Below the pieces are notes generated by a model. That model saw only the letters and a program-made list of their open reading frames with translations. It ran no database searches and was not told the DNA's origin. Positions 1-64,000 of a stretch of DNA of 64,000 nucleotides are shown here, piece after piece. Source of the stretch: a phage; the NCBI GenBank assembly GCA_022143435.1, contig GCA_022143435.1_3941.1. One strand, written 5' to 3'. The position numbers were made by a program, and so were the translations under genes. Each line of letters begins with the position of its first letter. Within the stretch, counting starts at the first letter, position 1.

Positions 1-738
1 AAGGAATTTAAAACCTACACCAACTGTCTTCTTAGCTTTTGGTGTTGATTTTATTGGGCAATCCCAAATTTCACCTACGTTGTTGTCAGCAATGAAAATC
101 AAAGGCGACTTTTCATAGGTCATATCAATGCAGTAAGTCCCTTCAGCTTGGCGAAGGTCTTTATCAATACTCATCAAGGCAGCCTTTTTACCCATCTTTT
201 CAGCTTTAGCAATAACGATAGAATCGGCTTCAAATCCATCAAGAATTAGTTTGAACTCTGGTCTTGACAGAAGGTATTCACGACAAGCAACTAAGTGTGT
301 TGGTGTGACAGCATCTTTACGGTTACCTTGATATTGGTGCTCAAGACCTTTAATGTCTTTATGTTTATGCACACCTTTCTCTGTTAAATAGCCTACCCAA
401 GTTCTCTCTTTACCAACAACCTTAAGCCATTCCTGAAGCACCTGTTGAGTAGCCATGATAGCTTCTTTTTCACTCTTAGCTTCTTTCCAAGTCTGTCTTT
501 CCCATTCATCTTCATCAAATGTCAGGCCAAGTTCTTCTACAAGGATTCTCTGGTCTGCTAACCATCTTGCAGCATCTTTCGCATTATCAAATGGCTCAGA
601 TTCTTCTGCGGTGAGTTTATTGACGTATTTATATTTTGATTTCTCAACTACACAAGCACCTTTATAGGCAATACTGTCAGAGTCAATAAAAACATGTGTA
701 ACTGAATCGGGAAGTTTTGTTAATGTGTACTTCTCCAT
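1..738 (-). CDS. 5'-3' exonuclease / flap endonuclease (T4 RNase H / T5 D15-like), C-terminus cut by window edge
   Basis: ATG at 738 with GGAG 7 nt upstream; open to position 1 (246 codons); FEN-family motifs FIDSDSIAYKG, GFEADS, SIDKDL. Confidence 0.75.
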   Translation of the reverse strand, partial: MEKYTLTKLPDSVTHVFIDSDSIAYKGACVVEKSKYKYVNKLTAEESEPFDNAKDAARWLADQRILVEELGLTFDEDEWERQTWKEAKSEKEAIMATQQVLQEWLKVVGKERTWVGYLTEKGVHKHKDIKGLEHQYQGNRKDAVTPTHLVACREYLLSRPEFKLILDGFEADSIVIAKAEKMGKKAALMSIDKDLRQAEGTYCIDMTYEKSPLIFIADNNVGEIWDCPIKSTPKAKKTVGVGFKFL

Positions 739-799
739 TATGGCTCTCCATATGAAAAAGCCCCATACGGAGTACAGGGCTTTAAAGTAACTTTAGAGA

Positions 800-1657
800 T
801 TAATCTTCTGTATCGAAGTCTTCATCCTCTTCGTCATCTGGGTCTGGCAAATCTTCATCATCACCATCATCAGAATCATTCGAAGATTTATGGTCTGTTG
901 CGTCTTCTTCAGTGATTTCACCGTTATCTTCGACACCATCAAGACCAAGCATAGCCAGTTCATCTTCATCCAGTTCAGGTTCACCATTAGCACCGTTGCC
1001 ACCAGTGTAAGGTACAAGAGTATCAATGATAAACTGTTCCTGAATAGGTTTAGTCAGAACATTGTTCTCAAAAGTGTAGAAGTGAGTAGAAAGAATCACA
1101 CTACCAAAAGAACCGTTACCAACTGCGATATCTGGATGAATTACATCATAGTTCTTATCATCTTCATGCTTATCAGATGCTTGAGCTTTGATTTTCTTCA
1201 TCGGCTGCTTAACAGCTACACGCTTACCATTTACTTCTTCAATCAGCATTACAGGGAATGACTGTTTAGCTGTCCATACAGCACCATCTTTATAAGCTGC
1301 TGCACGACTTACTTTCAAGATGTAGTAAGTGTCTGCTTCAAATGGTGGTTTGCAACCAAACTTCTCTTCGAAGTCATCTGCATCAACTGCTTCAGTGGTA
1401 ACTTTATCCCAACCTTCTGGGTTTTTCTTAGACTTAGTAAACTCTTTAAAGAGTTTGTTACCGTCTTCTGCCAGAATTGATACGCTGTAGTTACAATCTT
1501 TTCCTGGGAATTTCTTGTCAATAGATTTACCTTTACCCGGACGTGGTGAAGTGTTCAGGTAATAAAACCAGACATCTTTCAGCAGGTAACGCAGAGTTTG
1601 ACGTTCAGTACCGTTGTACTTCTCTACCGGAGCTTTCATTTTAACAACTTTAGACAT
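800..1657 (-). CDS. putative ssDNA-binding protein (acidic C-terminal tail)
   Basis: 285-aa ORF ending DDGDDEDLPDPDDEEDEDFDTED, an SSB-like acidic tail; lies among replication genes. Confidence 0.4.
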   Translation of the reverse strand: MSKVVKMKAPVEKYNGTERQTLRYLLKDVWFYYLNTSPRPGKGKSIDKKFPGKDCNYSVSILAEDGNKLFKEFTKSKKNPEGWDKVTTEAVDADDFEEKFGCKPPFEADTYYILKVSRAAAYKDGAVWTAKQSFPVMLIEEVNGKRVAVKQPMKKIKAQASDKHEDDKNYDVIHPDIAVGNGSFGSVILSTHFYTFENNVLTKPIQEQFIIDTLVPYTGGNGANGEPELDEDELAMLGLDGVEDNGEITEEDATDHKSSNDSDDGDDEDLPDPDDEEDEDFDTED

Positions 1658-1729
1658 TATTTAAACCTCTATCTCAATTTATGAAGAGTACCAATTCTAA
1701 TTTGTTGATACTCTATTGTCAAATACTAA

Positions 1730-1879
1730 TTACTGGAAGTTGTGCTTATCTTTAGAAGCTGCTTTACGTGCAGTTTTTCCAGTTCTTACACGTTTTTCTT
1801 CATAGTATTTTGCTGGTTTTCCAGCAGTGGCTTTTAAGGAATCCCCAAAAACTTTTTCAAATGCTTTAGAGTGTTTCAT
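1730..1879 (-). CDS. small basic protein (49 aa), hypothetical
   Basis: ATG with GGAG 6 nt upstream; below the ORF-track size cutoff; lysine/arginine rich. Confidence 0.4.
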   Translation of the reverse strand: MKHSKAFEKVFGDSLKATAGKPAKYYEEKRVRTGKTARKAASKDKHNFQ

Positions 1880-2131
1880 GATATTCTCCGATATACTTGA
1901 TATTCAAACACATTTTCTTTCATTATAAACAGCCAACCAATATTATGCTGAGGCAGTGTAATGATGACTGTAATCATACTTTGATGGAACTGTTGTTCTA
2001 TTTCAACTTCTCCATCGCATTTCATGTGGAGCATTCTATAGAACCTATCAATCTTTGTCAAACACTCTTCATGAAATTTATTTAAACTTTTTTCTTCAAA
2101 GAAGGGTGTGAACCCCTCTCTTTTATAGCTA

Positions 2132-4117
2132 TCACTCAGTTTCGAACGGGCAGTCATCTGCATCCTCACTTAATACAGGTGGAATCGTTGAGCTTTGACG
2201 CTGCTCTTCAGTATAGACTTCACCAGTCTCACGGTCAAACACTTCGTCCTCATAATGTGGCAAAGAGTCATCGTAATGGTCTTCAGCTTCACCAATACCA
2301 AACTGCTGGCGAATATTTTCTGCTGCACCATCAATATCAACACCACATCCAGAAGCTTTGATAAGACGTCCTGTATCTGGATTGTACCAAGTATGACCAG
2401 CAATACCTGTTGACTTACCATGACGACGACACTTAGTTAACTTGATTTTTGTCAAGTTTTTCTTAACAGGGTCTGGGTCAACCTTGTTACGCATTAACAG
2501 AATGTTGTTCATAGAAATCTGGAAATACGCACCAGAACCTTTAATATCCTCTTCAGAGATATCTCCACCTTCGGAGTTAGCCTTCTGACCACCTGCACTC
2601 TTACGAACGTGACATACGTTTACCTGCGCATACTGGTAGCGTTTGCAACGACGCAATAGCTCAGATAAAACTTCCTCTTCATCCGTATCTGAACGTGACA
2701 GAGCCAACGTAATAGGGTCAAGAATAATAATCTTACAGTCTAAGCTGTTAACAAGATAGTCAACAAACTCCAGCAAGTTATCTTGGTCAATTGCCCCTTG
2801 ATGGTCAACGATGTGGATACGACGACCTTTAGACAGTTCTGCGTGTGCCTTCTTCAATTCATCCCAATCACGTTCGTCATAAGGAATCTCAGAAATCTGC
2901 TTGCTCAGGTGGATTGCACAGAGCATCTCCATCAACTCTTCATAGGTATCTTCTACAGGAATTACACCAATATTGTAATCGGTATCTTTCCAAGCAGTAT
3001 AAATCATTTCACGAGTGTATGCAGATTTACCCACTGAAGATGGTGCTGCCAGAGTTGTAATCTCACCTAAACCGTAACCACCATAAGTCAGTCTGTTCAA
3101 ATCCCCGAAAGATTCTGGGAAAGGAATCAATGGAATCTGACCACGATTCTTCATTGCCTCAAAACCATCTGCAAAGTTCTTGATACCAGCAGGGCAATAA
3201 CGAGGTGCGTTGTAGATACGCTGCTTAAATCCTTCCAGAACTGTGTCTTTCTCTTTATAGAACTTTGTCCACCATTCGTTAAGGTCTTTTACACCCTCTG
3301 GATACTGGAATAAACGAACCTTCTCGATAGGTAAGATACCAGCAGCCTCTTTGGTAGCTTTAGCACCTGCTTCATCGTTATCAAAGCACAAGTAAATTTC
3401 ATCAAATGATGTGATGTACTGATAGTTATCTTTGATAGACTTGATGTTTGCACCTGATGGAACAGATACGTGACAGTAATTCTTACGACGAGACTTATCT
3501 TTAATCGCCAAAGAAGTCATGTAGATAGCTGTCGCACATTCCATCTCACCTTCCCAGATGAACAGTCGGTTCCCACCTTCTGGAGCAATCCATGAACCGA
3601 ACATTACCAGTTCACCTTTGATATCTCCAACACCACCTGAAAAGTCTTTTAACTTACCACGTAGGTGTTCTTTTGGATGGTCTTCTGGGTAACGGTGACG
3701 AACACGGTAGCCAACATGTTCTAGCTTGCCATCTTCATTACGTTTATAAGTTGGATAGAAATGTGCATCAATTTCACCATCACTATCAATGTCAACCTTG
3801 ATACCTAAACGTTCAAGGACTTTTGCAGGGATTTTCCTGTCTTTCAAGTCCATTGCTTCAAGGTTTTCTTTCACATCGTCTAAATCCATTCCACGGAAAG
3901 TACGGTTTTTATTGTCTGAACCAGTAGAATAAGTGCTCACGATTTGTCCTTTATCAAAATCCCACTCTGGGAAACCTTTGTTACAGCTAAAGCAAGTCAT
4001 CGAATAAGAATCATCGTCATGATGATAGATTGAACCAGCATCTGATGAACCACAACGTGGACATGCACAATGACCAATAAACTGACCAGCCTCTTTCAAT
4101 TTACGACCTTTAGACAT
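2132..4117 (-). CDS. bifunctional DNA primase-helicase (T7 gp4-like)
   Basis: N-terminal Cys4 zinc finger (CACPRCGSS...CFSCNKG), TOPRIM-like FDNDEAG, DnaB-type Walker A (AAPSSVGKSAYT); ATG 4117 preceded by GAGGTG. Confidence 0.9.
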   Translation of the reverse strand: MSKGRKLKEAGQFIGHCACPRCGSSDAGSIYHHDDDSYSMTCFSCNKGFPEWDFDKGQIVSTYSTGSDNKNRTFRGMDLDDVKENLEAMDLKDRKIPAKVLERLGIKVDIDSDGEIDAHFYPTYKRNEDGKLEHVGYRVRHRYPEDHPKEHLRGKLKDFSGGVGDIKGELVMFGSWIAPEGGNRLFIWEGEMECATAIYMTSLAIKDKSRRKNYCHVSVPSGANIKSIKDNYQYITSFDEIYLCFDNDEAGAKATKEAAGILPIEKVRLFQYPEGVKDLNEWWTKFYKEKDTVLEGFKQRIYNAPRYCPAGIKNFADGFEAMKNRGQIPLIPFPESFGDLNRLTYGGYGLGEITTLAAPSSVGKSAYTREMIYTAWKDTDYNIGVIPVEDTYEELMEMLCAIHLSKQISEIPYDERDWDELKKAHAELSKGRRIHIVDHQGAIDQDNLLEFVDYLVNSLDCKIIILDPITLALSRSDTDEEEVLSELLRRCKRYQYAQVNVCHVRKSAGGQKANSEGGDISEEDIKGSGAYFQISMNNILLMRNKVDPDPVKKNLTKIKLTKCRRHGKSTGIAGHTWYNPDTGRLIKASGCGVDIDGAAENIRQQFGIGEAEDHYDDSLPHYEDEVFDRETGEVYTEEQRQSSTIPPVLSEDADDCPFETE

Positions 4118-4310
4118 TAGCACCTCTTCGTTGTAGTTCTGCTTTTAATCCATTTTCAATCTTGTCCAGCTCATGAATTTCATCTGCAATCTCTTTCCTT
4201 CGTGATTCAACTCTCTTAAGACGTTCAATCATTACCTCATTGGAAAGAGATGAGAGTTCCACTAAACGGTGGTCAATAACTTTAAAATTGTCTTTTACTC
4301 TCATCTTCAT
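4110..4310 (-). CDS. hypothetical protein (66 aa)
   Basis: ORF in operon context, charged/coiled-coil-like sequence. Confidence 0.35.
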   Translation of the reverse strand: MKMRVKDNFKVIDHRLVELSSLSNEVMIERLKRVESRRKEIADEIHELDKIENGLKAELQRRGANV

Positions 4311-4318
4311 CCTCTCTT

Positions 4319-5062
4319 TTAAACTTTAATGATGGCTCTTAGCTTGTTCTCAAGGTCTGCAAGAGTACCATTATTATGAATAATGTCACGCTCATATTTT
4401 GTAGAAATGCCATTTTCTGAAACATGTGATGAAACTTTGTCCACATTGTCTCTTTTTACTTCAATAGTTTGGTGTGCAAATCTACTCAGCCATTCAGCTT
4501 CAGAGTCAAATCTTAAATCACTGATTAAGACAAAACCATATTGGTTTCTAAGTGAGCACATTTCATGGAATCTAACCATTCTTTTTTCAAGGTCTTTAGA
4601 CCAGAACTTGTCGCCCATTACTTTACGGACAACTTCAGTACCCCAAACCTGTTGAATTTGTCTTGATGAGAATTTATACTTTTTACTAAACCCCAGACGT
4701 GTCAATAGAGTCGGTTTAGCAACCTTCTTAAGCTCCATGATTAATCGTCCGGTTAACTCTGACATAAGCTTGAAGTCCATATGGTAACGTTCATCTCTGA
4801 AGGTGAACTCCATAGCTTCCGTAACTTTAAACATCAGTTCAGAGTATGATAAGTCAAAAACCTGTGGAGTCTCTTTAGTTTCACCGTACAGGTCATTCCA
4901 AGTCAAGTCAAATATCTTTGATGCAGATAGTTTAAGGTTGTCTGCAAAGGCCATTACAGCAACATTGTAGCCATACTCATCCTCTAAGATGTTCTTCACA
5001 ATAGAACATGAGGTGTCTTTTCCAGAACGTGCCTTTCCAGTAAATGCGATAATATTACTCAT
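4319..5062 (-). CDS. deoxynucleoside monophosphate kinase
   Basis: N-terminal P-loop FTGKARSGKDT resembling T4 gene 1 dNMP kinase (GVKRSGKDT). Confidence 0.7.
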   Translation of the reverse strand: MSNIIAFTGKARSGKDTSCSIVKNILEDEYGYNVAVMAFADNLKLSASKIFDLTWNDLYGETKETPQVFDLSYSELMFKVTEAMEFTFRDERYHMDFKLMSELTGRLIMELKKVAKPTLLTRLGFSKKYKFSSRQIQQVWGTEVVRKVMGDKFWSKDLEKRMVRFHEMCSLRNQYGFVLISDLRFDSEAEWLSRFAHQTIEVKRDNVDKVSSHVSENGISTKYERDIIHNNGTLADLENKLRAIIKV

Positions 5063-5123
5063 TTTATCTCCCTTAATTACTAAAAAGCCCCCAACTAAGG
5101 AGGCTTGTAAGATTTATAAAGAC

Positions 5124-5924
5124 TTAGTGCAGTTGCTCAGCAGACTCTTTTTCAGCCATAGCTGAGATTTGCTTCACAAAATCATCACCGAAGTTAATGC
5201 GTAGTTTCTCTTCAATGATTGAAGCACCAATGTTCACCAAAACATCATTGATTGCTTGCATACTAACGCCACCAGTCATTTCCTCAATGAACTCAATACT
5301 CACACCCATCATCTGTGACAGTTGGATTAGTGCAACGATATTCATCATCGTAGATATAGCTGGAATCATCAGTGCAACTTTCACCTGAAGTGGTTCAATG
5401 TCAGCTACAGAGTCATTTTCAACAGCTTCTTCCAAAGACTCTTTAGTTTGCTGGATAATCTCTTTGATTCGTGGGTTTAATTCTTCTACGCCCCAATCAA
5501 GTTTTTCATATCGTGAAAGTTTCTCTTCCATACGCTTCTCAAGAACAGCCATAACAGCACTCGTTGATGAGATAAGCGTATCAATAATGAAATCAGTGTC
5601 CTTAGTCAGCAACAGTTCCTTATCTTCGTCTGACATCCTGATATAGTCATTCTTTTGCATTTCATAAAAAATGAACTCAGCAAGTGCATCAACACCAACC
5701 GCAATAGATGCCAGAGCAAGTGTAGTGTCTGTCAACATCATATTAACCTGTTCTGCAAAAGCACCGTTATCAGACTTGTCTTCAGGCAAGTTATAGCTTG
5801 CAGGCATAAACTGTTCTGTGTAGTTGTTGCCACGAAGAATCATAGCCATGCTTTCTACGGCATTGATTAAGAATGCTTCATCAACACCTTTCTCTTCAAG
5901 CATCTTTTCTACATCGATATTCAT
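5124..5924 (-). CDS. hypothetical protein
   Basis: 266-aa ORF, no motif recognised. Confidence 0.5.
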   Translation of the reverse strand: MNIDVEKMLEEKGVDEAFLINAVESMAMILRGNNYTEQFMPASYNLPEDKSDNGAFAEQVNMMLTDTTLALASIAVGVDALAEFIFYEMQKNDYIRMSDEDKELLLTKDTDFIIDTLISSTSAVMAVLEKRMEEKLSRYEKLDWGVEELNPRIKEIIQQTKESLEEAVENDSVADIEPLQVKVALMIPAISTMMNIVALIQLSQMMGVSIEFIEEMTGGVSMQAINDVLVNIGASIIEEKLRINFGDDFVKQISAMAEKESAEQLH

Positions 5925-5925
5925 A

Positions 5926-6348
5926 TTATTTCTCTCTCAGTTGGTTAAGTTTCTTTCTAGAACATTTTAAGTTTTCGGATGAAGAAAAGTCAAGTGTCTT
6001 TTCAGAACGTGGATAATAGTTCCTATCCCAAGAAGTTTCAACATCGTTAATCAGTGATGCTAGATTACACAGGTCTGTACCACTTTGCAACCTCTTTTTA
6101 AGAGAATCTAGTAAAGCAACTGTGTCTTTAGCTTTACGTCTCGCTGTAGCAACATCTTTCATATGCTCAAATACAGAGCATTTTAAGTCATCTTCATAGT
6201 CTTCAGACAACTCTATTTCATGTTGTATATCAACCATTCTCCTGTGATGGTGAGCATATTCCCGTTGAGCAGCAATGTCAAGTTCTTCCAACTTCTGCAA
6301 AGCTCTAACAAAGTCAGCTATGTCTGGGTGAACAAACATTTTCTGCAT
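5926..6348 (-). CDS. hypothetical protein
   Basis: 140-aa ORF, no motif recognised. Confidence 0.5.
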   Translation of the reverse strand: MQKMFVHPDIADFVRALQKLEELDIAAQREYAHHHRRMVDIQHEIELSEDYEDDLKCSVFEHMKDVATARRKAKDTVALLDSLKKRLQSGTDLCNLASLINDVETSWDRNYYPRSEKTLDFSSSENLKCSRKKLNQLREK

Positions 6349-6605
6349 GTAAGCCTCTTTTAAGTAGCTATTAAGTTTTAATCTTTTATCTTAACGTATT
6401 CTATACGTTATACTTTAAAGCTTTTTAAAAGCTATTAAATAATCTTTTAAGAGTTTTAAAGTATCTGTATAGTTAAACTGTTAAGTAACCTTTTAAGTAA
6501 AAACCCACTTCGCAAAGATTAACACCTTGTCAAGTGCATTGTCAACTTGCTTTTTATAATTTTTTGCAGTAATGTATGAGGTTAATGATTTTAGAGGGAG
6601 TAAAA

Positions 6606-9305
6606 ATGGAAAACGTAGATTTTAAAAACTTACATTTAGTTGGTGATACAGAAACTGATGGTTTACTCCTTGAGTTCACTAAAGTGCACGTAATGGCTTT
6701 CGCAGACTATAAATCTGACGATGAAGAGCCGCCTGTATGGGTCTTTACAGATGAGCCTATCCTCGGTCACAAGTATACCAAGTATATTAAGGGTGGCTTA
6801 CGTGAAGGTATTGAGTTTGCGTTAAAGGCAAAACGTCTTTGCATCCATAACGGTCTCGGTTATGACTGGTGGGTTTTCAATCACATTGCACCTGATTTAT
6901 GGAACTTTGATAATCCAAAGTGTAAACCGTGGAGTAATTTCTTTCAGGATTCTCTTATCCAGTCTCGTGTTCAGTGGATGGATAGACCAACTCCAAAGGG
7001 TTATAAAGGTGCTCATGGTTTGGCTGCATGGGGTGCTCGCGTTGGTGTTCGTAAGCCAGAGATTGAGCATTGGGGTGTGTGGAATGCAGAAATCTTCACT
7101 CGTGTTGTAGAAGATATCCGTATTAACGCCAAAACTAAACGGGCACTTGATAACGAGTATCTCAAGCTTAAGAAGTGTGGTATAGACACTTATGAGACTT
7201 ACATGCGAGCTAAAGAAACATCTTTCTGGATGAGTCAACAGGCTATTAATGGCTGGAAAGCTGATAAAGAGCTTATGGAGTTCCATGTGAAGGAACTTGA
7301 CAAATTGACTAATGAGCTTGCTTCAGAGGTTGAACCACATCTACCTCCAACTATTAAGACCAAAGGTAAAGTCACTGGAGAAGAGTTTGCAAAAGCTTGG
7401 AATGAGTATGTTGAAGCATTCGGTCATGCAGATGGACTGAAGAGAATTACCAAGTACCCTAAGACAAAGTACCGTCAGCAGGTACGTAACGGTGAGATGC
7501 AGACATACGAAATCAAGCCATTTGGTAAGCCAACTACAAAGATTTTTAACATTGAAAAGAGAAATTGCTATACACCAACCAACTCTGTAACTGGTGAAGA
7601 GTACAAGGAAGGTTTTGTAGCAATGAAGGATGCTCGTGCAATTTGCAATGAGTTGAACGCAAAGATTGGTAAGAAATGCAAAGACTGGAAGCCAGTAAAA
7701 ACAGTCAAAACTGTGAAGTACTATAACAGTCATGTTGTTAACCACTTTGAACTTGAGTCAAGTCGCTACACAGGTTTGATTGATGCACCATATACACCAA
7801 TTGAGTTCGAAGTTTCTCGCATGACTCAGGTAGCAGTTGTTAAAGACTACTTGAAATCAGTTGGTTGGATTCCAGATGACTGGAATTACAAGAAAGACTC
7901 AGATGGTCGCCCTGTCAAAGTTTGTCGTTTCAAAGACAATAAAAAGATGATTACAAAGCATCCTAAGTGGCAGGAAATGGTTGAGCGGTGTGGTTTGAAT
8001 TATGTTGAACATGAAGGTGTACAGTACATCGAGCATAACTGGTCTGTGAAGAAATACACAGATTTGCTTGAGCCTTGCTTAATCCGTACTTCACCAAAAC
8101 TTACTGAATCATCTTATGATACGATTGAAGGTGAGCTTGGACAGAAGATTGCTAAGTACTATACTTTGATGCACAGACGCAGAACTATTGAGAACTCAAA
8201 GGATGATGAAAAAGGTTGGTTGAACCAGATTCGTCCTGATGGTCGCCTTAGTGCTGGCGCAATGGTGTTTGGTACTTCAACTGGACGTATGACACAATAT
8301 GGTATTGTAAACGTACCGTCTGGTGCTGCTGTCTATGGGGAACCAATGAGGGCAGTGTGGATTTGTGAGGAAGGTACTAACGTTGTCTCTGTAGATATGA
8401 ACTCAGCCCAGCTAGTTCTTCTTTGTAACTTTATGGGTGATAAAGAGTTCACCAAAGCGGTAACGCAAGGTAAAGAAGAGATTGAGTTTATTCGTCAAGA
8501 AGATGGACGCTATTACTGCAAACATTTTGATGAGTACCTCAACCCAGAGATTGATAAGTACCTTCGCTATGACTCTGAGAATGACCTGTACGTTGTCTAT
8601 TCAGGGACTGATGCACATACACTGAACAGTATCTACTTTAGCTTGAACGATGAGCAGGACATCTTGACTTGTCGAGCTACTCAGGATGAGAATCTTCTTC
8701 ATGAGATTAGCAAAGGTCGTAAGAAAGCTAAGAATGGTATCTATGCACTACTGTTTGGTGCAGGTGATGAGAAGTTTGCTAAAACTATTAAGGCAGCCAC
8801 TACTCAGGAAGGTGCATTAACTAAACAGACTTACTTTGTGCGTTTGCCAAAGATTAAGAAACTATTAGATAACTTGGAAGCTGACTACAAAGCAACTAAA
8901 AAGGCACTTGAAGAGGTGTTTGGTAAGACCGCTGCAATCTCTAAAGGGGGTTTTGTAAAGGTTGCTGGAGCTTGGTTGTGGTGTAAATCTCCACATAAGT
9001 TGTTGAATTATTTGCTCATGGGTTCGGAAAGTCAGATTCAGAACGAGGCAATTAACCTTGCTTGCCGTCGTATGATTGACGAAGGTTTGATGAAGTTGAA
9101 CGGTCGCAAACCAGCTATAGGTGCTCGTTTATTGTGCTCCTATCACGACGAGACAAGTTGGGAATGTCCAGAAAGTATGACGGCAGAGGTGAAGGCTGTC
9201 ACTGATTGGTATTACGGGCAAGCCTCTAAGAACTTAGGACTAAAGAGTGAAACACTGGTAACTGGTACTGGTAAGGTTGGTAAGTCGTGGTTGGAAGTGC
9301 ATTAA
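6606..9305 (+). CDS. DNA polymerase, family A, with 3'-5' exonuclease domain
   Basis: Exo I motif VGDTETDGL; polymerase motif C YHDETSWECP; start moved to ATG 6606 (AGAGGGA RBS) rather than track start 6576. Confidence 0.9.
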   Translation: MENVDFKNLHLVGDTETDGLLLEFTKVHVMAFADYKSDDEEPPVWVFTDEPILGHKYTKYIKGGLREGIEFALKAKRLCIHNGLGYDWWVFNHIAPDLWNFDNPKCKPWSNFFQDSLIQSRVQWMDRPTPKGYKGAHGLAAWGARVGVRKPEIEHWGVWNAEIFTRVVEDIRINAKTKRALDNEYLKLKKCGIDTYETYMRAKETSFWMSQQAINGWKADKELMEFHVKELDKLTNELASEVEPHLPPTIKTKGKVTGEEFAKAWNEYVEAFGHADGLKRITKYPKTKYRQQVRNGEMQTYEIKPFGKPTTKIFNIEKRNCYTPTNSVTGEEYKEGFVAMKDARAICNELNAKIGKKCKDWKPVKTVKTVKYYNSHVVNHFELESSRYTGLIDAPYTPIEFEVSRMTQVAVVKDYLKSVGWIPDDWNYKKDSDGRPVKVCRFKDNKKMITKHPKWQEMVERCGLNYVEHEGVQYIEHNWSVKKYTDLLEPCLIRTSPKLTESSYDTIEGELGQKIAKYYTLMHRRRTIENSKDDEKGWLNQIRPDGRLSAGAMVFGTSTGRMTQYGIVNVPSGAAVYGEPMRAVWICEEGTNVVSVDMNSAQLVLLCNFMGDKEFTKAVTQGKEEIEFIRQEDGRYYCKHFDEYLNPEIDKYLRYDSENDLYVVYSGTDAHTLNSIYFSLNDEQDILTCRATQDENLLHEISKGRKKAKNGIYALLFGAGDEKFAKTIKAATTQEGALTKQTYFVRLPKIKKLLDNLEADYKATKKALEEVFGKTAAISKGGFVKVAGAWLWCKSPHKLLNYLLMGSESQIQNEAINLACRRMIDEGLMKLNGRKPAIGARLLCSYHDETSWECPESMTAEVKAVTDWYYGQASKNLGLKSETLVTGTGKVGKSWLEVH

Positions 9306-9315
9306 TGGTGACAAA

Positions 9316-9843
9316 ATGATTACACAAGAACGTTTAAAGGAACTACTACACTATGACCCCGAAACAGGGGTCTTTACTTGGCTTCGTAGGGAGGGTGACT
9401 CAAGGGCTGTTAAAGTCTTTAATAGTCGGTACGCAGGACAGGTAGCGGGGAGCATCCAGATTGACTCAACTGGTCATAATCAGATTACTATCTATTTTGA
9501 CAAGAAAGCACATAAAGCGCACAGACTCGCATGGCTGTACGTGTATGGTAGGCTGCCGAAAGGTGTTATTGACCATGTTAATGGGGACTCCCTTGATAAC
9601 AGGATTGTAAACTTAAGAGAAGCAGATGACTACCAAAGTGCTTGGAATAAAAGCAAACTATCCACCAATAAATCAGGCTATAAGGGTGTAAGCCTGAAGA
9701 AGAAGTCTGGTAGGTGGGTTGCGCAAATAAGCTATAAAGGTAAAAAGATGTCATTAGGCTACTATGACACACCAGAAGAGGCCCATAAAGCTTACTGTGA
9801 AGCTGCTGTAAAACTCCACGGAGAGTTTGCAAAACTAAGTTGA
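9316..9843 (+). CDS. HNH homing endonuclease with AP2-type DNA-binding domain
   Basis: HNH core HRLAWLYVYGRLPKGVIDHVNGDSLDNRIVNL; AP2-like SGYKGVSLKKKSGRWVAQISYKGKKMSLGYYDTPEEA; starts 11 nt after the polymerase stop. Confidence 0.8.
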   Translation: MITQERLKELLHYDPETGVFTWLRREGDSRAVKVFNSRYAGQVAGSIQIDSTGHNQITIYFDKKAHKAHRLAWLYVYGRLPKGVIDHVNGDSLDNRIVNLREADDYQSAWNKSKLSTNKSGYKGVSLKKKSGRWVAQISYKGKKMSLGYYDTPEEAHKAYCEAAVKLHGEFAKLS

Positions 9844-9894
9844 CAAGGTGCTCAGGGAAGAGTACCTTATACTATATCTTGTATAGGAGGGCTT

Positions 9895-10104
9895 ATGAGC
9901 CACCGTGGAAGAACCCATGCAGCGATGATGAAAGGTGCTTCAAAGGAGACTATCAAAAATCGTAAGCAGAAGTTGTTTGAGAGGATGAACAGGTTAATTG
10001 ACAATTCATCTCTTTCAGGTTCTGAGAAGGTTTTCTTGAAAGGTAATCTGAAAAGCATTGCACAAGAACTTATTGACATTGAGTATTGGAGACATCAAAA
10101 ATGA
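9895..10104 (+). CDS. hypothetical protein
   Basis: 69-aa ORF with RBS GGAGGG. Confidence 0.45.
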   Translation: MSHRGRTHAAMMKGASKETIKNRKQKLFERMNRLIDNSSLSGSEKVFLKGNLKSIAQELIDIEYWRHQK

Positions 10105-10313
10105 CACTTGCAGACGTTATTCAGCAACTTCATGATAACTGCTACACTCCAGAGTTAATTCAGGAGATGTCCATTGTAGTCATGCCTAGCAAGTTCGTAA
10201 AAACCTTTAACAACGACGCTTTAAGGTCTACACACATCCTTATCGTTGACGGTAAGATTGCAAAAGACCGTACTGGAGTACTCAAAGGTGAACGTATTGA
10301 CATTAACTTTTAA
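10101..10313 (+). CDS. hypothetical protein
   Basis: ATG 10101 with GGAG upstream (track start 10086 is TTG). Confidence 0.45.
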   Translation: MTLADVIQQLHDNCYTPELIQEMSIVVMPSKFVKTFNNDALRSTHILIVDGKIAKDRTGVLKGERIDINF

Positions 10314-10330
10314 GTATTGGAGAAATCAAA

Positions 10331-10543
10331 ATGACTTATGAAGAAGCTGTTGAAGCAATGAAGCAGGGTAAGAAAGTTCGTAACGAGAACTTCACACCTG
10401 ATGAGTTCTTTGAAATGAAAGACGGAAAGATTGTCTGTGAAATGGGTTACCCAATGGCTAAATGGTATCGTGGACTTGATTGGCAGAAAACTGGATGGAG
10501 TGTTGTAAAGGACTCTCCAAAAGCTTCTGATTTATTCTTTTAA
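10331..10543 (+). CDS. DUF2829-like small protein (same family as Thoeris anti-defence Tad2)
   Basis: N-terminus MTYEEAVEAMKQGKKVRNENF matches the DUF2829 signature as I recall it; conserved Trp near C-terminus; GGAG RBS. Confidence 0.5.
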   Translation: MTYEEAVEAMKQGKKVRNENFTPDEFFEMKDGKIVCEMGYPMAKWYRGLDWQKTGWSVVKDSPKASDLFF

Positions 10544-10552
10544 GGAAATACT

Positions 10553-10759
10553 ATGCAAGTTTTAGTAAACTATATCTACCGTTATGATGTTATCCACTCA
10601 ACCAATACAGTTGCTCAACGCAACCCTATTGTACCACGAGAAGGTGAGTGGGTTCGTATTGATGGTTGGATTTATACTGTAGAGAATGTTATCCACAAAT
10701 TTGATGTGGGTGATGATACTCAAGTGATTGATGTAGAGATTGGTGGGAAGAGAAAATGA
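10553..10759 (+). CDS. hypothetical protein
   Basis: 68-aa ORF in operon. Confidence 0.45.
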   Translation: MQVLVNYIYRYDVIHSTNTVAQRNPIVPREGEWVRIDGWIYTVENVIHKFDVGDDTQVIDVEIGGKRK

Positions 10760-11859
10760 CAATTCTGTACAAACAAAATAAAGATGGCTCTTTTAACGTC
10801 TGGTCATGCGTTGCTGTAGGTGACAAAGTGGTTACCACGTATGGCAAAGAAAATGGCAAGATGATGTTTGAAGAGTACACAGCAGAACCAAAAAACATCG
10901 GCAAAAAGAATGAGCGTAACGCTGAACAGCAAGCTCTCTTTGAAGTTGCTGCTAAATACAAGAAGCAGGTTGACCGTAAAGGCTATGCTTATTCAAAATC
11001 TGCTGCACAGGAAGTTGAGAAGGTTGGTGTACAGCTTGCACATGATGCTTCCAAGGTTAGTCATGCAAAGTATCTGAAATTCCCTGCTGATGCTCAACCA
11101 AAACTTGACGGTGTTCGTTGCAGGATTTCTCGTCATCAAAGTCTTGGTGGAATGTTTACAGCTTATTCTCGTGAGAATACGGTTTACAACATCCCCGAAG
11201 AATTGATTCCAGATATAACTATGATGCTCAAACTTCATAAAGATGTGGATGAGTTTGACGGTGAGATTTATGCTCATGGTTGGGACTTGGAAGATATTGT
11301 ATCCATGATTAAGAATGCTGACAATCCAGACCGTCACCTACTTAAATTCTACTGGTATGATATCTGCGATAATTCTAAATCTTGGCCTGAGCGTCGTGAA
11401 ATCATTGATAACTCACCAATCGTTGAACTCGGTGATGCTTGCAGGGTTGTACCTGTTCAAACTATCCGTGTTAACTCTTGGGAAGAGTTCGACAAAGCCC
11501 ATGATAATTGGGTTAAGCTGAAGTTTGAAGGGGCTATGTACCGTTCAATCTCTGAAGAATCTTTCTACGAGTGTAGTCACCGTTCATACTTCTTAATCAA
11601 GCATAAGAAGATGCACACTGAAGAGTTTAAAGTAACTGGTGTGAAAACTGATAAACGTGGTCATGGTAAGTTTGTTGTAGAGACTCTTCCTAACGTCTTT
11701 GTAGATGTTTCATGGAAAACTACCCATGAGAAGAAGAAGTATCTTGCTGAACATCCTGAAGAGTTTATCGGGAAACCTTTGACGGTTCAGTTCCAGAAGA
11801 TGACTCGTAGGGGGTCTTTACAGTTCCCTGTTGGGTTAGTTATCAGAGATTATGAATAA
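10756..11859 (+). CDS. DNA ligase, ATP-dependent type
   Basis: Nucleotidyltransferase motif I KLDGVRC; further ligase-like motifs EGAMYRS, LIKHKK. Confidence 0.6.
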   Translation: MTILYKQNKDGSFNVWSCVAVGDKVVTTYGKENGKMMFEEYTAEPKNIGKKNERNAEQQALFEVAAKYKKQVDRKGYAYSKSAAQEVEKVGVQLAHDASKVSHAKYLKFPADAQPKLDGVRCRISRHQSLGGMFTAYSRENTVYNIPEELIPDITMMLKLHKDVDEFDGEIYAHGWDLEDIVSMIKNADNPDRHLLKFYWYDICDNSKSWPERREIIDNSPIVELGDACRVVPVQTIRVNSWEEFDKAHDNWVKLKFEGAMYRSISEESFYECSHRSYFLIKHKKMHTEEFKVTGVKTDKRGHGKFVVETLPNVFVDVSWKTTHEKKKYLAEHPEEFIGKPLTVQFQKMTRRGSLQFPVGLVIRDYE

Positions 11860-11865
11860 AAGTTG

Positions 11866-11893
11866 TTGACATAGAAAATTTGGTGAGTATACT
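11866..11893 (+). promoter_or_regulatory. sigma70-like promoter (TTGACA-N16-TATACT)
   Basis: Near-consensus -35/-10 read directly; points into G-rich repeat block 1. Confidence 0.5.
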
Positions 11894-11926
11894 GAGCAGC
11901 ATAAACCAACGGGTACTCACCAGCAT

Positions 11927-12215
11927 CACTTAAGAGCCTTTCTAAGAGGGTTTTTAAGTGAGGTTCGGTATGGTACAGTAGGCTCTGGCTTGGTATGGTT
12001 TGGTGATGTTCGGTGTGGTACGGCGGTGTAAGGTATGGTATGGGTAGTTAGTCTCAGCTACATTAAAATGAGACTTACCTTTTTAAAAGGTCTTTAAAAG
12101 GGTCTTTTAATAAGGTATGGTGAGGTAGGGTTAGGCGAGGTCAGGTTTGGTAAGGTATGGGTGGATGGTAGCAGCCACGTTAAAAATCTACCAAGTTTCT
12201 AAAGAGTCTTCTGTT
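11927..12215. repeat. G-rich repeat/hairpin block 1 (GGTNNGG tracts plus three conserved hairpin modules)
   Basis: Shares about 80-bp near-identical element (12032-12116 vs 13511-13590) and hairpin modules with block 2. Confidence 0.8.
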
Positions 12216-12250
12216 GAGGGTTCTTTACAAACAACTTAACAATCAACTAA

Positions 12251-12856
<606 letters not shown>

Positions 12857-12858
12857 TT

Positions 12859-13299
12859 ATGAATACAAAAGCATTAGCAGCAAAGTTTAGTTACGGTGAC
12901 ACTGTATCACATTCTGAGATGGACACCTTCTTAGGTATTGTGAAGCCAACTTATCAAGGTGACATTGTTAAGTACGAAGATGAAATGAAGGCTTATGCAC
13001 TTACACGTCTAAACCGACTTGAGAAGTTTATTGAAAAGCTTCTTAAAGAAGAGAAGATTTATCTGGTTGCTTCAATGGGTGTTGGTTATCGTGTGGTTGA
13101 ACCTAAGCATCAAGCAACTATTGCAAAACGTAAAATGTCTGGTAAGATTGGTCGTGCTTTAAAGCAAGCCACTCAAGCGATTGAGAATGTGAATACTATG
13201 GCACTTAGTCATCAAGAACGTTCACGACTGATTGAACAGCAAAACCATTTAGCTGCTATGAAAGCTAACATTAACAAGCAACGTAGAAAACCTTTCTAA
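12859..13299 (+). CDS. hypothetical protein
   Basis: 146-aa ORF adjacent to previous gene. Confidence 0.5.
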   Translation: MNTKALAAKFSYGDTVSHSEMDTFLGIVKPTYQGDIVKYEDEMKAYALTRLNRLEKFIEKLLKEEKIYLVASMGVGYRVVEPKHQATIAKRKMSGKIGRALKQATQAIENVNTMALSHQERSRLIEQQNHLAAMKANINKQRRKPF

Positions 13300-13309
13300 G
13301 TTGACTAGG

Positions 13310-13333
13310 AAGCCTCTTCGGAGGCTCCTTTTT
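13310..13333 (+). terminator. rho-independent terminator
   Basis: GAAGCCTC-TTCG-GAGGCTCC hairpin followed by TTTTT. Confidence 0.7.
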
Positions 13334-13690
13334 AAAAGGTCTTTTAAGAAGGTCTTTTAATGAGGTAAGGTGCGGTCTGGTAAGGCATGGTATGGTTGGG
13401 TGAGGTGAGGTATGGGTAGTTAATCGGAGCTACATTAAAATTCGATTACATCACTTAAAAGTCTTCTAAGAGGATTTTTAAGTGATGTTCGGTAGGGTCT
13501 GGTAGGGTGAGGTATGGGTAGTTAGTCTCAGCTACATTAAAATGAGACTTACCTTTTTAAAATGTCTTTAAAAGGGTCTTTTAACAAGGTATTGTATGGT
13601 GTAGTTTGGTTAGGTATGGTTAGGTGTGGTAAGGTAGGGTATGGAAGGATGGCAGTAGCCTTATAAAAAATCTGCCAAATAAGCTATAAA
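13330..13690. repeat. G-rich repeat/hairpin block 2
   Basis: Second copy of the modules in block 1, with compensatory base changes in hairpin stems. Confidence 0.8.
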
Positions 13691-13768
13691 ATCTGTTGAC
13701 AAGTCAGGTGTTATAGCTTATTTTTATACTCAATGTAATACAAAATTTAATATAACTTTGAGGTCATT

Positions 13769-14152
13769 ATGAAAAAGATTTTATTAGCTGCTGCAATGGT
13801 TATGGCAATGAATTTACCAGTCAATGCAACAGAACTTCCAAATGTGGACTTATCAGGTGTTCCAGAAGACACTTGCCAGATTGTAAAAGGTGTTGCTCTA
13901 GCTAATGGTGAGCTACTTAAACCAATCTCTGAAGAGTCTTTGACAGAGATGACTGATAAAGTAACTGACTATCAGTATCGTGTTCTTGCAGAGTATTTCC
14001 TGCAATCTGCAAACATTAAAGAGAAGCACCATGAAGATATTGATGTACAGGCTATGCTAAATCATCGTATCCAGTTTAAAGAAGATTTGATGCAAAAAGC
14101 TATGTATGGTGTTGAGTATTTCTTAGAAAACAGAAGCTGCACAGGTATTTGA
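13769..14152 (+). CDS. secreted/periplasmic protein, hypothetical
   Basis: Signal peptide MKKILLAAAMVMAMNLPVNA with AxA-like cleavage site. Confidence 0.55.
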   Translation: MKKILLAAAMVMAMNLPVNATELPNVDLSGVPEDTCQIVKGVALANGELLKPISEESLTEMTDKVTDYQYRVLAEYFLQSANIKEKHHEDIDVQAMLNHRIQFKEDLMQKAMYGVEYFLENRSCTGI

Positions 14153-14153
14153 T

Positions 14154-14366
14154 ATGGCTCTTAAAAAGTTACATCCCAGAAGTGGTTATGGTAAGATAGT
14201 CGATGATACAGACGGCTTTACAGTATTTACAGTCATCTGTCAAGATGATTCACAGATTGAAAAGGCTCTTGATGATTATCTTAACGATGAACGTGAAAAG
14301 GTTAGGGCTACAAACATAGATTCATTAATTGACACTTCACGTAAACGGAAGAAGAAAGATGAATGA
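14154..14366 (+). CDS. hypothetical protein
   Basis: 70-aa ORF. Confidence 0.4.
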   Translation: MALKKLHPRSGYGKIVDDTDGFTVFTVICQDDSQIEKALDDYLNDEREKVRATNIDSLIDTSRKRKKKDE

Positions 14367-14658
14367 AGTTTTTGACCCTTATGCTCCACAAGATGATTGG
14401 GAGGCTGACAGAGAGGCTGAAATGGAGAGTTATGTTTGTCCAATGGATGTAGACGAAATGAGAGATTTCGTTGCACACCGTTTTAAGAAAGAGATTAAAT
14501 CCAGAGGTCTTTCTCAAGAGCAAGTTGCTAAAATTTGTGGTATCTCTCAGGCTCGCGTATCCAACATAATCCACCTCACTGGTAATGTCTCCCTTGAGTA
14601 TATGTTGGAAGTATGTGAAAAATTTGGTGTTAATTTCAATTTAAGGCTGGCAGATTAA
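14359..14658 (+). CDS. helix-turn-helix DNA-binding protein
   Basis: HTH LSQEQVAKICGISQARVSNI; start ATG 14359 overlapping upstream stop. Confidence 0.5.
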   Translation: MNEVFDPYAPQDDWEADREAEMESYVCPMDVDEMRDFVAHRFKKEIKSRGLSQEQVAKICGISQARVSNIIHLTGNVSLEYMLEVCEKFGVNFNLRLAD

Positions 14659-14659
14659 T

Positions 14660-15019
14660 ATGAAACGTGAAAACATTATCCACTCTGAAAACTTCGCATT
14701 AGGCTTTTATGGTGTACCTACTCACCTTGAAAAGTATTATGGTGTGAAGATTCTCTCCAATCTCATTATGGCTTACAAAGATGGTAAGATTAAGCATACT
14801 GAGAAGAAACGTGTCATGGGCTATATGGCTGTAGGTTCAGCAATCTCGAACATTAAGCTGGAAACAACTAGCAGTCAGATTGTGAAAGACCACTTCATCA
14901 AAGAGCTTTACCAGAATCTTGATGGTGTAGATGTTCAGGCTGTTTGGCTGGATGTTGACGGTCATAACTACACGAGTTTTGTTTTCAAAAACGACGACAT
15001 TAAGTGTCTGTTCCCATAA
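14660..15019 (+). CDS. hypothetical protein
   Basis: 119-aa ORF. Confidence 0.45.
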   Translation: MKRENIIHSENFALGFYGVPTHLEKYYGVKILSNLIMAYKDGKIKHTEKKRVMGYMAVGSAISNIKLETTSSQIVKDHFIKELYQNLDGVDVQAVWLDVDGHNYTSFVFKNDDIKCLFP

Positions 15020-15032
15020 TAGGTGATTAACT

Positions 15033-15548
15033 ATGATTGATATCTACTTACAAGATGCTCATGCAGATTTCCTTAAAACGATGCTTAAAAAGTTTATGGC
15101 TTCACAGGGTGATAATGAAGCATCTTTTAAAATAGTCACATGTGGCGACGAAGCTGGTTTTGTTGAGATTGAACATGAAGATACTGGAAAGACTGTTTGT
15201 AAGTTACCTGATAGCATGTTCTCTAACACGTTCTTAACAAAGACTAGTATAAATGTTAAGCTTGTGCCTCAGATTGAAACATACTCTGGTACAGATTACC
15301 CTAAAGGTTTTAAGTCACTGATGAAGTACTTCTTAGATGACTTTGTGGGTAATCTTCTGAGGGAGGTAAAAGAAAGTCGTACAGTGTTGACTGTAGAGAA
15401 CATGGGAGGAACTATCAAGGTCACTTCTGACTGTTTTGTTATGAGCCTCTTCGACTTCGTTCCTAAGAACTTTGATGGTATTCTGGATGAAGAAGATGAC
15501 TGTGTAGACTTTATATTGGTTCTTGAGCCAGTTTTTGAGGTTAAATAG
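15033..15548 (+). CDS. hypothetical protein
   Basis: 171-aa ORF, acidic C-terminus. Confidence 0.45.
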   Translation: MIDIYLQDAHADFLKTMLKKFMASQGDNEASFKIVTCGDEAGFVEIEHEDTGKTVCKLPDSMFSNTFLTKTSINVKLVPQIETYSGTDYPKGFKSLMKYFLDDFVGNLLREVKESRTVLTVENMGGTIKVTSDCFVMSLFDFVPKNFDGILDEEDDCVDFILVLEPVFEVK

Positions 15549-15809
15549 ATGAAAATTGAACACTGCTATGAGTCTGACGGAACACCTATACGTTGTCCAC
15601 ATTGTGGGTGTACAGACTTGCAAGGTGAAGTTCATGTGATTGTTAATGGTCATATAGCTGAAGAAAGTACTACATGTGTTGGTTGTGGTGAGCAACTATC
15701 ATTCTGGGCTTATGGTTCATACCAACCCTCTCCACATTTTATCTACCATCGTAGTAAAGTTGTGAAGAGTGTCATCAACTGGTTCATTAAGAAAGGGTTT
15801 ACAAAATGA
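15549..15809 (+). CDS. zinc-ribbon protein
   Basis: CPHCG...CVGCG cysteine pairs. Confidence 0.45.
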   Translation: MKIEHCYESDGTPIRCPHCGCTDLQGEVHVIVNGHIAEESTTCVGCGEQLSFWAYGSYQPSPHFIYHRSKVVKSVINWFIKKGFTK

Positions 15810-16351
15810 TTAAGCTAATATTTGCAAGTGGTGAAAACGGTGAATTTGGTACTCCAACTGGTATGCCGTGGCCTCGACATAAACAGGACATGCAAGAGTT
15901 TAAGAGACTCACTAAAAACAACTTAGTAGTGATGGGGAATGAGACTTTCAAGACTCTGGGTAGTAAACCTTTACCAGAACGTGCAAACCTCATCTTAACA
16001 AACTCTGTACCATACTTAGGCATAGACTTTGGCAAAGATGAGGTAATGTATGCTAAGGCCAGCAAAGAATCCTTTGGAGCATTTTTGAAGTATCTCGATA
16101 GCTCTATTGATGAAGATATCTTTGTAATTGGTGGTGCAGGTGTCCTTGTCAATGCTTTACCATATGCTGGTGTAGTTTTCCATACAGTTTTCCATAAAGT
16201 TACTGAAGAGGCCACTGTGTATTTACCTTTTGAAAACTTCTTTGAGAAGCTGTATGATAACCGTGTATTTACAAAGGTACAGTCAAAACCCTCAGATGAT
16301 GGTAAAGCAACCTTTGAGATTTATGTTCCACAAGTAAAAGGACACTTTTGA
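15806..16351 (+). CDS. folA: dihydrofolate reductase
   Basis: N-terminus MIKLIFASGENGEFGTPTGMPW and LVVMGNETFKTLG match the DHFR fold signature; next to thymidylate synthase. Confidence 0.85.
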   Translation: MIKLIFASGENGEFGTPTGMPWPRHKQDMQEFKRLTKNNLVVMGNETFKTLGSKPLPERANLILTNSVPYLGIDFGKDEVMYAKASKESFGAFLKYLDSSIDEDIFVIGGAGVLVNALPYAGVVFHTVFHKVTEEATVYLPFENFFEKLYDNRVFTKVQSKPSDDGKATFEIYVPQVKGHF

Positions 16352-16352
16352 T

Positions 16353-17252
16353 ATGTCACAAGCTGATTTGAGTTACAAAAATATCCTGAACCATGTTTTA
16401 TCCGTTGGTGAACTGCGTACTACACGAACTGGGGATGTTATCTCTGCATTTGCTCCACCACAGTTTCGTTTTGATATGAGAACTGGTTTCCCACTCTTAA
16501 CATCTAAACAGGTGTTTACACGGCAAGTTATTGGGGAAGCTTTATGGTTCCTGAATGGTGAGAATAAACTTGGTGAACTCCGTTATCGCACTTGGGGTGA
16601 AAATGATGGAGAACGTTGGACTATCTGGTCAGATGATTTTAAACGTTGGTTAAGCTCTAACTATTCTTCTGAGCAAGACTGGTTAGAAGATGCAGGTGGG
16701 AGAATCTACGGGGTTCAGTGGAGAAACTTTGAAGGTCATAATGGTTGTGTTGTAGACCAGTTAGAAACCTTAGTAACGAAGATGAAAGGTGATATCACAG
16801 ACCGCTACATGCTTGTTAATGCTTGGAATGCAGCAGATATTGCAGCAAACTCGATGGCTTTAGCACCTTGTCATGTTCTGTTTCAGATTTATATCACCAA
16901 CGAAGGTGAAGTAGATTTGCAATGGTATCAGCGTTCTGTAGACACATTTTTAGGACTTCCGTTTAACATTGCATCTTATGGTTTTATTCTGGAAGTTCTT
17001 TGTAAGATGACTGGATACACCCCACGGTACTTGATAGGTGTCTTTGGGGATACTCAGATTTATCAGAACCATATGAAGCAGGTTTATGAACTGATAAACA
17101 ATGAAGAGTTCCATGCACCTACTTTTGAGATTGGTGTGCAGCTTAACACTTTAAGTGACTTAAAACATCTTACTGCAAGTGATTTTATTGGTGGCATTAA
17201 CAACTACCAACATGCAGGGAAGATTGAAGCACCTCTGTCAGTAGGCAAGTAA
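16353..17252 (+). CDS. thyA: thymidylate synthase
   Basis: Active-site region ALAPCHVLFQIY and LQWYQRSVDTFLGLPFNIASYGFILEVL. Confidence 0.9.
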   Translation: MSQADLSYKNILNHVLSVGELRTTRTGDVISAFAPPQFRFDMRTGFPLLTSKQVFTRQVIGEALWFLNGENKLGELRYRTWGENDGERWTIWSDDFKRWLSSNYSSEQDWLEDAGGRIYGVQWRNFEGHNGCVVDQLETLVTKMKGDITDRYMLVNAWNAADIAANSMALAPCHVLFQIYITNEGEVDLQWYQRSVDTFLGLPFNIASYGFILEVLCKMTGYTPRYLIGVFGDTQIYQNHMKQVYELINNEEFHAPTFEIGVQLNTLSDLKHLTASDFIGGINNYQHAGKIEAPLSVGK

Positions 17253-17260
17253 AACAAAAA

Positions 17261-17282
17261 AGGCTCCCGTAAAAAGGAGCCT
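17261..17282. terminator. bidirectional terminator hairpin between convergent genes
   Basis: AGGCTCC-loop-GGAGCCT flanked by A-run on plus (T-run on minus). Confidence 0.6.
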
Positions 17283-17288
17283 TAAACT

Positions 17289-17660
17289 TTATTTTTCAGT
17301 ATTCTTTGTGTTCTTTTCAGTAATAGCTTGGAGGGCTGATACTGATTGAGCCAGATTGTTCACACTGTCAGAGAATTTATCAAGAGTTTTGGTAAGTTTT
17401 GCGTTTTCACCCTTAACATTCTCTAACTGAACTTTCTGGTTCTCCATCCCTAGCTGAATCAGTCTCATGTCAGACTGTAAATCACGAATAGCTGAATAGT
17501 TACTTTTGGAATAATTATCTAGCTGCTGTAACTTTGTTGTGACAGACACTTCTTGTTTACCACTTGAAACTTGCATAGTGGTATACATCCCAATAACACT
17601 AAAAATACCAACTACAATTGCACCAATATTATTTTTAAAAGCTTCCTCTAGCCACTTCAT
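17289..17660 (-). CDS. membrane-anchored coiled-coil protein (possible lysis/holin-like or spanin-like)
   Basis: N-terminal TM segment IGAIVVGIFSVIGMYTT then long heptad-like region; last gene of the tail-fibre operon. Confidence 0.4.
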   Translation of the reverse strand: MKWLEEAFKNNIGAIVVGIFSVIGMYTTMQVSSGKQEVSVTTKLQQLDNYSKSNYSAIRDLQSDMRLIQLGMENQKVQLENVKGENAKLTKTLDKFSDSVNNLAQSVSALQAITEKNTKNTEK

Positions 17661-17855
17661 TTATTTCTCCCCCTTAAAAGCTTTTTCTAAGTTATCTACG
17701 AACTCATCATCAATAGGTGTGTCTGTTTTACTCGCAAGGTATCTTGCAAGCTTAAAGAACACTTTCTCAATCATGTATTCACTTAGAAGGGATAAAATGA
17801 GTTTCCAGAAGAAGCTACCTAGATTTTTTAGAAGAATTGCTAGGATTGTAGGCAT
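17661..17855 (-). CDS. hypothetical small protein
   Basis: 64-aa ORF, hydrophobic N-terminus. Confidence 0.4.
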   Translation of the reverse strand: MPTILAILLKNLGSFFWKLILSLLSEYMIEKVFFKLARYLASKTDTPIDDEFVDNLEKAFKGEK

Positions 17856-17934
17856 TTAATCACCTCATCAGCCAAGATGGTGAGAATACCCATAAAGAAT
17901 ATTAACACCATCTTAACAATCAGTCAACAAGGGA

Positions 17935-20325
17935 TTAAGCAGTTCTTACCCAAGCCATTAACTTGTAGAACTGGTTAGTAACACTAAATGCTGAACCAGA
18001 ACCTGTACCACCAGTGTTACCACTAACTGTATGGGTGTGAGCACCAATACCTACAGAGTGGGTGTGAGCACCAGTGTTACTTGTAGTACCAGACCATGTG
18101 TGTGTATGGTTACCAGTTGTGTTAGTGTTAGGGAACTTGTTATCAGTTCTGTCAAGCCAGTCAAGAGTTCTCGTCTTGTTATTGCTAACAGTTGTATAAC
18201 CGTACTGAGCATCACCACCATTAACCAATAGTAGACCTAAGTGGTGAGCGTGGTTACCAGCAGCACTTGTTGTACCACTTACAGAGTGAGTATGACCACC
18301 AGTGCTATTAGTGCTCTTCGTACCATAATCAAAAGATGAAGTGGTAGCAGAGAAACTATGGGTGTGTGATGGTAAGTTACCAACAGCTAACGTCACAGAA
18401 TCTGAACCGCCAGTTGTAGCAACATCTGAACCGTTTGCTGCTGCAATCCTGATAGTTCTACCAACACCATTGTTAAGGTACGTCCAAGTTAGACCAGGAA
18501 GTGCCGTATTAGGGTCAACATTACTGTTAAACCACGTTACAATGCCTACTGGATAGATTTTGTTAAGGTCTGTAGAGTCACTGATTGCTTCTGCAATCTT
18601 CTGGTCAGTTTCTGCTTTAGTATATGCACCGATATCTGAGGGTGCTGGTTTATCTTGGTCTGTATAGATTTTAGCCCATGTATTCTCAAAACCATACCCA
18701 TCTCGTGCTGTCCTGTACCAAATACCACCATTCCTGTAGCTAAACTTCAACTGTGCAGTTGGTGTTGAGCCACCACCGATATACATCTGATAAACCAGAT
18801 GTGTTGAACCACCAGATTCCCTTGTAACATTATACAAACCAGTTCTAGCATTCCAAGCAATACCATCCCCACCACCAGCCTCTGTACCATTGCCAGTAGA
18901 GATAGCATACATGTACCTATAGTCTGCGGTAGATTGCGTGTAATATCTAGCATCTAAGTTAGCCCAATCAGAAGGTTGAACTTGACCAGTAATGGCTAAA
19001 TTCTTATTCGCAACAATTGCTGATGGTTCAAGGGCAATTTGAGTACCAGAGTAACTATTGTTTAAGGTTACCACATTAGAGTTTGGGCCACCTACACCTA
19101 ACCACCACCTCGATACGTTCGCGGTATCCACACCACGGATATATAGTGGTTGCCCCTGTGTCAAGTTTCTTAATACTAAACCTTCGTTATTTGCTACGAT
19201 AGTCTGCACATTCACAAATGTGTTAGCAACATTAAGTTTAGGCAGGTTACTCAAAGTTGCGGCTGGGATATATCTAGAGTCAATGTTAGTCCAATCAGAG
19301 GGTTGAACTTGACCAGTGATTTTTACACTCTTATTAAATGTAGCACCAGACGAGTTTAAGACAATTGAGGTGTTGCCCTTGTAATCGTAAAATGTGATAT
19401 TGTCATTTGCATCACCTTTACCGATATACCACAGATTATTGTTTTCAACATCTTTTGCTAGGATGAACAAAGACTCATTAACAGCTTTATTTTTTAGCAT
19501 GATAGCAGCAGCATTAGAGCTGACACTAACATAGTTGCTGAAGGTGTTTAAACCACTAAAAGTGTTATTAGCAGTTAACTGTGCAAACCTCTGATTAGCT
19601 GCTGTCTGAGTAAAATATCTAGCATCTAAGTTAGAGAAGTCAGATGGTTGAACTTGACCAGTGATTCTTAGGGTTTTACTAATAGCAGCAACACTAGACA
19701 GATTAACTTCACAACCTGTCTTGTAGTTGTGGATAATAACATTGTCATTCACTGAACCATTACCTACATACCACCTATTAGCACCAGTGCTATCCTGACC
19801 TCTAATATACAACGGTGAGTTCTCAGAAGAGTTTTTTAGTCTAATAGCTTCACCATTTGCTTGAATAACCTGTTGGAAGGTAAAGATGTTATTTGCAGCT
19901 AATCTTGAGTATCTTGCATCATTCTCTTCATTAGTTCTCATCCCAAGTTCATTAGGACTTGGCTTATTCAGAGTATGATAAACAGTTGCCGACCTTGAAG
20001 CATCTGCAATAGTTAGTTTAAGGCCATTTGCATTGATTTTAAAAGTCTTTAAAACATCCCCAATAGTAATCTCAGAAGAGCCTGTTGGGTTAAAGACTAC
20101 CTTACCACCATAAAGTAACTTAACAATCCCTAAATCACCCGTCATAGTACTACCAGCAATCTGAACAAATCTTTCAAGTTTAAAAGATGCTAAGAAATCT
20201 TGATAGGTCATTCGACGGTCTTCATCGCCAAGCATTTCAGGTCTCTTTTTAACTCTGACATGAAGAAGGTCATCTGAACGGATTGTATCGATTGAGTTTA
20301 ATTCACTCAACTTGTAATCTGCCAT
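17935..20325 (-). CDS. tail fibre protein (distal, HxH-motif tip)
   Basis: 796 aa; three internal repeats beginning ITGQVQPSD; C-terminal His-x-His clusters ([29 protein letters not shown]) like T4 gp37 needle. Confidence 0.75.
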
Positions 20326-20371
20326 TATAAATTTTCCTCTTAAAAGGGGCTATCAAGCCCCTGTAAAGAAA

Positions 20372-21559
20372 TTAAGCTGTTCTCTGCCATACATACAGTA
20401 CGAAGGATGGCTGCTCAATGTTGAAAGCTTGTCCACCACCAACACTGTTAGTATTCCCGCTATGTGTATGCTCAGAAGAAGAAACTGTCACAGTACCATT
20501 GTGCGTATGTGAACCAATACCAACCGTATGACTGTGAGCACCGATACCTACAGAGTGAGAATGGTCACCAGTTGTGTTAGTAGTAACACTGAAAGAGTGA
20601 GTGTGTGCACCAGCTACTTCACAGACAGCATCTGCTGAGTACCATGATTGGTCATTTCTTGTAGACCAAACCATTGCAGGTCTTTCCGATAGGCCACCAC
20701 CTGCTTCATATGTCAATCTGTGGTTGTGAGCACCAGCAGAACTTGTTGACCCACTACCAACATGGTTATGGTTACCAGTCGTGTTAGTGGTTTTAGTTCC
20801 ATAGTCAAAAGAGTTAGTAGTCTTAGTTCCATAATCAAAAGCTGAAATTGACACCGTTGCATTATGAGTATGACCACCACCACTAAGAGACACAGAGTGA
20901 GAGTGTTGAGGCATGTTATTAACTGACAAAGTGACAGTTGAAGCACCAAATACAGAACCTGCTGGTCTTGTGTCAGAGTCATAACCAACCAATGCTCTAC
21001 CCTTTGAAACTAACTCCCAAGTACCTCCACAAATTAAATATGTAGAAGGGTTTGCAGAGTTCATGGAAAGATGGATAGTACCTACTGGATAGGAAGCCTG
21101 AACAGCCTTGTACAAGTTATTTACTGCTCTTGCTGTAGCATACTTATCTGCATCTTCGTTATAAAGGTTAGATGTTGTCCAGTTCTGAACATTACTCAAT
21201 CCTACCTGTGCCTTAGTTGTATTATGTGGGTTGCTCTTGTCCTGAATATGCTGTTGAACAAGATTATTAACCTCTTCTGAAGACATAATCTGTAGATTTG
21301 CTCTTGCCTGAGCTACATTAGTAACGTCTGATAAGTTATTTGCAGCAACTAACTGAAGAGCATTGATAACGTTATCTAAACCAATTTGTGTTTTAGTAAC
21401 ACCATGAGGGTTATTTCTTAGGCTTGAGTGTGGAGCAAGTAATTGCTCAAGAGTACATCTCTTATCCTCAATACCCTGCTTAAGATGGAAGATATCACTA
21501 AGGTCAATTGGTAAGGCTGCTTGAGGCAAGGCACTAATTTGAATTTCACCTACCGCCAT
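20372..21559 (-). CDS. tail fibre protein (second, HxH-motif tip)
   Basis: 395 aa; [43 protein letters not shown]; C-terminus parallels the adjacent fibre. Confidence 0.7.
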   Translation of the reverse strand: MAVGEIQISALPQAALPIDLSDIFHLKQGIEDKRCTLEQLLAPHSSLRNNPHGVTKTQIGLDNVINALQLVAANNLSDVTNVAQARANLQIMSSEEVNNLVQQHIQDKSNPHNTTKAQVGLSNVQNWTTSNLYNEDADKYATARAVNNLYKAVQASYPVGTIHLSMNSANPSTYLICGGTWELVSKGRALVGYDSDTRPAGSVFGASTVTLSVNNMPQHSHSVSLSGGGHTHNATVSISAFDYGTKTTNSFDYGTKTTNTTGNHNHVGSGSTSSAGAHNHRLTYEAGGGLSERPAMVWSTRNDQSWYSADAVCEVAGAHTHSFSVTTNTTGDHSHSVGIGAHSHTVGIGSHTHNGTVTVSSSEHTHSGNTNSVGGGQAFNIEQPSFVLYVWQRTA

Positions 21560-21561
21560 TA

Positions 21562-29559
<7,998 letters not shown>

Positions 29560-29560
<1 letters not shown>

Positions 29561-29799
29561 TACATTTTTCCTGCTCTTCTAAGTTCGTTGTAAGCAATTT
29601 CCTCTTTATACGACCTCTGAATCTCAAGAAATTGTCTCAATGATAATAAATCAGAGAATGTCATAGCAAAGAGTTGGTCAAGTGTTTCTTTACACCCTTC
29701 CATACCATAAATAGCAAGCACAAATTTCATCTCGTCTGCTTCTTCATAGGTTGCCTCTACAGCAGCATCAGTTAGTGGTGTCTGTAGAGTGTTACCCAT
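29560..29799 (-). CDS. tail assembly chaperone (putative)
   Basis: Small ORF immediately upstream of tape measure. Confidence 0.4.
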
Positions 29800-29801
29800 G
29801 T

Positions 29802-30200
29802 TTACTGAGAAGTTAGGCTTTTGAAAATGCTTGCTTCGAAAAAACTTCCGAAGTTTGCCTCCAGCGCAAATGCTAAGTAATCAATAAACTCACCGTAGTT
29901 TGCTTGGAAGTACGTATCAATATTAAGTGGGAAGTCGTCAACAGTTGCCCCTTGAAATAATAAGGTAGCCATCTCTTCAAGGTTAATTTCTTCAATTCTG
30001 TCAAAACAAGCTTCAACAAGTTCTTTAAATGGAACCATTGGAGCTTCTTTCTTACCCTTGTCAGTCAGACTTGATAGCATCTGTGCAAAGGTTGGAACAA
30101 CAATTTTACCCAACTTCATAGACATCTTAATACCATCTCTTGCCCCAAGCAGAACGATATTTACTTTCTTACCATTAATTACTCTAGATTCTGTTTTCAT
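29802..30200 (-). CDS. tail assembly chaperone (putative)
   Basis: Small ORF pair upstream of tape measure. Confidence 0.4.
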   Translation of the reverse strand: MKTESRVINGKKVNIVLLGARDGIKMSMKLGKIVVPTFAQMLSSLTDKGKKEAPMVPFKELVEACFDRIEEINLEEMATLLFQGATVDDFPLNIDTYFQANYGEFIDYLAFALEANFGSFFEASIFKSLTSQ

Positions 30201-30273
30201 TGTGATTCCTTAATACTTTTAAAAGAAACAAAAAAGGGGAAGACCTTTTAAAGTCTCCCCCTTATAGGATTTA

Positions 30274-30720
30274 TTAAACACTTGACGCTGGAATTGTAGA
30301 AGTGTAGTCTAGCTTCTCACAACCAAAAATCCAAGTTTTAGAGTTCTGGTCACGACCAAGTTCAATCTGTGGTAATTCCTGCAACCAAGCATTAATACCA
30401 GTTGCCAGAACAGAGCCTGATGGGTCGTAGATTACGAAGTTAGAAGAGATATCTTCTTCAAGTTCCATATTGTCTTGTTTAGCTTGAATTGCAGAAAGCA
30501 TCTGGTTAGAGAGAGAAGTCTGCATTAACTCAATCTCAATAGTACCTGTCTTGTCTGCATTTCTTGTCAGAGCAACTTGACCACCTGCACCAACAACTGG
30601 TGTCACAAGTGGTGATGTTCTCTGTAGACGCAAGAATGAATCTGGGGCAAAGCCTTCAATGGCAATACCATTCCAGCTACATACAACGTCTTTAGGGGAA
30701 TATTGCTGATACATAGCCAT
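30274..30720 (-). CDS. tail tube protein (putative)
   Basis: 148 aa between putative sheath and chaperones. Confidence 0.5.
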   Translation of the reverse strand: MAMYQQYSPKDVVCSWNGIAIEGFAPDSFLRLQRTSPLVTPVVGAGGQVALTRNADKTGTIEIELMQTSLSNQMLSAIQAKQDNMELEEDISSNFVIYDPSGSVLATGINAWLQELPQIELGRDQNSKTWIFGCEKLDYTSTIPASSV

Positions 30721-30735
30721 TCCAATTTACCTCTA

Positions 30736-32088
30736 TTATTCGTAAGCCACTGTACCTTTCAAGTCAACATCCAAGATAGCCCCTGCTAAGACACCTGCGA
30801 AGGTAACATCTTTCAGGATACGTGCTTTCTTGTCTGCTAAAGCAACTTGAGAGGCTTTAGGAACATTAACTGTGTAAGATGACAGGAAGTTTCTGTTGAC
30901 TGCTCTTTGCAGAGAGGTTTCAATGACTTGACGAATACGGGTAATACCAGTATCATCATAAGTAATCTTACCACCCTTCTGGTTAATTAGCAAGTCTCTC
31001 AGAGAAGTTTTCAGGTCTGATTCTAACCAGTCAACACCACGGATGATATCAATCCATTCCCCACCAGAAGTAATCCCTCTACGAACCACTGGAACACCAC
31101 CATCAAGGTCAATAAAGTTACAGTGACGTGCATCTAAAGCAGACTTCTGAATACTTGTCAGAGGTCTCTGATTAGATGGTTGTAGAGAAGCTGCTACGCC
31201 AGTTAGCTGAGCATTACCCCAAGCAATTGACCCTGCATCATATGGAGCACCATAAGCAATGTATGCCATCTCTGGATAATCTTCTGTTGCTGCGTGATGC
31301 CACAAGCAAACTGTGCGAGTATACATACCCTTAGCAAGCTGTGCTGGAACATCGTTTGCACTGGCTAACTCTGTACCTTGCAGTGCTGTTACATCGGAGT
31401 TAGCTGTAAAGAAGATTTTCTTACGAGCCTGAATCTCAGAAGCCATTGCTAAGACAAACTGTTGAGTTCTGTCTTCTGCTGCAATGAAATACCAGTCAGT
31501 AGAATAAGCTTCAATAGCTGCCAGAGCAGTTGATGCTGTATCGGCAGTTGTACTTGCAATATACACAGTCTGTGCTGTGGTTGTTACTTTCACAAAGTCA
31601 TTATCACCAGCTTTGGTAATAATCATTGTGGCAGAGCCATTGCTACCAGTTACATTCACAGAAACCTTATCTTTGATTGTTGGGTCAGCTTCAATCTGTG
31701 TTTTAAACTGTTGCAACACTACCTCAGCAGTGTCTGAATCTTGTGCTGTGTACTGGTATGGTTGAGAAATTCCACCGCCAGCAGCTACAGTAATTGAGTA
31801 GTCTGTACTTTCGGTAACGGCATCAGGAATTGATACAGTGTACTGCATAGCACGTCTACCAATATAAAGCTGAGTTACTTTAGGAGTTTGACTCCAAAGT
31901 TGTTTAGCAGCCTTATATGCAGCAGTAGTCTCATCGAAATCTTCAGCAACTTCAGTTAAGGAAGTGTAGCCACGTACTCTTTCTTCAAAGTTATCTGTTG
32001 AAGCTAAGAATAGTGGTAAACCAAAACCTTCTCTTGTAGTTCCTGCGGTGTTCAATGTAATATCTACATTAACAATTGGATTCCACAT
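30736..32088 (-). CDS. tail sheath protein (putative)
   Basis: 450 aa; canonical sheath-tube-chaperone-tape-measure order. Confidence 0.55.
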   Translation of the reverse strand: MWNPIVNVDITLNTAGTTREGFGLPLFLASTDNFEERVRGYTSLTEVAEDFDETTAAYKAAKQLWSQTPKVTQLYIGRRAMQYTVSIPDAVTESTDYSITVAAGGGISQPYQYTAQDSDTAEVVLQQFKTQIEADPTIKDKVSVNVTGSNGSATMIITKAGDNDFVKVTTTAQTVYIASTTADTASTALAAIEAYSTDWYFIAAEDRTQQFVLAMASEIQARKKIFFTANSDVTALQGTELASANDVPAQLAKGMYTRTVCLWHHAATEDYPEMAYIAYGAPYDAGSIAWGNAQLTGVAASLQPSNQRPLTSIQKSALDARHCNFIDLDGGVPVVRRGITSGGEWIDIIRGVDWLESDLKTSLRDLLINQKGGKITYDDTGITRIRQVIETSLQRAVNRNFLSSYTVNVPKASQVALADKKARILKDVTFAGVLAGAILDVDLKGTVAYE

Positions 32089-32688
32089 TTATTTTACCCC
32101 TTTGGAGTCTACATCTAGATGGATAGTATATTCTGGTGGCTCTTGTCCTTCTTCATAAACCAACTCACCATCAACAATGACACGCTCAATAATACTTCCA
32201 CGTTCATCTTTCAGGACTGAATTTTTTACAAGAGTTACAACAAGAGGCGCAGAATTTTCGAAATCTGTATTGAGATAAGTGTAATCATTTGGGATTGCTC
32301 CAGTATCTAAAACTGTTGCCCCTGTTTCTTCAAGGATTAAATCTCTGATTGAACTCATCTCTAATCGTTGTTTAAGCTCAAGCATAATACTGTGAGCACC
32401 TTTACCATTCACCGTAATTAATACTGGAATCTGAAAAGCAATTCTGTAGCAAACTACATCATCCTCAACAAACTTATCAAGAACCCAACCATAAGGTGTT
32501 GCAGCATCTTGACAATATACGGTAATAAATGGCTGGTCAGGTTTTAAACCTTTGTCATTTGAGTTATCAGAAGGGTAAGCTCTAATTACATTTGGTCTAT
32601 TATTCTTATCACGAGCTAGTCTGTGACCAATAACATCCACTAAGGTTCTAACTAGACCTTTTTCAAGTTCTGCTGTTTCTAACTGCAT
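32089..32688 (-). CDS. head-tail joining/tail completion protein
   Basis: Synteny. Confidence 0.4.
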   Translation of the reverse strand: MQLETAELEKGLVRTLVDVIGHRLARDKNNRPNVIRAYPSDNSNDKGLKPDQPFITVYCQDAATPYGWVLDKFVEDDVVCYRIAFQIPVLITVNGKGAHSIMLELKQRLEMSSIRDLILEETGATVLDTGAIPNDYTYLNTDFENSAPLVVTLVKNSVLKDERGSIIERVIVDGELVYEEGQEPPEYTIHLDVDSKGVK

Positions 32689-33064
32689 TCATTTTATCCC
32701 TTCTAATAATGATATATTCATAATGGGATGTATGGGCTAATTGCTGTGACCAATCCATAGTCATAAATACTTCATACTCATGACCATCAATCATAACAAT
32801 GTCAGACTCATTCCACTCTACATCGTCTGAAGTTCTAAGTTTATATGTAGTGTACAGGATTCTTGTATCGGTCAGTCTAATACCTTCCGGTAAAGCAATC
32901 TGTGTACCGTTCTTTACAGAACCTTTGATATATGGCTGGATATTACCTTTACAGTTAACTTCTACAATATCTTGTGAAGCTACCCAATCACCATCATCAT
33001 TATAATAACCGTCTTCAGAGACTTTACGCTTTACTACAAAGCTGTGTCTGTTTAAGAGCCTCAT
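32663..33064 (-). CDS. head-tail joining protein
   Basis: Synteny. Confidence 0.4.
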   Translation of the reverse strand: MRLLNRHSFVVKRKVSEDGYYNDDGDWVASQDIVEVNCKGNIQPYIKGSVKNGTQIALPEGIRLTDTRILYTTYKLRTSDDVEWNESDIVMIDGHEYEVFMTMDWSQQLAHTSHYEYIIIRRDKMNAVRNSRT

Positions 33065-33543
33065 TTTTTAATACCCTTCTTAGTAGAAATTTTATAAGCA
33101 AGGTTATCCCTTAAGTCACCTGTCTCAACAAGAGGTGCATTAAAGCCTTTTTTCTTGACTGTGGAAGGTGCGTTAGGAGGGAGAATAGCAGAATTACCAA
33201 AACCTCTTTTAATTGCCTTTTGAGCATTCTTTGCAAATGCTTCTAAGGTATCTGAAGGGTCTGTGTTGAGACTGCTAAGTTGCTTATATAGATTCTTCTT
33301 AGCCTGCTCTAACAAGGTCTGTCTGTTTAGCATCATAGTGATTTCAAACAACCTACGATATACTTTACCAGAAGCTGAAGGAACCCCAATAACTTCTTGT
33401 AAATACATTAAAGCAGGATAAGAAAAACCAGAGCTATGTTGACCTTGTTCTTGAAAATACCCAACTTGAGCATTAGCCGTCTGCAAGTTCTTCATAGCCC
33501 CGACTAATTTTGCTCTAGCGGGGTGAATAACCCTTTTAACCAT
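33061..33543 (-). CDS. head-tail joining protein
   Basis: Synteny. Confidence 0.4.
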   Translation of the reverse strand: MVKRVIHPARAKLVGAMKNLQTANAQVGYFQEQGQHSSGFSYPALMYLQEVIGVPSASGKVYRRLFEITMMLNRQTLLEQAKKNLYKQLSSLNTDPSDTLEAFAKNAQKAIKRGFGNSAILPPNAPSTVKKKGFNAPLVETGDLRDNLAYKISTKKGIKK

Positions 33544-33992
33544 TATTCATCTCGCTCGATAATAAATACGCCATTAACACGGTTGCAGTAATCTCTGCCT
33601 TCGTATCTGGCAGCATCACCATATTCTGTGTATTTCTTGACAGAGCAAGGATTTTGACGACGCATGTCAATATCACACTGATTAATACCACCTGCATAGG
33701 GTAGTCCTGAAACAGAGCTTTTAACAAGGTCGTCATAAACAGCTTTCAGAGACTTGAATCTGGAAGAGTTACGTAAATAAACACCACCAACCTTCTCATC
33801 TCCCATCTTGGCTACTTGAAAGAGTAAATATTTAAGAGCTTTGATGGCTGCTTTCTTTTCATCCTTTCCAGATTCTAGATAGAACCACTCTAGCACAGAC
33901 TGTTCAATAAGAATTTCATCGTTATTGGTGTCTGTGCAGAGGATTCTTACTCTATCAAGAGGGTTATTGGCTGGGTCGCCTGTATAACACAT
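33543..33992 (-). CDS. head completion/connector protein
   Basis: Synteny. Confidence 0.4.
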   Translation of the reverse strand: MCYTGDPANNPLDRVRILCTDTNNDEILIEQSVLEWFYLESGKDEKKAAIKALKYLLFQVAKMGDEKVGGVYLRNSSRFKSLKAVYDDLVKSSVSGLPYAGGINQCDIDMRRQNPCSVKKYTEYGDAARYEGRDYCNRVNGVFIIERDE

Positions 33993-34013
33993 TCATAACC
34001 CTCCTTAAGAATA

Positions 34014-35117
34014 TTAGCCTTGAGCGTCAGCGCGAACATCTACCAGCAACTGAGGACGAGTACAGTATGGCAGCATGTAAGAGTGAGCTTCAAAGTCAAT
34101 ACCTTCGTCACGGTCTTTTTCGTATTCGAATACGTACAGTTCCTGACCAAGTGTATTTGCGTAACCCATCTTAGGACATGGACCATAAGCCACTTCGAAG
34201 ATGTTGTTTGCTTCACCAAGCATAGAAACGTTAGGGAAAGCGTGTCCTACACCAACCTCTGCACCAGCACCATCAATGCTCACCAGAGTATGAACCTTAC
34301 CACGCTTGTCTTTGAACTTACCGTTGTACTGGACAAACTTAACACCACCGTAGTAGAAGGTGTTCATGTGAGCCTGAACTCCATCAGTACCACCAGTTCT
34401 CAGAGAACCAGTAATCTGTTGCCAAGCCAGTGGGGTCTGCTGTGCAAGATAAGCGTCACGAATCTTAGGATGCTTAACCAGTTTGCTGAAGAATACACGG
34501 TCAACAACTACGTGAATTTCTTCACCGTTGATTACAGTGCCAGTCTTAGCTTCGTCTTCCATGTGCATACGCAGTTCTTCAATAGAAGCGTCGATGTCAG
34601 CATTAGGGTTGTCAAGGTCGAAGTAAACAGTTTTCTTCTCAACGTCGAACTGCTTGTACAGGTCAGCATACAGAGTACCACGAGCATCAACAACTTTACC
34701 CTTCAGAGCTTGCATAAACAGGAACTCACGAGTAATATCGAACTTGGTACGAATCTTCATCAGCTTCTTGGCACGTACTACAGCTTCAGTAGTCAGTTCG
34801 TTTGCAGTGCCTGGCTGACGTACACCCTGAATCTCATCAGGAGTAATGCTTTCAACTTCTTTGAAGTACATCATTGGGAAGCTGATTTGACGAACACGCT
34901 CAGGTGCGCTAGTCTCTGCTTTACGGCTATCACGGTCTACCGCATCAAGCAAGCTAACATCCCAATCAGTCAAGTCCATAAGGAAAGTAGTTTGGGTGAT
35001 TGGTGCTGAACGGAATAGACCTAAGTTGGAAATATACCCATAAGTATTTGGGATAGACTGGACTTCACCAGTCAGGTCAGCAAGGAAAAATCTGCTTTTT
35101 TCAGAATTAGTCAACAT
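34014..35117 (-). CDS. major capsid protein (HK97 fold, lambda gpE-like arrangement)
   Basis: 367 aa following protease and a small decoration-like gene. Confidence 0.7.
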   Translation of the reverse strand: MLTNSEKSRFFLADLTGEVQSIPNTYGYISNLGLFRSAPITQTTFLMDLTDWDVSLLDAVDRDSRKAETSAPERVRQISFPMMYFKEVESITPDEIQGVRQPGTANELTTEAVVRAKKLMKIRTKFDITREFLFMQALKGKVVDARGTLYADLYKQFDVEKKTVYFDLDNPNADIDASIEELRMHMEDEAKTGTVINGEEIHVVVDRVFFSKLVKHPKIRDAYLAQQTPLAWQQITGSLRTGGTDGVQAHMNTFYYGGVKFVQYNGKFKDKRGKVHTLVSIDGAGAEVGVGHAFPNVSMLGEANNIFEVAYGPCPKMGYANTLGQELYVFEYEKDRDEGIDFEAHSYMLPYCTRPQLLVDVRADAQG

Positions 35118-35150
35118 TGTAAAATTCTCCAGAATGTCTTATTATTGTTA

Positions 35151-35528
35151 TTACAGGCCAGTTGGTACGAAATCAATACCTTTAGCAGCCAGAGCTGTCT
35201 TGACTGCATCAGCATCAACACCTGATTCAAGAGTAAGCAGGTCTTTTAGTTCTGCGTCACGGTAAATACCAACAACTTTCAACTGACCGTGGTAAGACAG
35301 TTGTAGGTCTGCGTAAAAGTTAACGATACATACAGAATCAGCCTGAGCTTCTTCCCCTGCTGCAACTTTAGTACCATCTGCTTTCAGGACTTCACCTACA
35401 CGGTATTCTGTTGAAGCAACTGGGGTGTACTCTTTACGAGAGTGGCCTGTTGGGGTAACCTGTTCCCAAAGAATGATATCATTCAGAGGTTCTCTTTTAC
35501 CTAACTTAGTAAAACCTTGATATGCCAT
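35151..35528 (-). CDS. head decoration-like protein
   Basis: 125 aa between protease/scaffold and capsid genes (gpD-like position). Confidence 0.4.
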   Translation of the reverse strand: MAYQGFTKLGKREPLNDIILWEQVTPTGHSRKEYTPVASTEYRVGEVLKADGTKVAAGEEAQADSVCIVNFYADLQLSYHGQLKVVGIYRDAELKDLLTLESGVDADAVKTALAAKGIDFVPTGL

Positions 35529-35539
35529 TATTGTGTTCC

Positions 35540-36886
35540 TTATTTGATAAGAGATTTTAGAGCATTCTGGAGAGCCAGTTTGCGTTGTTCAGCGGTGTCT
35601 TCGGAAGCATTCTTAGCTGGTTCTTTTTCTTCTTCAACCAAATCAGCTTCGCCGTCATTACCCATTTCTTCCATAGCGTTGGAGTGTTCAAGAACAGCAC
35701 CAGCAGTTTCTTTCAGCTTGGTAATTTCTGATTCTTTTTCTTCCATTGCGGAAGCATGGGACGCGATAGTTTCATTAAGTTTCTGGTTAGCACCTTCCAT
35801 AGCATTCATAAACAGAACACTCAGAGGGTTATCAAGACCAGCACCTAAAATAGTCGTTGCAGCTTCTTTTGCATCAAATCCAAAAGCTTCAGCAGAAGCA
35901 GAAATCTTATTAGTCAAATCTGACAAAGCAGCTTCCTGTTCTTTAGCTTTCATTTGAGCAACCTGAAGACGCAAAGCTTCTAGTTCTTGCTTTTCTTGTT
36001 CAGTCATTTCTTCACCTGAATTGTTAACGTTTAAACTTACAGGAGCCTCTTCAGAACCTTGTAAGTAATTTAAGAAATCATCTTGAGACATGATTGAGTT
36101 AATTAAACCAAGTTCAAGAGCTTCCTGAGCAGAATAAACATTCGCCTCAGTATTCTTTACAGCTTCTTCAGAGAGATTACGAGATTCGGCTACAAAACCT
36201 GTAAAGGTTGCGTAGGTATCATTAATTCTCTTTTGAAGTCTTTCTTTGCTTTCTTCTGAGAGTGCTTGGAATGGTGAACCCATACCTTTAAACTCACCAG
36301 CTTTGATGACGTTAATTGTTACGCCATTCTTTTCAAATGCCTTAGTTAATTCCTGATGAACCATGATTACACCAATAGAACCAACATCTGCATCTGGTGA
36401 TGCAATAATTTCTTCAGCAGAAGATGCAAGAGCGTATGCAGCGGAACAAGCGAACTCATCTACATAAGCAATAATTTTCTTTTGGCCTCTTGAAGCCATA
36501 ATGTGACGTGCTAATTCAAAGCAACCTGAAGCTTCACCACCACCAGAATCGATGTGCAGAACAATAGTCTTGATTGACTCATCTGCTAAAGCTTCGTCAA
36601 AGCCTCTACGCAAACCTTCATAAGAACTTAATCCACCTGTACACATTGCATCAATGAATGTCATACGATGGGTTAAACCACCCATAATAGGAATAATAGC
36701 AATGTCATCTTTCACTTTTAAAAGACTTCTTGCTTCACCTTTGGGTTTATCAAAGTTTACTGCTGCTTGGACATCACCCAGCAATCTGTTATTCACATAA
36801 GTTGCTGCTGAGTGAGCTAATGATTCAGTGGCTAGTAAAGGTTGGTTGAATAATCTATCAGCAAGTCTGAAGATATTCGAACTCAT
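35540..36886 (-). CDS. prohead protease (ClpP/SppA S49 family) with C-terminal scaffold-like domain
   Basis: Motifs IAIIPIMGGL, LHIDSGGGEASG; Glu/Ala/Lys-rich coiled-coil C-terminus. Confidence 0.75.
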   Translation of the reverse strand: MSSNIFRLADRLFNQPLLATESLAHSAATYVNNRLLGDVQAAVNFDKPKGEARSLLKVKDDIAIIPIMGGLTHRMTFIDAMCTGGLSSYEGLRRGFDEALADESIKTIVLHIDSGGGEASGCFELARHIMASRGQKKIIAYVDEFACSAAYALASSAEEIIASPDADVGSIGVIMVHQELTKAFEKNGVTINVIKAGEFKGMGSPFQALSEESKERLQKRINDTYATFTGFVAESRNLSEEAVKNTEANVYSAQEALELGLINSIMSQDDFLNYLQGSEEAPVSLNVNNSGEEMTEQEKQELEALRLQVAQMKAKEQEAALSDLTNKISASAEAFGFDAKEAATTILGAGLDNPLSVLFMNAMEGANQKLNETIASHASAMEEKESEITKLKETAGAVLEHSNAMEEMGNDGEADLVEEEKEPAKNASEDTAEQRKLALQNALKSLIK

Positions 36887-36897
36887 TTTTACTCACC

Positions 36898-37230
36898 CTA
36901 TTTGTTTAAATCTACAGAGACTGAAGAGATAACATAGATACCTTCTTCAGCAAAGAATTGAGGTTTGCTAAGAGCACCAGTTGCCACGCATTTATCGTTA
37001 GCATCCCACAAGCTATAGTGTGAGACCGTTGCAGAAGCTGGAACAGTAATGTTAACTGTGTCTTCTGAGGCAATTAAGCCATTATCCGGTTCAGAAAAAT
37101 AAATAGCCACTGGCTGAGTAACCTTATTTGCTGTAGGGTCTGCCGTTGGGTCTACATTGTGTAAAATAATAGTCGTTGGGGTTAGCGTGGCGAGGATTTT
37201 ATTCTTACCATCAATAGTTAATGTTCCCAT
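36898..37230 (-). CDS. hypothetical head-module protein
   Basis: 110-aa ORF. Confidence 0.4.
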   Translation of the reverse strand: MGTLTIDGKNKILATLTPTTIILHNVDPTADPTANKVTQPVAIYFSEPDNGLIASEDTVNITVPASATVSHYSLWDANDKCVATGALSKPQFFAEEGIYVISSVSVDLNK

Positions 37231-37730
37231 TAATTAAACCTTACTTTTTGTTTAAGGACTGTTGAATGGTTACCAGATTCATCTACCACATTTACAATCA
37301 TATCATATACTTTGCCTTTGACAAGTACTTTGTAATCATTTTGTGAAAAAATGTATTCAAGTCTGTTTGTTTCTTTATTAACTGTCATTGGAGATTGAAA
37401 TGCAGTGTCGAGGGTAATGAAAGCGGCTTCAATGCTATTAACATTGATACGTTTATTCTCGCAGTTATATAACTTTACACCCAAAAGGCATGAACTGTCA
37501 AATGGAATTTTAACAATTTCACTACAATTTCCTAAAATAAACGGTTTTCCACTCATTGGTGCATCAAGTAACCTGCAAATAGTGAAAACGTCAGAGGTTC
37601 CACCATCACTTACATAACCTGAAAGGCTGACCCTTGAGCCAGCCTCTACAGATAATTTGTCAGTGATAATAAGAACACCTCTATACGAATGCACTCGTGT
37701 AGCATTTGAAATAGAGATAACTTCAGCCAT
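37230..37730 (-). CDS. hypothetical head-module protein
   Basis: 166-aa ORF. Confidence 0.4.
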   Translation of the reverse strand: MAEVISISNATRVHSYRGVLIITDKLSVEAGSRVSLSGYVSDGGTSDVFTICRLLDAPMSGKPFILGNCSEIVKIPFDSSCLLGVKLYNCENKRINVNSIEAAFITLDTAFQSPMTVNKETNRLEYIFSQNDYKVLVKGKVYDMIVNVVDESGNHSTVLKQKVRFN

Positions 37731-39196
37731 TATTTATTTGCCTTATTTGCTGTGCTTGGGTCTTTCGCTGAAGGTGTCTTTGCAGTACCTTCTCCAGCGG
37801 TCTTATAACCATCTCCTGAACGGCTTTGACTATTTGGAGAAAGCTTTTCAGATACTGGCTGAGACTCATCAGCAGGAGGAAGACCAATATGCTCTCTAAG
37901 CTTGTTAGATAGCTCTTTGTCAACTTCCAAAGCACCTACTGCAACAGTCTTCTGGATATAAGAACCAATTGCTTCAAGGTCTGGAGTTTCGATATCATCA
38001 TATGTGATTTGTACATGTTCTTCATCATCCCACATATTAAGAGCATAAGTCTGTGCAACTAAATCACGGTTAATTACGTTCTTAATTTGCTTCAGCAGAA
38101 TATCCACTGACATTGCTAGTAAGCTTGTCTTAGAATCTGCAAGAGAGAATGAACCATATTTTGACTGACCCATAGCAAGAACATCTGACATAAATGCCAT
38201 CATAATCTGCTTGGAATATCTGTCAATAATAGAACCTGTATCGTATGCTTTAGCACCCTGTCTAGATACTAATGAGAACTCGAAAATATCCTCTTTAGTA
38301 TCTGGGTCGATATATCTAGGCCAGATTAAACCTGCTCTATCATTAGCAATCATATCGTTAACAACAGTTTTGCAGTATTGTACGAAAGCTTTCTTTTCAG
38401 GTTCTGCATTTTCATCCAGATAATCTGGTGGTAAACCAATCTTTGGCATACCTACCAAGTCTCTTGAAACACCAACGGCTTCGTACTCTTCAATCTGAAC
38501 TTTATACTTCCACGGTACATAGGCATTAAGTAATGGTGAACGACCTTCTGGGTTTCCATATTCATCATCATACTTAAACAGCATGAATTTAGCTCGTGGA
38601 AGTTTTCTTGTTAGTGGCCTTTCTCCGAGATTAATTGCCCCAGCAATATGTGAAACATTTCTCAGATTCTGTCTAACACCAGTAACTTTTCTAAAGTCTT
38701 CGTCAAAATACCACTTATCAAGTGTTGATTGGTTTCTGATTGGTAATTTAGCCCATCCAATCAGACCATCATCAAATTTTGACTGGTACTTTCCTTTTTT
38801 ACCCTGTCGCTTCTTATAAACTTTCTCGTTAACACAGAACCCATAAGTGCAGAATGACATTACAGAATTAATAAAATCTGCCCAATCATGCTCCATGTCA
38901 TCCATTAAAGAATTAAAGAAGTCTGCTCTTTCAAGCATTTTAGGGTCTTGCTCTTTTCCCTTTGGAGGTACGAATCTCCAGTTGACTTTTCTGACAAACA
39001 TCTTAATAATATTTACAGATGCTGCTACAGCAGGGTCACGCATCATTAATTGGAAAGTTTTAATACTTTCAGGGAACCTTAGTGCCTGACGAGGTTCTTC
39101 ATAGATTCTTCCATTCTTAACCTTCAGACCCAAAGAACCTACTTCACCCATTCTAAATGGTGGTAAGCTTTCTTGTGTTTCTGTAATATCTGCCAT
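37730..39196 (-). CDS. portal protein (putative)
   Basis: About 488 aa directly downstream of terminase; ATG 39196 with AGGTGAG RBS. Confidence 0.65.
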   Translation of the reverse strand: MADITETQESLPPFRMGEVGSLGLKVKNGRIYEEPRQALRFPESIKTFQLMMRDPAVAASVNIIKMFVRKVNWRFVPPKGKEQDPKMLERADFFNSLMDDMEHDWADFINSVMSFCTYGFCVNEKVYKKRQGKKGKYQSKFDDGLIGWAKLPIRNQSTLDKWYFDEDFRKVTGVRQNLRNVSHIAGAINLGERPLTRKLPRAKFMLFKYDDEYGNPEGRSPLLNAYVPWKYKVQIEEYEAVGVSRDLVGMPKIGLPPDYLDENAEPEKKAFVQYCKTVVNDMIANDRAGLIWPRYIDPDTKEDIFEFSLVSRQGAKAYDTGSIIDRYSKQIMMAFMSDVLAMGQSKYGSFSLADSKTSLLAMSVDILLKQIKNVINRDLVAQTYALNMWDDEEHVQITYDDIETPDLEAIGSYIQKTVAVGALEVDKELSNKLREHIGLPPADESQPVSEKLSPNSQSRSGDGYKTAGEGTAKTPSAKDPSTANKANK

Positions 39197-39212
39197 TCTT
39201 CTCACCTAGCTA

Positions 39213-40814
39213 TCAACGTCTAAGCCCCTCATATGGGTTTCCTCTCACTAAATCTGTGTGAGCACCCATTGATGGTGGCTTGAATAATTTAACTTCGTTA
39301 AGACTGTTGAAAGCATCACTGGTAGCATCCACTTGGTCATCTTTAGTTTTACCGTCACCACAAAAGCCTTCAAGTTCTTGAAAGTAAGCTTCATTCCAAC
39401 TACCTCTCAAGACTTTTACAAGTCCAGCTTCAGAAGCAGCAGAAAATCCCGCAAAGCGGGTAACTTTATCTTTATTTGTTGGTTTGGCTCTTGCTCGATA
39501 ACCTTTCTCGGCAAGTTTCCTGATGAGGGATGTTGCGTAGGATTTACCAGCAGCGCCTGGGTCTTGAGGGATAAAAATACCAGTTCGCTTACCGTCACTT
39601 TCAGCAGTCAAATTAATTTGTGTTTCGACTCCAGAGGGTCTATCTCTAAATCTTACTACATCAATGATATAATAGCAACCGTCTTTTTTAGATTTACCCA
39701 TCTTAACACCTGCTGTCCAGTCTGGATTAGGGTTAATCTCAGATGGTAAAGTTGCTGCTAAGTCCCATGCTCTAACATCAAATACATCTTCTGGGAGTGA
39801 ATCAACAATTTCACACCATTGTCTTTGCCAATAGTTTGAACCTTCTGCACGAGCCTTCCAGTTACCGAAACGAAGTCTTGCAACGTTTACAGGAGTGTTG
39901 TTTTCCAACTTACCACGGTACTTAGGCTCTAAGAAGTCAAGGATTGGGTTATCATCAATCGTACCAGAGATGAAGGTGTATGTTTGAGGAATCTCAAGAG
40001 GGAACATTTCAAGAATCTTGTCTCTCTCCCAATCAGAAACCATCACACCATCATTCATTACATACCAACGAATACGACCACACTTTTCAGGGTCTGGATA
40101 ACCTTCTTCGTCTAAGAAAGGTTCTACCCAATCGTAAATAAAGTGGTCTCTATCTGGGTTCATGGAAATCTTCATGTATGAATCGCCTTCAGCACCAGAA
40201 CGTAGACGGGTTTGTAGGTATGAAATCTGTGAAGCAGAGAAGTGTGTACCTTCGTCAAAGTAAATAGCTGAGTATTCAATACCCTGATGACCTTCAGCGT
40301 GCTTTTCAAGTTCTAGGTAGGTAAACTTGATAGTTGCCCCAGAAGGAAATGTGATAGTCATTTTCTGCTCATGAGGAATCCCACCAAACTTACCAAATAG
40401 TTTCTTTGCAGCAGGCCATAAACCACCTTGTAACTGTGTTGTATTTCGACGGAAATATACAGCATTATAGTTAGGGTCTTCAATAAATCTTAAAGAGTCC
40501 ATTAACAATGCGGCAGTCTTACCAGCACCAGCAGCACCACCATAGAGAACCAAGTCAGCATTAGTATTTAAAAAGACCTCTTGAGAACCCGGTTGAGGGG
40601 CTACATAGTTCTTATCAGTCATCAATTTAAAGATGAGGCGAACTTGGTCTGGTGTGTATCTTAATAAAGTCAGAATTTGAGTTGGAAGGAATTTAGAGGG
40701 GTCTTTACCGAATGATTTAATAATTTCTTTTACTTCATCAGAAAGCCCCAACTCTCCAGCTAGGACTTTCCTAACATCTTCCACTCGCTTCTGCTTAATA
40801 GCATTTAAGTCCAT
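39213..40814 (-). CDS. terminase large subunit
   Basis: Walker A VLYGGAAGAGKT; ATG 40814 with GGAGGTG RBS. Confidence 0.9.
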   Translation of the reverse strand: MDLNAIKQKRVEDVRKVLAGELGLSDEVKEIIKSFGKDPSKFLPTQILTLLRYTPDQVRLIFKLMTDKNYVAPQPGSQEVFLNTNADLVLYGGAAGAGKTAALLMDSLRFIEDPNYNAVYFRRNTTQLQGGLWPAAKKLFGKFGGIPHEQKMTITFPSGATIKFTYLELEKHAEGHQGIEYSAIYFDEGTHFSASQISYLQTRLRSGAEGDSYMKISMNPDRDHFIYDWVEPFLDEEGYPDPEKCGRIRWYVMNDGVMVSDWERDKILEMFPLEIPQTYTFISGTIDDNPILDFLEPKYRGKLENNTPVNVARLRFGNWKARAEGSNYWQRQWCEIVDSLPEDVFDVRAWDLAATLPSEINPNPDWTAGVKMGKSKKDGCYYIIDVVRFRDRPSGVETQINLTAESDGKRTGIFIPQDPGAAGKSYATSLIRKLAEKGYRARAKPTNKDKVTRFAGFSAASEAGLVKVLRGSWNEAYFQELEGFCGDGKTKDDQVDATSDAFNSLNEVKLFKPPSMGAHTDLVRGNPYEGLRR

Positions 40815-40835
40815 TAAGCACCTCCGCAAATAGAA

Positions 40836-41036
40836 TTATTCAGAGTCTGTAGCAGTCTCTTCTTTCTTAACTTCGAACTTTGCATCAACAGCGTCAAGAA
40901 GTGCATCCATAGAGGCTTCTTTGATATCAATACCTGTTGCTACAGATAATCTGTCTGCAATTGCCATGATAGTGTTCTGCATAAATTCTAGCTTTTTGTT
41001 AGCTTCATAAAGTTCTTTATAAACGGTCTCGCTCAT
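40836..41036 (-). CDS. hypothetical small protein upstream of terminase
   Basis: 66-aa ORF. Confidence 0.4.
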   Translation of the reverse strand: MSETVYKELYEANKKLEFMQNTIMAIADRLSVATGIDIKEASMDALLDAVDAKFEVKKEETATDSE

Positions 41037-41072
41037 TATGTTTTCTCCAAATAATTAACCATGTTTCTCCTT

Positions 41073-41096
41073 AAAAAAGACGGTACAGAGACCGTC
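41073..41096 (-). terminator. rho-independent terminator (end of tRNA transcription unit)
   Basis: GACGGT-loop-ACCGTC hairpin followed by T6 on the minus strand. Confidence 0.65.
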
Positions 41097-41161
41097 AAGG
41101 AGAAACCACAATGTACGTCAGAGACATACTGTATAAGTCTTCCTATAAAGTATAACTCTGT

Positions 41162-41222
41162 AAAAAAGCCCTGTCTAAAAATACTCTTCGGTAGCGAAAG
41201 GAAGAATACTTATAGCAGGGCA
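41162..41222 (-). terminator. terminator-like hairpin
   Basis: GCCCTG...CAGGGC stem followed by T-run on minus strand, downstream of tRNA-Cys. Confidence 0.5.
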
Positions 41223-41258
41223 TTATTATTATTTTAATTGAGAGAGAGTAAAATAACT

Positions 41259-41334
41259 TGGAGAATCCGAAGGGACTCGAACCCTTATAAACCTGTTTTG
41301 CAGACAGGCACATATCCATTTCTGTCACGGATTC
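41259..41334 (-). tRNA. tRNA-Cys (GCA)
   Basis: Manual cloverleaf; 7-bp acceptor stem; CCA encoded. Confidence 0.65.
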
Positions 41335-41339
41335 AAAAT

Positions 41340-41432
41340 TGGAGGAAGATACCAGACTTGAACTGGTACACCGATTTCTCAGCTACTGGCAGTTTAGCAA
41401 ACTGCTCCCTTACCTTTTAGGGTTAATCTTCC
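41340..41432 (-). tRNA. tRNA-Ser (GCT), class II
   Basis: Long variable arm; anticodon loop TTGCTAA. Confidence 0.6.
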
Positions 41433-41433
41433 A

Positions 41434-42168
41434 TTATTTCTGTAATGCGCTCTTCATTTCTGGTGTTGCAATAGTGTCAATTACACCAGTTTTACAGGCA
41501 TCATCAAACCAGTCTGGTAAGATACCTGCTAAGAACCCATTGATATTCGTTTTAAGGTACTCTGCAATAAGGGCAGCTTCTTCTTCAATCATCTGCACAA
41601 CTTCATCTGCATAAGCTGTAATCTTTGAGATACCTTCATTAATCTTACTGACAGCTTGGTTAGCTAAATCAGAAACAGTATCAAGACCCTTGTCAATAGC
41701 GTCTTGTAAGTCACTTAATACATTGTTAACACTCTCTAGTGTACTGTTAATCATATCAATAGCTTTTTGACCATATTCTGTAGCAACACCCATAATACCA
41801 CTGAACGGTGTACAACCAACTTGTTCTCCTGCTGCACCCATAACATTGGAATATCCCTTTGCTACCTGCATACGTGATGAAAACTCATCAATAGATTTTT
41901 GACCGTAGTCTGTCAGGGTCTTAGTAGTTGCTGTAGTGCTTGTAAGGCTTGTTGTAAAGCTGTTTAGAAGGACTGTTGTAAGTCCAGCAGCAACAAGTTT
42001 CTCCTGCATTGTAGGGTCTGTTACAGAACTAATAGAGCTTACAAGTGATGTAGAAGCAGCTACGGTTCCACCGAGAACTGCTGCACCAGTAATAAGTGGG
42101 TTAGAAAACCCTTTACCGGTTTTTAAGAGATTAAAAATCTCCTTACCTTGTTCTGTCATCTCTTTCAT
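41434..42168 (-). CDS. hypothetical protein embedded in tRNA array
   Basis: Start moved to ATG 42168 (AGGTG upstream) because the track start overlaps tRNA-Phe. Confidence 0.4.
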   Translation of the reverse strand: MKEMTEQGKEIFNLLKTGKGFSNPLITGAAVLGGTVAASTSLVSSISSVTDPTMQEKLVAAGLTTVLLNSFTTSLTSTTATTKTLTDYGQKSIDEFSSRMQVAKGYSNVMGAAGEQVGCTPFSGIMGVATEYGQKAIDMINSTLESVNNVLSDLQDAIDKGLDTVSDLANQAVSKINEGISKITAYADEVVQMIEEEAALIAEYLKTNINGFLAGILPDWFDDACKTGVIDTIATPEMKSALQK

Positions 42169-42184
42169 TAAGCACCTTTGAAAT

Positions 42185-42260
42185 TGGTAGTCCAGTGGGA
42201 TTTGAACCCTCTTCTCATGTTTTTCAGACACGCGCTTTAACCATATAAGCTACTTGGACT
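42185..42260 (-). tRNA. tRNA-Phe (GAA)
   Basis: Manual cloverleaf; anticodon loop CTGAAAA. Confidence 0.6.
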
Positions 42261-42266
42261 ATAAAT

Positions 42267-42342
42267 TGGGGTGACCTACGGGATTTGAACCCGTATAGAC
42301 CATGTTCACAGCATGGGTCATTACCATTTATGATAAGGCCAC
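42267..42342 (-). tRNA. tRNA-His (GTG)
   Basis: Anticodon loop CTGTGAA. Confidence 0.6.
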
Positions 42343-42377
42343 ATTTAAGGACTCTCGTAAGAACCCTTAGAAGTGGC

Positions 42378-42448
42378 AGCGGCATAAGGATTTGAACCTT
42401 AATAGGACAGCTTCAGAGACTGTTGCATTGCCAGTTATGCTATACCGC
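42378..42448 (-). tRNA. tRNA-Gln (CTG)
   Basis: Anticodon loop CTCTGAA; CCA not encoded. Confidence 0.5.
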
Positions 42449-42454
42449 TAAATT

Positions 42455-42533
42455 TGGTACTCCATATCGGATTCGAACCGATACATAACACAGATTTTAA
42501 GTCTGGCCTCTCTGCCAATTGGAGTAATGGAGC
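42455..42533 (-). tRNA. tRNA with anticodon TAA (Leu by anticodon, short variable loop)
   Basis: Good acceptor and T arms; 4-bp anticodon stem; class-I-like length. Confidence 0.45.
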
Positions 42534-42535
42534 AT

Positions 42536-42611
42536 TGGCGGGGGATGTTGGAATTGAACCAACTTCTTCGATTTCAAAGACCGAGGTTTTAACCTTGTAA
42601 ACTAATCCCCT
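42536..42611 (-). tRNA. tRNA-Gln (TTG)
   Basis: Anticodon loop CTTTGAA. Confidence 0.5.
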
Positions 42612-42619
42612 TTAAATCT

Positions 42620-43177
42620 TTACTTTCTTAGTGGATGAATAAAGAATGCCAACATAACTCTTTCCCTTGAGAATGCTCTTTCTTCTGGGACAACACTTTT
42701 TAGCTTCCACCCAATATAAATTCTCCAGTAGAACTGTTTACCAAAGATTTTAATTGATGGGATAAAAGCGAATAATCCCCAAGCATTGCTGTTCCACATT
42801 AGGAGATAACCTGTCTGATTATCTTCAGGGTTAGAACTTACGTTGATATTACCTTTCCACTTAGTAACATCTTTTACATCTCTTCCTAATACATGGTAAG
42901 AGAAGTTATAAGCTTTGTTTCTCCAGAGCCATCCGACTCTTTGCATGTAGACACCTAGTTTACCAATCCATCTAATATTAGCCCATCTTTTAACGTGACC
43001 TTCATCACCATCAATTGGGTTGTCATATGTCTCCATCCATCTGAATCCGAAAGGTAAGTGTCCTTTCTTCTCACTGTAGAATGGAACTACAAAAGGTGCT
43101 AAGATAACTGCTAAGATTGCTGCAAATGGCTCTAACAAAGCTAAGAAAATCCATGAAGCATACTTCAAATATCTCAT
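42620..43177 (-). CDS. membrane protein embedded in tRNA array
   Basis: N-terminal hydrophobic segment WIFLALLEPFAAILAVILAPFVVPF; Trp-rich. Confidence 0.45.
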   Translation of the reverse strand: MRYLKYASWIFLALLEPFAAILAVILAPFVVPFYSEKKGHLPFGFRWMETYDNPIDGDEGHVKRWANIRWIGKLGVYMQRVGWLWRNKAYNFSYHVLGRDVKDVTKWKGNINVSSNPEDNQTGYLLMWNSNAWGLFAFIPSIKIFGKQFYWRIYIGWKLKSVVPEERAFSRERVMLAFFIHPLRK

Positions 43178-43196
43178 CTAAATAGCCTCTTTAAAT

Positions 43197-43272
43197 TGGC
43201 GCAGGATAAGGGATTCGAACCCCTATTAACAGCTTCGTAGACTGTTGCTCTATCCATTTGAACTAATCCTGC
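43197..43272 (-). tRNA. tRNA-Arg (ACG)
   Basis: Anticodon loop CTACGAA. Confidence 0.65.
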
Positions 43273-43277
43273 AAAAT

Positions 43278-43355
43278 TGGTGTTCCAAGACGGATTCGAA
43301 CCGTCACTAGTACAAGGTTTGAGCTTGCATCCTCTGCCAATTGGGATACTGGAAC
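43278..43355 (-). tRNA. tRNA with anticodon CAA (Leu by anticodon, short variable loop)
   Basis: 5-bp anticodon stem, loop CTCAAAC. Confidence 0.45.
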
Positions 43356-43356
43356 A

Positions 43357-43431
43357 TGGTACTCACTAAAGGACTTGAACCTTTTTCTTCATCTTGTAAG
43401 GGTGGTGTTTTACCATATAAACTAAGCGAGT
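43357..43431 (-). tRNA. tRNA-like, anticodon TAC (Val?), weak anticodon stem
   Basis: Good acceptor/D/T arms; anticodon stem has two C-A mismatches. Confidence 0.4.
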
Positions 43432-43527
43432 GTGAAAGAGGTCTGAAGTTGTGCCGCTAACTCAACTCCGTGGAATTTGTTACGGTCTTCAGTTGACTCA
43501 AAGCGGTCTTTCACTTGACCTCTAAAT
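43432..43527 (-). ncRNA. tRNA-sized structured element, not a canonical cloverleaf
   Basis: Perfect 7-bp terminal stem AGAGGTC/GACCTCT enclosing about 73 nt; no standard T-loop. Confidence 0.25.
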
Positions 43528-43603
43528 TGGTGCTCCCACAAGGATTCGAACCCTGATAAGTTGCTTACAAGGCAACCGTAATAGCCAATTATACGATAGG
43601 AGC
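43528..43603 (-). tRNA. tRNA-Thr (TGT)
   Basis: Anticodon loop CTTGTAA. Confidence 0.6.
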
Positions 43604-43610
43604 ATTAATT

Positions 43611-43685
43611 TGGAGCATCCAGAGGGAATCGAACCCTCAACCTCAGTTTGGAAGACTGTAATTTTCCCGTTTAAACTATGGATGC
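43611..43685 (-). tRNA. tRNA-Gly (TCC)
   Basis: Anticodon loop CTTCCAA. Confidence 0.6.
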
Positions 43686-43691
43686 ACTAAT

Positions 43692-43767
43692 TGGTGGAGT
43701 CACTGAGAATTGAACTCAGTTCCCAAGTTTGCAAAACTCGAATTTTAACCATATAAACTATGACCCC
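43692..43767 (-). tRNA. tRNA-Ala (TGC)
   Basis: Anticodon loop TTTGCAA. Confidence 0.6.
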
Positions 43768-43773
43768 ATTTTT

Positions 43774-43849
43774 TGGTACAGGTGGAGGGAATTGAACCCA
43801 TCGTCTTACTGATTAAGAGTCAGCCGCATAACCATTTTGCTACACCTGC
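43774..43849 (-). tRNA. tRNA-Lys (CTT)
   Basis: Anticodon loop CTCTTAA; register slightly ambiguous. Confidence 0.45.
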
Positions 43850-43856
43850 ATTAATT

Positions 43857-43934
43857 TGGTAGGAGACAAGGGATTCGAACCCTCAAACACCAACTTCTAA
43901 GGATGGTAGGTTTACCAATTACCGTCAATCTCCC
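43857..43934 (-). tRNA. tRNA with anticodon TAG (Leu by anticodon)
   Basis: Anticodon loop CTTAGAA, 4/5 stem pairs. Confidence 0.4.
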
Positions 43935-44190
43935 ATTAAATCTTTTTAGAGAACTTCTAAGAACCTAAGCAACAAGGTTCCACAACAAGCTGTAATAACC
44001 TTAGAAGCCCTCTAAAAAGACCTAAAAAGGTCTTTGCATAGTCTTGTTTAATCCGGTGACTAGAACCTTTGGAGAGCTTGATATTATCTCTTCTCCGTGA
44101 CACCTACTAGGTGCTTTACTGTGCGTGTACGACAATACACTAGGGATACCAAAGCAACATCCGAATGAAGCTTGGCTTTAAATCTTATTA

Positions 44191-44269
44191 GGCGGTAAGT
44201 AAAGGAGTCGAACCCTCACCGTATCTCTACAGTGGCAACTGTTTTCAAGACAGTTTGGCTACCATTAGC
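44191..44269 (-). tRNA. tRNA-Ser (TGA), class II
   Basis: Anticodon stem ACTGT/ACAGT, loop CTTGAAA, long variable arm. Confidence 0.55.
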
Positions 44270-44293
44270 CGCTACCTACCCCTAATAAGACTT

Positions 44294-44376
44294 TGGCATG
44301 GGACGGAGGAGTTGAACCCCTTTGAAACGGTTTTGGAGGCCGTTGCTCATGCCTTAGAGTCTTAACATCGCCCCAT
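44294..44376 (-). tRNA. tRNA-like with Trp-type anticodon loop CTCCAAA (CCA)
   Basis: Anticodon arm matches E. coli tRNA-Trp loop; D region about 7 nt too long for a standard cloverleaf. Confidence 0.35.
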
Positions 44377-44518
44377 ACTATAATTCGAAGCTTACCGTAT
44401 TATCTCAACACTGTAAAGCCCCTTCTCAGATTATTTACATGTTCTGGAAAACATGAGATACAGACCACCTCCCTACAGGAAGACCCGCTTAGGTCGTCTA
44501 AGTAATCTGCTAACTAAT

Positions 44519-44595
44519 TGGTACACCCTACAGGATTCGAACCTGTAACTAACGATTTAGAAGACCGTTGCTCTATCCAATTGAACTAAGGGTGC
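44519..44595 (-). tRNA. tRNA-Arg (TCT)
   Basis: Anticodon loop CTTCTAA. Confidence 0.6.
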
Positions 44596-44798
44596 ATTAA
44601 TCTTTAAAGACTCTCTTAGAAAGCCCTTAAAGATGCCCACCTTATTAATCATACCGTGGGCTAGTACGCCAAATTCTTTGATGAGGGATTGGAAGACCTC
44701 ACTGGTGTTTAGCCTATCAAGCTACTGCCAGAAAAACATTGTCGTTTGCATTTATTTTAAATTTGCAAAATAGACGCTACGCAACGAAAACTAAGGTT

Positions 44799-44827
44799 AC
44801 TATAAAGTAGTCACATCTCAATGTCAA
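44799..44827 (-). promoter_or_regulatory. sigma70-like promoter inside tRNA array (TTGACA-N17-TATAGT)
   Basis: Read on minus strand; would drive the tRNAs at lower coordinates. Confidence 0.5.
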
Positions 44828-44842
44828 CAACTTTATTGAAAT

Positions 44843-44917
44843 TGGTTGTAGGTGAGGGTATCGAACCCTCTTCTAACGGTTATCAGCCGTTTGCATTACC
44901 ATTTATGCTAACCCACA
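44843..44917 (-). tRNA. tRNA-Ile (GAT)
   Basis: Anticodon loop CTGATAA. Confidence 0.65.
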
Positions 44918-44919
44918 AT

Positions 44920-44996
44920 TGGAGGTTCAGATGGGAATCGAACCCACATTCATAGGGCTTATGAGACCCTTGCATTACCTTATCTGCGACTGAACC
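44920..44996 (-). tRNA. tRNA-Met (CAT)
   Basis: Anticodon loop CTCATAA. Confidence 0.6.
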
Positions 44997-45000
44997 ATTT

Positions 45001-45076
45001 TGGTAGAAGTGGAGGGATTCGAACCCATCGCCTGTCAGATTAAAAGTCTGCCGCATCACCATTCTGCTACACTTCC
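45001..45076 (-). tRNA. tRNA-Lys (TTT)
   Basis: Anticodon loop CTTTTAA. Confidence 0.55.
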
Positions 45077-45081
45077 ATTAA

Positions 45082-45229
45082 ATTATCTTTGTAGATAAGC
45101 TACCCAGACTTGCTTAAGGTCTGTAGCGATGTGCCTTTTTGGGTTTAAATCTAGAATTTACCCTTTCACCCTTTGTGGTCGCATACTCACAGGTAAGCTT
45201 AATAACTTATCTACAAAGATAATTACCAG
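45082..45229. repeat. 18-bp inverted repeat (ATTATCTTTGTAGATAAG ... CTTATCTACAAAGATAAT) flanking about 110 bp
   Basis: Read directly; inside a tRNA-free gap of the array. Confidence 0.7.
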
Positions 45230-45504
45230 ACCGTTGTTTATCATCTTAAGTGCTACCATTACACCAACTCGACATCTGCCGAGTGAAGGAATCGAACCTT
45301 CGCCTTTTCTTTACCGAGAAATAGATTGTTTAAGTTTTGCTGTAAACGGTCTTCTGTAAATTTGTTGAGCCAGACCAAGTTTTAGATTTTCAAAATTAAA
45401 TTGGCTTGAAATTTCATACGTTCTTGCTGTATTTGGTCTTCTGCTCCTTTAAAGGATACTCGTAAGAACCCTTTAAGGGAGGGGCTAAATAGCCCTCTCA
45501 AAAT

Positions 45505-45583
45505 TGGCGGTTACGAAGGGATTTGAACCCTCATCATCTCCCGTGACAGGGGAGTATTTTAACCAAATTAAACTACATAACCT
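45505..45583 (-). tRNA. tRNA-Asp (GTC)
   Basis: Anticodon stem CTCCC/GGGAG, loop CTGTCAC. Confidence 0.65.
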
Positions 45584-45587
45584 TTAT

Positions 45588-45675
45588 TGGTGTGCCGTGT
45601 AGGAGTCGAACCTACCGAGTCTCAATGACAAGGGATTTACAGTCCCCACCGCTACCATCTACGGGATAACGACAC
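45588..45675 (-). tRNA. tRNA-Tyr (GTA), class II
   Basis: Anticodon loop CTGTAAA with long variable arm. Confidence 0.6.
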
Positions 45676-45684
45676 ATTTAAATT

Positions 45685-45761
45685 TGGCGGTTAGTCAGGG
45701 ATTCGAACCCTGTGCCATTCGCTTAACAGGCTACCGCACATACCTTATGTGCTTCCTAACC
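45685..45761 (-). tRNA. tRNA-Asn (GTT), imperfect anticodon stem
   Basis: Anticodon loop CTGTTAA; good acceptor and T arms. Confidence 0.45.
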
Positions 45762-45838
45762 TTAATACATTGCCAGACCGTGTTTTTTCTTTTATCCGCA
45801 AAAAGTAGTTTGTTGCTGAATACGGTCTTCTGCAAAAT

Positions 45839-45915
45839 TGGAGGCGGGTGCAGGAGTCGAACCTGCCGATACCATGCTAATGAGACATGTGAGACGCCCT
45901 TTCTCTATACCCGCA
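45839..45915 (-). tRNA. tRNA with anticodon CAT (second Met, initiator or Ile-lysidine type)
   Basis: Anticodon loop CTCATTA. Confidence 0.5.
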
Positions 45916-46006
45916 ATTCTTAATGACCAGACCAAATCTCTTCTTTGTCCGATTTCGTGTCAGATGAATAAGATTAAACTTGCTGTAATTGGTCTTCTGT
46001 CAAAAC

Positions 46007-46084
46007 TGGCGTTCCAGAAGGGATTTGAACCCTCAAATATCCACTTTGAAAGAGTGGTGACTTTACCATTTTGTCTACTGGAAC
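46007..46084 (-). tRNA. tRNA-Glu (TTC)
   Basis: Anticodon stem CCACT/AGTGG, loop CTTTCAA. Confidence 0.65.
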
Positions 46085-46091
46085 ATTAATT

Positions 46092-46168
46092 TGGTCTCTG
46101 TTGGAGGACTTGAACCTCCGGCCTTACCGTCCCAAACGGAACGCTCTACCAATCTGAGCTAAACAGAG
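46092..46168 (-). tRNA. tRNA-Pro (TGG)
   Basis: Canonical D arm GCTCAGATTGGTAGAGC; anticodon loop TTTGGGA. Confidence 0.65.
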
Positions 46169-46333
46169 ATAAACTTTTCAAACTCTATGTAACCACTTTA
46201 ACATTATTTTTTAGTGGTTGTCAAGAACTTTTTTAAAATATTTTTCAGTATCTTAGAAAAGCTCTCATTTCGTTTCTATGTAGAACATATTAAAGGGTAT
46301 CAAACACATTGTCAATACCCTTTTTAAAACTTT

Positions 46334-47749
46334 TTACCAGATATAACGGTCAATCATTACTGCTTTGAGCATTACGCTGATTGGGTCAAACTTCTCACCA
46401 CCAAGCAAAGCTTTTAAAGTGGCTGGAGAGAACCCTGATACCATTGCTACACCGTTATCCTTAACAGACACTTCGCAAGTACCATTACGGTTTGCTAAGT
46501 ACCAGAATACCAGTTGTGGCATCTCATATCCAGCTTTCTTGTACTTGCTCTGAATTGCTTCAAAGTTTGTACGACCGTTAGCTCCATCAACCTGATTGAA
46601 CTCCATATCGGAGAAGATGATAAGCTTACTTGGCATATCTTCCTGAGTCAAGTTGTTTCTCTTACCTATCTCAAGAATGCGGTCAAAAGCTGCTTGTAAG
46701 TTGGTTGAGCCATATTCAACGTGTCGCATCACCTGACGATGACGGTTTCGTAAATCACCACTCAGTTCGATGAAGTGAGGGTTTGTTGAATAAACCATCA
46801 ACTCATCCTTAAAGCAACCTGTATTGCGTTCTGCTACATACAAGGCAAGTGATACACCAATATCAAGAGCAGTAATGGAGCCAAAATTCACCCAAGACAT
46901 TGAGCTTGAAACATCAGTCATACATAAGATGTTTTCACCTTCTGCCATCCAGTTTGGTAGTGCTTTCCACTGCTCATTAGCAACATCTGCATTACCATGC
47001 TTGACAGATTTAATCACATCGTATGGGTAAACAGCACCAGCATTAATCTTAGCCTCACCCTTTGATAAGGACTCGATGTAAGCTTTGTAGCGTTCTCCAT
47101 CTTTACGGTTAAACAGTTTTTGGTAACGTGCAGCAGCAAGTGAAGGAATCTTACTGTAGTCAATCTTACCAAACTCATTAGCAGAGATTTTTTGCTCAAC
47201 TGTATCAGATAGTGCAGACAACAGTGTGCGGTACTCTTTCTCACTCAGGTTGGCAAATTTGCAGAAACGTTTTACAAACTGTTTATGACGTGGTTTGACT
47301 CGTGGTAACCACTTAGCTGCCAAACCTGCTGTTGCAGGGTCTAGTAATGCCGCTTCTAAATGTTTGAAGGCATCTGTCTCGAAACGAGTACCTACGAAGA
47401 TTTTGAAGTCATCAAAACGACCAAGTTCTGCAATCTTATCCATAATGCGAAGAACCTGTGTAGGCTCTAAAACTTTATCTTCAATTGCTTGAAGCAAAAC
47501 AGTTCTGAAGGCTTTACGCTCACCCATACCTTCTCGTACATCTCGCATATGAAGCAAAATACGAACTGCAACATCAACATCCTCACGCAAAGCTTTGTAG
47601 AACAAGTCTGGTAAGATTTCTACATTGCTACGGCTCGAACCAGCAGCTTTGTAAAAGTCCACAAGAGCAGACATTGATGAAGTATGGTTTACAGCACCAT
47701 TTTCAGTTCGACCTGCATGAAGGTGCGCATGTTTGAATAATTCGCTCAT
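46334..47749 (-). CDS. vWA-domain protein with about 270-aa helical N-terminal domain
   Basis: MIDAS-type motif NILCMTDVSSSMSW and later LIIFSDMEF; architecture recalls TROVE+vWA (Ro60-like) proteins (inference). Confidence 0.6.
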   Translation of the reverse strand: MSELFKHAHLHAGRTENGAVNHTSSMSALVDFYKAAGSSRSNVEILPDLFYKALREDVDVAVRILLHMRDVREGMGERKAFRTVLLQAIEDKVLEPTQVLRIMDKIAELGRFDDFKIFVGTRFETDAFKHLEAALLDPATAGLAAKWLPRVKPRHKQFVKRFCKFANLSEKEYRTLLSALSDTVEQKISANEFGKIDYSKIPSLAAARYQKLFNRKDGERYKAYIESLSKGEAKINAGAVYPYDVIKSVKHGNADVANEQWKALPNWMAEGENILCMTDVSSSMSWVNFGSITALDIGVSLALYVAERNTGCFKDELMVYSTNPHFIELSGDLRNRHRQVMRHVEYGSTNLQAAFDRILEIGKRNNLTQEDMPSKLIIFSDMEFNQVDGANGRTNFEAIQSKYKKAGYEMPQLVFWYLANRNGTCEVSVKDNGVAMVSGFSPATLKALLGGEKFDPISVMLKAVMIDRYIW

Positions 47750-47831
47750 ATTTTACTCTCTTCTCTCATTTTGTTTGTTGATGTGACAGACTTTAGAGCA
47801 ACTTTGTAGAGTCTGTCAACACCTTTTAAAA

Positions 47832-48203
47832 TTATTTTTTGAGAGTCGCTACAGCAGAGAACGTTGGTTTGTTATCTGTCTGAGACTGACCACCATTATC
47901 AGGGGTCTTCTTAGTGTCTGCTGCAATCGCTTTCATCTCACCTGCTGAGTGAGTCATGATGGTTTTACCAGCCTCCATCATCGACTTCAGGTTTACATCG
48001 TCAGTCGTCAAACCGAACTCTGCAAGCTTAGCAGCATCCCTTGTAACAACCGCCTCAAACAACTTTGCAGCAAACTCAGCAGAATTATCAATGGTCAGTT
48101 GAGCTTTTACAAGTGAGCTTTTGTTACGAGAGCCTTTTGGTCTTCCAGATGGGTTTCCAGACTGGCCTTTTTTAAACTGGCCTTTGTTTGTTCTGTTTTT
48201 CAT
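47832..48203 (-). CDS. hypothetical protein with basic Gly-Pro-rich N-terminus
   Basis: N-terminus KGQFKKGQSGNPSGRPKGSRNK. Confidence 0.45.
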   Translation of the reverse strand: MKNRTNKGQFKKGQSGNPSGRPKGSRNKSSLVKAQLTIDNSAEFAAKLFEAVVTRDAAKLAEFGLTTDDVNLKSMMEAGKTIMTHSAGEMKAIAADTKKTPDNGGQSQTDNKPTFSAVATLKK

Positions 48204-48452
48204 TGGTATGCCTCTTATAAGACCTCTTAAAAGGCTTTTAAGATAAAAGATAGATATCCAGAAAGATATCTGTTTAAATAGCCTTTTTAGAGGAACCTTT
48301 TAAGTTATCTTCTAAGTATTTATAAGCCTATACCTTGTCAAGTACTTTGTCAACAACTTTTTTAACTTGCAATAGTTCTTGACTTGTTGTATGGATTACT
48401 GTACCATCTTACTTAAAGCTGTAGGTCTGCCTTGTTCTACAAAGGAGACTTA

Positions 48453-48614
48453 ATGAGAAAATCAAATAAACCGAAGAAAGGTAAGAATACCAATCACTGT
48501 AAGGAATCAAAAAGGGTAGAATTAATCTACTATTCGTCCTCTGAAATTGGTCTGTACCTGTTCTTTCAAAATTACAGAAGACAAGAGGATTATCTATGTG
48601 TAGTTCCCAATTAG
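48453..48614 (+). CDS. hypothetical small protein
   Basis: ATG 48453 with AAGGAG RBS; short. Confidence 0.3.
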   Translation: MRKSNKPKKGKNTNHCKESKRVELIYYSSSEIGLYLFFQNYRRQEDYLCVVPN

Positions 48615-48829
48615 AAATCGCAGATATTATAGATTTATATCAAACTGCAAAGAGTCATGGCTATATAACCTCAATTGGAAAGAATAGTCACTATGATGCT
48701 TTGACTGGAATGTATTTCAGGGCAATGGCTCAATCTAGTGAACAACACTTAATGGTTTCTTCCAGTGAGTTTACTTCGTTTCTCTATTGCAGCAAGATTA
48801 TAAACCGCAGGAGAACTGAAAAATGTTAA
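48596..48829 (+). CDS. hypothetical protein
   Basis: 77-aa ORF. Confidence 0.35.
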   Translation: MCSSQLEIADIIDLYQTAKSHGYITSIGKNSHYDALTGMYFRAMAQSSEQHLMVSSSEFTSFLYCSKIINRRRTEKC

Positions 48830-49413
48830 CAGTAAGTTTTAATTACAATAGTGATGGCTCTGTATCAATTAATTCACCATATGCAAATGACCTTCTTAAA
48901 GAGCTAGTTAATCAGTGTGATAGAGGTCTTCACTATGTTCAAAATTCTTTTAAACAGAAGACTATTGCTAATAACTTGATGCGTGTAACAGTGACGGCAT
49001 CGAATCCAAATTATGACTTTGATAGTGAAAGTCCGTACTCATTAGTTGCGCTTGGAGAGAGCAGCCAATTCAAACTTGTTTGCCACGACTCAGAAACATT
49101 CCTTAAGGTATTTTCCAACCTTATTCATAATAATAAGTACAGCTACGTCGATGGTAGTGTAAATTTCTATCCAGCAAACTATACATGTTTGTTGGTTGAT
49201 AATATGAGAAAAAGTAAGCAAGAGCCTACAGAAATTTCATTTGATGTAAACTCTAGCCCAGACGCAGAAACAAGTAAGAACTTTGATATGAGCTACGCAT
49301 TGTCACTCAGTAAGAAATCCGAGTTCATTGATTATGTCAATGGATTTGGTTTTAAGTTTGATGAGAGTATGAATCTTAAAAAACTTAAGAACCTACTTAA
49401 GACCAAAGCTTAA
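48823..49413 (+). CDS. hypothetical protein
   Basis: 196-aa ORF. Confidence 0.45.
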   Translation: MLTVSFNYNSDGSVSINSPYANDLLKELVNQCDRGLHYVQNSFKQKTIANNLMRVTVTASNPNYDFDSESPYSLVALGESSQFKLVCHDSETFLKVFSNLIHNNKYSYVDGSVNFYPANYTCLLVDNMRKSKQEPTEISFDVNSSPDAETSKNFDMSYALSLSKKSEFIDYVNGFGFKFDESMNLKKLKNLLKTKA

Positions 49414-49460
49414 GTGTGAATAGGGGCTGATGCCCCTTTAACTATTTATAAGGTTATTTA

Positions 49461-49832
49461 ATGAAAGCTAAGAGTGCAAAAGACTTTTATTGCTTCCTAC
49501 AATCCTATATCAATTCCGTGCAAAATGGTGAAAGGTACAACCTTAATGATGTTATCCCAACACCTTTGACATGGAGACTCAGCAAATGGCCTGAAGAAGA
49601 TATTACACCAACAAGCGAACAGCGTACCTACAAACCTGAAATCAATATTCCAGATTCTGAGAACCTATTATACCCAATGTTCCATATTGTTGGACTTGGA
49701 AGATTCCTTATGGATATCCAGTATGTAATTGGTAAAGGTTATAAGGTTAAAGGTATTGTTGTTGGTGATGTATCTCCGCATCACAAAGGTTATTTTAGAC
49801 TAAACGCACATTTAGAGGCTAAAAAGAAATGA
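49461..49832 (+). CDS. hypothetical protein, paralogous to N-terminal domain of next gene
   Basis: Shared motifs YKP and FMDLQYVI with 49829-50659. Confidence 0.45.
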   Translation: MKAKSAKDFYCFLQSYINSVQNGERYNLNDVIPTPLTWRLSKWPEEDITPTSEQRTYKPEINIPDSENLLYPMFHIVGLGRFLMDIQYVIGKGYKVKGIVVGDVSPHHKGYFRLNAHLEAKKK

Positions 49833-50659
49833 TTAAAGCAAAGACTTACCCAGACTTCAAAGAGTTTGTGAAGGGCTTCGTTGAAAATGTAAAGGCTGGT
49901 AAGAGATATGATTTTAGAACATATCAGGAGGCTATTTTACCGCTTACCTATAGTTCGTATTGGCCTGAAGCTGATATTGCAGAAGTTGAGAAGTTTGACT
50001 ACAAACCAGACTACAAAGTTCCATTTAGTGATGAGTTGCTTTACAGCGTTGGTGCTCAAATGAGAACTTCTGACTTCTTCATGGATTTGCAGTATGTAAT
50101 CATCAATGGTAAAGATGTTGACACAATTTACTGTGAATGGTTGGCAAGAGTTAAGCCTTTCTCAATGTTGAATGCTAAGTTGAAGGATGCTATTAAGCCA
50201 CCAGCAATTACTCAGCAACCAACAGGTCAAACAGTCAATGAGGGTGGCACACTTACTCTAAGCATTCTAGCAACTAACGCCACTGGATATCAGTGGAAGA
50301 AGGATGGTGAGGACATCCCTAGTGCCAATTCTGCAACTTACACAAAACAGTCAGTAGCACCTTCTGACGCTGGTTCATACACTTGTGTTGTATCTGGAGA
50401 GGGTGGAACAAGTGTTACCTCAGATACAGCAACAGTGACTGTGAACGCACTACCTGTGATTACACAACAACCTTCTAGCCAGACCATCAATGAGGGTGGA
50501 AACATCAACTTGGAAGTGACTGCAACTACTGCAACTTACACCAAAGAAGGTGCAACCGCTGCTGATGCAGGAAGCTACACTTGTGTAGTTACTGGTGCAG
50601 GTGGCTCTGTAACATCTAATGCGGCAACAGTTACAGTTAACCCAGCAGAGGAGGCATAA
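49829..50659 (+). CDS. protein with two C-terminal Ig-like domains
   Basis: Tandem repeats ITQQP...NEGG...GSYTCVV...TVTVN (Ig-like Y-x-C signature). Confidence 0.55.
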   Translation: MIKAKTYPDFKEFVKGFVENVKAGKRYDFRTYQEAILPLTYSSYWPEADIAEVEKFDYKPDYKVPFSDELLYSVGAQMRTSDFFMDLQYVIINGKDVDTIYCEWLARVKPFSMLNAKLKDAIKPPAITQQPTGQTVNEGGTLTLSILATNATGYQWKKDGEDIPSANSATYTKQSVAPSDAGSYTCVVSGEGGTSVTSDTATVTVNALPVITQQPSSQTINEGGNINLEVTATTATYTKEGATAADAGSYTCVVTGAGGSVTSNAATVTVNPAEEA

Positions 50660-51123
50660 TGCAACTCTCAAGAAAAGGTTTAGATGCTATTAAGTTCTTC
50701 GAAGGTCTGAAGTTAGAGGCTTACGAAGACTCTGCCGGAATCCCAACAATCGGGTATGGGACAATCCGTATTGACGGAAAACCTGTTAAGATGGGTATGA
50801 AAATTACTGCTGAACAAGCTGAACAGTATCTTCTCGCAGATGTTGAAAAGTTCGTTGCAGCAGTGAACAAATCCATCAAGGTTCCAACTTCTCAGAATGA
50901 GTTCGATGCACTTGTAAGTGAAACATACAACATCGGTATCACAGCTATGCAGGATTCTACATTTATCAAGCGCCACAATGCTGGTAATAAGGTAGGTTGT
51001 GCAGAAGCTATGCAGTGGTGGAACAAGGTTACAGTCAAAGGTCAGAAGGTCACTTCAAACGGCCTGAAAAACAGACGTAGAATGGAAGCTGACATTTATC
51101 TTGACAGTGTATATCCAAAGTAA
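50659..51123 (+). CDS. lysozyme (GH24, T4 e-like) endolysin
   Basis: Catalytic region EGLKLEAYEDSAGIPTIGYG (Glu-Asp-Thr triad spacing). Confidence 0.85.
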   Translation: MQLSRKGLDAIKFFEGLKLEAYEDSAGIPTIGYGTIRIDGKPVKMGMKITAEQAEQYLLADVEKFVAAVNKSIKVPTSQNEFDALVSETYNIGITAMQDSTFIKRHNAGNKVGCAEAMQWWNKVTVKGQKVTSNGLKNRRRMEADIYLDSVYPK

Positions 51124-51132
51124 TATCTTCAT

Positions 51133-51156
51133 AGGCTCCTTCGGGAGCCTTTTTTA
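51133..51156 (+). terminator. rho-independent terminator
   Basis: AGGCTCC-TTCG-GGAGCCT followed by TTTTT. Confidence 0.75.
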
Positions 51157-51174
51157 TTTTATAAGGAGAAAACT

Positions 51175-51573
51175 ATGAAACTTTGGGCTAGTGACTTTGG
51201 AACTTTTAAGTACACTCGTAATGGCTCAATGGTGAGAATCATTGGGAGTAACGTTGTTACAGTTGGAGATAGGGTACATACAAGGTTTACTGTTGAGTTA
51301 GCTGAGCTATCGCCTATTGAATCTGCTAACAATGGACTGTTCAAGTTTGAGACTTACCATGTAAATGAACACGGGCAGTTTAATACTCTAGGGGAAAGTG
51401 GTCTTGATATTATTTCAGAACACCCCTTGACAAGAGAGCAACTTGCAGGTTACTATAAAACCATTCTTGAAAGAACTTTGGCGACACATGAGAATGAAGC
51501 CAGATATCACATTGAACGGTGTGAAGTCCTAAAAGCGAAAATCGAACAAGCAGAGAGAGGTTTTTATGAATAA
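51175..51573 (+). CDS. hypothetical protein
   Basis: 132-aa ORF. Confidence 0.45.
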   Translation: MKLWASDFGTFKYTRNGSMVRIIGSNVVTVGDRVHTRFTVELAELSPIESANNGLFKFETYHVNEHGQFNTLGESGLDIISEHPLTREQLAGYYKTILERTLATHENEARYHIERCEVLKAKIEQAERGFYE

Positions 51574-51961
51574 TAGCAGTCATATCCACGTTAAAGTTGA
51601 TGTCAGTCGTTACAGTGAAAATGAAGAATTAGACCTGCAAGATGCTCTTCTCTTTGAGAAGAATGGTAATCTTCATTTGCATTTTGAAGGTACAAACACA
51701 TATCTCCACAGATGTCGAGATGATGCAGATGGTTGTCCTGTTTTTGCTTGGTATAATTTAGAGTTCCCTCTTTACGCAATCCACTACCCAGATGGTGGAG
51801 AAGACTGGACAACTCAATCAATCTTTGATGAGCTTAATGGTGTTCCAGTTGAGCAAGAAGAGCAAGAGCCTGTTGAACTCACCTTCACTTTTATCAAAGA
51901 AGAGAAAGTGGGTGATTTGTCAGTAACTGAAGCAATTCAAGTCTCACAGGTTATTCGTTAA
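51566..51961 (+). CDS. hypothetical protein
   Basis: 131-aa ORF. Confidence 0.45.
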   Translation: MNNSSHIHVKVDVSRYSENEELDLQDALLFEKNGNLHLHFEGTNTYLHRCRDDADGCPVFAWYNLEFPLYAIHYPDGGEDWTTQSIFDELNGVPVEQEEQEPVELTFTFIKEEKVGDLSVTEAIQVSQVIR

Positions 51962-52254
51962 TGAGTAAAGTACAGGTTGTTTTCCCTATTTGTGACTTCT
52001 CACTAGAGCGTGAACTTGACCTGTACGAAGAAATTACTGACGAAATTATCTGGTCTGTTGTAGAAGAGGCTATCAAGAAACTGTATGGTGGCCTCTTAAA
52101 CCCATCAAGTAAGAAGTTAAGCACTAAGCAAGTAGCTGACCCATATGTTTCATATGATGCCTACAACAAACCTTTTGAGAATACCTGCTTTGACCTTATG
52201 GTAGGTAATAACAAAGTCAACTATTTCTTCGTCAGAGAGTTTAACGATGAGTAA
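51961..52254 (+). CDS. hypothetical protein
   Basis: 97-aa ORF. Confidence 0.45.
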   Translation: MSKVQVVFPICDFSLERELDLYEEITDEIIWSVVEEAIKKLYGGLLNPSSKKLSTKQVADPYVSYDAYNKPFENTCFDLMVGNNKVNYFFVREFNDE

Positions 52255-52341
52255 GCTCCATGTCACAGTGTACAAAAACTTCTCAGATATCAAAGAGTCT
52301 TTAACAAATAAGCTTGACTTACAACGTAAAGACTCTTTTTA

Positions 52342-52590
52342 ATGTACGACATAGACAACTACAACCACCCTAAAGAGTTTAACTACAAAGATGGTACAAA
52401 GGTTGTTGAGTTTGAAGATTCTGTAACGGTATATGTAAAATATGACTTACCAGCAAAGTACATAGGGATGTTAGAGTATTACATATTCAAACATACTGGT
52501 ATGCGTGGTGAATCTGTCAAGATATCTTCTATAGAAGTTTTTGAGAAACCTAACACACAACTTAAAAAGTATTTAATGAGGAAACTGTAA
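52342..52590 (+). CDS. hypothetical protein
   Basis: 82-aa ORF. Confidence 0.45.
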   Translation: MYDIDNYNHPKEFNYKDGTKVVEFEDSVTVYVKYDLPAKYIGMLEYYIFKHTGMRGESVKISSIEVFEKPNTQLKKYLMRKL

Positions 52591-53171
52591 TGTCCGAAGA
52601 GCAACAGAATATTACTCCACAAGTAACACTGGTACAACATTTTGGAAACATTGAAGGGTGTATTGCACTTTTTCAACCAAGCATCAACTCCCCTGCAAAA
52701 GTTTGTAAGTTGACTATGAATGTTAACAACATCAGTGTTTGCCTTGTTGATGAAGTTCAATATTTCAAGTTCAATGACAGAGAGGTTGATGCTGCACTAT
52801 TGAAGTATCGAGCAAACCTCGAAAAAGACATCGACCACAAAGAACTTGTAACACTGTTTGGTGACCTTCACAAGCTTCTTGAAAAGGTTATGAAGCGCAC
52901 ATACTACATGAACAACGGTTCAATCATCACCACTTTGATTTCACCATGTATTTCAGAGCCAATTTTAACTGATGACGGTGGATACTACGTGGTAGCATCA
53001 GCAGATTCTGATTGGTGGATGAAGAACACAGCACTTAAAACAGTGATTGAGGCTATCCGCGAACATATCCCTTCATTCAGCCCGTGGAAAGGTAAAGGCG
53101 ACGAATTTATCGCACTATTGAGTGAAGAGAGTAACAAACGTAGCGCATTACTGCCTAAAAAATACTCTTGA
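52590..53171 (+). CDS. hypothetical protein
   Basis: 193-aa ORF. Confidence 0.45.
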   Translation: MSEEQQNITPQVTLVQHFGNIEGCIALFQPSINSPAKVCKLTMNVNNISVCLVDEVQYFKFNDREVDAALLKYRANLEKDIDHKELVTLFGDLHKLLEKVMKRTYYMNNGSIITTLISPCISEPILTDDGGYYVVASADSDWWMKNTALKTVIEAIREHIPSFSPWKGKGDEFIALLSEESNKRSALLPKKYS

Positions 53172-53254
53172 CCAAATATACAATGTTAACTATGATGGGA
53201 GCTATCGAGAGGTAGTTCCCTTTTTAGTTTCTTAAGAGGATTCGTGGTGAAAGA

Positions 53255-53473
53255 ATGAAAAAGCTAACTACAGTTGAAGATTACTACAAACTGTCCCTGT
53301 TAGAGCAATATCGTAGAAGTCAGAATATAAGAAAGTGCTATGGTAAACACGCTGAAGGTGACTTTTACCGTTGCTACGATGCAGATTTAAAAGGCGTAAC
53401 ACCTAGAGGGAAAGTCCTGCAAAGACTTGTTGACCTTGAGTGGAATAAACGATTGAGAGGGATTGGAAAATGA
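53255..53473 (+). CDS. hypothetical protein
   Basis: 72-aa ORF. Confidence 0.4.
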   Translation: MKKLTTVEDYYKLSLLEQYRRSQNIRKCYGKHAEGDFYRCYDADLKGVTPRGKVLQRLVDLEWNKRLRGIGK

Positions 53474-53973
53474 TTTACGAAGAAAGATATAAGATAGATT
53501 ATCAGGATACTCGTCATCACACCTCTTTGAGAGTAACCAAACCAAATGGGGATACCGGTATCATAGCACACTTTGGTGGTGACTATTGGTACGGTACAGG
53601 TTGCTTTGAAGGCTACACTCAAGAATACTTGAAAGCTTTCTACAGAGACTTTACAAATGACTACAACAGGGTTGTTGAAGAGAAGAATAAGTGCATTAAG
53701 CATGAATACCATGCCAGAGGTTGTCTGAATATTGCTATGATACTGGTTTTCTTCTTAGCAACATTACTAGCCGTATCAGCAATCAGTTACATAGCTCAAG
53801 ATTTAACTATCACACAGATTACTGCAAAGATACACGATATCTGGTACTTGTATGCTGTTCCTTTAGCTGGTATCATCACCTCACTAATAAGGTTCAGAGT
53901 TCATAAGAAACGACTTAAGGACTCTGAGGTTAAACTTGAAGAGGTAAGTAAAGAATGCAACCTACAATTATAG
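53470..53973 (+). CDS. membrane protein (two predicted TM segments)
   Basis: Hydrophobic stretches IAMILVFFLATLLAVSAISYI and YLYAVPLAGIITSLI. Confidence 0.45.
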   Translation: MIYEERYKIDYQDTRHHTSLRVTKPNGDTGIIAHFGGDYWYGTGCFEGYTQEYLKAFYRDFTNDYNRVVEEKNKCIKHEYHARGCLNIAMILVFFLATLLAVSAISYIAQDLTITQITAKIHDIWYLYAVPLAGIITSLIRFRVHKKRLKDSEVKLEEVSKECNLQL

Positions 53974-54049
53974 CTGTATGTGTTCGTTTTGCAATCGCTG
54001 AAATGATTAACAAGGCAATCTTGAAAGATGCCTATGGAGAAACTAAGTA

Positions 54050-54274
54050 ATGATTAAGACACCTGTACCAATTTTTGGATTTCCTTCTATTGAAGAGTTC
54101 AAAGTTTATCTTGACAAAAACTTCTACAATGAGCAGCCTGTTACTTTGCTGAAGAGTGACCTATCAGAGCTTCTTGATATGGTTATCAAGGCAACTTCTG
54201 AGAAGGAACCTGAACAGAAAGCTGAGAAGAAGACTAGTAAGAAATCTGATAAGAAGACTGAAAAGTCTGAGTAA
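54050..54274 (+). CDS. hypothetical protein
   Basis: 74-aa ORF, lysine-rich C-terminus. Confidence 0.4.
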   Translation: MIKTPVPIFGFPSIEEFKVYLDKNFYNEQPVTLLKSDLSELLDMVIKATSEKEPEQKAEKKTSKKSDKKTEKSE

Positions 54275-54327
54275 TAACTTGAGGGGTTACTTGATAGCCC
54301 CTTTGTAGAAACTTAGAAGGTAGCGAA

Positions 54328-54756
54328 ATGAAAGAGCATGTAGGTAAAGAGCTTGACATTGTAGATGCAAAGACACAGAGGTATATAGCTACTGTTAAGT
54401 TTCTTGGAATTAGTGATATGAGTGATTTTTACCCTCTCAATTGCATAGTGCTAGATAAATTTGAGGTTTGTGGTATTAATTTTAATGAGGATAACTTTAT
54501 AAGTTTTGATAAGGACGGTTTCTGGCGTGGTAAGAACCATCCTCAAGCAAATGAGTTTGATATGTGCCTAGTGATACCACAAAAAGGTAATCCACAAAAC
54601 GTAAAAGATATCCTTGTGGAAGCCTATGCAGAAGGTATAATAGATGTTGTGCATGATGTTGAAAAAGCTTTAAAGCTTGTTATGCCGCATTTAGAATCTG
54701 GAAAGCTGACTTTAGAGATGCTTAATAGGGTTATTCGGAGAGCTTATGAAAATTAA
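54328..54756 (+). CDS. hypothetical protein
   Basis: 142-aa ORF. Confidence 0.45.
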   Translation: MKEHVGKELDIVDAKTQRYIATVKFLGISDMSDFYPLNCIVLDKFEVCGINFNEDNFISFDKDGFWRGKNHPQANEFDMCLVIPQKGNPQNVKDILVEAYAEGIIDVVHDVEKALKLVMPHLESGKLTLEMLNRVIRRAYEN

Positions 54757-55210
54757 AGAAGTAGTGCAAAGAGCAATGCTTGACAATTCTACTAAAGATG
54801 AGATGTACACAGAAATTTGTGATAAGTTGAACTGTTCAAGACATGCTGCTAAGGTTCTTGTACATTGTTTTATCTGGGAATGCTCAGAAGCTTATATGAA
54901 ACACGTAGCTTTTGAGAGTTCTCATTTACTCGGTGATGCAAAAATAGGTGTAGCACTAAAAGAGCCTGAGATGAAAACAGTACCTAAAGTTGGTAATGTG
55001 TATAAACTAAAAAATTTTATTACAGGCGAGATTGTTGCAGAAGGTGAAGTGCAACAGGTTTATCATGATGGTAAATATCTGTTTAAGATATTCGAGTATG
55101 ATAGTCGTTACAGACACTTATGTGGTATTACATTTTTAGTTTCAGAGGATGACCTCATCAAGAACAATAGTAATAAATTCGCAGTACCAGAATATCAAGT
55201 TTTACGATAA
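54746..55210 (+). CDS. hypothetical protein
   Basis: 154-aa ORF. Confidence 0.45.
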   Translation: MKIKEVVQRAMLDNSTKDEMYTEICDKLNCSRHAAKVLVHCFIWECSEAYMKHVAFESSHLLGDAKIGVALKEPEMKTVPKVGNVYKLKNFITGEIVAEGEVQQVYHDGKYLFKIFEYDSRYRHLCGITFLVSEDDLIKNNSNKFAVPEYQVLR

Positions 55211-55223
55211 TGGTGTGATATCT

Positions 55224-55772
55224 ATGGAAAAAGATAACTTAAAAGAAGTTGAAGGTAACTACCTAGTACTTGACTGGAGTGATGTTCGAGAAGCACTCTC
55301 TGAAGAAAATCTTGACTGGTTCGAACAAATTATCTTTGCAGTACGGCATAACCGAGAAGTTGAAAATGGTAAAGAGCCACTTGAAGGAATCTTTGTAGAA
55401 AGGTCTTATCCGTTCTATGAAGACACTTTACAGAAAGTTAAAATGTACTTCAGACAGAAGAACCGTAAAGTGGTCACTATGGTATCTCTTGGTGGACAGA
55501 GTATGTCTGTGATGGAAGATATCAACCCTAAGAGACCGAGTAAAGGCGTTTGTATAAAAATCACAGGTCATGAAGAGTACATCTCAGTGGATGATTTTAG
55601 TGTGTTCTGTAATGGTTCTGCTGTCTTTAATGGGTTTCACTATGATATCCGAGTTTACCCAATCAAGGGTGATGATATCATGATGCAGATATTCGATAAT
55701 AACAACGGATTCACTCATTTTTATCAGACAACTAAGTCATCCCTAAAAACAGTTCTGGAAACACTGATTTAA
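55224..55772 (+). CDS. hypothetical protein
   Basis: Start ATG 55224 (track start 55149 overlaps the previous gene). Confidence 0.45.
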   Translation: MEKDNLKEVEGNYLVLDWSDVREALSEENLDWFEQIIFAVRHNREVENGKEPLEGIFVERSYPFYEDTLQKVKMYFRQKNRKVVTMVSLGGQSMSVMEDINPKRPSKGVCIKITGHEEYISVDDFSVFCNGSAVFNGFHYDIRVYPIKGDDIMMQIFDNNNGFTHFYQTTKSSLKTVLETLI

Positions 55773-55783
55773 AATATCTTAAG

Positions 55784-55808
55784 AGCCTCCTTAATTGGGG
55801 GCTTTTTA
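55784..55808 (+). terminator. rho-independent terminator
   Basis: AGCCTCC-TTAATT-GGGGGCT followed by TTTTT. Confidence 0.7.
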
Positions 55809-55969
55809 CTTTTATAAAATTTTATCGGTTGTCCCAACCTCTGGGTCACCATTATGTGTGAACAAAATATCTACCCTTCTTAACAACCTTCTTAATCTTA
55901 CTCTCTATATATAGTTATATAGTACTATATAGTATCTTAGTATCTATCTAGTGGTCTTAATAGCCCCTC

Positions 55970-57420
55970 TGTATAAGCCTTCTAACAAGCCCTCTAACAA
56001 GCCTTCTAAACAACCTATACAAGCACCTTAACCACCTCTCTATACCCTCTTAGAAGCTCCTATACACCTCTTAATCTCTAGGTTATCTGTGTTACTTAAC
56101 AGTAACCCATTATGTTAGCTATGACACTCTCTATAGGTGTTCACTAGGTATTACTAAGCCTCTATATAGACTGTTTTAACAAGCTTAACAGGAATATCTT
56201 CACAGACCTTATCTCACAAGGTCTAACACGGTACTAACAAGGTATCTTATAAGCCTGTTATTGCCTGTATTTTTAAAAGGCTGTATAGGTAATTATTCAG
56301 AATCTTAAAATTTTTATAAAATAGGACTATCAAGTCCTTTTTTTAGGGTCTTTGAAGGAACTGAAAAATATCTGTAGAAGATGTATATCTGCTTGGTAGC
56401 CCTTAACAGCTCCCTTACAAGTACTTTGCAAAATTTTAAAATATCCTTAACAATCTCTTAACAGCTCTCACATCTTCTTAACAACTCTTCAAAGGTCTTA
56501 ACAGATTCTTAACAGAACTAACAAGGCTGTAACAGTTTTCTAGGGATTGGTAACAATACCAATTAACAAGTGCTGAATAGTCTTTACAGAATCTTAACAG
56601 ATGACTAACAAGAGCTAAGTAGTTAAATGTTAAGAGTTATTTTGTTAAGATAATTAACAAGTCTCTAACAAGTGTTTAATCTTTTTAACAAGCTATTAAC
56701 ATGGTCACTACTCTTTTCTTATCGTTCCCTTTGCTTCTTAGTGATTCTCTAAACATACCTCTTAAAAGCTCTCTATAGCTCCTTGTAAGCCCTTTTAAGC
56801 CTCTTCCTAGTATTTACCCCCCAACTGTACAGATAGCTCTTTATAGGGCTTTACAGGAGCTTTTAAGGCTATGTCAAAGACTCTTACAAGGCTTTTACGT
56901 GGTCTTAACAGAGATTTAACAAGGGGCTAACAAATCTCTAACAAGCATAACTATGTAGGGATTGTTAAGAAATTGTTAAGAAAATGTTAAGGGGGCTAGC
57001 ATTTACGTAACTTTATAGCCTCTTTTACGTAACTTTGAAGTAACTTTATAGCCCCTATAACATACTTTTAAGACACTACCAATAGGATTCGATAGATTCC
57101 TATCTCATAGCCCTTTTTAATAGTTCACAAGAATACTAACGAGATGATAAAGCTTACACCCTTATAAGATTCTTTTAAGTCTCTGAGAAGCTTTATAAAG
57201 GGCTTTTTAGGGTGAGTTAATGCAATCCCTTAAGTTAGGTTGATAAGGCTGTTATAGAGCTTTATAGAGCGTTTAAACGGTTGCCCTTCCCTTTCGGGTT
57301 ATGGGCTTATATTTAAGTTGATTTGATAAGAGGTTATAGCGTAGACTATAGAGTTATTGCTTTTAAGGTCTAGTAAGATTCTGGAAAGGTGATGGAAAGA
57401 GATTGTATAAGGATTCGATA
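55970..57420. repeat. ORF-free repeat-dense region with YTAACAR heptamer array and other short direct repeats
   Basis: At least 25 copies of (T/C)TAACA(A/G) between about 55975 and 56960, three inverted copies TGTTAAG at 56963-56995; no ORF of 60 aa or more in any frame. Confidence 0.8.
56323..56345 (+). terminator. terminator-like hairpin within the noncoding region
   Basis: GGACT-ATCA-AGTCC followed by T8. Confidence 0.55.
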
Positions 57421-57425
57421 GACGT

Positions 57426-57450
57426 AAAAAAAGCCCCTTTAAATAGGGGC
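57426..57450 (-). terminator. rho-independent terminator ending the early minus-strand gene array
   Basis: GCCCCT-loop-AGGGGC followed by T7 on the minus strand. Confidence 0.7.
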
Positions 57451-57489
57451 TGTTCAGGTATCTGGGGCTATTTAGCCCCGCTGCGTCGA

Positions 57490-57738
57490 TTAGTTGTAAC
57501 CTTGTTTATTGTAGTACAGGGAAACAATCAAGTCACCCCAGTAATGATAGTGATGCTCGTCGTTTAATGCCTCTTTTACAGCGTCTTTCCAGAAGTCATC
57601 AGTAGGGTTATAATCTGGGATAACTTGCTTGATAACTGTCTTCACTAATGAAAAACACTCATCAGTTCCACCAATATCAAATTTAACGTCCAGAGTATAA
57701 CAGCCATAAGCATTGACAGTTGCGCGGATAGTTGCCAT
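57490..57738 (-). CDS. small early protein, hypothetical (type A cassette upstream)
   Basis: ORF with conserved GGAG-N8-ATG. Confidence 0.5.
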   Translation of the reverse strand: MATIRATVNAYGCYTLDVKFDIGGTDECFSLVKTVIKQVIPDYNPTDDFWKDAVKEALNDEHHYHYWGDLIVSLYYNKQGYN

Positions 57739-57800
57739 TTTAGAATCTCCAGTTTAGGACTTTATTTAGTGGGGAGGTTATTCCCTCCCCGTTGATGAGT

Positions 57801-57829
57801 AATTTACTGCATGTTGGCGTATGTTGCAA
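57801..57829 (-). promoter_or_regulatory. sigma70-like promoter of type A cassette (TTGCAA-N17-TAAATT)
   Basis: Read on minus strand just upstream of conserved hairpin 57771-57790. Confidence 0.5.
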
Positions 57830-58067
57830 GTCTTTTTTCGTTGTATTTTGTCAGAATCTCACAAGATAAAACATCATATTTTGTAACCGCTTTGCCTTTG
57901 TCGAGGTCAAAAAAGCCAAATGCTTTACCATCTTTGAATCCGACAACTTCATAAGATTCTTTGATGATTTCACCATTGAATAAATCGCTTTCGATACGGT
58001 GAAACAGTGCTACATCTTCTTTGTCAGTTGCAATTTGTAAAAGTGTGGTTAATTCTACGTTTTCCAT
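57804..58067 (-). CDS. small early protein, hypothetical (type A cassette upstream)
   Basis: ATG with GGAG RBS. Confidence 0.5.
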   Translation of the reverse strand: MENVELTTLLQIATDKEDVALFHRIESDLFNGEIIKESYEVVGFKDGKAFGFFDLDKGKAVTKYDVLSCEILTKYNEKRLATYANMQ

Positions 58068-58099
58068 CTTGATAACTCCAGTTTAGGACTTTATTTAGT

Positions 58100-58120
58100 G
58101 GGGAAGGTCATTCCCTCCCC
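58100..58120 (-). repeat. type A cassette hairpin core GGGGAAGGTCATTCCCTCCCC (one of 7 copies)
   Basis: Copies at about 57771, 58100, 58697, 59259, 60817, 61682, 63827; each about 25 nt upstream of a GGAG-N8-ATG. Confidence 0.85.
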
Positions 58121-58133
58121 GTTGATTGACAAT

Positions 58134-58664
58134 TTACAGACTTTTGATTATCTCGTCAATATCTTTTTCAATGTCTTTTAAAGTTTTTTCTAAGTTCTTG
58201 ATATTAAATGATAAACCTTCACCAAGAGTCTTAGAGTAACCACTAGGACGTAGATTATACAGTTTAATTTCTTCCACTTTAAAGAGACTAACTAACTCAC
58301 CGTTTACATCATAAGCCATTGAAACAGTATTTGCAGGTGCATTGTAAAACTTGTTTAGTGACTTGATAGAGCGTTCATAAGCCATTTTATAACCGTTTAA
58401 AAGGTTTTTAACGTGGTTGTGAACGTTTTTACACTCATCTAGATAAATCTCTAAGAATAACGGTAATAATTCCGCTACAGCTTGCATAAAGTGAGAGACT
58501 ACAACGGTTGAGACATTACGACGATGAACGTAATAAGCCCCGTTTTCTGATTTGGTGATTGTTGCGAAATGTACCCCATTACAACGGAATTCGTATGTAT
58601 CTTTTACAGGCTTAGACATTACAGCATTTGAACGAATGAAGTTGATAGCTTGAAATTTGTTCAT
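58134..58664 (-). CDS. early protein, hypothetical (type A cassette upstream)
   Basis: 176-aa ORF. Confidence 0.5.
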   Translation of the reverse strand: MNKFQAINFIRSNAVMSKPVKDTYEFRCNGVHFATITKSENGAYYVHRRNVSTVVVSHFMQAVAELLPLFLEIYLDECKNVHNHVKNLLNGYKMAYERSIKSLNKFYNAPANTVSMAYDVNGELVSLFKVEEIKLYNLRPSGYSKTLGEGLSFNIKNLEKTLKDIEKDIDEIIKSL

Positions 58665-58883
58665 TTTAGAATCTCCAGTTTAGGACTTTATTTAGTGGGG
58701 AGGTTATTGCCTTCCCGTTGATTAGTAATTTACTTGTTTTGATAGTTGATTGCAAGTAATTTTTTGAGCTTATCTATAAAGAATCTTTTAAGTGAATCCC
58801 TTTTAGATAACCCCCTCGAACAAAGTTACCAATGTCAATGGGTATTGTCAACACTTTTTTAAAAGTTTTTTGTAAGTTATTGA

Positions 58884-59225
58884 TTAACTGATGAATATTT
58901 TTTCAGGTTTTACATAGCTGATACGCTGACTTTTTAGCAGGTCATCCCAGATTAGCGCGGCGATATGGGAGTAACCGGATTCACGTAAAAGCTTCATTGT
59001 TTTACTTCTCGTTTCAAAACGGCTTGCGTAGTACTCACTATTTAAAACCGTTTTATTCCCTTCGTTATCTACATGGATAATCTGCATCACTTGAAAGGGG
59101 CTTGTGTCCTCGCCTTTGTTCCACTGTTCAAAGTATTTTAGGCACTGCATAGGTGACATCTTATCACTTACTTGAGTTGACCAAGATGAATTTTCTTTAT
59201 CGGTAATTACGGTTACATAAGCCAT
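58884..59225 (-). CDS. small early protein, hypothetical (type A cassette upstream)
   Basis: 113-aa ORF. Confidence 0.5.
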   Translation of the reverse strand: MAYVTVITDKENSSWSTQVSDKMSPMQCLKYFEQWNKGEDTSPFQVMQIIHVDNEGNKTVLNSEYYASRFETRSKTMKLLRESGYSHIAALIWDDLLKSQRISYVKPEKIFIS

Positions 59226-59316
59226 TTTTGAATCTCCTAGTTTAAGGATTTTACTTAGTGGGGAAGGTCATTCCCTCCCCGTTGATTGACAATTTACAGA
59301 TTTTTATCAGGCTTGT

Positions 59317-59550
59317 CTAGTCTTTTTCAATGATAATTTCATACTGACCATCTACGCTGTCAAAATAGATACCGTCTTCATCTTCTGTCTTAAAGTAACA
59401 TTGTATATCATCACTAGCGGGATAGTCTTGTCTTGCTATCTGGCAAACTTGAATAGCATTTTCTTTACTTCCTGTAAACTCTTCAAGCCCTTTAAAATCA
59501 CATGAATGACCATTACAGATGGAAAGGATGAGGTAAATGGTTGTAAGCAT
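59317..59550 (-). CDS. small early protein with hydrophobic N-terminus
   Basis: N-terminus MLTTIYLILSICNGHSC. Confidence 0.45.
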   Translation of the reverse strand: MLTTIYLILSICNGHSCDFKGLEEFTGSKENAIQVCQIARQDYPASDDIQCYFKTEDEDGIYFDSVDGQYEIIIEKD

Positions 59551-59564
59551 GATTTAAGCCCTCT

Positions 59565-59583
59565 AAAAGCCCCTACAAGGGGC
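59565..59583 (-). terminator. terminator-like hairpin
   Basis: GCCCCT-TGTA-GGGGC followed by TTTT on the minus strand. Confidence 0.5.
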
Positions 59584-59616
59584 TGATTAGTGTTTATAAG
59601 GTGATTGCATAGGTTT

Positions 59617-60159
59617 TTAGAAAAAGCTCTTTAAATCCTCTTCTGCAATGTTTCCTGTCAGTGTATCCATGATGTCACAAAAAACCTGAATACTGTCCGA
59701 CTGTTGAACACTTTTAGCAAGAAGCTCCAGAGACTCATCAAGATAGTTTAAATTTGGGTTATCCAATGAAGGAAGACAAAAAGGTGAATACATAGCGTTA
59801 AACTCTGTTGTATAGACCTTTTTAATCCAATTTACATCAAAGTACTCTGTAAAACTTGCTACACTCGACATATTATCACAAGAATAATCATCATTTAGCT
59901 CATCCTCTGGAATATCGAGTTCTAAGATAACAATATTTTGAGTCTTCATCTGAAAAGCTGCGGTGATAGTGGCATTGCCTAAAGCTTGCTGGATACCTTC
60001 AGAGATTATTTCTTCCTCATCGTCGCCATAGATTTTATTTTCTGGATACACGTAAAAATTGCCGTCCATATCCGAACAATTCCATGCGCCTGATGGTTTA
60101 TCACCGTTATTAATCAGGTTGAGGAAATTTTCTTGAGTAGTTCCGTGATAGCATTTCAT
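59617..60159 (-). CDS. acidic early protein, hypothetical (type B cassette upstream)
   Basis: 180-aa ORF. Confidence 0.5.
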   Translation of the reverse strand: MKCYHGTTQENFLNLINNGDKPSGAWNCSDMDGNFYVYPENKIYGDDEEEIISEGIQQALGNATITAAFQMKTQNIVILELDIPEDELNDDYSCDNMSSVASFTEYFDVNWIKKVYTTEFNAMYSPFCLPSLDNPNLNYLDESLELLAKSVQQSDSIQVFCDIMDTLTGNIAEEDLKSFF

Positions 60160-60246
60160 TTTTGAATCTCCTAGTTTAAGGATTTAGTGGTAAAGCTCTT
60201 TATCTGGGGCTTACTTTATCGAACTATAAGCCCCTTGTAAAGTACT

Positions 60247-60495
60247 TTATTTAACTTTCTTTGAGAAAATTAGTTTAACTGCAACCGTAGGAACCTCGTC
60301 AGCGATTGTAACCAGCATCACTTTTTGAGTGACCAACTTATAACCGTTCTTTGCAGCGTATGCGGTAAAACGGTTGACATTGTAACTATAAGTTTTTGGT
60401 GTGTTATCTGGCATGTGGTAAATGAAAGGTTTACCCAAATTTTCTTCTTGTGTCAATAATCTACAGGTATCGGGAATGTTAAAGTAGTTCATCAT
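60247..60495 (-). CDS. small early protein, hypothetical (type B cassette upstream)
   Basis: 82-aa ORF. Confidence 0.5.
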   Translation of the reverse strand: MMNYFNIPDTCRLLTQEENLGKPFIYHMPDNTPKTYSYNVNRFTAYAAKNGYKLVTQKVMLVTIADEVPTVAVKLIFSKKVK

Positions 60496-60553
60496 TTTTA
60501 GAATCTCCAGTTTAGGATTTAGTGGTAAAGCTCTTTATCTGAGGCTTAAGTTA

Positions 60554-60784
60554 TCAACTTTTAAGCCCCTTGTAAAGTACTTTATTTGTTATTTTGACAA
60601 CTTTTAAAACTGCAAGATAGCCTAAGCAATAAGAATCACCGAAGAGAGTCCTACCCATGAAAGAATCCTCTTTGATATCCTTTGCAGTGACAGTTTTTTC
60701 TACGCCGTGGGAAAGGACTATATCACCAACTTTGATATCTTTGATGTGTGTAGTTTCAATGGTTAAACCATTAATAATAGCCAT
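60554..60784 (-). CDS. small early protein, hypothetical (type A cassette upstream)
   Basis: 76-aa ORF. Confidence 0.5.
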   Translation of the reverse strand: MAIINGLTIETTHIKDIKVGDIVLSHGVEKTVTAKDIKEDSFMGRTLFGDSYCLGYLAVLKVVKITNKVLYKGLKS

Positions 60785-60847
60785 TTTAGAATCTCCAGTT
60801 TAGGACTTTATTTAGTGGGGAAGGTCATTCCCTCCCCGTTGATGTGT

Positions 60848-60876
60848 AATTTAATCTATCTAAAAACCAGTGTCAA
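60848..60876 (-). promoter_or_regulatory. sigma70-like promoter of type A cassette (TTGACA-N17-TAAATT)
   Basis: Consensus -35 with AT-rich upstream tract; hairpin 60817-60837 lies in the 5' leader. Confidence 0.55.
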
Positions 60877-60885
60877 CAAAATTTT

Positions 60886-61290
60886 TTAGAGTTCTGCATA
60901 AATTGCATCACAGATATTACGGAAGTCATGATTAGTCAAATTACGCTGCAACCAAGTGGCGAAAAAGTCAGCGATTGCAAAGTTAGCATCATACTCGACA
61001 GATAGCCACACTTTAACAGCAAATCGGAACATTTTCAAATCTAACTCTTTATTCATTACCTTAGATTTGCCTAACATGTCGGACATTTCATATTGCGCAC
61101 CGTCTAGCGTGATACCTGCTGCAACGTCAGCCAATGAATTTTTTACGTTTTCAACGTCTAAAATAACGCTTTGAATCTTTCCGATAATGTTGTGCAATGT
61201 CTCATCAGGCGCTGATGATGTCATAATGTTGATTCGATTAACGGTCAAACGTGCTTTTAAGGTTGATAATTCACGGTTATTAATAGCCAT
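60886..61290 (-). CDS. early protein, hypothetical (type B cassette upstream)
   Basis: ATG 61290 (track start is TTG); first codons MAI are part of the conserved cassette. Confidence 0.5.
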   Translation of the reverse strand: MAINNRELSTLKARLTVNRINIMTSSAPDETLHNIIGKIQSVILDVENVKNSLADVAAGITLDGAQYEMSDMLGKSKVMNKELDLKMFRFAVKVWLSVEYDANFAIADFFATWLQRNLTNHDFRNICDAIYAEL

Positions 61291-61335
61291 TTTTAAGTTC
61301 TCCAATTTAGGATTGAGTGGTAAAGCTCTTTATCT

Positions 61336-61364
61336 GGGGCTTAAGATATCAACTTCCAAGCCCC
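61336..61364 (-). repeat. type B cassette hairpin core GGGGCTTAA...TTAAGCCCC (one of 6 copies)
   Basis: Copies at about 60206, 60540, 61336, 62409 (variant), 63011, 63357; followed by palindrome TGTAAAGTACTTTA. Confidence 0.85.
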
Positions 61365-61376
61365 ATGTAAAGTACT

Positions 61377-61649
61377 TTACATTAAATGCAGTTTTTTGCC
61401 TTTTACTATAATGTAACTCGATGCGCTATTGCTTTGCACATCCTGATAAATTCTGCGCAAACGTCCTTCGTAGTGTACTTTCCAACTGGTTGGAATCTTT
61501 TTACCGTATCCCGTAGCAGTTTTTTGGAGTCCTGCTACTTGCCAATCTAAGATATGAGTTTCAGCCTGTAAATCCTCAAAGTGCATGACACCATCTACAT
61601 AGTGACGTAGTGTGACATTTAAAGTACGACCGTTGTTAGTAGTATACAT
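61377..61649 (-). CDS. small early protein, hypothetical (type A cassette upstream)
   Basis: 90-aa ORF. Confidence 0.5.
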   Translation of the reverse strand: MYTTNNGRTLNVTLRHYVDGVMHFEDLQAETHILDWQVAGLQKTATGYGKKIPTSWKVHYEGRLRRIYQDVQSNSASSYIIVKGKKLHLM

Positions 61650-61712
61650 TTTGGAATCTCCAGTTTAGGACTTTATTTAGTGGGGAAGGTCATTCCCTCC
61701 CCGTTGATGTGT

Positions 61713-61741
61713 AATTTAATCTATCTAAAAACCAGTATCAA
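61713..61741 (-). promoter_or_regulatory. sigma70-like promoter of type A cassette (TTGATA-N17-TAAATT)
   Basis: Near-identical to the promoter at 60848-60876. Confidence 0.5.
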
Positions 61742-62070
61742 CAGTTTTGTTTTCGTTTGCTCAATTCTTGAACAATTACAGCGTAGTAGTCTTTTAAGTC
61801 ACTGACATTTAAAGCATTTATCAGAGAATTATAATCATCAACTAACTGAAAATTATCTTTGAAGATGTCACTTATCTGATAGGTTTTCGCTTTATATCTG
61901 AAGCTCATCTCTAGCCGCTTTATTTGCTCATCACTGAGGCGCCCTAGAAAGCTTTCTACAAGGCTATTACTAACCTGCTGTGTGATTGCCTTATTTGCTA
62001 GATTATAGGCTTTATATGCCTTATATAGCGCGAAAATGGCAATGATTGCAGTGATACCAGTCATTAACAT
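61738..62070 (-). CDS. small membrane protein, hypothetical
   Basis: N-terminal TM segment ITAIIAIFALY. Confidence 0.45.
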   Translation of the reverse strand: MLMTGITAIIAIFALYKAYKAYNLANKAITQQVSNSLVESFLGRLSDEQIKRLEMSFRYKAKTYQISDIFKDNFQLVDDYNSLINALNVSDLKDYYAVIVQELSKRKQNC

Positions 62071-62360
62071 GGTGTTTCCTCTTTACGTGATACTTTGCCA
62101 TTTACAGTTATCTCATAGGATTCTAATAAATCGCTTTTAGACTTTACAGGACTTTTAAAAGTATCATCATAGATATTAACTTGCAATACAGGTTTTTTAT
62201 ACTCCCTGCAACTGTTCCATAAGCAAATCACTACACGACGGCCTTTTATTTTGCCGTGTAACCATTCCATAACATCATGATTATTCCTTGATGTTTCAAT
62301 GAAATCAATTTTGTTGAGTAATTTGCTTAGATTTTCACGCACTTGATTTGATAATTTCAT
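62064..62360 (-). CDS. small early protein, hypothetical (variant type B cassette upstream)
   Basis: 98-aa ORF. Confidence 0.5.
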   Translation of the reverse strand: MKLSNQVRENLSKLLNKIDFIETSRNNHDVMEWLHGKIKGRRVVICLWNSCREYKKPVLQVNIYDDTFKSPVKSKSDLLESYEITVNGKVSRKEETPC

Positions 62361-62452
62361 TTTAGAATCTCCTAGTTTAAGGGCTTTATTTGATAAATCT
62401 CTTTATCTGGGGCTATCCTACCAGCTTGATAACCCCGTGTAAAGAAATCTAT

Positions 62453-62965
62453 TTAGTTCTTAAAGATATTCATCACTGAATCTTTTAGTGATTCCAAACG
62501 TTCTAATACTTCAGATTCTGCGTCTGAATTGTTCACCTCTTCTTTTAGTCTATCCTCTAAATCATCGCCGTCACTATAGCACCAATCAAAAGCGTAGCCA
62601 ATATAAAAACTGTCTAAAATTGTTTGACCATTTGCATCGACAACTTTCGCGGCAAGGTTGTATTCTGAAGCCTCTAAATCTCTTTCTAATTCTTTCTGTA
62701 AGCTTGTGTAAGCCTCTTTTGATGGATTTTCCCGGCCTTGTTTTGCATAGTCACTTGAAAGCTGTTTAAGGCTGTAATGCAAAGGGGTTGCATATTTAAA
62801 ATCATTACGCTGACAGTTGGGGTTTTTAATAGTCACGCCGCCCTGATGGGTGTCTGTAAACTCCCAATTATCAAGATTATGGCTTGCTTCAAAGCAATTG
62901 ACAGCTTCATAAATAATAGTGAATTTTTCTTTTACAACTTCAAAGGTAGCGTCTACAGTTTTCAT
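62453..62965 (-). CDS. early protein, hypothetical (type B cassette upstream)
   Basis: 170-aa ORF. Confidence 0.5.
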   Translation of the reverse strand: MKTVDATFEVVKEKFTIIYEAVNCFEASHNLDNWEFTDTHQGGVTIKNPNCQRNDFKYATPLHYSLKQLSSDYAKQGRENPSKEAYTSLQKELERDLEASEYNLAAKVVDANGQTILDSFYIGYAFDWCYSDGDDLEDRLKEEVNNSDAESEVLERLESLKDSVMNIFKN

Positions 62966-63053
62966 TTTTGAATCTCCAGTTTAGGACTTAGTAGTAAAGC
63001 TCTTTATCTGGGGCTTAAGATATCAACTTTTAAGCCCCTTGTAAAGTACTTTA

Positions 63054-63311
63054 TCAGATTAAATTGCCAGTTAATGATAAGTGCATTTTGTAACCTTGTT
63101 TAGTGAAAACATTCACTTTACCGAGTGTTTTTACACCTTTAAAAAGGTTATTTGAACTGCGTTTTAGGTTTAACTGTTTATCAACCTTCACGCCCCACCT
63201 TACAGCAGATTGTTTTCCGTTGTCAACCACTTTCCCGCATAACTTTTTAGCCATGATACGAGCGTCATCACGAGTCTTTGCGGTAATTACAACGTTTTTG
63301 ATAATAGCCAT
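63054..63311 (-). CDS. small basic early protein, hypothetical (type B cassette upstream)
   Basis: ATG 63311; shares first codons MAI with 60886-61290. Confidence 0.5.
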   Translation of the reverse strand: MAIIKNVVITAKTRDDARIMAKKLCGKVVDNGKQSAVRWGVKVDKQLNLKRSSNNLFKGVKTLGKVNVFTKQGYKMHLSLTGNLI

Positions 63312-63399
63312 TTTTAAGTTCTCCAATTTAGGATTTAGTGGTAAAGCTCTTTATCTGGGGCTTACTTTATCGAACTATAAGCCCCTTGTAAAGTACTTT

Positions 63400-63621
63400 T
63401 TATTTATCGTAGTAGTAAATTGCTGTCTGTCTCGTAAATTTTTTAGTATTTCTTGTAAGGTAGCAATTAGAGTTTATAGCTGTTTCTACATAGTTGCAAT
63501 AGTCAGCTTCTGATATTCTGGACCATACGCCACAGATTTGCATGTAAAAACGTTTTGCCTTTGTGTTAACGTTAGTTGTAACCATCAATTCGCGACTGTA
63601 AAGCATTATTTCGCGCTCCAT
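63400..63621 (-). CDS. small early protein, hypothetical
   Basis: 73-aa ORF. Confidence 0.45.
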   Translation of the reverse strand: MEREIMLYSRELMVTTNVNTKAKRFYMQICGVWSRISEADYCNYVETAINSNCYLTRNTKKFTRQTAIYYYDK

Positions 63622-63794
63622 TTCTCAAAGAGTTCAGCAGGGAAACGTTCGCTATACCCTTTTAAGGAAAAAGTATTATCTTTGTGGATAGCTTCCACCT
63701 GATAAACCTTATAAGAGCGTATAGTTAGCATTTTGTAAGAGTATTCGTGCTTAATGTTAACCTCATCGCCAACTTTAATTTTTCTTGATGCCAT
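63606..63794 (-). CDS. small early protein, hypothetical (type A cassette upstream)
   Basis: 62-aa ORF. Confidence 0.45.
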   Translation of the reverse strand: MASRKIKVGDEVNIKHEYSYKMLTIRSYKVYQVEAIHKDNTFSLKGYSERFPAELFEKWSAK

Positions 63795-64000
63795 TTTTGA
63801 ATCTCCAGTTTAGGATTTTATTTAGTGGGGAAGGTCATTCCCTCCCCGTTGATGTAAATATTAGATAACCACGTTCAAAGAGTCAATAAAAATTTTAAAA
63901 ATATTTTTGGCAAAACTGTAATGAAACGGGTGCGCACGACTACCACAAAACAGAACGCAAATCAAGAATTATTTTTCAATCCGCTACAAATTTTTCTCTT

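Follow-up and report, generated by a model that had tools for sequence, protein, structure and literature searches.

A doubled TTGACA hexamer in three predicted leftward promoters of a Felix O1-like phage

The 64,000-nt stretch of phage DNA analysed here (the window) comes from a Felixounavirus, a Felix O1-like myovirus with 97–98% identity to phages LF82P3 and XTG1. It carries two copies of a 22-bp element, CCTTGTCAAGTnCnTTGTCAAC, that is probably the upstream half of a leftward sigma-70-type promoter, within a family of three such predicted promoters. Read on the minus strand, both copies (sites 1 and 2) consist of an A-tract followed by GTTGACAA, five further bases and TTGACAAGG, that is, two perfect sigma-70 -35 hexamers set 12 bp apart. 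A third, looser member lies elsewhere in the window, and the coordinates of all parts are collected in Table 1. The distal hexamer is proposed to serve as the -35 box. The proximal hexamer is strictly conserved and is left unexplained by a plain promoter model.

The Felix O1 genome is organised in four transcription blocks, with divergent junctions only at genes 96/97 and 40/41 (PMC3185647). The 96/97 junction corresponds to nt 6349-6606 of the window, with DNA polymerase encoded rightward and gp97, dNMP kinase and primase-helicase leftward. The 40/41 junction corresponds to nt 48204-48453, with small early genes on its rightward side and, in the leftward direction, gp41, a DUF2828/vWA 'RNA-binding protein', 26 tRNAs and the morphogenesis genes. 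Since the copies fall at these two junctions, exact copies of the element are found in both divergent regions and nowhere else. The 'RNA-binding protein' of this block (471 aa, nt 46334-47749, minus strand; DUF2828/DUF7788/vWA domains, with its name taken from PHROG) is encoded directly upstream of the 26-tRNA cluster (nt 41259-46168, minus strand), which is preceded by tandem promoter-like sites at nt 46310 and 46219.

A preliminary description of this DNA had reported near-identical 22-bp elements at nt 6525-6546 and 48333-48354, and both positions were confirmed. The plus-strand 22-mers read CCTTGTCAAGTGCATTGTCAAC and CCTTGTCAAGTACTTTGTCAAC, respectively; no copy of CCTTGTCAAGTnCnTTGTCAAC is expected by chance, and when up to three mismatches were allowed there were still just two matches in the 64-kb window and none in 100 dinucleotide-shuffled sequences. 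The half-sites had been described as 7 bp apart; the TTGTCAA heptamers (nt 6527-6533 and 6539-6545 at site 1, nt 48335-48341 and 48347-48353 at site 2) are in fact separated by 5 nt, which gives a period of 12 bp. Further TGTCAAC motifs had been placed at nt 46301, 47808 and 58845. There is none at the first of these positions, where the nearest TTGTCAA (nt 46309-46315) is followed by T, and the other two correspond to motifs at nt 47814-47820 and 58846-58852 that form the -35 boxes of minus-strand promoter-like sites. A motif search, which had been proposed as a check, found no enrichment of TGTCAAC by itself (16 found in the window versus 13 expected). The likeness of the two intergenic regions reaches past the 22 bp; one such stretch is AACCTTTTAAGT, some 37 bp left of the element at either site.

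Table 1. Positions of the predicted leftward promoters, their leaders and associated candidate features in the window
Feature	Coordinates (nt)	Strand	Remarks
Site 1, element	6525-6546	-	Reads GTTGACAATGCACTTGACAAGG
Site 1, A-tract (UP-like)	6546-6557	-	ataaaaagcaag; directly upstream of the -35
Site 1, distal TTGACA	6540-6545	-	Proposed -35 of the gp97/dNMP kinase/primase-helicase block; invariant in 23 unique relatives
Site 1, proximal TTGACA	6528-6533	-	Within the promoter spacer, at about -24 to -19
Site 1, proposed -10	6516-6521	-	TAATCT, 18 nt past the distal hexamer; TAGTCT in Mooglevirus
Site 1, predicted leader	6349-6515	-	About 160 nt; contains CTTAAAAGGTT (nt 6487-6497) and TACAGATA, both common to the other two leaders
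Site 2, element	48333-48354	-	Reads GTTGACAAAGTACTTGACAAGG
Site 2, A-tract (UP-like)	48354-48365	-	ttaaaaaagttg
Site 2, distal TTGACA	48348-48353	-	Proposed -35 of the gp41/RNA-binding protein/tRNA cluster/morphogenesis block; hexamer of Felix O1 'P41'
Site 2, proximal TTGACA	48336-48341	-	Within the spacer; anchor of the ASO1A GenBank promoter
Site 2, proposed -10	48325-48330	-	TAGGCT, 17 nt past the distal hexamer; TAGCCT in Suspvirus and Mooglevirus
Site 2, predicted leader	48204-48324	-	About 115 nt; contains CTTAAAAGGTT (nt 48294-48304) and ACAGATA
Third family member	58823-58863	-	aaaaaagtgTTGACAAtacccaTTGACAttggTAACTT; between co-directional homologues of Felix O1 ORF21 and ORF22
Third site, distal hexamer	58846-58851	-	
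Third site, proximal hexamer	58833-58838	-	
Third site, proposed -10	58823-58828	-	TAACTT, 17 nt
Candidate DNA polymerase promoter	6547-6574	+	TTGCTT-N16-TAATGT; abuts the element; blocks conserved across genera
Candidate gene 40 block promoter	48379-48407	+	TTGACT-N17-TACCAT; alternative TTGTCA (nt 48347-48352)-N18-TGcAATAGT
99-aa XRE/Cro-type HTH protein	14359-14658	+	Candidate trans factor, by inference

The three copies are arranged alike on the minus strand, each of them in the sense of the gene that follows and 115-160 nt upstream of a minus-strand start codon; two of the three (sites 1 and 2) precede the first gene of a leftward transcription unit. The third copy sits between two co-directional genes, so the element is not specific to divergent regions, to which it had originally been assigned. 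The proposal of a shared promoter class is supported for the leftward direction by the A-tract, the consensus -35, a suitably spaced -10-like hexamer, the position upstream of genes and the conservation footprint. Its extension to divergent transcription is not, as the element is directional (leftward) and not one device serving both directions.

The distal hexamer matches TTGACA at 6/6 positions at all three sites. The proposed -10 hexamers match TATAAT at 3/6 positions each, with the A at -11 and the T at -7 kept, and these poor -10 boxes are the reason why the sites are not called by a simple consensus scan. The -10 keeps a spacing of 17-18 nt from the distal hexamer, whereas its spacing from the proximal hexamer varies (4, 5 or 6 nt), as does the linker between the two hexamers (5 or 6 nt). 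The third site is looser than the other two, its double hexamer (nt 58833-58851) having a period of 13 bp; compared with sites 1 and 2, the linker has gained one base and the segment past the proximal hexamer has lost one, so that the distal hexamer is still 17 nt from the -10. The proximal hexamer lies in the spacer, at about -23 to -18, and at none of the three sites is it followed by a -10-like hexamer at 16-18 nt. For this reason it was rejected as the true -35; the AATACT that follows it after N15, as in the annotation of phage ASO1A (see below), has no counterpart at site 1.

In the complete genome of LF82P3, pairs of the type TTGACA-N4-9-TTGACA occur at these three places only, all in gene sense, versus 0.1 expected, and in each Felixounavirus genome the 35-nt core matched exactly two places by BLAST. 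The two intergenic regions contain no other consensus -35 upstream of gp97 or gp41. Further promoter-like sites on the minus strand (nt 47814, 46310, 46219, 44822 and 60871) have a aaaaaGttgTTGACA lead, a single hexamer and a better -10, and the double-hexamer promoters have the weakest -10 boxes among the minus-strand promoter-like sites.

We infer that transcription starts at the three predicted promoters. Host RNA polymerase would bind with its alpha subunits on the A-tract and sigma region 4 on the distal TTGACA, and would melt the weak -10 (TAATCT, TAGGCT or TAACTT) situated 17-18 nt downstream, the weakness of this box limiting opening. The start would lie about 7 nt past the -10, that is, near nt 6509, 48318 and 58821, and the resulting transcripts would have long leaders of about 115-160 nt with common CTTAAAAGG and ACAGATA motifs.

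The predicted leaders themselves appear to be related. The regions of site 1 and of the third site (nt 58846) align over about 110 nt, including promoter and leader, with a score of 51 compared with a null of 20.6 ± 2.7, and the leaders of sites 1 and 2 have ACTTAAAAGGTT and ACAGATA in common. Taken together, the alignment and the motifs common to sites 1 and 2 point to three paralogous promoter-leader modules. On sequence grounds, one genome is thus predicted to hold three such modules, for gp97/primase-helicase, for gp41/tRNA/morphogenesis and for the ORF22 homologue. At the Rfam gathering threshold the window contains tRNAs only, and no known RNA family was found in the leaders. When the leader of the third site was used as an anchor in IMG/VR, one contig only was retrieved. 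At sites 1 and 2, CTTAAAAGGTT lies about 18-20 nt past the -10, which is roughly +12 to +24 of the predicted leaders. An octamer, CTTAAAAG, is present in 29 copies versus 5.7 expected (both strands), mostly on the minus strand and in intergenic leaders and an ORF-free region, with clusters at nt 6357-6497, 48226-48304 and 56761-57367. The ORF-free region is a stretch without ORFs or tRNAs (nt 55773-57489) at the convergent junction, where homology was checked around nt 56830-56900 (minus strand).

Homologous intergenic regions of related phages were fetched by their flanking sequences, which avoided selection on the motif. Among the unique sequences compared (23 for site 1, 18 for site 2) both hexamers are invariant, and no position of the intergenic region varies more than one that lies in the 5-nt linker between them. 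The hexamers and their 12-bp phase are unchanged across Felixounavirus, Suspvirus and Mooglevirus; site 2 reads TTGACATtcctcTTGACAAcgtgTAGCCT in the Mooglevirus Maleficent and TTGACAAatgacTTGACAAgctgTAGCCT in the Suspvirus EcSzw_1. In these two genera site 2 keeps the hexamers, the 12-bp phase and TAGnCT, and differs at 8/11 of the other spacer positions. The proximal hexamer has 0/6 variable positions compared with 8/11 elsewhere in the spacer (Fisher exact p = 0.007, calculated by hand for site 2 in Mooglevirus/Suspvirus). In more distant Ounavirinae the equivalent places are occupied by a single consensus promoter: TTGACA-17-TAGGCT in Wc4-1, TTGACA-18-TACATT in phiEa104, TTGACA-16-TAGAAT in phiEa21-4 and TTGACA-17-TAAAGT in Yersinia phage P778. 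These single-hexamer equivalents indicate that a leftward sigma-70 promoter at these positions is ancestral, and the doubled hexamer is a derived feature of the Felixounavirus/Suspvirus/Mooglevirus clade that is maintained by selection.

Site 2 has been recognised before. In Felix O1, a promoter P41 was predicted as TTGACA-N15-TATAGG at nt 21515-21541 of that genome (Whichard et al. 2010, PMC3185647), and the GenBank record of phage ASO1A (MZ726791) carries a 'promoter' feature at site 2 that uses the proximal hexamer and a 15-nt spacer. Both predictions resemble the one made here in locus, strand and the host sigma-70 reading. They differ in being pattern predictions with a 15-nt spacer, anchored on different hexamers; here the -10 is TAGGCT, 17 nt from the distal hexamer. 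The Felix O1 study found no other homologous sequence in the 40-41 or 96-97 intergenic regions (PMC3185647), and for this reason neither site 1 nor the third copy, nor the conservation of the doubled hexamer, is taken to have been described before, while site 2 was already known as the predicted P41. In the part of the published BPROM list of UAB_Phi87 (Table S1) that was available, no promoter is given at the positions (~52.4 kb and 6.3 kb) where sites 1 and 2 would be expected. Literature searches turned up no mapped starts and no RNA-seq for Felixounavirus. In RT-PCR of Felix O1, ORF22 peaked at 5 min, and ORF41, 42, 97 and 98 at 25 min; because the downstream genes fall into disagreeing classes, no claim about timing is made for the promoters.

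The upstream part of the sites conforms to a familiar type. The proximal UP subsite described by Estrem et al. in 1999 is reportedly AAAAAARNR and is said to occur with the consensus -35 TTGACA, as also in early promoters of T4/T5-type phages. Similar to strong sigma-70 promoters with an UP element, the sites have an A-tract abutting a perfect -35 and, after a spacer of 17-18 nt, a proposed -10 of the form TAnnnT; a aaaaaagttgTTGACA lead recurs at further promoter-like sites of the phage and in Streptococcus phage Javan311. They differ in the weak -10 (3/6) and in the second perfect TTGACA within the spacer, which is kept in three genera.

As the proximal hexamer is constrained like a -35 and yet lacks an in-register -10, it should have a function of its own. 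Our preferred guess is that it is a regulatory site, i.e. an operator at which a phage protein would tune the three promoters with weak -10 boxes. A specific form of this, which adds to the promoter reading and is compatible with it, is a composite promoter-operator in which TTGnCAA-N5-TTGnCAA would be the target of the 99-aa HTH protein or of some other early protein; once bound, the protein would occlude the -35 and the spacer and turn the three promoters down or up at a set time. We consider this form possible, if doubtful. It would account for a proximal hexamer as invariant as the -35 without an in-register -10, and for the linker centre being free to vary, as expected of uncontacted central operator bases; the weakness of the -10 boxes at the double promoters relative to the other minus-strand promoter-like sites also fits. 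The sequence has dyad symmetry at 12/19 positions, which follows from each heptamer being palindromic, and it can be read just as well as a direct repeat. Being a pseudo-palindrome whose centre is free, it makes a Cro-like operator overlapping the promoter a reasonable guess. In lambdoid phages, Cro and CI act at OR and OL, which are overlaps of promoter and operator, lambda Cro acting at PR and PL. The likeness lies in a short symmetric site over the -35 and spacer, a Cro-like HTH gene in the genome and a variable centre; the differences are that this phage is virulent, the half-sites are the -35 hexamer itself, the period is 12-13 bp and the operator role is predicted only.

The candidate protein matches HTH_3 (E = 5e-10, nt 14329-14658) and is the sole recognisable DNA-binding regulator among the proteins scanned (50 small/early ORFs and eight beside the sites). 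A tblastn search detected it in 261 phage records that coincide with the double-hexamer clade (Felixounavirus, Suspvirus and Mooglevirus), and detected no homologue in the single-hexamer relatives from Erwinia, Pectobacterium and Yersinia. This distribution favours the promoter-operator, with the limit that the co-occurrence of gene and double hexamer is confined to one clade and so counts as a single evolutionary event. The period, 12 bp at sites 1 and 2, is 13 bp at the third site and 11-12 bp in unrelated phages, a variation that is awkward for a rigid dimer. The unrelated phage contigs with the double motif yielded no HTH homologue (tblastn against those loci), and a regulator common to all motif-bearing phages was rejected on this basis. 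A sequence search of solved structures with the HTH protein returned no informative relative. That the doubled -35 is a cis-regulatory device through which a phage factor, most plausibly the 99-aa XRE protein, would jointly control the three promoters is, in our estimate, unlikely. In a broader version, a -35 copy at about -23 to -18 of the spacer may be a recurrent phage architecture (seen in the Felix-like phages, in the T4-like L090 family, and in L123 and L019) and may reflect a contact of polymerase or regulator hitherto undescribed. Two plus-strand promoter-like sites, at nt 13696-13735 and 9840-9875, both have TTGACAAG...GGTGT; the latter reads TTGACAAGGTG-N11-TACCTT (nt 9840), and the former has TTGACAAGtcaGGTGTTATAGCT (nt 13696) and lies upstream of the operon of the HTH gene, which hints that TTGACAAGGTG is a reused module.

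The heptamer could in principle be used on both strands, given that TTGnCAA is TTGACA on one strand and TTGTCA (5/6) on the other, and polymerases going left and right would then compete for a bidirectional -35 region. This we regard as improbable for the family as a whole. The best case is site 2, where TTGTCA (nt 48347-48352) is followed after N18 by TGcAATAGT, an extended -10, and TGCAATA(G/C)T is kept in Suspvirus and Mooglevirus. In the gp41-equivalent region of Yersinia phage P778 (L138, nt 546-794) there is a perfect 15-bp palindrome, TGTCAAgacTTGACA, in which back-to-back -35 hexamers each have a -10-like hexamer at 17 nt (TAAAGT and TATCGT), and in the viral contig L067 a perfect sense promoter begins 4 nt past the second heptamer. 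At site 1, however, the heptamers have no plus-strand -10 at 16-18 nt, the TTGCTT of the best conserved rightward candidate is outside the element, and the TATAAT at nt 6555-6560 is gone in Suspvirus and Mooglevirus. The third copy has no rightward gene to serve, and two-way use also fails to explain the proximal hexamer. The rightward promoter candidates of the two divergent regions are unlike each other. Only at site 2 is it plausible that the heptamers serve both directions.

A binding site other than a promoter (repeats for a host response regulator, iterons of a replication origin, or a mobile or recombining cassette) is very improbable. Two 7-bp direct repeats with a TGTCA core, the location of site 1 between the polymerase and primase-helicase blocks, a 34-bp identical stretch upstream of gene 55 in unrelated T4-like contigs (L090 family) and the paralogy of the intergenic modules would suit it; against it stand a period of 12-13 bp compared with 11 bp in the pho box, without a conserved plus-strand -10 at the pho-box distance, a chance-level frequency of the exact motif in bacterial genomes, only two repeats per site and no iteron array, and the plain single promoter that relatives have in place of the element.

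Three known classes of site were also compared with the element. The pho box consists of two CTGTCAT direct repeats with an 11-bp period, situated about 10 bp upstream of the -10 in gene sense. It was rejected, as the heptamer here is TTGTCAA, the period 12/13 bp, and the TATAAT that lies 9 nt past the site 1 repeats is lost in Suspvirus and Mooglevirus; site 2 has just TAACTT at the position of a pho-box -10. T4-type middle promoters combine a MotA box, (a/t)(a/t)(a/t)TGCTTtA, centred at -30, with a sigma-70 -10. No TGCTT is present at -30 of the leftward promoters, so a MotA box was rejected, and no MotA/AsiA-like functions have been reported for Felix O1 (PMC3185647). A host transcription-factor site was rejected as well: the exact pattern gave 18 hits in 185,579 bacterial genomes, none of them enteric and most not promoter-like, and this chance level argues against such a site.

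The doubled motif also occurs in several unrelated families of phage contigs, which were located by scans of IMG/VR. In the intergenic L123 family, a 4-nt linker and one compensating base are followed by TATCAT, in sense to the downstream gene; in both L123 and L127 the short linker is accompanied by a base gained past the proximal hexamer, which keeps the 17-nt spacing. L124 and L127 are represented by single contigs, in which a -10-like hexamer (TATCGT in L124) follows the distal hexamer at 17 nt. In the T4-like L090 family (intergenic), the distal hexamer is followed at the same distance by TACATT, and the linker is once more hypervariable; its motif lies 25 nt upstream of gene 55, shares the 34 identical bp with Felix site 2, and has TTGACA antisense to the flanking genes. 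The loci L090 (e.g. nt 1172-1195), L122, L125, L126, L128 and L129 belong to uncultured T4-like viruses that encode gp55, a UvsW-like helicase and a gp23-like capsid protein. The intergenic L019/L067 family has a perfect TTGACA-17-TATAAT, likewise antisense to the flanking genes. The antisense TTGACA of the L090 and L019/L067 families makes these contrary cases that count against the promoter reading. The L001 family was rejected as an independent promoter example, its motif encoding VDKALDKV inside a 233-aa ORF, and this promoter-like match that proved to be coding calls for caution over -10-like hexamers. The lytic promoter of Streptococcus phage Javan311 has the same aaaaaagttgTTGACAAAGT, and the likeness between phages is partly generic strong-promoter sequence. 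About 30 IMG/VR loci (e.g. L007, L011, L022, L034 and L085), in unrelated viral contigs, have tandem 12-bp arrays of GTGCTTTGTCAA with degenerate copies, followed by AATTTGATAGGGCAA; these may be coding repeats or iterons.

Repeated intergenic promoters are reportedly also a feature of T4-type phages, in which Arbiol et al. are said to have described PeSL ('promoter-early stem-loop') cassettes in 2010. The modules described here are similar in being repeated in one genome and in having a similar sequence in an unrelated T4-like contig family; they differ in combining promoter and leader, rather than promoter and terminator hairpin. No sign of mobility was obtained for the three modules.

Felix O1 is a classic diagnostic and biocontrol phage whose mode of temporal transcription regulation was given as unknown (PMC3185647). 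What is added here is a three-member family of predicted promoters with leaders, heading major transcription units, a second TTGACA embedded in the spacer, and one named candidate regulator. Should the doubled hexamer prove to be a device worked by a phage factor, it would offer a first concrete way into the temporal control of Felix O1-like phages; should the second hexamer be merely tolerated redundancy, the sites would be an ordinary set of host-type promoters.

Several other features of the window were recorded. The ends of the published terminal repeat had no match in the window at up to three mismatches. An ORF resembling HNH-AP2 homing endonucleases (nt 9277-9843, plus strand) lies directly 3' of the DNA polymerase gene. 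Several relatives have the polymerase match in two pieces, and some such records annotate an endonuclease there. One early ORF, among 50 small ORFs, has a Pfam match to a Tad2-like (Thoeris anti-defence 2) domain (E = 8.7e-5). A cassette of about 50-70 bp with a hairpin and ribosome site (caacGGGAAGG...CCTCCCC...GGAG...ATG) has at least six copies lying between small early genes, at nt 58665-58734, 57739-57808, 60785-60853, 61654-61718, 58076-58127 and 63799-63853, and as a query this cassette matches 3-8 places per genome in relatives.

Follow-up and report, generated by a model that had tools for sequence, protein, structure and literature searches.

Magnani, Sjolander and Hake are said to have counted, in 2004, genes of Felix 01 and RB49 among the founding HNH-AP2 examples. 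HNH-AP2 homing endonuclease genes are known in phages (PMC10448857), and Felix O1 has six HNH genes (PMC3185647). The HNH enzyme I-HmuI, encoded within the SPO1 DNA polymerase intron, nicks one strand (PMC3428280). Free-standing HNH genes lie beside T7-like polymerase genes; where free-standing endonuclease genes adjoin an intron-bearing gene, in T7-like phages or, with F-CphI, in cyanophage S-PM2, 'collaborative homing' has been described, and 29% of the related IPA-HNH class adjoin DNA polymerase genes (PMC10448857). The free-standing HNH genes T4 MobE and the ICP1 IPA-HNH 'HEG islands' adjoin essential nucleotide or replication genes, mobilise flanking DNA and mark exchange boundaries (PMC2790892, PMC10448857). 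Nuclease genes are found at recombination boundaries in phages (PMC10448857), and gene conversion has been tied to homing endonuclease infestation in phages of this type (PMC8594841).

We analysed a 64-kb stretch of DNA from a Felixounavirus-like phage (the window; 64,000 nucleotides), focusing on the gene that follows its DNA polymerase gene. We consider it probable that positions 9316-9843 hold a free-standing HNH-AP2 homing endonuclease gene that lies in the polymerase transcription unit and spreads by homing together with the polymerase 3′ end. The features of the locus are as follows.

6576-9305, + strand: family A (T7-like) DNA polymerase gene, a single uninterrupted ORF of 909 aa, neighbour of the insertion
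9284-9305, + strand: last 22 nt of the polymerase gene, synonymously recoded relative to typical empty alleles
9307-9311, + strand: Shine-Dalgarno-like GGTGA, 4 nt before ATG 9316, within the 10-nt spacer after the polymerase stop
9316-9843, + strand: free-standing HNH-AP2 homing endonuclease gene (predicted), 175 aa plus TGA, lineage A of the six at this site
9355-9372, + strand: hairpin GACCCC-GAAACA-GGGGTC, 18 nt, endonuclease codons 14-19
9514-9624, + strand: HNH_3 nuclease motif, residues 67-103 (Pfam)
9673-9822, + strand: AP2 DNA-binding domain, residues 120-169 (Pfam)
9840-9894, + strand: conserved intergenic block at the right junction, beginning TTGACA; the next gene starts at 9895

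The window protein shares its domain order, an N-terminal HNH_3 and a C-terminal AP2, with more than 4,100 homologs of the HNH-AP2 family, and we found no essential difference between the window gene and that family. I-HmuI resembles the window protein in being a monomeric phage HNH enzyme, tied to a family A polymerase gene, whose nuclease is N-terminal and whose DNA-binding module lies at the C-terminus; I-HmuI, however, is intron-encoded and carries C-terminal modules other than AP2, whereas the window gene is free-standing and downstream of the polymerase. As with the HNH genes of T7-like polymerases, a free-standing endonuclease gene stands beside a T7-type polymerase gene; among the window's relatives, that polymerase gene is either intron-free or interrupted by an intron, which is ORF-less in some and endonuclease-bearing in others. 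In contrast, the window lacks an intron, and the intron enzyme of its relatives is of the Endonuclease_7 type rather than HNH-AP2. The pattern at the locus also matches that of MobE and the ICP1 islands, although the host genes of MobE are nrd and not polymerase, and the IPA-HNH domains of ICP1 have diverged beyond the reach of the HNH_3 profile, of which the window protein is a canonical match. In the literature searched, we found no characterised member of the HNH-AP2 enzymes of the Felixounavirus group.

The original prediction had placed an HNH-AP2 gene with its ATG at 9316, directly after a polymerase stop at 9305, and both the coordinates and the two Pfam domains were borne out. According to the ORF list and the sequence, the polymerase stop (TAA, 9303-9305) is followed by 10 nt and then by the endonuclease ATG; the ORF reported by the mechanical caller (9277-9843) opens at a TTG within the polymerase 3′ end. 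The comparison indicates that ATG 9316 is the true start, because GGTGA precedes it, the annotation of phage dune agrees, and the N-terminus conserved in the wider family (MxTQERLKELLHYDPETG) is consistent with this position. The gene is read in a frame different from that of the polymerase, with its own start and stop and an intergenic position. A promoter scan found no promoter-like site on the + strand from the polymerase to the endonuclease gene; from this absence, and from the GGTGA in the spacer, we infer that the gene is co-transcribed with the polymerase. The 64-kb window holds no paralog of the endonuclease elsewhere. The element is real and of an already known kind, and a "putative HNH homing endonuclease" with 95-97% amino acid identity to the window gene is annotated in dune, JohannRWettstein, SUSP2, phiSUSP1 and other phages.

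The 175-aa product matched HNH_3 (PF13392; E = 8.3e-15, 54.6 bits, cut-off 24.8), AP2 (PF00847; E = 4.2e-13, 49.8 bits, cut-off 33.3) and phrog_99, 'HNH endonuclease' (2.9e-73), while no NCBIfam model matched it. These scores place the predicted domains far above chance. The catalytic and metal-binding residues of the beta-beta-alpha-Me motif (D-H ... N ... N) are present: the D86-H87 codons lie at 9571-9576 and are followed by N95, N99-L100-R101 and N111, the last of these just past the HNH_3 motif. Among 54 family members, D86, H87, N99, L100, R101 and N111 never vary and at least 90% keep N95; across the six local lineages, none of these residues varies.

An AlphaFold2 (AF2) model of the endonuclease, built from an alignment of database homologs, reached a pLDDT of 95.1, and its best Foldseek match in the PDB was I-HmuI (1u3e; E = 4.2e-4, probability 1.00, sequence identity 18%). 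The global TM-score between the two is low (0.38), which may reflect a different arrangement of the domains. The AP2 part of the model superimposed on 1gcc with an rmsd of 1.1 Å over 51 columns, and the PDB sequence matches of this domain were the plant AP2/ERF proteins WRI1, TEM1, ERF096 and AtERF1. The dN/dS of the endonuclease is 0.11-0.19 and its ORF is intact in 20 of the 20 occupied alleles; the gene is thus intact and under purifying selection. Because the catalytic residues are invariant, dN/dS lies in this range, the pLDDT is 95 and I-HmuI is the best structural match, the endonuclease looks functional.

We compared the site among 34 genomes, window included. Insert-free alleles do exist among the relatives: 14 genomes are empty (L004, L006, L008-L013, L015, L021-L023 and the more distant L031 and L032) and 20 are occupied, all at exactly the same site. 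Empty alleles are laid out as the polymerase stop, 3-6 nt and TTGACA, and the polymerase-3′/intergenic sequence of an insert-free Felixounavirus reads …GGTAAAAGCTGGCTTGAAGTACACTAATTAGTATTGACAAGGTGCTCATGG…. Alignment with insert-free relatives, the check proposed with the original prediction, defined the insertion as a net 528 bp between the polymerase stop codon and the conserved intergenic block, with edges fixed within a few nucleotides. The occupied alleles carry six HNH-AP2 lineages (A, A′, A″, B, C and D; 45-97% amino acid identity to the window gene), and Felix O1 itself has lineage D at the window's site. One of the lineages is present in about 153 of the ~265 related phages in GenBank (A/A′/A″ in 58, B in 49, C in 28 and D in 18). 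The gene is absent, without replacement, in about 40% of close relatives, among which it is therefore optional. Because the distant L031 and L032 (63% polymerase identity) are empty, the comparison indicates that the empty state is ancestral.

TTGACA (9840-9845), at the right junction, contains the endonuclease stop (TGA, 9841-9843). The intergenic block occurs in empty as well as in occupied alleles, and its sequence folds into two small hairpins. We considered its TTGACA and TATACT (9868-9873) as a sigma-70 promoter and rejected it, with a spacer of 22 nt and no call in the promoter scan; this TTGACA...TATACT motif does not recur elsewhere in the window. The junction is identical, and the last ~25 amino acids nearly identical, in all six lineages. 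For this reason the lineages may stem from one ancient insertion that was diversified by partial replacement, and not from six invasions.

At the left side, about 50 polymerase residues follow motif C (HDE near residue 858 of 909), just as had been predicted, and it had been proposed that the insertion may have shaped this C-terminus. That proposal fails for the window, whose C-terminus GKSWLEVH recurs unchanged in 8 of 14 empty alleles (the others differ by 1-2 residues) and in which only the last 22 nt differ, synonymously. It holds for lineage D, the Felix O1 type, where the endonuclease ATG lies 18 nt inside the polymerase gene and the polymerase ends in GKTWYAVH. The Pfam DNA_pol_A profile aligned up to position 379 of 381 at polymerase residue 905 of 909. 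Because the end of the profile is reached and empty alleles have the same C-terminus, the window polymerase appears complete, ending where the family ends, and ~50 residues after motif C are not unusual. The alignment with full-length T7 polymerase ends at residue 838, and the last 101 aa had no sequence match in the PDB.

The recoded 22 nt contain 8 synonymous differences from L004, the closest empty allele, against a background of 2-3 per 100 nt. The His codon at the polymerase 3′ end is CAC in all 14 empty alleles, and 16 of the 20 occupied ones have CAT; 10 of the 14 empty alleles use CTT for a Leu codon that is never CTT in the 20 occupied alleles. CAC is kept in some occupied alleles (A″ and D), and one empty allele, L010, has a Y-type polymerase C-terminus. 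The DNA that moves along with the endonuclease gene would have its left edge at about 9284-9305. The codon association is not phylogenetically independent and could reflect linkage through co-conversion and not immunity.

We found that the site and the polymerase 3′ end have a history separate from the phage backbone. Relatives that are 97-98% identical to the window in polymerase codons 11-724 carry lineage B, lineage C or nothing, and are only 72-86% identical to it in the last 255 nt of the gene. The Mooglevirus phages SUSP2 and phiSUSP1 have a backbone identity of 85%, but identity reaches 98% over the final 255 nt of the polymerase gene, and their endonuclease has 95% amino acid identity; the tract that they share with the window begins at ~9076, and Mooglevirus phages share the window gene, along with the ~230 nt at the polymerase 3′ end, at 97-99%. 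Where backbone identity to the window is 97% or more, the site still occurs in four different states. Nucleotide diversity is 0.04-0.11 over the first 1.7 kb of the polymerase gene, 0.25-0.27 at 9000-9250 and 0.08 to the right of the site, and the identity table and diversity profile mark the last ~300-900 nt of the gene as a mosaic, co-converted zone in the relatives. Because the site and polymerase 3′ end are phylogenetically incongruent with the backbone, the endonuclease gene must have moved between phage genera together with the adjacent polymerase 3′ end. The asymmetry of the conversion tracts may partly be an artefact of the low diversity, and hence few markers, to the right of the site. 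With 14 of 34 alleles empty, six lineages in the occupied ones and incongruence with the backbone, the earlier description of a free-standing, optional and selfish element is upheld.

Homing is the best explanation for these observations. During a mixed infection, the enzyme would use its AP2 domain, among other contacts, to bind DNA and would nick or cut the insert-free allele, most likely at the junction of the polymerase 3′ end and the intergenic region. In its own genome, the insertion and the synonymous changes at 9284-9302 would abolish this target. Repair by recombination, with the endonuclease-carrying genome as template, would then bring the gene and a polymerase 3′ segment of varying length into the recipient. 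The last 300-900 nt would have become the most diverse part of the polymerase gene through repeated invasions and replacements by different lineages. Cleavage, its mode (nicking or double-strand cutting) and the target sequence are deduced here from sequence comparison.

Some relatives of the window carry an unannotated group I intron in polymerase motif B, where it separates codons 724 and 725 (window 8747/8748). Rfam RF00028 matched in L003 at 61.7 bits, and exon matches place the intron at this codon boundary. The intron is ORF-less in L003 and L026, both of which have lineage A′ downstream, and contains an Endonuclease_7 ORF in L015 and L020-L023; Rfam found no RF00028 intron in the window. 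Several GenBank records split the polymerase into two genes; the intron accounts for this in REP12, the one record checked, and is probably also behind the others. Mushroom is a further intron-bearing relative.

The hairpin at codons 14-19 has stem nucleotides that are invariant in all six lineages. It is not a family-wide feature, being absent from three distant homologs of other phage types, nor a canonical terminator, as lineages B and D have no U-tract after it, and its 111-nt context folds no better than shuffles (z = -0.44). We tentatively entertain, as possible though doubtful, that the site is a cassette-exchange hotspot where at least six lineages swap, with a fixed 3′ module and the hairpin as a cis-acting element. 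The fixed module could comprise the last ~25 codons and the stop embedded in TTGACA, and the hairpin could act, for example, as a brake, in the polymerase transcript, on endonuclease expression or as a processing or recombination signal.

Collaborative homing, a concept already described (PMC10448857, PMC2790892), would have the endonuclease target the intron site in polymerase motif B, ~560 nt upstream, and not its own site. The presence of a group I intron at exactly codon 724/725 in relatives, its ORF-less state in two A′ genomes, and divergent tracts in A′ genomes that run from ~8376 to ~9476 and so cover both the intron site and the endonuclease gene, fit this proposal. We nevertheless judge it improbable. 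The window has no intron, no lineage-A genome examined has a split polymerase, A′ occurs without the intron in L025 and L027, and the SUSP2/phiSUSP1 tract starts at ~9076, well downstream of 8748. A mismatch cluster at 8750-8871 was considered as endonuclease-linked recoding of the intron site and rejected, because the window haplotype there is also present in the empty L006 and is therefore unlinked to the endonuclease gene. Collaborative homing would pair the endonuclease with an intron that interrupts the adjacent gene in its own genome; the window has no such intron, and targeting of the intron site by the lineage-A enzyme is not supported by the comparison.

Purifying selection and the 20 of 20 intact ORFs would also suit a domesticated protein, kept for its benefit to the phage either as a weapon against co-infecting relatives or as an AP2-type regulator of replication genes; the invariant hairpin and conserved 3′ module suggest regulated expression, and marker exclusion by phage homing endonucleases, established in T4, is a precedent. 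However, a gene that many close relatives lack without replacement and that is unlinked to the backbone phylogeny makes this quite unlikely. A purely regulatory role is disfavoured by the conserved catalytic residues, and exclusion shares with homing a single cleavage activity, so that the two differ in emphasis more than as true alternatives. The identical right junction in all lineages could likewise mean a single old insertion that became fixed and now decays as an inactive, vertically inherited relic that is no longer mobile. We give this very little credence: the ORFs are intact and their catalytic residues invariant, dN/dS is well below 1, gene and polymerase flank are near-identical in another genus, and near-identical backbones differ in site state.

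This locus is of value mainly as a clean, well-sampled natural example rather than as a discovery. The local diversity of the polymerase 3′ end in Felixounavirus is 3-5 times that of the rest of the gene, and this region is therefore a poor phylogenetic marker. The cultured isolates dune and JohannRWettstein/Bas63 carry the gene and insert-free relatives also exist, so that homing could be measured in crosses. If the cassette-exchange reading is true, the Ounavirinae would be a natural series for the co-evolution of free-standing endonucleases, introns (ORF-less or Endo VII-type) and host genes.

The window's polymerase and endonuclease genes were delineated by ORF listing and direct reading, giving two open frames at the following positions.

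6576-9305, + strand: family A DNA polymerase ORF, 909 aa, stop codon TAA at 9303-9305
9277-9843, + strand: endonuclease ORF, open from TTG 9277 to TGA 9843, in a different frame from the polymerase

The endonuclease starts at ATG 9316, because GGTGA (9307-9311) precedes this codon, the closest GenBank relative annotates the same start, and the resulting N-terminus, MITQERLKELLHYDPETG, agrees with the family consensus. Polymerase residues 691-905 align to positions 181-379 of the 381 in the Pfam DNA_pol_A profile, the ORF matches phrog_17 (1e-112), and its closest solved structure is T7 DNA polymerase. In the endonuclease, Pfam places HNH_3 at residues 67-103 (E = 8e-15) and AP2 at residues 120-169 (E = 4e-13), each scoring well over its cut-off, and the protein also matches phrog_99 'HNH endonuclease' (3e-73) and the PADLOC 'homing endonuclease' model. 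ORF reading, Pfam, PHROG and PADLOC thus agree with the original prediction on the polymerase stop, the ATG and the HNH-AP2 identity of the protein. A promoter scan found no promoter-like + strand site between the two genes, and their 10-nt spacer contains the Shine-Dalgarno-like GGTGA, which suggests that the endonuclease gene is most likely expressed off the polymerase transcript. On folding, the conserved block to the right of the gene forms two small hairpins (z = -1.8).

The window's polymerase-ligase region matches 265 phage records, nearly all from Felixounavirus or other Ounavirinae, with Escherichia phage dune as the top match (94.5%). Endonuclease genes with 95.4-96.9% nucleotide identity to the window's are found in JohannRWettstein, dune, VpaE1_ev78, DaR-2019b, SP22, vB_Si_DR094, phiSUSP1 and SUSP2, where GenBank annotates them as (putative) HNH homing endonuclease. 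Databases therefore already list the gene by the name that the original prediction gave it: the element belongs to a well-known type, and close relatives have this very gene annotated. The 24 tRNA genes clustered at 41262-46168 (- strand) are expected in Felix O1-like phages. Felix O1-like polymerase and endonuclease DNA (88-98% identity) is also present in MG065664/MG065668 ('Campylobacter phage A132/A126') and GU169904 ('Staphylococcus phage SA1'), which looks like contamination or chimeric assembly and not true host range.

We fetched 31 related IMG/VR loci using the polymerase C-terminus, together with three GenBank loci, and in each one placed the end of the polymerase gene, the endonuclease, the phrog_5180 gene that follows, and the ligase. 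With the window included, the comparison covers 34 alleles of the site between the polymerase stop and the conserved block. Insert-free alleles are present among the relatives, in keeping with the insertion originally proposed: 14 of the 34 are empty and 20 are occupied, and GenBank shows about the same 60:40 split (lineage counts 58 + 49 + 28 + 18 = 153 of ~265 related records). In 12 Felixounavirus-like empty genomes, TTAGTA (or TAGTG) separates the polymerase stop from the conserved block TTGACAAGGTGCTCA…. L031 and L032, two Ounavirinae-like loci at a greater distance (63% polymerase identity), are also empty with the same layout, which argues that the empty site is the ancestral state. These two loci carry an HNH-AP2 homolog (37-40% identity) directly upstream of the polymerase gene (L031:1350-1826), their post-polymerase site being empty.

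In all 20 occupied alleles, the HNH-AP2 gene lies between the polymerase stop and the conserved block; the genes fall into six lineages, and HNH_3 and AP2 scored in every lineage scanned. The net insertion in the window is 528 bp, practically the ORF alone, and the endonuclease stop TGA falls within TTGACA of the conserved block.

Endonuclease lineages at the site, with amino acid identity to the window's gene
Lineage A: window, dune, SUSP2, phiSUSP1; 95-97%
Lineage A': L003, L025-L027; 85-86%
Lineage A'': L016; 76%
Lineage C: L017, L018, L033; 50-56%
Lineage B: L002, L014, L019, L020, L024, L034; 46-48%
Lineage D: L028-L030, Felix O1 included; 45-47%

Farther right, past the phrog_5180 gene and before the ligase, three small ORFs (75, 70 and 68 aa) occupy 10100-10760. 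This stretch is hypervariable, with identity to close relatives down to 0-68% and large gaps, and the phrog_5180 gene itself is missing from some relatives.

Identity to the window was then taken over two parts of the polymerase gene, codons 11-724 (backbone) and the final 255 nt.

Polymerase identity to the window by site content
L002, L019, L024: site B; backbone 97-98%; last 255 nt 72-73%
L018: site C; backbone 97.6%; last 255 nt 74.5%
L008, L010, L011: site empty; backbone 97%; last 255 nt 84-86%
dune: site A; backbone 97%; last 255 nt 98.8%
SUSP2, phiSUSP1: site A; backbone 85%; last 255 nt 98%

SUSP2 and phiSUSP1, currently placed in the genus Mooglevirus, have a lineage-A gene with 95% amino acid identity to the window's, and 100-nt windows show their match to the window climbing from 80-90% to 97-99% at 9076-9375. 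Compared to L002, L003 and L018, synonymous divergence is saturated in the last 84 polymerase codons, while the remaining polymerase is nearly identical. Across 32 genomes, mean pairwise diversity is 0.04-0.11 in the first 1.7 kb of the polymerase gene and 0.15-0.19 from 8300, peaks at 0.25-0.27 at 9000-9250, and is 0.08 just right of the site.

The original prediction also held that the insertion may have shaped the polymerase C-terminus. The window's protein ends in …TGTGKVGKSWLEVH; its last eight residues, GKSWLEVH, are shared by 8 of the 14 empty alleles, the others changing one or two residues (GKNWLEVH, GKSWYEVH, GKNWLDVH, GKSWLDVH), and the Pfam match stops no more than four residues short of the end. 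These matches argue that the window's C-terminus was not reshaped. About 50 residues past motif C and a terminal His are the normal layout in T7 DNA polymerase and E. coli Pol I. Lineage D differs: its endonuclease ATG falls within the polymerase gene by 18 nt, and the polymerase ends in GKTWYAVH; therefore, the idea is true elsewhere in the genus and not here.

The coding of the polymerase 3′ end does differ. Its last 22 nt (9284-9302) contain 8 differences from L004, the closest empty allele, against a background of 2-3 differing positions per 100 nt elsewhere; all 8 leave the protein unchanged, and 10 of the 11 other Felixounavirus-like empty alleles differ from the window at all or most of these positions. 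For the terminal His, 16/20 occupied alleles use CAT and 14/14 empty ones CAC, and the Leu codon CTT occurs in 10/14 empty and 0/20 occupied alleles. This pattern would fit either a recognition site spanning the polymerase stop region or bases merely travelling with the gene, and is suggestive only, because the allele counts are phylogenetically non-independent.

In some relatives, though not in the window, codons A724 and L725 of the polymerase gene are separated by a group I intron. The equivalent point in the window, 8747/8748, falls in motif B (the O-helix, judged by the T7 alignment), in the sequence …AKNGIYA|LLFGAGDEKF. The intron is ORF-less and ~268 nt long in REP12 (L003:3749-4016; Rfam RF00028, 61.7 bits) and L026; in L015 and L020-L023 it spans ~800 nt and encodes a 160-aa Endonuclease_7 protein. 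In the REP12 record, the split polymerase appears as two 'DNA polymerase' CDSs, and 'DNA polymerase (x2)' is listed in several further GenBank records. Introns are reported as absent in the Felix O1 genome paper (PMC3185647), a comparative paper lists 'endonuclease VII' in FSL-SP107 without an intron link (PMC8300805), and the literature searched yielded no description of this intron. Compared to the otherwise close L004, window 8750-8871 has 17 clustered differences beginning right at the intron insertion site, a haplotype that the empty allele L006 shares with the window; the cluster may reflect the gain or loss of an intron in the past, not the downstream endonuclease gene.

The last ~25 codons of the endonuclease gene (…DTPEEAHKAYCEAAxKLHGEFAKLS; window 9770-9843) are near-identical in all six lineages, and the N-terminal parts are strongly diverged. 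Together with a right junction identical across all lineages, these codons suggest that a gene already in place was replaced in part, rather than that each lineage was inserted entirely on its own, and the endonuclease genes themselves appear to be mosaics. Within codons 14-19 lies an 18-nt GC-rich hairpin, GACCCC-N6-GGGGTC (9355-9372), the sole element of the RNA centroid structure. Its stem is invariant in 20/20 occupied alleles of all six lineages, four synonymous third positions included, even though amino acid identity between lineages drops to only 45-56%, while the loop and flanking codons vary. The hairpin is missing from the distant family members in other phages that were compared.

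Taken together, the empty alleles, the incongruence with the polymerase backbone and an intact, selected ORF uphold the original reading of a homing endonuclease gene, and we consider it probable that this free-standing gene is mobile, spreading by cutting or nicking and repair together with the polymerase 3′ end. The endonuclease would cut or nick insert-free alleles, and recombinational repair would copy in the gene and a stretch of the polymerase 3′ end that varies in length. This reading is weaker on the cleavage target, the polymerase-stop/intergenic junction having about an even chance of being correct. Alternatively, the enzyme could be aimed at the intron site in polymerase motif B, a collaborative homing that is disfavoured for lineage A: the intron is absent, the tract common with the SUSP phages begins only at ~9076, and the window's 8750-8871 haplotype also occurs in an empty allele.

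The remaining rivals are an inactive relic and a domesticated protein with an exclusion or regulatory role. Several observations point to a functional protein. The ORF is intact, at 167-177 aa, in each of the 20 occupied alleles, and dN/dS (lineage A versus A, A' and A'') is 0.11-0.19, with its lowest values in the two domains, HNH and AP2. Among 54 diverse homologs, D86-H87, N99-L100-R101 and N111 are invariant and N95 nearly so. The family counts more than 4,100 members of this architecture. An AlphaFold2 model built from the homolog alignment (mean pLDDT 95.1) has the HNH homing endonuclease I-HmuI as its best PDB match (E = 4e-4, probability 1.00), and the C-terminal part of the model overlays plant AP2/ERF domains at about 1 Å, with sequence-level matches too. 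The identity and diversity profile around the site is the one described generally for phage nuclease genes at boundaries of genetic exchange (PMC10448857), noted informally for large coliphages as well (PMC8594841).

Follow-up and report, generated by a model that had tools for sequence, protein, structure and literature searches.

A 70-amino-acid protein of a FelixO1-like coliphage with the Tad2 (DUF2829) core fold, without the insertion and most of the gcADPR contacts of characterised Tad2 sponges

Between an HNH endonuclease gene and a DNA ligase gene of a FelixO1-like phage lies a small ORF whose 70-aa product resembles DUF2829, the family of the Thoeris anti-defence sponge Tad2. The locus raises two questions: does so small a protein belong to the Tad2 family, and does it sequester the cyclic ADP-ribose signals of Thoeris, as a sequence-only reading of this DNA had proposed? 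The window referred to below is the whole stretch of 64,000 nt that was analysed (contig GCA_022143435.1_3941.1). It comes from a FelixO1-like myovirus (Ounavirinae, Suspvirus-like coliphage), and its best DNA match was Escherichia phage phiSUSP1 (Ounavirinae, Suspvirus), with ~90% identity. An array of 26 tRNA genes, which is typical of FelixO1-like phages, was found on the minus strand at 41259-46168. The analysis below answers yes to the question of a Tad2-fold homolog, and it leaves a Thoeris sponge in the canonical sense doubtful.

The ORF at 10331..10543 (+) is a real gene, more than a chance ORF. According to the ORF list and the sequence, it has an ATG start and, with the TAA stop included, encodes 70 aa (MTYEEAVEAMKQGKKVRNENFTPDEFFEMKDGKIVCEMGYPMAKWYRGLDWQKTGWSVVKDSPKASDLFF); a Shine-Dalgarno-like GGAG could be read from the sequence at 10319..10322 (+), 8 nt 5' of the ATG. 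Both the N-terminus that had been quoted for it and the stretch DWQKTGWSVV, now placed at residues 50-59, agreed with the translation. The Tad2-like fold core corresponds to residues 1-60 (10331..10510, +), and the conserved domain stops at ...GWSVV, residue 59. The C-terminal tail (residues 61-70, DSPKASDLFF; 10511..10540, +) is subfamily-specific, lies outside the conserved domain, is missing from most family members and had a mean pLDDT of 54. Comparison with the phiSUSP1 ortholog showed 21 nucleotide differences, 12 synonymous and 9 non-synonymous, with a dN/dS of 0.13. Over its full length the protein belongs to PHROG 3474 (E 1.6e-33), and it matched PHROG 22208 as well (E 3.1e-18), both of them families without functional annotation. 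An exhaustive HMMER profile search of 1.84 billion representative proteins returned 267 representative clusters at E<=1e-3, and the family was present in 458 phage genome records by tblastn; the window itself contained only one Tad2-like ORF.

These relatives form a coherent clade of proteins mostly 58-70 aa long, called the mini clade here, with the consensus MT..EA..AM..G.KV.H.YFT..EY..M..G.I..E.GY.....F........GW.I. and with A6, G13, F21, E25, E37, G39, Y40, G55 and W56 as near-invariant residues.

The gene had been described as sitting in a run of four tiny ORFs between the HNH endonuclease and the ligase, and the ORF list and Pfam showed that this is correct, with all of them on the same strand. 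The upstream gene (9277-9843) encodes an HNH_3 + AP2 homing endonuclease (Pfam E 8.6e-15 and 6.1e-13); it follows directly, with a slight overlap, on the gene of a 909-aa DNA polymerase, and its orthologs annotated in relatives start about 13 codons downstream of the TTG chosen by the ORF finder. Then come small ORF A (9895-10104, +, from the ORF list), neighbour B (10101..10313, +; PHROG 4230, without known function), the mini-Tad2 gene, neighbour D (10553..10759, +; PHROG 4427, also without known function) and the ATP-dependent DNA ligase gene (10756-11859, +), whose start is overlapped by the stop of D. For neighbour B the ORF finder gave a TTG at 10086; in phiSUSP1, REP8 and Bas63 its orthologs begin with the ATG that corresponds to 10101 (MTLADVIQQ...), so that B and the end of ORF A (stop 10104) probably share 4 nt. 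No recognised anti-defence gene was found adjoining the mini-Tad2 gene. In phiSUSP1 (L001 4550-4735) and Bas63 (L008 2248-2466) a small CxxC...CxxC zinc-ribbon-like ORF precedes the ligase, and this ORF is absent from the window. The ligase gene is followed by an intergenic gap of ~390 nt (11860-12253), which may be a transcription unit boundary. The gap holds the best sigma-70-like match of the scanned region (TTGACA-16-TATACT, 11/12, 11866-11893), and the promoter and terminator scan of 6000-14000 gave nothing above shuffled expectation.

Neighbours B and D are the left and right borders of a variable insertion slot (window 10313-10553; REP8 L007 1304-1738; Bas63 L008 1399-2251; phiSUSP1 L001 3895-4735). 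In Felixounavirus REP8 the genes A, B and D are present and the mini-Tad2 cassette is absent, with the stop of B only 10 nt from the start of D. The slot of the BASEL phage Bas63 is occupied by two unrelated ORFs, one encoding a 58-aa basic protein and the other a 78-aa lipoprotein-like protein (MWKAVIVLSVILLSGC...), and phiSUSP1 has the mini-Tad2 cassette there, plus an extra zinc-ribbon-like ORF. Both junctions of the cassette carry TTTTAAG, and its last codons together with the downstream RBS resemble the 3' end of gene B in REP8. At the DNA level the mini-Tad2 gene was present in 44 phage records, versus 234 for neighbour D. The family also occurs in T5-like Epseptimavirus, ~9 kb from the left end, in T4-like Jiaodavirus, between nrdG/glutaredoxin and gp55, in Phapecoctavirus as a 142-aa fusion, and in 54-kb Erwinia/Pantoea phages; in these unrelated lytic phages its members always lie among runs of small hypothetical ORFs. 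A profile search of genome contigs from 185,579 species-representative bacterial genomes found no member of the close subfamily, and hence none in the prophages of those genomes. These data establish an accessory, horizontally shared distribution. A small gene that is patchy in close relatives and common to unrelated phages is distributed in the manner of a counter-defence gene, and we regard this as suggestive, since such a distribution is not specific to counter-defence.

The sole Pfam match of the 70-aa protein was PF11195 Tad2-like (formerly DUF2829). The match reached 23.4 bits (E 8.7e-5), which falls under the curated gathering threshold of 25 bits, and it spanned residues 1-41, corresponding to profile positions 1-32 of 73. 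NCBIfam gave no match to the protein. About a quarter of the clade (25/91 members) matched PF11195 at E<0.01, and the precomputed PF11195 label was found on none of the clade members returned by the homologous-protein search. As canonical reference, SPO1 Tad2 (gp34.65) was located in the SPO1 genome, PF11195-labelled homologs were gathered, and 99 of them were aligned. Comparison of the 91 mini-clade sequences with these 99 canonical sequences by hhalign gave 93.2% probability and an E-value of 2.9e-7; the 66 aligned columns span both families from end to end and leave a single large gap, opposite SPO1 Tad2 residues ~36-63. When the clade profile was searched against PDB sequences, the best four matches were Tad2 proteins (8v3e, 9eib ModTad2, 8wjd SptTad2 and 8kbi AcrIIA7/HgmTad2); their E-values were marginal (0.15-0.28), and each match consisted of two collinear pieces, the α1/GKKV motif and the C-terminal DW.IVE motif. 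The 70-aa protein as a single phmmer query against PDB reached no Tad2. That search returned LIM-homeodomain proteins over residues 20-45 (E 0.03-0.1), which were judged to be chance matches because they fade with the broad clade profile while the Tad2 matches rise. So the membership in DUF2829/Tad2 that had been proposed from a sequence pattern stands as remote, superfamily-level homology, which is established by hhalign, and the Pfam assignment itself stays below threshold and covers only the N-terminal part.

The same relationship appeared in the predicted structure. An AF2 model built on close homologs had a mean pLDDT of 83.7 and contained helix α1 (3-11), strands β1 (16-18), β2 (27-30) and β3 (33-36), a short helix (50-53) and a last strand (56-58), with a two-residue turn joining β2 and β3. 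A comparison of the predicted structure with Tad2 had been proposed as a check, and in Foldseek against PDB the first seven matches were all SPO1 Tad2 and SptTad2 chains, with TMq of 0.52-0.65 and probability up to 0.98; past these seven chains TMq dropped to about 0.2. In the model an N-terminal helix is followed by an antiparallel β-sheet that can be superposed on solved Tad2 structures. Among predicted viral structures (BFVD), the best matches were uncharacterised proteins of the mini clade, and some relatives of 60-63 aa there are already named DUF2829 or Tad2-like in UniProt. We regard the Tad2 core fold, as modelled, as established for the 70-aa protein, and the sequence and structure comparisons together make it a true though remote member of the Tad2 fold superfamily. 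Neither the fold nor the superfamily is new; what is new is a distinct insertion-less clade, with invariant residues of its own, that is widespread in lytic enterobacterial phages.

Some members of the family are longer than the 70-aa protein. In rV5-like phages/Phapecoctavirus (P0019, P0026, P0028, P0037, P0043, P0142, and tuntematon, L006 3992-4420) the mini domain is joined to an uncharacterised extension of ~80-160 aa, which ends in a recurrent, highly basic KGKGHNKLQKRKKK tail, (Y/H)KGKGHNKL(Q/K)K(R/G)KKK, that could serve for nucleic-acid binding or as a targeting signal. P0082 and P0135 end in a SEC-C zinc-binding motif (CPCGSGKKFKNC; Pfam PF02810, best E 1.9e-8). A Pfam search of 48 longer fused family members found only PF11195 (9 proteins) and SEC-C (2 proteins), and no informative enzymatic fusion. 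Natural tandem duplications of the mini domain were seen in P0070, P0131, P0161 and P0162, and in P0162 the mini domain is joined to a more canonical DUF2829 domain (GKTIAR...DILASDWIIV). Judged from sequence, the tandem duplications suggest that the mini domain may work as a multimer; the AF2 model of the P0070 relative, made from a single sequence, had a pLDDT of 35.6.

Whether the protein could bind a Thoeris signal depends on how far its pocket resembles that of characterised Tad2 proteins. SPO1 Tad2 (89 aa; PDB 8SMF/8SMG/8WJE) is the founding Thoeris anti-defence sponge. It forms V-shaped dimers via helix α2 and strand β2, two dimers interlock along α1 to give a homotetramer, and the gcADPR pocket lies between non-dimeric protomers, lined by W25, N26, I63, T65, D67, H71, W73, S76, T78 and D79 (10.1101/2023.05.01.538930). 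The window protein shares with it an N-terminal helix with G-K-K-V, a β-sheet core and a C-terminal D/G-W-x-[IV]-V strand, whereas identity is only about 20%, the SPO1 residues ~36-59 (α2 and loops, the V-dimer interface) are deleted, and the window phage is a FelixO1-like phage of a Gram-negative host. According to hhalign, N18, F21, T22 and D24 of the window protein correspond to R22, W25, N26 and K28 of SPO1 Tad2; C36, M38, A43 and W45 to T65, D67, H71 and W73; G48, L49 and D50 to S76, T78 and D79; and G55 and W56 to D84 and W85. Around W45 the register can be fixed only to within one or two positions, since HMMER and hhalign disagree there. Against this alignment F21, W45, D50 and W56 stand out as the counterparts of W25, W73, D79 and W85, whereas R22->N, N26->T, K28->D, S76->G and T78->L are replaced. 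Of the 11 residues that are invariant in the canonical Tad2 alignment, three (W73, D79, W85) are identical in the window protein and W25->F is conservative, while N26, S76 and Q77 are lost, K28 has become D/E and D84 has become G.

The pattern was similar across the 91 clade members. Position 21 is F in 86 of them, and an aromatic residue at 45-47 (the W73 region) is likewise kept in 86; an acidic residue at 49 or 50 (D79) occurs in 61, and 48/49 vary. At the K28 equivalent, 59/91 carry D or E. Position 22 is T or S in 59/91, and A, L, C, M or another residue in the rest; Asn, which binds the diphosphate in characterised Tad2, was found there in 0/91. Helix α1, the interface that makes the Tad2 gcADPR pocket, retains the A..[LM]..G pattern. 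The clade-invariant residues E25, E37 and G39-Y40, with E37 between the equivalents of T65 and D67, fall in or beside the Tad2 pocket loops, which suggests a conserved site in the same place with different chemistry.

The insertion between β2 and β3 that carries α2 is absent as well, with a deletion of ~25 residues in hhalign, and therefore neither the second pocket nor the V-dimer interface can be present in the form that is known. This matters for the other characterised members too: in HgmTad2/AcrIIA7 (PDB 8KBI) cyclic dinucleotides are bound via a 41-residue insertion (32-72) that is wholly missing in the window protein, and the pocket for them is separate and built almost entirely from the β2-β5 insertion (PMC10680739); ModTad2 (PDB 9EIB) binds His-ADPR, with cUMP bound at the intra-dimer interface. 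In HgmTad2 the mutants W21A/N22A and S90A/T92A/D93A lost gcADPR binding (PMC10680739), and the residues validated in this way are not conserved in the window protein. The gcADPR-pocket set W25/N26 and S76/T78/D79 (SPO1 numbering) reads F21/T22 and G48/L49/D50. It is established that the 70-aa protein has lost the insertion and that most of its gcADPR-contact residues are replaced, and the criteria of the HgmTad2 paper (PMC10680739) would probably class the mini clade as non-binding. The proposal that the protein is a Thoeris cyclic ADP-ribose sponge was not supported by these comparisons: the insertion is missing, the W/N and S/T/D residues of HgmTad2 have become F/T and G/L/D, and the diphosphate-binding Asn is kept in none of the 91 clade members.

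The assay record of other Tad2 homologs bears on how much can be concluded from such divergence. Table S2 of Hadary et al. contains 16 Tad2 homologs, which scored at most 13.6 bits on the clade HMM, compared with 110.8 for the 70-aa protein, so none of them belongs to the mini clade. Tad2_80 (73 aa), which is also without the insertion and is the nearest tested homolog in architecture, inhibited none of seven systems, and neither did Tad2_69, _78, _81 and _84 (10.1101/2025.08.24.671296). For Tad2_79, which is about as far from the canonical profile as the window protein, plaque assays validated activity against Thoeris of types I and IV and against one CBASS (E. albertii) (10.1101/2025.08.24.671296). 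On the canonical HMM, Tad2_79 scored 10.0 bits, the 70-aa protein 11.7 and Tad2_80 15.9, while Tad2_80 and Tad2_79 lie outside the mini clade, with at most 9.6 bits on its HMM. Since Tad2_80 is inactive and Tad2_79 is active, homology alone does not predict activity; distance from the canonical profile does not predict the assay outcome, and divergence does not preclude function. As a parallel, naturally short homologs of TadIV-1 are inactive (PMC13243611); TadIV-1 (T4 Vs.3) itself was checked and is unrelated to the mini clade. The sequence motifs of the clade were absent from the supplements of Hadary et al. and of the structural-modelling preprint, Table S1 being covered in part, and a literature search returned no paper on PHROG 3474 and nothing relevant for DUF2829 or for Felix/BASEL with Tad2.

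The mechanism that we consider most likely for the protein is Tad2-like. The ORF encodes a minimal member of the Tad2 (DUF2829) fold, in which the N-terminal helix packs on a small antiparallel sheet and a tight D-G hairpin takes the place of the 25-40-residue β2-β3 insertion of characterised Tad2. The protomers would come together along the conserved helix α1, and the pocket between subunits would be formed by the β1-β2 loop (F21/T22), the β3-β4 loop (E37-G39-Y40), the aromatic residue at 45-46 and D50. Such a pocket may hold a small host-derived molecule, most plausibly a nucleotide-based immune signal, and its capture would blunt a signalling defence system. Oligomerisation through α1, the holding of a small ligand at the loop cluster and the use in counter-defence are what we infer from the comparisons above. 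Because the pocket chemistry differs and the second (cyclic-dinucleotide/cUMP) pocket is gone, the ligand is probably not bound as Tad2 binds the 3'cADPR of type I Thoeris. A sponge-type role in anti-signalling, for whatever ligand, comes close to an even chance in our estimate without quite reaching it.

The strongest alternative is that the fold has been re-purposed for binding a protein or a nucleic acid; the module would then not be a sponge, and might for instance inhibit a host or phage protein directly or serve as its adaptor. We consider this a serious possibility, although one that we would not bet on. The residues of the canonical pocket are for the most part replaced, a Tad2 homolog that lacks the insertion showed no activity in sponge assays, and the gene is located in the replication module, with the DNA polymerase/HNH genes on one side and the ligase on the other. 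The C-terminal extensions of the family are varied, including the basic tail in rV5-like phages and the SEC-C motifs, and the conserved set (E25, E37, D/E24) is acidic, no obvious match for anionic nucleotides. However, canonical Tad2 is itself acidic and binds ribose hydroxyls by Asp side chains (10.1101/2023.05.01.538930); moreover, the conserved residues map to the ligand-pocket loops of Tad2 and not to a new surface, and no conserved neighbour points to a partner.

A bona fide type I Thoeris sponge, in which a Tad2-like oligomer would sequester 1''-3' gcADPR (3'cADPR) in the canonical pocket, appears improbable to us. The fold and homology are Tad2-like, F21, W45 and D50 align with W25, W73 and D79, three of the main ligand contacts of SPO1 Tad2, and the divergent Tad2_79 still blocks type I Thoeris. 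But the equivalents of N26, S76 and T78 are T, G and L, Asn never occurs at position 22 in the 91 clade members, and alanine mutants at the corresponding HgmTad2 positions lose gcADPR binding (PMC10680739); the dimerisation insertion is missing, and the insertion-less Tad2_80 is inactive against type I Thoeris. That the gene is a decaying, functionless remnant of a Tad2 gene is barely credible: no characterised Tad2 is as short as this protein, and many relatives can do without the gene, but this reading is contradicted by the purifying selection (dN/dS 0.13) and clade-wide conservation, with near-invariant clade-specific residues common to about 267 clusters, and the predicted fold is confident and compact and the gene is maintained in several unrelated phage lineages.

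For the sponge-type reading, the bolder form would be that the mini clade comprises the smallest phage sponges of immune signals, with a protomer of ~60 residues, an α1 dimer and a re-engineered pocket (F21, E25, E37, Y40 and the aromatic residue at 45/46) for a signal that canonical Tad2 does not bind; we hold this bolder form to be rather unlikely. If it were true, the signal could belong to an enterobacterial defence system that has no known sponge yet. Few known phage sponges are as versatile as Tad2, whose members act against Thoeris I, II and IV, CBASS and Pycsar and owe their specificity to the pocket residues and the insertion domain. Members of the mini clade are frequent among therapeutic-type lytic phages of E. 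coli, Salmonella, Klebsiella and Shigella, and all the homologs inspected were annotated as "hypothetical". If it is active, the clade would provide a minimal sponge scaffold, probably with a new ligand specificity, and would affect the success of such phages when they meet signalling defences. If it has no sponge activity, it would mark a limit past which DUF2829 or Tad2-like labels should not be taken to mean anti-Thoeris function, and such a limit matters for the automated annotation of anti-defence genes. We see in the mini clade a reasonable candidate for a sponge of new specificity, and just as much a caution about annotation transfer.

What the first reader, a model, noticed from the sequence alone, without database searches (positions are those of the whole stretch)
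13769..14152. Phage-encoded protein with a classical signal peptide
The 127-aa protein starts MKKILLAAAMVMAMNLPVNA followed by a charged mature domain, so it is likely exported to the periplasm. It sits downstream of repeat block 2, among small regulator-like genes. Exported early phage proteins are often involved in superinfection exclusion or receptor masking.
Basis: partly seen in the sequence, partly recalled or inferred. Interest (0 to 1): 0.35.

Follow-up and report, generated by a model that had tools for sequence, protein, structure and literature searches.

The report
Exported early protein of Felix-O1-like phage
A small gene in this Felix O1-type phage almost certainly makes a protein that is exported to the space between the host's two membranes early in infection; its job is unknown, but it is the fastest-diverging shared gene found, which fits a role in excluding rival phages.

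Summary
Window 13769-14152 (+) encodes a 127-aa protein starting MKKILLAAAMVMAMNLPVNA|TELPN, with a textbook Sec/signal-peptidase-I signal. The window is a Felixounavirus genome; the gene is the Felix O1 Felix01p155 / wV8 gp094 orthologue (PHROG 4332), annotated "hypothetical" in every record inspected.

Export is supported by comparison. All 32 family members, carrying 16 different signal peptides, keep the MKK start, an uncharged hydrophobic core, [A/V/T]-x-A with invariant Ala at -1, and two invariant cysteines. Sequence identity in the signal region is only 17%. One natural chimera is joined exactly at the predicted cleavage site.

The mature 107-aa acidic domain is confidently modelled as a three-helix bundle with no informative structural or sequence relative. 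The family is confined to Ounavirinae.

The gene is the first cistron of an operon behind a conserved sigma-70-like promoter. It is under strong purifying selection within the genus (mature dN/dS 0.06). It is nevertheless the most divergent of 52 genes shared with Suspvirus SUSP2 (32% against a median of 90%).

Function is not established. The best guess is a Spackle-like periplasmic binder mediating type-specific superinfection exclusion (about 0.3). It has no homology to any known exclusion or antiholin protein. Interest is moderate.

The parts
13311..13326 (+). Terminator-like hairpin (AGCCTCTTCGGAGGCT + T-run) ending the upstream transcription unit
   Evidence: The identical hairpin is found at the equivalent place in SUSP2 and annotated as a terminator in ASO1B.
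13330..13660 (+). Intergenic repeat block ('repeat block 2'): TTTTAAAAGGTC-type short repeats, G/T-rich GGTANGGT runs and a ~102-nt unit present 2.2 times. Context only; no demonstrated link to the gene.
   Evidence: No Rfam match.
13696..13724 (+). Sigma-70-like promoter TTGACA-17-TATTTT, 45 nt upstream of the ATG at its 3' end
   Evidence: The same element sits at the same distance in SUSP2, Michonne and metagenomic L007. GTTGACA is invariant in a 5-lineage alignment. Annotated as a promoter in ASO1B.
13760..13763 (+). Shine-Dalgarno GAGG, 5-nt spacer to the ATG
   Evidence: (G)GAGG or a weaker purine-rich stretch lies at the same place in the orthologue alignment
13769..13828 (+). Signal peptide coding part (residues 1-20, MKKILLAAAMVMAMNLPVNA); predicted signal peptidase I cleavage after Ala20
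   Evidence: dN/dS is 0.87 here against 0.06 in the mature part. pLDDT is below 50 for residues 1-18. The chimera junction in P0017 falls at this boundary.
13829..14149 (+). Mature domain (residues 21-127): acidic three-helix bundle (H31-45, H55-87, H93-121) with an invariant GE(L)xK(P) loop between helices 1 and 2
   Evidence: AF2 model with mature blocks at pLDDT 83-99; conservation
13874..13876 (+). Codon of Cys36 (invariant; in helix 1)
14138..14140 (+). Codon of Cys124 (invariant; in the C-terminal tail R-x-C-x-G). Inferred disulfide partner of Cys36.
   Evidence: The disulfide itself is an inference; coordinates of the model were not available.
14154..14366 (+). Downstream 70-aa protein (PHROG 4473), start 2 nt after the stop of the exported protein. 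The gene order is conserved in all lineages.
14359..14658 (+). HTH_3 (Cro/C1-type) regulator, third gene of the conserved cassette. Start taken as the ATG used in related records; the ORF list gives TTG at 14329.

Best explanation
The gene encodes a small secreted protein. It is transcribed by host RNA polymerase from a conserved sigma-70-type promoter as the first cistron of an early/middle operon. The other genes in that operon are a 70-aa protein, an HTH regulator, three unknowns, DHFR and thymidylate synthase.

**Export (about 0.9 likely).** The product is taken through the Sec pathway, cut by signal peptidase I after Ala20, and released as a soluble periplasmic protein. That mature form is 107 aa, acidic (net -9) and a three-helix bundle. 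The C-terminal tail is probably stapled to helix 1 by a Cys36-Cys124 disulfide (inferred).

**General mode of action (inferred from design).** It is a tight-binding periplasmic protein, an inhibitor or blocker, not an enzyme. Its likely contact surface is the invariant GE-L-x-K-P loop with the variable patch at residues 42-46 next to it.

**Specific role I commit to (about 0.3-0.35 likely).** It protects the already infected cell against secondary infection by related phages. This would be type-specific superinfection exclusion at the envelope-penetration or DNA-entry step, analogous in design to T4 Spackle but with an unrelated sequence and fold, and an unknown target.

**Shown:** the ORF, its purifying selection, conservation of the signal-peptide features, the fold prediction, conservation of the promoter, and the divergence pattern.

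**Inferred:** export, cleavage site, disulfide, timing, binder role and exclusion.
For: **Real, constrained gene.**
- ORF and ribosome-binding site.
- dN/dS is 0.10 overall, 0.06 for the mature part and 0.03 for residues 48-127, across 8 Felixounaviruses.
- Found in 259 phage records by tblastn, against 254 records matched by the surrounding DNA.

**Export.**
- Canonical n/h/c regions are kept in 16 distinct signal peptides, with Ala at -1 invariant and 17% sequence identity to the other genera.
- The signal region evolves almost neutrally (dN/dS 0.87).
- P0017 joins a Felix-type signal peptide to a Moogle-type mature domain at the predicted cleavage site.
- AF2 leaves residues 1-18 disordered, apart from a confident bundle.
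- Two cysteines are invariant at about 30% identity.

**Early expression.** The promoter is conserved in position in four lineages, with a terminator just upstream. Felix O1 encodes no host-RNA-polymerase-modifying genes (abstract of PMC3185647).

**Binder rather than enzyme.** It is 107 aa, all-helical and matches only generic or designed three-helix binders. There is no Pfam, NCBIfam or PADLOC family hit.

**Specificity-type evolution.**
- It is the most divergent of 52 genes shared with SUSP2: 32.3% against a median of 90.5%, with tail fibres at 57-69%.
- It is the lowest of the operon in all four other lineages.
- Identities fall into discrete classes: 215 records at 90% or more, 43 below 60%, and one in between.
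- There is a local hot spot at residues 38-47 (dN/dS 0.42).
- SUSP2 and several Felixounaviruses were isolated on the same host, E. coli K-12 MG1655. Host difference alone therefore does not explain the divergence.

**Design parallel with T4 Spackle.** Spackle is an early gene product with a cleaved signal, a 75-aa helical bundle and one disulfide, and its partner surface on gp5 lysozyme is strongly basic (PMC7677548; sequence).
Against: **No functional data exist for this family.**
- Literature searches found only table entries naming it hypothetical.

**No relation to known proteins.**
- hhalign against T4 Sp aligns only the signal peptide (probability 15%). Against T4 RI the probability is 0.2%.

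**No Spackle-type target is evident.**
- Pfam finds no peptidoglycan-hydrolase domain in the tape measure, hub or baseplate proteins.
- PHROGs gives only a secondary hit to an 'endolysin' family for the Dit-like protein.

**Phage structural proteins that could be targets are much better conserved than this protein.**
- Hub 93% and tape measure 78% identity to SUSP2.

**The divergence pattern is not specific to exclusion.**
- It would equally fit an anti-defence or host-envelope effector.
- It would also fit a module of older ancestry, since the whole operon is at 59-81%.

**Limits of the tests.**
- SignalP was not run.
- The disulfide geometry could not be measured.
Confidence: 0.33

Rival explanations
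1. It modulates a host periplasmic or envelope component. The exported bundle would bind a host protein, for example a periplasmic protease or nuclease, a peptidoglycan or LPS assembly factor, an envelope-stress sensor, or the periplasmic part of a membrane-embedded defence system. The effect would be to favour phage development or to disarm an envelope-based defence.
For: It rests on the same export and binder evidence. Extreme between-genus divergence with strong within-genus constraint is also typical of anti-defence or host-interface proteins. It is expressed from the first position of an early operon. The gene is near-universal across three genera.
Against: Phages carrying the 32%-identical alleles share the same laboratory host, E. 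coli K-12 MG1655. A conserved host target would be expected to constrain the sequence more. No similarity to any known anti-defence or host-binding protein was found, and there is no meaningful PADLOC hit. No candidate target was identified.
Confidence: 0.25
2. It regulates lysis timing, as an RI-like antiholin or periplasmic sensor. The exported protein would bind the periplasmic domain of a membrane lysis protein and delay lysis, possibly in response to superinfection.
For: The overall design resembles T4 RI: a small protein with an N-terminal export signal and a helical periplasmic domain (rI sequence fetched; knowledge of RI from the literature cited). The phage has a soluble, holin-dependent endolysin without a SAR domain. 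It also has a 123-aa protein with one N-terminal transmembrane segment and about 85 aa of predicted periplasmic coiled coil, at 17289-17660 (-), annotated 'holin' in relatives. That protein could offer a periplasmic binding surface.
Against: hhalign probability against RI is 0.2%. The candidate partner and its 64-aa neighbour are 82-92% identical in lineages where the exported protein is 30-32% identical, so there is no co-divergence. The gene is not near the lysis genes and sits in the DNA-metabolism operon. I found no report of lysis inhibition in Felix O1-like phages, though the searches did not target it.
Confidence: 0.15
3. It is not a released periplasmic protein. The hydrophobic N-terminus would be an uncleaved membrane anchor, or a chance hydrophobic start of a cytoplasmic protein.
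For: No signal-peptide predictor or experiment was available. Internal Met codons at positions 10, 12 and 14 could in principle serve as starts, and one database entry (P0004, 116 aa) begins at Met12.
Against: The h-region is only 11-16 uncharged residues, too short for a stable transmembrane helix. It is followed by a helix-breaker and [A/V/T]xA in every member. All full-length orthologues start with MKK behind a Shine-Dalgarno sequence. Two invariant cysteines in a 107-aa acidic domain fit an oxidising compartment. P0004 comes from a short 4.5-kb contig.
Confidence: 0.07

Closest known systems
T4 Spackle (Sp, gp61.3), periplasmic inhibitor of the tail lysozyme gp5
   Same: Both are early genes of a virulent contractile-tailed coliphage. 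Both start MKK and carry a cleavable Sec signal ending AxA. Both mature forms are small, acidic, all-helical bundles with two cysteines, one near the mature N-terminus and one near the C-terminus. In Sp these form the Cys29-Cys81 disulfide (PMC7677548).
   Different: No detectable homology exists: hhalign aligns only the signal peptide, at 15% probability. The topology differs: three long helices here, against a flat bundle of short helices in Sp. Sp is absent from the top structural matches. The mature part is 107 aa against 75 aa. No gp5-like lysozyme domain was found in this phage's tail proteins. The target and the phenotype are unknown.
T4 RI antiholin
   Same: Both are small exported phage proteins with a helical periplasmic domain that acts by binding another protein's periplasmic domain.
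   Different: There is no homology. RI uses a signal-anchor-release type N-terminus, whereas here the signal is a short classical cleavable one. The only candidate partner does not co-diverge with this protein.
Lipoprotein exclusion factors (T5 Llp, phi80/N15 Cor)
   Same: They are phage-encoded, Sec-exported and act in the envelope against secondary infection.
   Different: Those proteins are lipoproteins with a lipobox and act on outer-membrane protein receptors. This protein has no Cys at +1 and no lipobox. Felix O1-type phages use LPS core as their receptor (established knowledge, not tested here).
PHROG 4332 / Felix01p155 / wV8 gp094 (uncharacterised Ounavirinae family)
   Same: This gene is a full-length member: E 5e-67 over the whole profile, and 94-100% identity to about 215 Felixounavirus records.
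   Different: Nothing differs. The family simply has no assigned function or described export signal in the records and papers seen.

Membership tests
Sec-dependent, signal peptidase I-cleaved signal peptide | Positively charged n-region | tested here: met
   M-K-K is invariant in 32 of 32 members
Sec-dependent, signal peptidase I-cleaved signal peptide | Uncharged hydrophobic h-region of about 7-15 residues, too short for a membrane anchor | tested here: met
   Uncharged runs are 11-16 residues with mean KD 2.1-2.9. No charged residue follows K3 except one Lys at -2 in P0017.
Sec-dependent, signal peptidase I-cleaved signal peptide | Small neutral residues at -3 and -1 (AxA rule), and no Pro at +1 | tested here: met
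   VxA, AxA or TxA in all 16 distinct signal peptides. Ala at -1 is invariant, and +1 is T, M, D or N.
Sec-dependent, signal peptidase I-cleaved signal peptide | Actual translocation and cleavage | not testable with these tools
   Needs SignalP/DeepTMHMM as a formal prediction, plus PhoA fusion, cell fractionation or N-terminal mass spectrometry.
Bacterial lipoprotein (signal peptidase II) / Llp-Cor type exclusion lipoproteins | Lipobox [LVI][ASTVI][GAS]C with Cys at +1 | tested here: not met
   No Cys lies at the cleavage site. The Cys at position 7 of Moogle-type signal peptides is preceded by Leu and lies only 3 residues after the n-region.
Tat signal peptide | Twin-arginine motif S/T-R-R-x-F-L-K | tested here: not met
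   No Arg occurs in any of the 16 signal peptides.
T4 Spackle family | Sequence homology to Sp | tested here: not met
   hhalign probability 15.5%, with only residues 1-19 (the signal peptide) aligned.
T4 Spackle family | Spackle fold | tested here: not met
T4 Spackle family | A tail-associated lysozyme (gp5-like) as target in the same phage group | tested here: inconclusive
   No peptidoglycan-hydrolase Pfam domain was found in the tape measure, Dit-like, hub or baseplate proteins. PHROGs gives a secondary 'endolysin' family hit (E 5e-21) for the Dit-like 264-aa protein. No enzymatic information is available.
T4 Spackle family | Exclusion of secondary phage / inhibition of lysis from without | not testable with these tools
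   Needs expression and infection assays.
T4 RI antiholin | Sequence homology to RI | tested here: not met
   hhalign probability 0.2%.
T4 RI antiholin | A cognate holin with a periplasmic domain that it binds | tested here: inconclusive
   A protein with one transmembrane segment and a coiled coil exists at 17289-17660 (-). It is 82-92% conserved where this protein is 30-32% conserved. Binding was not testable.
Inner-membrane exclusion proteins (T4 Imm, P22 SieA) | Integral membrane protein with transmembrane helices in the mature part | tested here: not met
   The mature domain is acidic and has no hydrophobic segment. It is modelled as a soluble three-helix bundle.
PHROG 4332 (Ounavirinae hypothetical protein family) | Full-length profile match | tested here: met
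   E 5e-67, residues 1-127 against profile positions 1-126 of 126.

The most novel reading that the evidence does not exclude
The family is a structurally new class of periplasmic exclusion factor whose discrete, highly diverged alleles (Felix-, Susp-, several Moogle- and L007-types) define mutual-exclusion or self-recognition groups among Ounavirinae that compete for the same hosts. Alleles would be exchanged by recombination, as in the chimeric P0017. The variable patch at residues 42-46, next to the invariant GE-L-x-K-P loop, would set specificity toward a component of the incoming phage's penetration or DNA-delivery machinery.
Probability: 0.2. Interest if true: 0.6.

Novelty: new member of a known kind. 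Interest (0 to 1): 0.35.

Why it matters
Felix O1-like phages are widely used for Salmonella and E. coli typing, biocontrol and therapy cocktails, yet none of their early accessory genes has a known envelope function.

A conserved exported early protein is the most obvious candidate for how these phages protect an infected cell from competitors or reshape the envelope. If it excludes related phages in an allele-specific way, it would affect which phages can be combined in cocktails. It would also add a Spackle-independent solution to the same problem.

If it instead targets a host periplasmic factor, it would point to an envelope process or defence that matters for this phage group.

The practical value now is a precise, cheap experiment on a well-defined 127-aa protein.

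Tried and rejected
1. **Domain and family libraries.** Pfam, NCBIfam and PADLOC gave nothing meaningful. The only hits were a sub-threshold match of the signal peptide to a fimbrial protein N-terminus and a 0.017 PADLOC hit. PHROGs gave only the unannotated family 4332.

2. **Remote homology.**
- Exhaustive phmmer over 1.84 billion representatives gave 6 hits, all family members except one marginal match to a 1571-aa protein.
- A profile search over 5.8 billion proteins gave 33 hits, all full-length family members at E of 1e-36 or better, with nothing between that and 0.01.
- A PDB profile search gave nothing below E 0.26.

4. **Direct tests against T4 Sp and RI** were negative.

5. **Search for a Spackle-type target.** Looking for a tail lysozyme in the tail and baseplate proteins gave no clear result.

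6. **SAR-endolysin idea rejected.** The endolysin is a soluble Phage_lysozyme without an N-terminal hydrophobic segment.

7. **Antiholin idea weakened** by the lack of co-divergence with the putative membrane lysis proteins.

8. **RNA element in the upstream repeat block.** No Rfam match was found.

9. **Literature.** No paper discusses the gene beyond listing it as hypothetical.

10. **Complex prediction.** A multimer or fusion prediction with candidate partners is likewise not possible with the tool.

Full report
**What is there**

The window is a Felix O1-like myovirus (Ounavirinae, Felixounavirus). The 4.5 kb around the finding is 94-97% identical to many E. coli, Salmonella and Shigella Felixounavirus genomes.

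A GAGG Shine-Dalgarno lies 5 nt upstream. The gene is the orthologue of Felix O1 Felix01p155 (NP_944938) and wV8 gp094. It belongs to PHROG 4332, 'unknown function', and is annotated 'hypothetical protein' in every record inspected.

**Is it a real gene?**

Yes. Across eight Felixounavirus genomes, Nei-Gojobori dN/dS is 0.10 for the whole gene, similar to its operon neighbours at 0.03-0.11. tblastn finds it in 259 phage records. The surrounding DNA matches 254 records, so it is essentially a core gene of the clade.

**Is it exported?**

All classical features of a Sec / signal peptidase I signal are present:
- an MKK n-region;
- a 13-residue uncharged h-region with a peak 9-residue hydropathy of 2.83;
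- Pro at -4, Val at -3 and Ala at -1;
- an acidic start to the mature chain (TELPN).

There is no lipobox and no twin arginine.

The stronger argument is comparative. The family has 32 distinct members in a 5.8-billion-protein collection. They carry 16 different signal peptides of 18-20 residues. Every one keeps MKK, an uncharged core and [A/V/T]-x-A with an invariant Ala at -1. Residues 4-20 are only 17% identical to the window's sequence in the other genera, against 34% for the mature part.

Within Felixounavirus the signal region evolves almost neutrally in sequence (dN/dS 0.87), whereas the mature part is tightly constrained (0.06; 0.03 for residues 48-127). That is the usual behaviour of a signal peptide.

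A natural chimera, Shigella phage vB_SflM_004 (P0017), joins a Felix-type signal peptide to a Moogle-type mature domain exactly at the predicted cleavage site.

Two cysteines, Cys36 and Cys124, are invariant at about 30% overall identity. This fits a disulfide formed in the periplasm.

AlphaFold2 leaves residues 1-18 at pLDDT below 50, and its helix assignment covers only the mature part.

In a crude scan of 210 ORFs of 50 aa or more in the window, this ORF has the strongest h-region among the flagged ORFs that also have a candidate cleavage site. By my reading of the coordinates it is the only flagged one that is a recognisable conserved gene.

I put export and cleavage at about 0.9. SignalP and experiments were not available.

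**The mature protein**

It is 107 aa, 12.2 kDa, pI 4.65, net charge -9. The AF2 model has mean pLDDT 86, with mature blocks at 83-99. It shows three helices (31-45, 55-87, 93-121), that is, a three-helix bundle with a short N-terminal strand-less segment and a six-residue C-terminal tail carrying Cys124.

Invariant positions cluster in three places:
- the helix 1-2 loop (G47-E48-[L]-x-K51-[P]);
- helix 2 (D63, Y76);
- the end of helix 3 and the tail (G114, C124, G126).

Within the genus, amino-acid changes concentrate in the signal peptide and in residues 42-46, directly before the invariant loop (dN/dS 0.42 for residues 38-47).

**No informative relatives**

- Pfam, NCBIfam and PADLOC give nothing meaningful.
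- Exhaustive phmmer against 1.84 billion representatives gives six hits: five family members and one marginal match.
- The profile search gives 33 full-length family members and nothing in the twilight zone.
- A PDB profile search gives nothing.
- BFVD returns only the family's own member from Shigella phage Sf13.

The family is thus confined to Felixounavirus, Suspvirus, Mooglevirus and one related metagenomic lineage (L007).

**Genomic context and timing**

A terminator-like hairpin (13311-13326) ends the preceding unit. A repeat-rich intergenic block follows (13330-13660). Then comes a sigma-70-like promoter, TTGACA-17-TATTTT, at 13696-13724.

The same promoter, with an invariant GTTGACA, sits about 70 nt upstream of the ATG in SUSP2, Michonne, ESh22 and L007.

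The gene is always the first cistron of the same cassette: exported protein / 63-70-aa protein (start 2 nt after the stop) / HTH_3 regulator / 119-121-aa protein / ... / DHFR / thymidylate synthase.

Felix O1 encodes no host-RNA-polymerase-modifying genes (abstract of PMC3185647). Early or middle expression by host RNA polymerase is therefore the natural inference, but it is untested.

**Evolutionary pattern**

I compared all window ORFs with the first 50 kb of Suspvirus SUSP2. Fifty-two genes are shared, with a median protein identity of 90.5%.

| Gene or group | Identity to SUSP2 |
|---|---|
| Exported protein (13769-14152) | 32.3% (lowest of 52) |
| Two tail-fibre genes | 57% and 69% |
| Two genes immediately upstream | 97% and 99% |
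| Rest of its operon | 59-81% |
| Baseplate hub | 93% |
| Tape measure | 78% |

The same ranking within the operon holds for Michonne, ESh22 and L007: 30-34% against 34-77% for the neighbours.

Identities in the phage database fall into discrete classes: 215 records at 90% or more, 43 below 60% and one in between.

SUSP2 and several Felixounaviruses were isolated on the same strain, E. coli K-12 MG1655. Host differences therefore do not obviously explain the divergence.

Strong constraint within a type together with extreme divergence between types is what specificity or conflict proteins tend to show. It does not say which kind.

**Mechanism**

The design is an early, Sec-exported, small, acidic, disulfide-bearing helical bundle. 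That is the design of T4 Spackle, which binds and inhibits the tail lysozyme of incoming phage (PMC7677548; sequence).

I therefore commit to a periplasmic binder that blocks an envelope step of secondary infection by related phages, with a probability of about 0.3.

It is not a Spackle family member:
- hhalign aligns only the signal peptides;
- the folds do not match;
- no gp5-like lysozyme domain is evident in this phage's tail proteins.

Receptor masking in the strict sense is unlikely. The protein is soluble and lacks a lipobox, and the receptor of these phages is LPS core in the outer leaflet (established knowledge, not tested here).

**Rivals**

*(a) A modulator of a host periplasmic or envelope factor, or of an envelope-based defence (about 0.25).* It is equally compatible with the divergence pattern. 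It is weakened only by the shared laboratory host.

*(b) An RI-like lysis-timing regulator (about 0.15).*
- The endolysin at 50659-51123 is soluble and holin-dependent.
- A protein with one transmembrane segment and a coiled coil, annotated 'holin', lies at 17289-17660 (-).
- There is no homology to RI.
- That candidate partner is 82-92% conserved where the exported protein is 30-32% conserved.

*(c) Not exported at all (about 0.07).* This is contradicted by the comparative evidence above.

**Verdict**

The export interpretation is well supported. The functional interpretation is plausible but unproven.

The gene is a member of an already catalogued but uncharacterised family. As a Sec-exported small periplasmic phage protein it is a new member of a known kind.

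Interest is moderate at 0.35. It is an ordinary-looking hypothetical protein, but a well-defined, testable candidate for the envelope-level competition factor of a therapeutically used phage genus. The unexpected extra is that it is the fastest-diverging shared gene found in the comparison.

Noticed in passing
window 11900-12250 and 13330-13660: There are two related intergenic repeat modules. Each contains TTTTAAAAGGTC-type short repeats, G/T-rich GGTANGGT runs and the exact 14-mer GGTATGGGTAGTTA. That 14-mer occurs 3 times (12037, 13409, 13511) against 0.37 expected. Each module sits between a terminator and a sigma-70-like promoter. No Rfam match was found.
   Followed up: partly
window 12254-13299 (+): The two genes between the repeat modules (200 aa and 146 aa) are absent from some Felixounaviruses (RPN213, Ro111lw) and from Michonne and ESh22. 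They are nevertheless 97-99% identical to SUSP2, far above their surroundings. This looks like a recently exchanged cassette bounded by the repeat blocks.
   Followed up: partly
window 17289-17660 (-) and 17661-17855 (-): The gene annotated 'holin' in relatives encodes one N-terminal transmembrane segment plus about 85 aa of coiled coil, a topology more like an i-spanin or a T4-T-type holin. Its 64-aa upstream neighbour has one hydrophobic segment, and its L007 counterpart hits Pfam Phage_PM2_Gpl. Both are 81-92% conserved across genera. The lysis system of this phage group looks non-canonical and unresolved.
   Followed up: partly
P0017 (Shigella phage vB_SflM_004), alignment A4: This is a natural chimera of the exported protein. 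A Felixounavirus-type signal peptide is fused to a Mooglevirus-type mature domain, with the junction at the predicted cleavage site.
   Followed up: partly
window 49829-50659 (+): A 276-aa protein with an Ig-like domain (Pfam Ig_3/I-set; a second similar segment is visible in the sequence) is encoded immediately upstream of, and abutting, the soluble endolysin gene at 50659-51123.
   Followed up: no
window 41259-46168 (-): A cluster of 26 tRNA genes lies here. It includes two tRNA-Met, two tRNA-Gln, two tRNA-Lys, two tRNA-Arg, two tRNA-Ser and three tRNA-Leu. Felix O1 was reported with 22.
   Followed up: no
window 1876-2169 (-) and 5124-5924 (-): After the exported protein, these are the next most divergent genes shared with SUSP2, at 41% and 44% identity against a median of 90%. 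Both are unannotated.
   Followed up: no
GenBank records MG065668.1 ('Campylobacter phage A126') and GU169904.1 ('Staphylococcus phage SA1'): Both records carry a 97-98% identical copy of this Felixounavirus gene. This suggests contamination or chimeric assembly of those records rather than true hosts.
   Followed up: no
window 14154-14366 and 14660-15019 (+): In phage JLBYU32 the orthologues are annotated 'heme-degrading enzyme-like protein' (70 aa) and 'nucleoside triphosphate hydrolase' (119 aa). Pfam, NCBIfam and PADLOC give no support for either name.
   Followed up: partly

Follow-up and report, generated by a model that had tools for sequence, protein, structure and literature searches.

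A PM2 P18-like gene and its membrane-protein neighbour behind the tail fibres of a Felixounavirus: a candidate lysis pair

Felix O1-type phages find wide use in the typing, biocontrol, and therapeutic treatment of Salmonella and E. coli, and no rigorous identification of their holin has been made. The locus treated here raises the question of where such a holin might be encoded. In a stretch of phage DNA of 64,000 nucleotides (contig GCA_022143435.1_3941.1 of NCBI GenBank assembly GCA_022143435.1; hereafter the window), a lysozyme gene stands without an obvious holin gene nearby, and two small open reading frames (ORFs) for proteins of 64 and 123 aa close the tail-fibre operon, at the position that the holin gene t has after the fibre genes 37 and 38 in T4. 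On these grounds, a sequence-only reading had put forward the two ORFs as lysis-gene candidates. As described below, a part of this proposal stands: the 64-aa protein is homologous to the lysis factor P18 of phage PM2, and its relatives have endolysin and holin genes as neighbours. The other part, in which the 64-aa protein would itself be a holin or membrane protein, probably does not stand, and the 123-aa protein is kept as a putative holin. The idea of a lysis pair at this place is largely known already from the literature and databases, to which a systematic survey of gene neighbourhoods is the only thing of value added here.

The locus and its conservation

The lysozyme is soluble, with no N-terminal hydrophobic, SAR, or TM segment, so that a canonical holin is required for it. 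The earlier remark that it has no holin nearby is borne out: no membrane protein adjoins the endolysin gene, and the nearest one, with two TM helices, is encoded 2.3 kb off at 53470–53973. Hydropathy recovered both of the other membrane proteins that had been listed as candidates, together with one more in the window (Table 1). The overlapped i- and o-spanin genes of the genus are located at 84161–84671 in phage Mushroom, beyond the window, and Felixounavirus-type spanins are catalogued as the JH2 family (Kongari 2018, PMC6139136).

Judged from the region around the pair, which is 92–96% identical to dozens of Felixounavirus genomes, the source phage is a Felixounavirus, the Felix O1-like kind of myophage infecting Salmonella and E. 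coli. The counterparts of the pair in Felix O1 are ORF78 (64 aa) and ORF79 (123 aa). Direct reading of the sequence finds both ORFs as they had been described, on the minus strand and downstream of the fibre genes. The two proteins of 796 and 395 aa encoded immediately upstream carry gp37_trimer, gp37_C, and Gp10_C domains and match PHROGs labelled “tail fiber.” At the junction of the pair, read directly as TAAATG, the ATG of the 123-aa gene abuts the TAA of the 64-aa gene, and this junction is tight in every aligned genus, the genes either abutting or overlapping by 4 nt. The abutting stop and start codons point to translational coupling of the two genes. The Shine-Dalgarno sequence of the 64-aa gene keeps its AGGTGA core in seven of the seven aligned genomes, and the terminator behind the pair is likewise annotated in phages ASO1B, Mijalis, and Felix O1.

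Table 1. Features of the candidate lysis pair and related genes in the window
Feature	Position	Strand	Remarks
64-aa gene, Felix O1 ORF78 homologue	17661..17855	-	ATG start; almost certainly PM2 P18 / Gp l family
123-aa gene, Felix O1 ORF79/gp79 homologue	17289..17660	-	predicted bitopic membrane protein; best holin candidate
Shine-Dalgarno GAGGTG of 64-aa gene	17861..17866	-	6 nt upstream of ATG
Shine-Dalgarno GGGGGAG of 123-aa gene	17667..17673	-	inside 3′ end of 64-aa gene
Two tail-fibre genes (796 aa, 395 aa)	17935..21559	-	immediately upstream of the pair
Sigma-70-like promoter candidate TTGACT-17 nt-TGtTAATAT	17899..17927	-	consensus scan; between fibre gene and 64-aa gene
Conserved 9-bp inverted repeat AAGATGGTG ... 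CACCATCTT	17874..17914	-	overlaps promoter candidate
Bidirectional intrinsic terminator	17260..17283	both	closes fibre/lysis unit and convergent thymidylate synthase gene
GH24-type lysozyme, presumed cargo of the holin	50659..51123	+	endolysin; phrog_7, E 1.5e-57
Other membrane proteins of the window	42620-43177; 53470-53973; 61738-62070		hydropathy

Both ORFs are judged by their substitution patterns to be real genes under strong purifying selection. In comparison with other genera, dN/dS of both genes is 0.02–0.13, with synonymous sites saturated, and it is 0.02–0.04 against Mooglevirus and Suspvirus. Searches by tblastn gave 298 phage records for the 123-aa gene and 401 for the 64-aa gene, and the two lie side by side in every Ounavirinae record found (approximately 260–300). 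The distant Kolesnikvirus keeps the pair (24% and 52% identity), and so does a Hafnia phage.

The intergenic region upstream of the pair (17856–17934) is conserved across three genera. It harbors a sigma-70-like promoter candidate, which is the sole exact consensus match in the whole window and whose two hexamers and TG are invariant in three genera, with varying spacer positions; in the consensus scan, promoter-like matches occur around the pair at chance frequency. An inverted repeat overlapping this candidate is labeled as a terminator by WebGeSTer in the record of phage ASO1B. A classic terminator was considered here and rejected, as no T-run follows the repeat, and a regulatory hairpin or an operator is possible instead. 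RNA folding of the read-through leader and of the promoter-initiated leader partly sequestered the ribosome-binding site in both cases and gave no clear switch between them. As for timing, an end-point RT-PCR table for Felix O1 (2010) gives the maximum of ORF79 at 5 min and that of ORF78 at 25 min. The same table also scores capsid genes as “early,” and for this reason the timing of ORF79 is given little weight. A search of the literature for RNA-seq on Felixounavirus found none.

A P18-family protein and a bitopic coiled-coil protein

The 64-aa protein almost certainly belongs to the PM2 P18 / Gp l family, according to profile searches run from both sides. Its match to phrog_402 has an E of 1.4e-22; PM2 gp l (51 aa, taken from the PM2 genome) matches the same PHROG at E 8.2e-14 and scores 27.3 bits against an HMM built from the tailed-phage members of the family. 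Furthermore, the Pfam family PF26925 “Phage_PM2_Gpl” is precomputed on all the near-identical cluster representatives of the 64-aa protein. Members of the family are all-helical proteins of approximately 50–80 aa with the core motif L..L(S/T)E..I..FF..A...A.KT.T..DD.F..LE. In the family alignments, T46, D49, D50, and F52 are invariant (T-x-T-x-x-D-D-x-F), and E26, F33, F34, and T44 are conserved in at least 90%. PM2 gp l departs from this motif (S-x-N-x-x-D-N-E-L); it also lacks approximately eight hydrophobic residues at the N-terminus and is clearly not membrane-spanning.

A model of the 64-aa protein predicted by AlphaFold from a 31-sequence alignment has helices at residues 2–23, 26–43, and 47–61 with a pLDDT of 80. 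All three helices are amphipathic, and the protein has no cysteine, signal peptide, or lipobox; its net charge is neutral, and the C-terminal helix is acidic. Apart from a narrow polar stripe, the first helix is hydrophobic, and it is only borderline as a TM segment (Kyte-Doolittle 1.56). When the model was compared with viral structures by Foldseek, only uncharacterised family members of RB49-like phages and cyanophages were returned.

In the passages of the literature that deal with PM2 lysis, P17 is described as a holin of a distinct class and P18 as a protein needed to disrupt the outer membrane (PMC9502842; PMC6356626), and this outer-membrane requirement is known for PM2 only (Krupovic 2007 as cited in PMC9502842, PMC6356626). 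Homologues of P18 have been reported in PaP3, Felix 01, RB49, P-SSM4, S-PM2, and P-SSM2 (Krupovic and Bamford, PMC1950889). Because the proteins of Felix O1 and RB49 are related to gp l and not to gp k, P18 corresponds to gp l. In agreement with this assignment, of these two PM2 proteins, gp k is reportedly 53 aa long with one TM helix, and gp l 51 aa long with none. Probably, on comparison with these relatives, the 64-aa protein is an accessory lysis factor acting at the outer membrane rather than a holin or clear membrane protein. The homology between Felix O1 and P18 was published in 2007; practically all GenBank records nevertheless keep the label “hypothetical” for the 64-aa gene.

For the 123-aa protein, the architecture proposed earlier, one N-terminal TM segment plus a long coiled coil, is upheld by three analyses that agree with each other. 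Hydropathy detects a single hydrophobic segment at residues approximately 11–31; AlphaFold predicts a helix at 3–32, a disordered linker at 33–39, and an unbroken helix at 40–122 with pLDDT above 90; and the 83 residues of the latter helix follow one heptad register, in which 71% of the a/d positions are hydrophobic versus 19% elsewhere. The C-terminus is charged, with EKNTKNTEK in this phage and ...TKKK in other genera. Thus, general traits of holins, that is, small size, one TM helix, and a charged hydrophilic C-terminus, are present in this protein. The charges flanking its TM segment single out neither membrane orientation, and in P0202, a distant relative, the N-terminus is cationic (MARRK), in line with an N-in topology.

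Homology searches place the 123-aa protein in phrog_4038, a family of unknown function. It has no match to Phage_holin_T (PF11031) at E ≤ 0.1 or to any holin family among the PHROG and Pfam profiles, and searches of Pfam, NCBIfam, PADLOC, and PDB sequences gave only coiled-coil noise (DivIC, SMC, spike S2, and DruC). An exhaustive HMMER search over 1.84 billion representatives returned six matches, of which two, with 114 and 128 aa, are genuine remote relatives, and an IMG/VR locus search with P0202 gave no result. As far as such searches reach, the family is essentially confined to Ounavirinae; this is typical of holins and proves nothing.

A holin has been suspected at this gene several times. 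Felix O1 gp79 is one of five holin candidates of that phage (Whichard 2010), and the announcement of phage Mushroom describes a class III holin with one TM segment and N-in/C-out topology (PMC4392139), while the GenBank record of Mushroom says “hypothetical.” The label “putative holin” is attached to the 123-aa gene in Mijalis, SUSP1, many BASEL-type records, and others. “Holin-P,” a recombinant protein from a relative of the Felixounavirus SWJM-02, corresponds in its dimensions (372 bp, 123 aa, 36% GC, one TM helix), and the crude protein applied from outside lysed Salmonella (PMC12774745). This result is consistent with membrane activity and is not a test of a holin. Papers on holins of UE-M6 and ASEC2201 were considered as prior art and set aside, the phages being unrelated. 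Altogether, the chance that the 123-aa protein is the holin of Felix O1-type phages is estimated as even at best, or slightly lower.

Gene neighbourhoods and competing explanations

The survey of neighbourhoods found P18-like genes beside various lysis genes. Among marine Vibrio-type phages and contigs from metagenomes, P18-like genes of almost the same sequence directly follow one of four different genes. Three of these encode endolysins of different types, namely a GH108 protein with PG_binding_3, a GH24 protein (Phage_lysozyme), and an Amidase_2 protein; the remaining one encodes a DUF5675 protein of phrog_1501 (unknown function) with no lysis-family match. In a lysis cassette, the position after the endolysin gene is the “spanin slot.” In RB49-like phages (Krischvirus and related contigs), the P18-like gene is located immediately before a Phage_holin_T gene (E 4.5e-61). 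Even in UPWr_E1, where three extra genes are inserted between the fibre gene and the P18-like gene, the holin gene still abuts the latter. In Ounavirinae, the gp79-like gene always comes directly after the P18-like gene. Hafnia phage SarahDanielle and related contigs show the order of fibre, Gp38_N adhesin, P18-like, and gp79-like genes. The order of gp37, P18-like gene, and t in the RB49-like phages and that of fibre, gp38-like, P18-like, and gp79-like genes in some Ounavirinae give substance to the positional analogy with T4 that had been drawn from the window; the latter order equals 37-38-t of T4 except for one small additional gene.

Similar pairs are found outside these groups. In PaP3 (Bruynoghevirus), the P18-like orf10 (E 1.7e-11) overlaps orf11, which encodes a protein of 82 aa with an N-terminal TM helix followed by a helix, and a tail-fibre gene comes next; neither orf10 nor orf11 is labeled as “constituent protein.” In PM2, the gene for gp k (a TM helix plus a helix) overlaps that for gp l. 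There are less clear cases: podophages of the 7-11-like and SU10-like kinds have their P18-like gene flanked by capsid-decoration genes on one side and adaptor or tail-tubular genes on the other, without any obvious lysis neighbour. Overall, four phage groups unrelated to each other have a P18-like gene accompanied by a single-pass membrane protein, and the partner is a holin type with experimental support in two of the four (T4 T and PM2 P17).

The explanation preferred here, which we consider reasonably likely, is that the pair constitutes a conserved, translationally coupled PM2-type lysis module closing the tail-fibre cluster. Some facts count against it or its parts. The occurrence of the P18-like gene inside the structural module in 7-11-like and PaP3-like podophages weighs on the pair as a lysis module; the spanins already present, beside which such a function would be redundant, weigh on the outer-membrane role of the 64-aa protein; and the promoter candidate before the pair and the ORF79 maximum at 5 min, unexpected for a holin, weigh on the holin reading of the 123-aa protein, as do its lack of a match to holin families and of similarity to PM2 gp k and PaP3 orf11, and its ambiguous flanking charges. 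The membrane protein of 53470–53973 could be the true holin instead.

In one improbable alternative, this last protein, or another membrane protein, is taken as the holin, and the pair becomes a device for outer-membrane disruption in which the 123-aa protein, reaching into the periplasm with its coiled coil, works like an i-spanin together with the P18-like protein. An N-terminal TM helix followed by a coiled coil is indeed the architecture of i-spanins, disruption of the outer membrane is the documented role of P18, and a protein with two TM helices is encoded 2.3 kb from the endolysin. The 123-aa protein also matches Rz-like spanin PHROGs weakly (E 0.009 and 0.036), and a T4-type PseT.3-like gene beside an Rz1 gene at E 0.6. 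However, the spanin matches are non-significant and restricted to the coiled coil, AlphaFold predicts an unbroken helix without an Rz-type hinge, and overlapped i/o-spanins are already encoded elsewhere in such phages (Kongari 2018, PMC6139136). Besides, a lipoprotein partner is absent, and the 64-aa protein has no cysteine; with the spanins encoded elsewhere, the pair was rejected as a two-component Rz/Rz1 spanin. An embedded o-spanin was rejected as well: the 30-aa “LLGC” ORF at 17519–17611 is broken by stops in Mijalis (Mooglevirus) and SUSP1 (Suspvirus) and reads “LLEC” in Mushroom.

There are other explanations. The pair, or at least the 123-aa protein, might not form holes but act at the membrane early or continuously, for example in superinfection exclusion, in immunity, or in antiholin-like control of lysis timing; T4 Sp and RI are small N-terminally anchored proteins, too. 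The conserved promoter-like element directly upstream of the pair and the RT-PCR maxima of Felix O1 would agree with such a function. This is quite improbable, as the RT-PCR table is unreliable and promoter-like matches are at chance frequency; moreover, the 123-aa protein has no similarity to exclusion, immunity, or antiholin families, and its gene is tightly linked with that of a lysis-factor homologue, in whose family endolysins and holins are the recurrent neighbours. The pair might also serve as chaperone-like factors for assembly or attachment of tail fibres, since it has fibre genes as neighbours among Ounavirinae, Krischvirus, and PaP3-like phages and stays inside the structural module in 7-11-like phages. 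Against this highly improbable role, the P18-like gene of UPWr_E1 is parted from the fibre gene and still abuts the holin gene, the marine P18-like genes follow endolysins in replication/lysis regions far from fibres, and in PM2, which is devoid of tail fibres, gp l is a lysis factor. Among the Pfam and PHROG profiles, neither protein of the pair matched gp38, Tfa, or gp57-type families. The sequence-only reading had set lysis proteins apart from fibre-associated components of virions, and the absence of gp78 and gp79 from the virion proteins of Felix O1 listed by proteomics (Whichard 2010) speaks, weakly, for lysis proteins.

A possible course of lysis and its likeness to known systems

From the observed family membership of the 64-aa protein, the architectures of the two proteins, and their conservation and neighbourhoods, we infer a mechanism with regard to holin activity, topology, timing, and outer-membrane role, in which the two proteins would work as a lysis module of the PM2 type. 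As a bitopic holin, the 123-aa protein would reside in the inner membrane, with a coiled-coil helix of approximately 12 nm. It would accumulate, oligomerise via its TM helix and coiled coil, and open lesions at a set time, and the 64-aa protein would stay in the cytoplasm up to the breach of the inner membrane. Through the lesions, both the soluble lysozyme, whose gene is 33 kb distant, and the P18-like protein would be released. The latter may then help to destabilise the outer membrane, the function ascribed to P18 in PM2, and the overlapped Rz/Rz1-type spanins encoded elsewhere would act in parallel.

A wider idea is rather doubtful: a P18-family protein and its TM-helix-then-helix partner may form a portable two-gene lysis module that gives a spanin-independent route through the outer membrane. 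Such a module would span the tailless corticoviruses, Ounavirinae, PaP3/LUZ24-like phages, and RB49-like phages, T being the partner in the last group. Among the seven phages documented with P18 or its homologues, five, that is, PM2, PaP3, P-SSM2, P-SSM4, and S-PM2, are on a list of spanin-less phages (PMC6139136). If this idea is true, phages like Felix O1 and RB49 possess two systems for the outer membrane side by side, and the P18 family is a possible answer to the question of how many spanin-less phages infecting Gram-negative bacteria breach the outer membrane.

Among the known systems, the class III holin T of T4 shares with the 123-aa protein one TM helix and a large extramembrane C-terminal domain, and both genes are located directly after distal fibre/adhesin genes, at a long distance from the gene for the endolysin. 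Just before t, the RB49-like relatives of T4 have a P18-family gene, as is found before the 123-aa gene. T4 T differs in its size (218 aa) and in its globular periplasmic C-terminal domain, in place of which the 123-aa protein has a single long coiled-coil helix. No homologues of the antiholins RI and RIII were identified in the window. The i-spanins lambda Rz and T4 PseT.3 are also like the 123-aa protein in having an N-terminal TM anchor and a helical coiled coil of approximately 90 residues. A hinge in the helix is typical of Rz; the similarity of the 123-aa protein to Rz and PseT.3 is weak and compositional, and it has neither a hinge nor cysteines nor a cognate o-spanin.

For the 64-aa protein, another counterpart in concept is the “disruptin,” gp28 of phage phiKT. 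This protein is small, helical, and amphipathic and lacks a signal sequence; its gene belongs to a lysis cassette, and it disrupts the outer membrane without being a spanin. The disruptin is strongly cationic, unlike the net-neutral P18-like protein, and acts on the outer membrane after the holin and endolysin. The comparison of the disruptin with the P18-like protein is one by description, not by sequence, and what they share is the concept.

PM2 differs from this phage in several respects. The order of the two genes is reversed, with the P18-like gene coming first in this phage, and the 123-aa protein is 2.3 times as long as PM2 gp k. Between these two partners, hmmsearch gave 3 bits and hhalign a probability of 0.3%, and between the 123-aa protein and PaP3 orf11 homology is not detectable. 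PM2 is on the list of spanin-less phages (Kongari 2018, PMC6139136), whereas this phage type has spanins and a lysozyme; for PM2, no endolysin was recognised originally, and a later study proposes the structural protein P5 as a putative endolysin. What PM2 and this phage have in common is a P18-type protein, placed in the same PHROG and the same Pfam family and homologous to P18 / gp l in the 64-aa case, its pairing with a small adjacent protein of a TM helix followed by a helix, and the location of the pair at the 3′ end of a block of late structural genes.

Leader region of the pair

Between the fibre gene and the gene for the 64-aa P18-like protein lies a spacer conserved in three genera with saturated synonymous sites, and within it are a promoter-like element and an inverted repeat (see table); no T-run follows the latter. 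The 64-aa gene and the downstream gene for the 123-aa holin candidate may have their own regulated transcription from the spacer. In predicted leader structures, the ribosome-binding site is partly covered in the read-through and the promoter-initiated RNAs alike.

Coordinates of the leader elements, other membrane proteins and the PaP3 pair
Feature	Location	Strand	Description
Spacer, fibre gene to 64-aa gene	window 17856-17934	minus	79 nt
Promoter-like element	window 17927-17899	minus	TTGACT-17-TGtTAATAT, within the spacer
Inverted repeat	window 17914-17874	minus	AAGATGGTG / CACCATCTT, within the spacer
167-aa protein	window 53470-53973	+	PHROG 4343 (no functional label); hydrophobic segments and charged C-terminus
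185-aa protein	window 42620-43177	-	N-terminal transmembrane helix
110-aa protein	window 61738-62070	-	N-terminal transmembrane helix; PHROG 4375 (no functional label)
orf10 (63 aa) and orf11 (82 aa)	Pseudomonas phage PaP3 (L034) 9662-10085		orf10 of the P18 family; genes overlapping

Other membrane proteins and problematic records

The main alternative candidate for the holin is the 167-aa protein, whose gene is located 2.3 kb downstream of the endolysin gene on the same strand. It has a strong hydrophobic segment at residues 81-112 and probably a second one at about 123-142. Two further proteins of the window carry an N-terminal transmembrane helix, and small leftward genes surround that of the 110-aa protein.

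Some public records need caution. The record of Salmonella phage Mushroom (L005) cuts the 64-aa gene down to a 33-aa ORF (1573-1674), while its full-length reading frame and Shine-Dalgarno sequence are intact; the 33-aa call is an annotation error, and it has been carried on into UniProt as A0A0B5H2D3. Genes 98-99% identical to the Felixounavirus pair are also found in MG065668 (Campylobacter phage A126) and GU169904 (Staphylococcus phage SA1); the most probable cause is contamination or chimeric assembly in these two records, not a true presence in other genera. Furthermore, the genome of phage vB_SpuM_23 is given a GC content of 47.5% (PMC12774745), unfitting for a Felixounavirus (39% in Felix O1). 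The second holin in that paper, “Holin-1” (Phage_holin_3_6), and its “Lysis” gene, both of 54% GC, are likewise out of keeping with the genus; Salmonella prophage genes seem to have been mixed into that analysis.

Similar loci in PaP3 and marine phages

In PaP3, orf11 encodes an N-terminal transmembrane helix (residues 7-29) followed by a helix, and a tail-fibre gene comes after it. The orf10 and orf11 genes are labeled “hypothetical” in all of the about 100 Bruynoghevirus records. Because PaP3 and LUZ24 are included in a published list of spanin-less phages (PMC6139136), the orf10/orf11 pair is a candidate for the missing holin and outer-membrane step of both phages. As for the fibres themselves, both tail-fibre proteins of the window (17935-21559, minus strand) end in histidine-rich H-x-H repeat tips (Gp10_C/gp37_C-like), and an HTHxH tip of the same kind is found in PaP3 orf12, a neighbor of the P18-like pair.

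There is another arrangement in marine phage and metagenome loci (L011, L021/L022, L031/L032 and L033), whose P18-like genes are nearly identical (MIQVLVK...KTKHDDKFY...). Four different genes are located directly 5′ of them, encoding GH108, GH24 lysozyme and Amidase_2 endolysins and a DUF5675 protein with no assigned function, and two of the loci have tiny upstream ORFs of 31-39 aa with one transmembrane helix. It looks as if, in these marine loci, the enzyme is shuffled like a cassette around a constant P18-like accessory gene.
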